Shown: positions 1 through 10,043, counted from the first letter of the stretch. The stretch: 10,043 bases of DNA from Oculatellaceae cyanobacterium bins.114 (GCA_033764315.1 JANRJA010000024.1:1-10043); one strand, 5' to 3'. Notes: a model not told the origin generated them from the sequence alone. Made by a program: numbers and translations.

Positions 1-137
1 ACGAACTCATTCCTGGATGAACCGATTTCGTCGCTTATTGATTCGATGGGAGAAGAAACCAGAAAACTACTTAGCACTCATTCACCTAGCTTGTGCTTGC
101 ATTGCTATACGGGCTATTCGAGTTTTCGGATAGGCTC
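1..137 (+). mobile_element. Right end of an IS5-family insertion sequence
   Basis: The transposase stop lies inside a probable terminal inverted repeat TTTTCGGATAGGCTC (123-137; reverse complement GAGCCTATCCGAAAA), followed by TAA (138-140) as a plausible TA/TAA target. The left IR is outside the window, so the exact end is inferred. Confidence 0.75.
2..133 (+). CDS. IS5-family (IS427-like) transposase, C-terminal fragment running off the left edge
   Basis: Manual translation from base 2 gives RTHSWMNRFRRLLIRWEKKPENYLALIHLACACIAIRAIRVFG* (TAG 131-133). This matches the IS5-family C-terminal signature (V)ERTxSWxNRFRRLxxRWEK. Confidence 0.9.
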   Translation, partial: RTHSWMNRFRRLLIRWEKKPENYLALIHLACACIAIRAIRVFG

Positions 138-223
138 TAAGTAGACAGGAAAACTGAGTACTAAGCTTTTTGTAACAACATAAACGCAAGGTGCGGTAGA
201 TTTCAAGCTTCTTTAGCTTCCTT

Positions 224-253
224 TAAGAAAGACAAGCGTAAGAAAGACAAGCG
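224..253. repeat. Perfect 15-bp tandem duplication (TAAGAAAGACAAGCG x2)
   Basis: Identical copies at 224-238 and 239-253, read directly. Confidence 0.95.
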
Positions 254-434
254 GTGCAAATGAGAGTCGATCGCTCCTAGTCAAATGATAAGGATCTCCT
301 CCATCAAAATGTTATGGAAATCCTCTAGCAAAACAGCTAGGCAAGAATCTGGTTGATGGGTAGTCAACAGTTTCATGCGATTTCTTTAGAATGAGACCAT
401 CCAAAAAGAAAGATTCGTAACCATTGCCTGTAGT

Positions 435-983
435 ATGTGCCAACCCGATGGCTCGCTTCAGCCTCTCTTATCATTGCGCCACTGCGACCATGTTCGTGGT
501 TGTGCTATGGCTCAAGTCATGCTCATAGAATATGGCGATTTCCAGTGTCCTCAATCTGGGCAACTGTACTGGGTGTTCAAAAAACTGACTCAACAGTTTG
601 ACCAAAATCTGTGCTTTGTATTTCGCCATTTACCTCAAGTCGAACAACATCCTCGCGCCCAAATTGCCGCAGAAACCGCCGAAGCTGCCCATGCACAGGG
701 TAAATTTTGGGAGATGCATGACTTATTGTTTGAACATCAGAATGCACTTGAAGATGCAGATTTGCTGGAATACGCGATCGCACTCGATCTAGACGTTTCT
801 CAATTTCTCAAACAGCTAGCCGATCATGTTCATTTGGATGTTGTACAGAATAATATTGATAGTGCTAATGCTTCTGGCATAAACAGAACTCCAACAACTT
901 TGTTTGTGCTACAACCAAATGACACATTAAGCTTTAGTGAGATCATTTTGGAGGTGTCGAAAATTATCAATCAAATGCAATAG
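435..983 (+). CDS. DsbA-family / thioredoxin-fold protein with CxxS active site
   Basis: Motifs DHVRG, IEYGDFQCPQS (active-site region), VFRHLP, AAETAEAA..QGKFWEMHDLLF and cis-Pro loop GINRTPT. No evident signal peptide. Confidence 0.9.
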   Translation: MCQPDGSLQPLLSLRHCDHVRGCAMAQVMLIEYGDFQCPQSGQLYWVFKKLTQQFDQNLCFVFRHLPQVEQHPRAQIAAETAEAAHAQGKFWEMHDLLFEHQNALEDADLLEYAIALDLDVSQFLKQLADHVHLDVVQNNIDSANASGINRTPTTLFVLQPNDTLSFSEIILEVSKIINQMQ

Positions 984-1063
984 TTTTGCAACGCATATGT
1001 CATCATCCACTAGAAGAATGTTCCTCACCCTTGGCTCAAACAAGCTATCTCCAGCTATTTGGA

Positions 1064-2488
1064 CTATGCGTTCGAATAAATTTCGTGACTCTTTTTTGGT
1101 AGAAAGAAGGTGAATTCACTTCCGTTACCCAAAGAAGACTTTATTGTGATCTCTCCTCCATGTAATTGAGCTAAACGACGAGACAGATAAAGTCCTAACC
1201 CAGTACCATTAGCCTCTGACTTAAAGTTCTCATTTAGTTGTTGAAAAGGCTGAAATAAATTGGGGATCTTCTCAGAGGAGATTCCAATTCCTGTATCGCT
1301 GACAACGAATGAGACTCCTTGAGCTTGATGTTCAACTTGAAGCGTCACCGAGCCAATAGACGTAAACTTTACCGCATTTGAAAGAAGATTAATCAAAATT
1401 TGCTTAACTCGACGGGAATCTCCTAAGCAGTGATGAATTTCTGGTGCGATTTTATAACTTAGTGACAAACCCTTTTCTTGAGCTTGTTCCTGAATTAAGT
1501 TAAAACAGCTTCGACACAAATCAAAAACATTAATTTCAGATAGATCAAGTTCTGCTTGCTTTGCTTCTACTTTAGCCAAATCAAGAATATCGTTTACTAA
1601 GGCTAATAAGTGATTTCCGCTACTGCTAATGCATTCAATGTACTGGAGTTGCTTCTCATTGAGTTCACCATAATATTGTTGCTGTAATACATGGGAAAAT
1701 CCTAAGATCGCCGACAGAGGTGTTCGAAGCTCATGACTGGTTTCTGCTAAAAAGCAATTGAATTGGTTTTCTGAATTTTCTAATTCGTCATGTAAAGTAG
1801 TTTTCCCCTGAGGTGCTTGAGTTACCTCTTTCTTGCGCGATTGAATATGATGAATCGCTATTGCACACTGATTTACAACCATTTCTGCTAACAATAGTTC
1901 ATCGCTACTCCACTCTTGCGATCGTTCAGAGAAGACACCAATGACACCTAAAATCTCTTCTTGATAAACTAATGGAAATATAATTGCATCGTTAACTTGG
2001 TGAACTTTAAACCACTCGGCTAAGGGTTCAGGAAGTTGGTCACTATGAAATAGTGTTAATATAAGTAATTGTTCTTCGGTTAAATTTTTGAAATGGAGTT
2101 GATAAAAATCATTAAATGATGCATCTGTGACTTTGTTTTGAACATTTATTTCTTGACTTTTAAGGCTTGAATAAAAGTAGCCGTTAATGGATTGGAAGAG
2201 GATCGATTGATCTGCTCTTAATAGAATGCACAACCAATCTATAATGCTTTGTAATGTTTCATTGAAAGGGACATCACTCTGGATAGCTTGAGTAAGTTGG
2301 TTGGTGAAGCGAATACCCTGAACCCAATGGTCATTACTGACTGTAGGTTTTAAGGACATAATGCTATTGTAATTGTGAACAGATGACTGGCGATGGTGCG
2401 AGTGGTTTGAACTGCGAGTGGTTAATAATGTCTCTTGGCATCTAGATTGAAATTTTTGATATCGGAGGTGCATTTCTTGTGAATTCAT
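1064..2488 (-). CDS. GAF-domain sensor histidine kinase (HisKA + HATPase_c)
   Basis: H-box SHELRTPL, N-box QILINLLSNAVKFT, G1 DTGIGI, F-box LFQPF, G2 GTGLGL. The N-terminal region is GAF-like (LLRADQSIL...IIFPLVYQEEILGVI...WSSDELLLAEMVVNQCAIAI). No receiver domain or TM helix. Start codon uncertain. Confidence 0.93.
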   Translation of the reverse strand: MNSQEMHLRYQKFQSRCQETLLTTRSSNHSHHRQSSVHNYNSIMSLKPTVSNDHWVQGIRFTNQLTQAIQSDVPFNETLQSIIDWLCILLRADQSILFQSINGYFYSSLKSQEINVQNKVTDASFNDFYQLHFKNLTEEQLLILTLFHSDQLPEPLAEWFKVHQVNDAIIFPLVYQEEILGVIGVFSERSQEWSSDELLLAEMVVNQCAIAIHHIQSRKKEVTQAPQGKTTLHDELENSENQFNCFLAETSHELRTPLSAILGFSHVLQQQYYGELNEKQLQYIECISSSGNHLLALVNDILDLAKVEAKQAELDLSEINVFDLCRSCFNLIQEQAQEKGLSLSYKIAPEIHHCLGDSRRVKQILINLLSNAVKFTSIGSVTLQVEHQAQGVSFVVSDTGIGISSEKIPNLFQPFQQLNENFKSEANGTGLGLYLSRRLAQLHGGEITIKSSLGNGSEFTFFLPKKSHEIYSNA

Positions 2489-2537
2489 AAAACAGATGCT
2501 CAGGGTAAGGGGACTGATAACAAGATTTTAGAACTGA

Positions 2538-3365
2538 CTACAGATGGGCAGAAATTACTGAGGTATCCTGGGTTGATTGATTTAATAAATTCTCAATCTC
2601 GTGGGTTGTGAGAGGCTTTGATACAAAACCTCCTTGGACATAAGGGCACCTAAGCAATGACAATCGTTTAAGATGCTCTTTGGTTTCTACTCCATCGGCG
2701 ATCGCTCGCATTGACAATGTTTCAGCCAACTCAGTCACTAGCCTGGAAAACCATAGATTGTCGAAGTTCTCTGGATTCTTGAGTCGTTCAACAAATGAGC
2801 GATCTAACTTTAAGTTTTGGCATTGGAAATTCTTTAGATGCTTGAGAGACGAATAACCAGTACCAAAGTGATCGACAGTCACTTGAATCTTTTTTTGATG
2901 TAATTTCTCCAAAACTGAAATACTATGAATAAAATTTTTTAATAGGGTGCTTTCGTTAATTTCCAATACTAAACATTGAGTATTCATGCTGGTTGCCTCT
3001 AGTGCTTGTTCAATTTTTTCAACCAGATCAGGCTGAAGAAATTGATGATCCGAAAGATTAATGCCAATCATTAGGGAATTATGGGAAGGATAAGTTTTAT
3101 GCCATACGTACAACTGCCGACATGCCTCTTGGAGCATCCAATCCTCTAACATTGCTGTTTCTTCTACACTCATGCAGTTTAAGTCGAAACTTGGAGTTTG
3201 CATTAACGTTATCTCCAGGTAATAACTTGAGGTGAGAATGGTTTTTGGTTGAACGATGTGAGGAGCGAAAAGAGGAACGATCGGTCGATAGGTAAGAAAA
3301 ATCTCTCCACGTTCAACCGTCTGTTGAATATCATGAAATGAAGTAGGAGCAGTCATTGTCGCCAT
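2538..3365 (-). CDS. Stand-alone EAL-domain protein, degenerate (probably lacking c-di-GMP phosphodiesterase activity)
   Basis: EAL-fold motifs FLTYRPIV, INLS, LEINES, DHFGTGYSSL, LKLDRSFV, ADGVET and QGGFVSKP are present, with several catalytic positions substituted. Lies 49 bp upstream of the kinase on the same strand. Confidence 0.88.
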   Translation of the reverse strand: MATMTAPTSFHDIQQTVERGEIFLTYRPIVPLFAPHIVQPKTILTSSYYLEITLMQTPSFDLNCMSVEETAMLEDWMLQEACRQLYVWHKTYPSHNSLMIGINLSDHQFLQPDLVEKIEQALEATSMNTQCLVLEINESTLLKNFIHSISVLEKLHQKKIQVTVDHFGTGYSSLKHLKNFQCQNLKLDRSFVERLKNPENFDNLWFSRLVTELAETLSMRAIADGVETKEHLKRLSLLRCPYVQGGFVSKPLTTHEIENLLNQSTQDTSVISAHL

Positions 3366-3466
3366 TGTCTTAACCGTTAGGTAACTTTTATTGCTGTGTC
3401 AAGTTCGTCAAAGAAAGATTCTCTTGGAAGTGGGTTGAAAAGTGAGTATGCCTCGAAAAACTAGGC

Positions 3467-3545
3467 GATCCCCTTTCGGCTTTTTATGGAGAAAAGGAGA
3501 ACTGAACTTAAAGTCCCTTTTCTCAGTGGAAGTTTAGGTGAATCT
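3467..3545. repeat. Degenerate copy of a cyanobacterial short palindromic dispersed repeat
   Basis: GATCCCC...GAGAAAAGGAGAACTGAACTTAAAGTCCCTTTTCTC...TTTAGGTGAATCT with a 9-bp stem (3489-3497 / 3516-3524). Resembles, from memory, the ATCCCCC..AAGGGGG..AAAGTCCCCCTT..TTTAGGGGGATCT intergenic repeats of filamentous cyanobacteria. Confidence 0.5.
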
Positions 3546-3650
3546 ATATTTTTCACTAATAGCGATAGAATTTTCATCTGCTGCTCTAGAACTAACGGGC
3601 TTACAAGGCTGAACTGAGCCATTAACGTTAAATCCTCTGTTTCTAACCAA

Positions 3651-3709
3651 AGTTTAGTAACTTGAGGTGTTAATCGTCTGTGATAAAAAAGAGTTTAAAG
3701 AAGTCTGAA
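3651..3709 (-). promoter_or_regulatory. Putative promoter/operator region for the EAL-kinase operon
   Basis: On the minus strand, TTCAGACTTCTTTAAACTCTTTT (3709-3687) is followed 30 nt later by a -10-like TAAACT (3656-3651). The motif is 17/23 identical to 202-224 upstream of the DsbA-like gene. Confidence 0.3.
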
Positions 3710-3806
3710 TTTGAGCACTCATCTGGTTATAAGCTCTTATGCTTAATCATAAGCCCATGTTATTGAAGATTAAAGAGTTATAAATTGTCACAATTTGTTG
3801 AGATCG

Positions 3807-5198
3807 ATGCAACCAGCAGTAACAGTTGAAGAAGGACTATGGCTTGTGGAGACGGCGATTCAACCCGATCGCTTAAGTGATTTGCAGGAATTGATCTTTC
3901 GGCAGTGTTGGGCGGGCTTGACCTATCAACAGATCGCCGAAGAAGCAGGATACGATCCAGATTACGTGCGGGTTACTGGTTCTCGACTCTGGCAATCTCT
4001 TTCGATCGCGTGTGGTGAGAAAATTACAAAAAATAACCTTCAAGTTACTTTGCGCCGATATAAGCAACAGCATGACCACTTAAGCGATGCGAAGATACTC
4101 CCACCTAATAACCATCATTCTTCTCAGCTACAAAAACTTCCATCTTTATCATCCGAGTTCAATTTCAATTCATTTCATCTAGAATCACTTGAAGGACCTG
4201 TGCCAATTGAGTCTCCGTTTTATGTCGAGCGTCCCTTTACTGACGAGTATGTTCATGCTGAAATTTCTAAACCAGGAGCATTAGTGCGAATTAAAGCCCC
4301 AAAACAGTACGGTAAAACCTCCCTACTCATTCGAGCTTTAGCAAAAGCGGGGCAACTGGGGTGCAAAACAGCACGACTCAACTTTCACCATGCCGATAGT
4401 TCGACACTTAACAGCTTGAATAGCTTACTGCGTTGGTTTTGCGCCAATCTCACCCACCAGCTTGGGCTAGAACTGAGGTTGGATGACTATTGGGATGAAG
4501 ATTTGGGTAGTAAAGTGAGTTGTACGACTTATTTACAAGGCTATCTATTGGAGCAGTTGCAATGCCCGCTTGTTTTAGCACTGGATGAAGTCAATGTGAT
4601 CTTTGAATATCCTACTGTTGCTCAAGATTTTTTGCCCTTGTTGCGCTTTTGGCATGAGGAGGCGAACAATTTAGCAGTTTGGGGGCACTTACGTATGGTG
4701 GTATCCCACTCGACGGAGGTTTATGTTCCTTTGAACTTGAACCAGTCGCCATTTAATGTAGGCTTGCCAATTAAGCTAAAACCTTTTAGCCTTAGCCAAA
4801 TTCAAGATTTGGCCCAACGCCATCAAATAGGTGAGAGCCTGACAGAAACCACTTTTCTGAATGCGCTCCACCAACTCACCAATGGGCATCCCTATTTAAT
4901 CCGCCTTGCCCTACACACGTTGGCGCAGGGAGAAATTGATGGAGAACTCTTGCTCCAGGATGCGTCAACCTCAGCGGGAATATATGCCAATCATTTGCAG
5001 GGGCATTTAGCGATGTTGCAACAGCATCCAGAGTTAGCCGCCGATTTTCAAGCTGTGATTCAAGCCGATCGACCGATTAGAATTGATACGATCGCAGCTT
5101 ATAAACTACAAAGTATGGGGTTGTTGCGTCTACAGGGAGATGAGGTCATCCCCAGTTGTGACCTGTATCGATTGTATTTTCAAAATCGTTTGAGTTAA
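3807..5198 (+). CDS. AAA_35-type P-loop NTPase with N-terminal HTH-like domain
   Basis: N-terminal LSDLQELIFRQCWAGLTYQQIAEEAGYDPDYVR..GSRLWQSLS..GEKITKNN is HTH-like and typical of cyanobacterial NB-ARC/AAA_35 proteins. Also GPVPIESPFYVER, Walker A APKQYGKTS, Walker B LVLALDEVN, QSPFNVG, LTNGHPYL and C-terminal CDLYRLYF. ATG at 3807 is preferred over the TTG at 3795. Confidence 0.88.
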   Translation: MQPAVTVEEGLWLVETAIQPDRLSDLQELIFRQCWAGLTYQQIAEEAGYDPDYVRVTGSRLWQSLSIACGEKITKNNLQVTLRRYKQQHDHLSDAKILPPNNHHSSQLQKLPSLSSEFNFNSFHLESLEGPVPIESPFYVERPFTDEYVHAEISKPGALVRIKAPKQYGKTSLLIRALAKAGQLGCKTARLNFHHADSSTLNSLNSLLRWFCANLTHQLGLELRLDDYWDEDLGSKVSCTTYLQGYLLEQLQCPLVLALDEVNVIFEYPTVAQDFLPLLRFWHEEANNLAVWGHLRMVVSHSTEVYVPLNLNQSPFNVGLPIKLKPFSLSQIQDLAQRHQIGESLTETTFLNALHQLTNGHPYLIRLALHTLAQGEIDGELLLQDASTSAGIYANHLQGHLAMLQQHPELAADFQAVIQADRPIRIDTIAAYKLQSMGLLRLQGDEVIPSCDLYRLYFQNRLS

Positions 5199-5218
5199 TC
5201 ATTGTCCTGGACACTTCT

Positions 5219-8200
5219 ATGCCTACTCTTTCTCATGCGGCTTATCACTATCAGGTGGGTGGAAGTTTAGGGTTGCAAGCTTTGACATACGTAGCACGAC
5301 AGGCAGACGAAGAACTTTATCAGGCTTTGTTAGCGAGAGAATTTTGCTATGTCTTCAACAGCCGTCAGATGGGAAAGTCGAGTTTGCGAGTGCGGGTAAA
5401 GCATCGACTTCAGCAGGCAGGTTGTTATTGTGCTTCGATCGACATGACCAGTATTGGCAGCGAAACGATTACCGCCGAGCAGTGGTATCGCGGCATTGCG
5501 GCTGAACTGTGGCGTAGCTTCGACCTGATGAGTAAAACGCCTTTCAAAACCTGTTGGCAAGAACAGGAAGGATTGTCTCCTGTACAGCGGTTAAGCGTAT
5601 TTCTCGAAGATGTGTTGTTGAAGTGGCTCTCCGATGCTCCTATCTTTATCTTTGTCGATGAAATTGATAGTGTCCTCAGCCTTAACTTTCCGGTCGATGA
5701 CTTTTTTGCTATGTTGCGGTTTTGTTATAACTACCGCGCTGACAATTCTGAATTTCATCGGTTGACCTTTGCTTTATTTGGAGTGGCAACACCATCAAAC
5801 TTAATCAGCGATCGCACTCGTACTCCATTTAACATCGGTCGAGCTATCAACTTGCATGGTATTCAACTGAGTGAAGCACAACCCTTATTACCGGGGTTGG
5901 CAGAATGGGTGCGTCATCCAGAGTTGACCTTGATGGAGATCTTGAGTTGGACAATGGGGCAACCCTTTCTCACTCAGAAACTTTGTCAACTTGTGGTGGA
6001 GCATTATCAACAAAATAGCTCGTCCCACCTACGTGTTAAATCGCCCACTCAAGAAGCAGCCATCATTGAATACGTTGTTCAGTCACAAATGATTACTTCA
6101 TGGGAAACGCAGGATGAACCGGAACATCTCAAAACAATTCGCGATCGCCTATTGCGGGATGAAACTAAAGCAAGTGTTTTGTTAGGGCTATATCAGCAGG
6201 TTTTGACTCATGGAAAATTGGCTGTAAACGCTAGTTGGGAGCAGGCAGATTTGCTTTTATCAGGGTTAGTTGTTAAACGAGATGGCTGTCTCACTGTGGG
6301 CAATCCCATTTATGCTCAGGTGTTTAACCAGACATGGATTGAACTTCAATTAGCAACGCTTCGCCCCTATGCTACCTTGCTTAACGTGTGGGTGCGCTCA
6401 GGTTGCCAAGATGAGTCTCGATTATTGCGAGGACAAGCTTTGCAAGATGCCCAAGTTTGGGCAAAGCATCATCGGTTGAGTGAACTAGATTATCGGTTTT
6501 TGGCAGCCAGCCAGCAGTTAGACCAAGTAGAGCGAGAAACCCGCCTTGAAGCCGATCGCCTGGGAGCGGTTGAAGCTCATCTTACGTTAGAACGCAGAAG
6601 TTCCAGGTATCAGCAAGTTTTGCTTTCCATCATCAGCGTAGCGTTGCTATTGGCAATTTCGTTTGGTTGGGTGGCGTTTGACAAAAACCGTAAATTAGCA
6701 GCGAGTGAACTTCAAGCAACTGTGACCACATCCGAAGCTCTGTTTGCTTCAAATCAACGACTCGATTCACTGGTCACAGCATTGCAGTCGTGGCACAAAC
6801 TTCAACGGTTTGGCAAGGTCGATGCTGTCACCGAATTTCGCATCGATCAAGCTCTGCGGCAATCGGTGTATCGGGGCATGGAGCAAAATCGCTTTTTAGG
6901 ACACGCGATCGTTCCCAGCGTTGCCTACAGTCCCGATGGCAGGCTACTTGTTTCCCCAAGTGAAGAAAACCAGGTTGCAATCTGGAAAGTCGATGGCACC
7001 CACGTAACTATCCTGAAAGGACACAAAGGTTGGGTGAGAGGGGTAGCGTTCAGCCCGGATGGACAAACGATCGCCTCTGCCAGTCTAGATAAAACGGTAA
7101 AACTTTGGCGAACAGATGGAACGTTGTTAAAAACCTTGAGTGGGCATCAGGAAGGCGTTTCTTCAGTGGCATTTAGCCCGGATGGACAGACAATCGCCTC
7201 TGCTAGCTACGATCGCACCATTAAACTCTGGCGACCCGATGGCGCACTGCTGCGGACATTCAATGAGCACGAGGCAGGCGTGCTATCGGTGGCATTCAGC
7301 CCAGATGGACAAATGCTCGTTTCCGCTAGCCTCGATCAAACCGTCAAACTCTGGCGGCTTGACGGCACCCTGCTACGCACCCTGAACGGACACACGAACG
7401 GCGTAGAGTCAGTAGCGTTTAGCCCCGATGGGCAGACGATCGCTTCTGCTGGGCGAGACCACACAGTGAGACTCTGGCGAGTGGATGGCACTCTGTTGGA
7501 AACTCTGGAAGGACACAACGATTGGATTCACGCGATCGCCTTTAGCCCAGACGGAAAAACCATTGCCTCTGCCAGTCGAGACCAAACCATTCGCTTATGG
7601 CGATCCGATGGTGCCTTCTTACAGACCATCGAAGGGCATCGGGGTCAAATTTTTGGGGTGACATTTAGCCCAGACGGTCAAGCGATCGCCTCTGCCAGTC
7701 GAGATGGTACAGTGCGGCTGTGGAAGTTGGAAGAACCCTGGCTCAAGGTGTTATCGGGACACGGAACGGCAGTTGTAGCAGTGGATATCAGTGCTGATGG
7801 AGAAAAAATTGCTTCCGTCAGCGAAGACAATAGCATCAAACTATGGGATAAAACTGGCGAACTGCTCCATACCATTCGAGATGAGGTTGGACTGGCGATC
7901 GCCATTGCTTTTAACCCAGATGGATCGAGAGTGGTCACGGCTGGAGTAGACGGTGCGGTACGAGTTTGGAGTACGAAGGGCGCACTGCTGCAAACACTCA
8001 AAGGGCACGAAGCAGAAGTGTGGGGAGTTGCCTTTAGTCCGGATGGACAAACGATCGCCTCCACTGGGCGCGATAAAACGGTGCGACTCTGGAACCTGGA
8101 TGGAACGTTGCGAAAAACGCTATATGGGCATGAGGGAATTGTGTGGCCCGTCACCTTTAGTCCCGATGGAACCATGCTGGCAACGGGCAGTTGGGATCAA

Positions 8201-8740
8201 ACAGTGAAGCTTTGGAGTCGTGATGGGCAATTGTTACACACGCTTCGCGGACACGATCGCGAAATTAATGAAGTTGTTTTTAGCCCCAATGGAAAAATCA
8301 TTGCCTCAGCCGGACATGATAAAACGATTAAACTTTGGCACACGGATGGCACCTTAATTAGAACCTTGAAAGGACATACCGCAGCCGTTAAAGGGTTAGC
8401 CTTTACCCCGGATGGAAAATATCTGGCTTCCAGTGCCTGGGATAAAACTGTGCGCTATTGGAATGTTGAGAATGGTCAACTGTTAACGACTCTAAACGCT
8501 CACCAAGGTGCAGTTTGGCGAATTGCCATGAGTCCGGAGGGACAACAACTCGCTTCCGCTAGCAGCGATCGTACAATAATCCTATGGAATCTACCTCAAG
8601 TTCTGGATATCAACACTGTTTTACAACACGGTTGCGATCGCGTTCGGAATTATTTAAGCACTAGTTCAGAGATTGCTGAGCGAGATCGTCATTTGTGCGA
8701 TCGTTTTCCTAGTCTTGAGGCTCACTCCAGTTCAAAATAA
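5219..8740 (+). CDS. AAA_35-type NTPase - transmembrane helix - WD40 repeat protein (14 repeats)
   Basis: YQVGGSL..YVARQAD, Walker A NSRQMGKSS, Walker B IFIFVDEID, RTPFNIG, WTMGQPFLTQKLC and SRLLRGQAL. Hydrophobic helix VLLSIISVALLLAISFGWVAF (6617-6679), then 14 WD40 repeats. Starts 20 bp after the previous gene. Confidence 0.95.
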   Translation: MPTLSHAAYHYQVGGSLGLQALTYVARQADEELYQALLAREFCYVFNSRQMGKSSLRVRVKHRLQQAGCYCASIDMTSIGSETITAEQWYRGIAAELWRSFDLMSKTPFKTCWQEQEGLSPVQRLSVFLEDVLLKWLSDAPIFIFVDEIDSVLSLNFPVDDFFAMLRFCYNYRADNSEFHRLTFALFGVATPSNLISDRTRTPFNIGRAINLHGIQLSEAQPLLPGLAEWVRHPELTLMEILSWTMGQPFLTQKLCQLVVEHYQQNSSSHLRVKSPTQEAAIIEYVVQSQMITSWETQDEPEHLKTIRDRLLRDETKASVLLGLYQQVLTHGKLAVNASWEQADLLLSGLVVKRDGCLTVGNPIYAQVFNQTWIELQLATLRPYATLLNVWVRSGCQDESRLLRGQALQDAQVWAKHHRLSELDYRFLAASQQLDQVERETRLEADRLGAVEAHLTLERRSSRYQQVLLSIISVALLLAISFGWVAFDKNRKLAASELQATVTTSEALFASNQRLDSLVTALQSWHKLQRFGKVDAVTEFRIDQALRQSVYRGMEQNRFLGHAIVPSVAYSPDGRLLVSPSEENQVAIWKVDGTHVTILKGHKGWVRGVAFSPDGQTIASASLDKTVKLWRTDGTLLKTLSGHQEGVSSVAFSPDGQTIASASYDRTIKLWRPDGALLRTFNEHEAGVLSVAFSPDGQMLVSASLDQTVKLWRLDGTLLRTLNGHTNGVESVAFSPDGQTIASAGRDHTVRLWRVDGTLLETLEGHNDWIHAIAFSPDGKTIASASRDQTIRLWRSDGAFLQTIEGHRGQIFGVTFSPDGQAIASASRDGTVRLWKLEEPWLKVLSGHGTAVVAVDISADGEKIASVSEDNSIKLWDKTGELLHTIRDEVGLAIAIAFNPDGSRVVTAGVDGAVRVWSTKGALLQTLKGHEAEVWGVAFSPDGQTIASTGRDKTVRLWNLDGTLRKTLYGHEGIVWPVTFSPDGTMLATGSWDQTVKLWSRDGQLLHTLRGHDREINEVVFSPNGKIIASAGHDKTIKLWHTDGTLIRTLKGHTAAVKGLAFTPDGKYLASSAWDKTVRYWNVENGQLLTTLNAHQGAVWRIAMSPEGQQLASASSDRTIILWNLPQVLDINTVLQHGCDRVRNYLSTSSEIAERDRHLCDRFPSLEAHSSSK
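6899..8590 (+). repeat. WD40 repeat array, 14 units of about 41 aa (about 123 bp)
   Basis: Counted 14 GH..V..VAFSPDG..IASAS.D.T(V/I)(K/R)LW-type units. DNA-level similarity is visible, e.g. recurring TT(C/T)AG(C/T)CCNGA(C/T)GG. Confidence 0.93.
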
Positions 8741-8848
8741 GGCATTGCGGAATAGACTTGTTGTAAAATAAGGGATGAGCACGGGGGTAGTGGACTAAAC
8801 CTGTGGAAATGAAGGAAACTGAAAGAGTGATTTACCTGAGAATTTGAC

Positions 8849-9139
8849 ATGGTACTTGAACCGGTTGTTTGTCCAGGTTGTGGAAGTAGTGATGGGGTTA
8901 AACATGGACAATCAGCAGAGGGCAAACAACGCTACAAGTGTCGCAATTCTGAGTGTTCTCGTTGCACCTTTATTCAAACTTATGCCTATCGTGGGTATCT
9001 GCCCGAGGTCAAGCGGCAGATCAGCGATATGGCGGTCAATGGTAGTGGGATTCGTGACACTGCACGAGTGCTCAAAATTAGCCGCACAACGGTGAGCCAA
9101 ACATTAAAAAAAAGAACATCTCTTGAAAGCAGTCAATGA
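8849..9139 (+). CDS. insA: IS1-family InsA (zinc finger + HTH; transposase N-terminal part)
   Basis: CPGC...GKQRYKCRNSEC zinc-finger motif and GSGIRDTARVLKISRTTV HTH; ends just past the A8 run at 9106-9113. Confidence 0.92.
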   Translation: MVLEPVVCPGCGSSDGVKHGQSAEGKQRYKCRNSECSRCTFIQTYAYRGYLPEVKRQISDMAVNGSGIRDTARVLKISRTTVSQTLKKRTSLESSQ

Positions 9140-9599
9140 AGCCCGTTTGGCAGAACTTGAACCCGCTCAAACCATCGTCCGTCTTTGTCAGTGGGAAGAT
9201 TTAGAGGTCGAAGCAGATGAAATGTGGAGTTTTGTTGGTTCCAAGCAGCAGCAACGGTGGTTATGGCACGCAATTGACCATCATACTGGTGAAGTGCTTG
9301 CTTATGTCTTATCCAATCATCAGGACGAGGCTTTCCTCCAACTCAAATCGTTGTTAGAACCCTTTGGAGTCATGCAGTTTTACACCGATGACTGGGGAGC
9401 TTATGAACGGCAGATTGATCCGGCTTTGCACACCGTTGGCAAACGTAATACTCAAAAGATTGAACGTAAGCACTTAACCTTACGCACTCGGATTAAACGT
9501 TTAGCCCGTAAGACCATTTGCTTTTCTAAGTCGATACGGATGCATGATATTGTCATTGGCTTGTTCATTAACCGCTATGAGTTTGGTATGGTTACTTAA
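9108..9599 (+). CDS. insB: IS1-family InsB (DDE catalytic domain), presumably expressed as a frameshift fusion with InsA
   Basis: EADEMWSFVG, WLWHAID, FYTDDW, TQKIERKHLTLRTRIKRLARKTICFSKS. The frame is open from 9108, just after TAA 9105-9107; the ORF track starts it at TTG 9123. Confidence 0.92.
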   Translation, partial: KKEHLLKAVNEARLAELEPAQTIVRLCQWEDLEVEADEMWSFVGSKQQQRWLWHAIDHHTGEVLAYVLSNHQDEAFLQLKSLLEPFGVMQFYTDDWGAYERQIDPALHTVGKRNTQKIERKHLTLRTRIKRLARKTICFSKSIRMHDIVIGLFINRYEFGMVT

Positions 9600-9626
9600 C
9601 CTAATCCACAGGTTTGAGCCATTACC

Positions 9627-9789
9627 TGCCATCTTTAGCGACTCGATGATGACCGTTGCTGCCGTTGACCGCTTAGTCTATCACGCACTGATTGTGGAGA
9701 TTCATGCTGACAGCTACCGCAAACAAGCGGCAGTCGCCAAGGGGACAAACGTTACAACCGCAGCACTCAAGCCTCAAGCTTCCGCCTGA
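9627..9789 (+). pseudogene. istB: 3' fragment of IS21-family helper ATPase IstB, truncated at the IS1 end
   Basis: AIFSDSMMTVAAVDRLVYHALIVEIHADSYRK matches the IstB C-terminal motif W..IF.D...T.A..DRL.HH......G.SYR. The homology begins exactly at the IS1 IRR. Confidence 0.88.
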
Positions 9790-9877
9790 TCTTAGTTGTC
9801 ACTTCGATCCCGGTTGTCATTTCGGTCTTAGTTGTCACTTCGATCTTAGGTGTCGTTTCGATCCTAGCTGTCACCCT
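9788..9877 (+). repeat. Five tandem 18-bp imperfect repeats (consensus GATCTTAGTTGTCACTTC); probable IstA-binding sites
   Basis: Units: 9788 GATCTTAGTTGTCACTTC, 9806 GATCCCGGTTGTCATTTC, 9824 GGTCTTAGTTGTCACTTC, 9842 GATCTTAGGTGTCGTTTC, 9860 GATCCTAGCTGTCACCCT. Confidence 0.92.
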
Positions 9878-9899
9878 ACAGTAATTGGTTGTACCGATG

Positions 9900-9931
9900 T
9901 AACTCTGCGTCAATTTACTGACGCAGAGTTA
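9900..9931. other. Perfect 13-bp inverted repeat (hairpin); possible terminator or stabilising stem
   Basis: TAACTCTGCGTCA (9900-9912), loop ATTTAC, TGACGCAGAGTTA (9919-9931). No clear U-tract on either strand. Confidence 0.6.
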
Positions 9932-10043
9932 GTTCAATGATGATTTCTGGCTTTGTTTACTTATCGTGCTCAATAGAATTTTTGCGATCCTACAAACCCG
10001 TCATGTAGCTGTCATTTCTGGGCAAGATAGTTGACATTTGATA

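Follow-up and report, generated by a model that had tools for sequence, protein, structure and literature searches.

Two adjacent genes of Oculatellaceae cyanobacterium bins.114 encode proteins that each carry an NTPase module of the AAA_35 family, one of them together with a predicted HTH domain and the other together with a predicted membrane helix and a WD40 array. The locus raises the question of whether the two proteins form a single signalling device or are simply neighbours. The window referred to here is the whole stretch of 10,043 nucleotides that was analyzed (GCA_033764315.1 JANRJA010000024.1:1-10043).

Two adjacent genes with paralogous NTPase modules

Gene A (3807..5198) and gene B (5219..8740) both lie on the + strand and are separated in the sequence by a spacer of 20 bases (5199..5218). 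An original prediction, made from the sequence, had described two co-oriented genes 20 bp apart, and its coordinates and open reading frames are correct. An alternative TTG start for gene A is present at 3795 (ORF 3795/3807-5198, + strand). A promoter/terminator scan found no terminator-like site between the two genes, and across positions 3300-9000 it returned fewer consensus sites than were found in shuffles. The upstream EAL and GAF-histidine-kinase genes were left out of the unit because they lie on the opposite strand. An IS1 element adjoins the pair.

Gene A encodes a type-1 AAA_35 protein of 463 aa in which an HTH domain, a linker and an NTPase module follow one another, as judged from the ORF, its translation and Pfam. 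The protein matches Pfam AAA_35 (PF14516) over residues 133-464 with an E-value of 4e-139 and a score of 463 bits, against a family cut-off of 27 bits; its module scores 464.5 bits in an AAA_35 genome search and 533 bits with a purpose-built type-1 HMM. NCBIfam profiles gave no match to gene A, and a sequence search for relatives of solved structure returned none that was meaningful, the best being a RecA P-loop at E 0.01. The type-1 module (4191..5186, + strand) is delimited by HMM and fold matches and comprises nucleotide-binding, helical and winged-helix domains. Its Walker A motif reads GKT and its Walker B motif LDEV; Walker A residues G169 and K170 are invariant among the 59 type-1 sequences aligned, and a few type-1 paralogues have an altered Walker B (LNEV, LDNT or LDQV). 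AAA_35 proteins are abundant: a search with gene A by itself returned 1,804 clusters (50% identity) at E ≤ 1e-30, and the copy number in some genomes reaches 20 or more.

STAND proteins, as reportedly laid out by Leipe et al. in 2004, consist of a P-loop NTPase followed by helical and winged-helix domains in an Apaf-1/CED-4/NLR-like fold, and their modules are said to be joined to sensors made of repeats (WD40, TPR) and to effectors. The AlphaFold2 model of protein A (mean pLDDT 90.9) contains the P-loop NTPase, helical domain and winged helix of this anatomy, as supported by Foldseek, and ends in a helix/two-strand/helix unit. When the model was compared with known structures by Foldseek, the best matches were 2fna and 2qen (E 9e-9), the archaeal AAA+ proteins SSO1545 and PABY2304, and ORC2/Cdc6; further matches at E ~1e-6 were CED-4, NRC4, Apaf-1, Dark, Avs3 and Roq1. 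The best structural matches of the module span E 9e-9 to 1e-6 at identities of ~12-16%, with the archaeal AAA+ proteins and ORC2/Cdc6 ranking at the top and the classic STAND proteins within one or two orders of E-value. The predicted fold of the type-1 module is STAND/ORC-like.

Gene B encodes a type-2 AAA_35 protein of 1173 aa (ORF, Pfam), in which an NTPase module is followed by a helical region, a hydrophobic helix, 14 WD40 repeats and a tail with a cysteine pair. Residues 1-560 match Pfam AAA_35 with an E-value of 3e-26 and 92 bits (residues 15-293, model positions 4-274 of 331). The module itself (5219..6439, + strand), defined by Pfam and a type-2 HMM, is longer than this Pfam match. 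Protein B scores 637 bits with the purpose-built type-2 HMM but only 78 bits with the type-1 HMM. Its Walker A motif is GKS and its Walker B motif DEID, and residues G52, K53, D147, E148 and D150 do not vary among 48 type-2 homologues. Sequence searches with residues 1-560 found no relative of solved structure, and NCBIfam returned generic propeller matches only, all below cut-off.

Aligned with each other, A and B are 25% identical over 235 residues (E 1e-11). Together with the AAA_35 match of both proteins, this bears out the earlier claim that their NTPase domains are paralogous, and all five motif pairs quoted in its support (YVER/YVAR, GKTS/GKSS, DEVN/DEID, SPFNVG/TPFNIG and TNGHPYL/TMGQPFL) are present in the translated sequences. 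Type 1 and type 2 represent versions of the AAA_35 NTPase module that separated long ago. A conserved arginine is present in the RTPFNIG motif of type 2, whereas type 1 has QSPFNVG; if the two modules co-assemble, they may use an asymmetric arginine finger. A Pfam scan found no phosphorelay domain in either protein, in keeping with the signalling without phosphorelay that had been proposed.

Domains outside the NTPase modules

Downstream of its NTPase module, protein B has a conserved helical stretch (6440..6616, + strand), seen in alignments, with an arginine-rich end just ahead of the hydrophobic helix. The helix, predicted to span the membrane, occupies residues ~467-487 (6617..6679, + strand), the one strongly hydrophobic 19-residue window of the protein, with a Kyte-Doolittle mean that peaks at 2.5. 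It is followed by 14 WD40 repeats (6896..8620, + strand; Pfam WD40 and repeat listing), which have a strict 41-residue period and high repeat-to-repeat identity and are expected to form two seven-bladed propellers. The single hydrophobic window and the 14 Pfam matches agree with the one transmembrane helix and 14 repeats attributed to B at the outset. A conserved cysteine-pair motif lies near the C-terminus (residues 1139-1160; 8633..8698, + strand).

A helix is found at the same place in 98 of 120 type-2 proteins, including 84 of the 92 WD40-type proteins, in which it follows the type-2 module. Within the own genome, it is present in all five WD40 or TPR forms of type 2 and in none of the four complete other type-2 proteins (GAF, FHA and two with no known domain). 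The cysteine-pair motif occurs in 85 of the 92 WD40-type proteins, and of the seven without it, five (P0282, P0287, P0289, P0291 and P0293) have no hydrophobic helix either. Lysines and arginines around the type-2 helix average 4.3 before it and 2.0 after it, with more before than after in 84 of 98 proteins. Given this charge bias around a conserved helix, the positive-inside rule alone would place the WD40 part outside the cytoplasm, and in B it most likely faces the periplasm or lumen. The predicted topology thus favours a WD40 sensor beyond the membrane, as had been suggested.

At the other end of the pair, protein A begins with a five-helix domain (residues 1-98; 3807..4100, + strand) that carries the precomputed label PF26355, named HTH_VMAP-M9 in Atlas / Pfam 38.1, and whose modelled fold is of the sigma-70 region 4 / LuxR-like helix-turn-helix type. 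A low-confidence linker (residues ~99-128; 4101..4190, + strand), with pLDDT <50 at residues 99-117, joins it to the NTPase module. Local Pfam profiles gave no match to the N-terminus, the best being HTH_31 at E 0.084. The model of the domain (pLDDT 91.3) has a tetra-helical HTH fold, and about 40 of 50 VIA-align rows, together with most Foldseek rows, are LuxR/NarL/GerE or sigma-70 region 4 proteins. The VIA-align matches have Z-scores of 6.0-7.4 and an rmsd of 2-3 A over 55-67 residues, the top ones being RcsB (Z 7.4, rmsd 2.4 over 66 residues) and NarL (Z 7.3). Since these scores are middling (Z <8, Foldseek E 0.1-1), the likeness to LuxR and sigma region 4 indicates a fold class and is not proof of homology. 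The absence of a hydrophobic helix from protein A in a Kyte-Doolittle scan and the HTH fold predicted for its N-terminus by the matches and the label are in line with the description of A as a soluble protein with an N-terminal HTH-like domain. Basic positions 55, 72, 75 and 79 of the domain are conserved; its mean net charge is about 0, and -3 in A by residue count. The conserved basic positions would fit DNA binding by the HTH of A.

Relatives of the domain were found with a purpose-built HMM of PF26355. The domain also occurs in the arrangements CHAT-HTH-type 1 and HTH-TIR-type 1, as HTH-type 1 with a C-terminal extension (17/150), at the head of NB-ARC, NACHT, pentapeptide and TRADD-like proteins, and as stand-alone proteins of 81-103 aa. 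Within the own genome, it is found only on four type-1 proteins and three other STAND proteins. Its presence beside TIR, CHAT and C-terminal extensions and on other STAND families makes an adaptor or sensing role possible.

Recurrence of the type-1/type-2 pairing

The own genome has 21 AAA_35 matches, all of which fall into 10 adjacent type-1/type-2 pairs, each composed of a strong match (358-522 bits) and a weak one (52-130 bits), with one strong match split by a frameshift. In nine pairs the genes are co-oriented and type 2 lies downstream of type 1; the tenth pair is divergent. The type-1 members carry TIR in five pairs, GGDEF in one and no Pfam output domain in four (three with the HTH and one with a different N-terminus); the HTH also precedes one of the five TIRs. 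The type-2 members carry 14 WD40 repeats (three pairs), TPR (two), three GAF domains (one), FHA (one) or no known domain (two), and one is truncated. MalT-like TPR and NB-ARC are Pfam matches on neighbouring paralogues.

Across 16 related genomes with the family, a type-2 match lies no more than 5 kb from 47 of the 63 type-1 matches (in 41 cases downstream and co-oriented, in five divergent and in one convergent), and 12 of 62 type-2 matches lack a type-1 neighbour. Among 80 loci of named genomes, sought with an 11-sequence alignment, a type-2 module is present in 43, compared with a chance expectation of ~2% estimated from ~10 type-2 genes per 6.6 Mb. The exact architecture of the pair (HTH-type 1, then type 2-helix-WD40) recurs in loci L053, L074, L078 and L105. 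The remaining 37 loci have no type-2 module within 7 kb, and 32 of these have at least 2 kb of downstream sequence. For type-1 proteins with A's own architecture, a hand tally gave ~29 paired and ~31 unpaired; the unpaired genes have different conserved genes as neighbours, encoding an RPE65-like oxygenase and a kinase-AAA_16-GAF-HisKA protein, or a wHTH-ThiF-YcaO protein. The predicted recurrence in cyanobacteria is therefore real and far above chance, but the pairing is not universal, and since about half of the closest HTH-type-1 relatives are unpaired, type 1 can apparently work without an adjacent type 2.

Such loci would be expected if A and B were independent STAND-like NTPases, left side by side by an old tandem duplication, each homo-oligomeric and with no cross-talk. 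A and B are indeed paralogous, STAND proteins are usually homo-oligomers, and both unpaired type-1 and unpaired type-2 genes exist, as counted above. We nevertheless consider independence rather improbable. Types 1 and 2 form old and separate groups of modules, with bimodal scores (>300 bits versus <140 bits); the preferred order and short spacing are kept across genera; and inputs and outputs are divided, such that B by itself lacks an output domain and A by itself a sensor domain. In addition, 38 of 131 proteins (120 of the 131 being longer proteins) contain two modules in one chain, and at least 35 natural proteins fuse both types, with type 1 preceding type 2 in 12 and following it in 23, often with a cyclase between. 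A chance tandem duplicate was rejected as the explanation of the pair on module divergence, order, fusions and divided domains. In a mirror-tree comparison of eight own-genome pairs, type-1 and type-2 divergence correlate (r 0.67, p 0.026), and as one divergent outlier pair drives the correlation it carries little weight.

The domains found at the two positions bear on what such a unit would do. Outputs in the family include GGDEF (13/75), cyclase (5/75) and receiver domains (3/75), and relatives also carry CHAT, trypsin-like, TIR and EAD4 domains; inputs at the type-2 position of paralogous pairs and relatives are GAF, FHA, PAS and TPR. The pair could belong to a defence (conflict) system instead of being a gene regulator. 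HTH_VMAP-M9 would then be either a homotypic adaptor or a sensor of nucleic acids or invaders, and activation would arrest growth or kill the cell by way of other proteins, on the pattern of the TIR-bearing paralogues. This would fit the TIRs on half of the own-genome type-1 paralogues, which match ThsB-type models, the CHAT, trypsin-like, TIR and EAD4 domains of relatives, the adaptor-type distribution of the HTH on NB-ARC/NACHT/WD40 STAND, TRADD-like, pentapeptide and stand-alone proteins, the near-identical yet position-variable WD40 repeats, which resemble those of diversifying sensors, and the adjoining IS1 element. VMAP-M regions have also been proposed as invader sensors by Kaur et al. 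2020 (PMC7159879). However, this pair has no enzymatic effector, and the own genome offers no separate HTH-effector protein for the HTH to recruit. PADLOC-DB 2.0 has no family that matches A or residues 1-560 of B; its matches among the paralogues are to TIR parts (ThsB, SAVED-TIR), with one weak PDC-S27 match on one type-1 NTPase region. Moreover, the common outputs of the family are signalling enzymes, and unpaired HTH-type-1 genes adjoin biosynthetic genes, like pathway regulators. A primarily defensive role is thus unlikely on our assessment, though it is a serious contender.

Signalling could also run in reverse, with type 1 sensing foreign or damaged DNA, for example, through its HTH and passing the signal to type 2, whose WD40 propellers would be an envelope effector or scaffold. 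WD40 propellers can be scaffolds, the proposal for VMAP-M regions (Kaur et al. 2020, PMC7159879) makes them sensors, and nucleic-acid sensing is proposed for some STAND modules by Kaur et al. 2021 (PMC8195603). We regard this direction as very improbable, given that the type-1 position in paralogous pairs holds clear outputs (TIR, GGDEF, cyclase, CHAT) and the type-2 position classic small-molecule or peptide sensors (GAF, FHA, PAS, TPR).

A candidate split switch and its relation to known systems

Gene order, complementary domains and natural fusions point to one functional unit that is split and NLR-like, and on balance we lean towards A and B being one instance of a large family, found mainly in cyanobacteria, of split STAND/NLR-like switches in which type 2 is the input and type 1 the output. 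The split NLR-like system envisaged in the original prediction is supported to that extent, but not as an obligate pair, as roughly one in two of the closest HTH-type-1 relatives lacks a type 2 within 7 kb. What is shown comprises the anatomy, the linkage and fusion of two kinds of module, and the predicted fold; we infer the direction of signalling, the hetero-oligomerization, which the natural fusions support indirectly, the membrane topology and the DNA binding. The type-2 NTPase module would be cytoplasmic and attached through the single membrane helix to the WD40 part, which would bind ligand outside. Ligand binding would release the type-2 module to co-assemble with the type-1 module, and co-assembly would gather the type-1 output domains. 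In this pair, the HTH domains would most likely act as a dimer or oligomer on DNA, with no phosphorelay; in paralogues of the own genome, TIR or GGDEF would take the HTH's output role.

A bolder and more tentative proposal, which we hold to be possible but less likely than not, is that cyanobacteria use a large modular family of such outside-in receptors instead of two-component phosphorelays. A membrane type-2 protein with a diversifying WD40 or TPR array would read an extracytoplasmic ligand, co-assemble in a nucleotide-dependent manner with its soluble type-1 partner and switch on the partner's HTH (transcription), GGDEF or cyclase (second messengers) or TIR or CHAT (cell suicide). If the modules truly co-assemble, bacteria would have a general means of connecting sensors, whether external or internal, to nearly any output with no phosphorylation step. 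Such pairs would also constitute a prokaryotic parallel to plant and animal sensor/helper NLR pairs in immunity and, with swappable inputs and outputs, a compact model for NLR-type chain-to-chain signalling and a source of parts for synthetic signalling. For annotation, a neighbouring "AAA-like domain-containing protein" and "WD40 repeat protein" should be treated as a single unit.

Cyanobacterial STAND networks were reportedly treated by Dunin-Horkawicz, Kopec and Lupas in 2014. Neither the main text nor seven supplement files of a 2026 STAND survey (PMC13581612) contain the terms "AAA_35", "PF14516" or "AAA-like", and "AAA_35" is absent from the main texts of PMC7159879 and PMC8195603. In the literature searched, that is, outside subscription papers, we found no study of AAA_35 proteins, no paper on the pair and none on PF26355 / HTH_VMAP-M9, which agrees with the earlier statement that no mechanism has been worked out for AAA_35 pairs. 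Given its recurrence and the fusions, the pair seems to be a two-protein device, for signalling or defence, not described before.

Among the systems compared, a two-gene operon with paired STAND NTPases, GT4/HEPN effectors and a predicted hetero-multimer is described by Kaur, Iyer, Burroughs and Aravind (2021, eLife, PMC8195603), who place the family near CR-ATPases and S29/Dap3 and describe the NTP-binding motifs of its effector-bearing module as eroded. By that description, both cases involve adjacent genes with STAND-type modules and one protein with variable effectors. They differ, as far as the description goes, in that both modules here are AAA_35 with Walker A and B motifs, G169/K170 and LDEV on the type-1 side being intact rather than eroded. 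The outputs here are HTH, TIR, GGDEF, cyclase and CHAT, and sensor repeats are found on the partner protein, in many cases preceded by a membrane helix. Pfam detected neither GT4 nor HEPN domains in the relatives examined.

Single-chain systems offer a second comparison. The antiviral STAND proteins (Avs, bNACHT) and the cyanobacterial TIR/caspase-STAND-WD40 proteins share with the pair a STAND-like fold (the Avs3 match), TIR or protease effectors in paralogues or relatives, and WD40 or TPR repeats; those are single-chain, whereas the pair has two chains. MalT/LAL regulators, AfsR/SARP and GutR combine a sensor, a STAND NTPase and a DNA-binding domain in one chain, in which ligand-driven oligomerization leads to transcription. 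They resemble the pair in joining a STAND NTPase to an HTH-type domain, and the proximity of unpaired HTH-type-1 genes to biosynthetic genes is a further likeness. Here, however, the sensor is on a second protein with its own NTPase, and the HTH is N-terminal and of the PF26355 type. We know of no paired partner or effector/sensor fusion for SSO1545, PABY2304 or Orc1/Cdc6.

Sensor/helper NLR pairs (RGA5/RGA4, RRS1/RPS4, the NRC network, NAIP/NLRC4) are often genetically linked, are specialized for sensing versus output, and co-assemble. The pair is likewise made of two diverged, linked NOD-type NTPases with sensing and output divided between them, and NRC and CED-4 structures are among the fold matches of A. 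It differs in its NTPase family, in its bacterial host, in a co-assembly that is proposed, in a sensor half whose helix is predicted to cross the membrane and leave the repeats outside, and in a putative HTH output in place of a cell-death domain. The sensor and effector fusions typical of STAND proteins are distributed here across two proteins, with sensors on type 2 and effectors on type 1.

Organization of genes A and B

The source genome is a 6.6-Mb draft in 251 contigs. One entire contig of 10,043 bases makes up the window, which suggests that repeats probably interrupt the assembly. Two open reading frames on the plus strand, separated by 20 bases, together fill positions 3807-8740. Gene A (3807-5198, +) encodes 463 amino acids from an ATG at 3807, with a TTG at 3795, and gene B (5219-8740, +) encodes 1173 amino acids, as judged from the ORFs and their translations. 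Pfam matches AAA_35 (PF14516) to residues 133-464 of A with an E-value of 4e-139. The whole-protein scan of B is dominated by WD40-type matches, which form 14 stretches, and a separate scan of its first 560 residues reveals AAA_35 at model positions 4-274 of 331 (E 3e-26). The two proteins align over 235 residues with 25% identity (E 1e-11). A hydrophobicity scan finds a single strongly hydrophobic segment in B, at residues about 467-487, and none in A. The WD40 repeats of B keep a strict 41-residue period and are near-alike, most of their differences being confined to a few positions in each repeat. The original prediction of two co-oriented genes 20 bp apart with paralogous NTPase domains, the second continuing into one transmembrane helix and 14 WD40 repeats, is thus borne out, and the five motif pairs on which it drew (YVER/YVAR, GKTS/GKSS, DEVN/DEID, SPFNVG/TPFNIG and TNGHPYL/TMGQPFL) are all readable in the translations.

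Directly downstream of B lies an IS1-family element (8849-9599, +) with an InsA-like ORF (8849-9139) and an InsB/DDE ORF (9123-9599) in overlapping frames. Upstream of A are a gene for a DsbA/thioredoxin-like protein (435-983, +) and genes for a GAF-HisKA-HATPase histidine kinase and a stand-alone EAL phosphodiesterase, at 1064-2488 (-) and 2538-3365 (-), which are divergent from A across a 440-base gap.

We refer to strong AAA_35 matches, such as that in A, as type 1 and to weak matches, such as that in B, as type 2. HMMs of each type, built from the copies in this genome, separate them cleanly, scoring 465-579 bits against modules of the same type and 52-127 bits against those of the other.

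NTPase fold, N-terminal domain and membrane topology

A sequence search found no related solved structure for either A or residues 1-560 of B. An AlphaFold2 model of A, built with 59 homologues, has a mean pLDDT of 90.9. Its N-terminal domain of five helices is joined by a disordered linker (residues 99-117) to a P-loop domain, which is followed by a helical domain and a small terminal unit resembling a winged helix. Its top Foldseek matches are the archaeal AAA+ proteins 2fna and 2qen (E 9e-9), then ORC2/Cdc6, and further matches include CED-4, NRC4, NRC3, Dark, Apaf-1, Avs3, Sr35 and Roq1 (E about 1e-6). Judged from this model, the AAA_35 module is STAND/ORC-like, and it may fall on either side of that border. 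NTP-binding residues are kept in both module types: G169 and K170 never vary in an alignment of 59 type-1 sequences, nor do G52, K53, D147, E148 and D150 across 48 type-2 sequences, with an altered Walker B in a few type-1 paralogues. Type 2 carries an almost invariant arginine in RTPFNIG (B residues 201-207), immediately ahead of the fifth strand in the NTPase core, as opposed to QSPFNVG in type 1 (A residues 313-319), and this arginine could be a one-sided arginine finger.

The best local Pfam match of the A N-terminus is only HTH_31 (E 0.084), and its precomputed label is PF26355, a family listed in the protein Atlas as HTH_VMAP-M9 ('vWA-MoxR associated protein N-terminal HTH'). The isolated domain was modeled with a pLDDT of 91.3. 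Foldseek matches this domain weakly (E 0.1-1) to FixJ, StyR, EvgA, DosR, GerE, LiaR and ECF sigma region 4, and the top rows of an exhaustive structural search include RcsB (Z 7.4, rmsd 2.4 Å over 66 residues), NarL (Z 7.3), DosR, TraR, GerE and several sigma region 4 domains. Because Z-scores below 8 are middling, we take these matches to indicate fold class only. At that level, the PF26355 label and the resemblance of the model to LuxR-type and sigma region 4 folds support the HTH-like N-terminal domain originally proposed for A. Basic residues are conserved at domain positions 55 (83%), 72 (64%), 75 (100%) and 79 (64%), and the mean net charge is about zero. The domain lies directly ahead of the type-1 module in 87 of the best 150 representatives, 69 with exactly the architecture of A and 17 with an added C-terminal extension. 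CHAT-bearing relatives have the order CHAT-HTH-type 1, and HTH-TIR-type 1 exists in the bins.114 genome, in one of its five TIR-bearing type-1 proteins. The same domain heads three STAND proteins of this genome that lack AAA_35 (loci L031-L033), namely an NB-ARC/AAA_16 protein with TPR (C122:23477-25888), a NACHT protein (C40:29986-31434) and a 1243-aa protein with 14 WD40 repeats (C21:16088-19816), and the Atlas also places it on pentapeptide-repeat and TRADD-like proteins and in stand-alone small proteins. It was found in none of 119 type-2 proteins. This distribution fits a DNA-binding output, and just as well an adaptor or sensing module of the sort that Kaur et al. 2020 (PMC7159879) consider for VMAP-M regions.

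A hydrophobic 19-residue window occurs within 200 residues after the type-2 module in 98 of 120 type-2 proteins, including 84 of the 92 of WD40 type, in a set composed mostly of relatives of B whose members are not independent. Lysine plus arginine averages 4.3 in the 15 residues before this helix versus 2.0 in the 15 residues after it, and is richer on the N-terminal side in 84 of the 98 proteins and poorer in 4. Under the positive-inside rule, this bias predicts a cytoplasmic type-2 NTPase and a WD40 array outside. Among the complete type-2 proteins of the bins.114 genome, the helix is present in all five WD40 or TPR forms and in none of the other four (GAF, FHA and two with no known domain). 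A C-terminal cysteine pair (8633-8698 in B) is conserved in 85 of the 92 WD40-type proteins among the type-2 homologues P0278-P0394, and five of the seven proteins without it (P0282, P0287, P0289, P0291 and P0293) are also without the helix. At most, the pair hints at a disulfide formed in an oxidising compartment.

Pairing, fusion and separation of the two module types

A profile search of the bins.114 contigs gave 21 AAA_35 matches that form 10 adjacent pairs. In every pair a strong match (358-522 bits) adjoins a weak one (52-130 bits), and a frameshift divides one of the strong matches in two. In nine pairs both genes point the same way and the weak-scoring gene lies downstream; the tenth pair is divergent. 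The type-1 members carry TIR (five), a C-terminal GGDEF (one) or no Pfam output domain (four, three with the N-terminal domain of A and one with a different N-terminus). The type-2 members carry 14 WD40 repeats (three), TPR (two), three GAF domains (one), FHA (one) or no known domain (two), and one is truncated. The split TIR-type-1 gene at C47:14661-16279 (L030:4162-5780, -) consists of two overlapping ORFs of 370 and 189 aa, reflecting a frameshift or a sequencing error, and its TPR-type-2 partner is intact. Two short type-2 pieces, a gene at C145:103-810 (-) that stops at 235 aa and a 199-aa fragment on another contig (C85:22971-23567, -), may derive from a single interrupted gene or be two decayed copies.

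The family is present in 16 of 20 related genomes. Among the matches listed for these genomes, a type-2 match lies no more than 5 kb from 47 of 63 type-1 matches (downstream in the same orientation in 41 cases, divergent in 5 and convergent in 1) and 16 have no type-2 neighbor, while 12 of 62 type-2 matches have no type-1 neighbor; these counts leave aside 16 weak matches, and one counted pair is possibly a single split gene. In a second survey, of 80 loci from named genomes that are cyanobacterial by title in nearly every case, 43 loci contain a type-2 module. It lies downstream in the same orientation and within 3 kb in 28 of them and upstream in the same orientation in 8, is divergent in 3 and convergent in 2, and is more than 3 kb away in 2. 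Assuming some ten type-2 genes per genome, we estimate the chance expectation of pairing at ~2%. The remaining 37 have no type-2 module within 7 kb, and 32 of these have at least 2 kb of downstream sequence. The exact arrangement of HTH-type 1 followed by type 2-helix-WD40 recurs in loci L053, L074, L078 and L105, and HTH-type 1 followed by type 2-WD40 with no detected helix is found in L084 and L092.

Other arrangements were also observed. Three-gene loci (L096, L099, L108, L112 and L113) have one type 1 and two type 2, the first type 2 (about 680-1,240 aa) having a tail with few or no WD40-like motifs and the second (704-1,378 aa, mostly about 1,190) a WD40-rich tail. L099 is on a contig labeled as an Actinomycetota MAG, nearly all other loci being cyanobacterial, and this label could reflect a binning error or transfer. 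In Nostoc and Brasilonema loci (L048, L049, L054, L064, L065 and L068), the gene upstream of HTH-type 1 encodes a protein of about 1,700-1,970 aa with the type-2 module at the extreme C-terminus, so that the putative sensor part lies N-terminal to the module, the reverse of B.

Both modules or two copies of one occur in a single chain in 38 of 131 proteins, 120 of the 131 being longer relatives of A. Type 1 precedes type 2 in 12 of these chains and follows it in 23, often with a cyclase between; three have two type-1 modules and one is arranged oddly. The fusions, among them type-1-type-2 forms of about 950-1,000 residues (P0048 and P0052), come from several sources, including complete Calothrix and Nostoc genomes. 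Fusion in both orders is a classic indirect sign that two proteins act as one physical unit, suggesting, by this indirect route, that type 1 and type 2 do so.

Type-1 proteins of A's own architecture are about evenly divided in the 80-locus set, with about 29 paired and 31 unpaired by hand tally. At four to six unpaired loci (L058, L062, L071, L044, L050 and L061), HTH-type 1 is followed by the gene for an RPE65-like oxygenase, behind which lies one for a 1650-aa kinase-AAA_16-GAF-HisKA protein. Six others (L046, L077, L081, L102, L045 and L070) have a wHTH-ThiF-YcaO protein, co-oriented downstream in five. These neighbors are possible targets or partners of HTH-type 1. The unpaired loci resemble pathway-linked regulators, an analogy that mildly favors a transcription-factor role for HTH-type 1, and type 1 apparently can function even with no type 2 next to it. 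The conserved downstream neighbors and the unpaired half argue against A and B being an obligate pair.

A STAND-like switch and its likeness to known systems

The outputs found on type 1 across the family are TIR, CHAT, GGDEF, class III cyclase, kinase and HTH, domains that generally become active only as dimers or larger assemblies. Both these assembly-dependent outputs and the STAND-like fold point to proximity-induced activation. We infer a direction of signaling in which a ligand would bind the sensor on type 2, the type-2 NTPase module would open and nucleate assembly with type 1, and this assembly would bring the type-1 heads together. The STAND-like switch formed by A and B is real and recurs, as two genes and sometimes as a fusion. 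The structural reading in the original prediction was largely right as to the gene pair, NTPase paralogy, HTH fold, helix, WD40 repeats and recurrence; the hetero-oligomerisation and HTH DNA-binding output that it also proposed are putative for this pair, whose role may be either regulation or defence.

PADLOC has no model for AAA_35 modules, and we found no published work on AAA_35 pairs in the literature searched. Of the printed descriptions that we found, the closest concerns a mobile operon whose two genes each encode a STAND module (Kaur et al. 2021, PMC8195603). As outlined there, the effector-bearing module (GT4 or HEPN) is without NTP-binding motifs, and the authors describe the family as close to CR-ATPases and S29/Dap3. 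Two adjacent STAND-type modules are common to both systems, whereas the motifs are eroded in the described operon and the AAA_35 pair keeps its NTP-binding residues. Since it does not share the eroded motifs, we do not place the AAA_35 pair in that family as it is described. By analogy, we propose that the pair works like sensor/helper NLR pairs. MalT and AfsR are STAND transcription regulators, and the pair may likewise work as regulators of this type do, but with the switch split over two chains.
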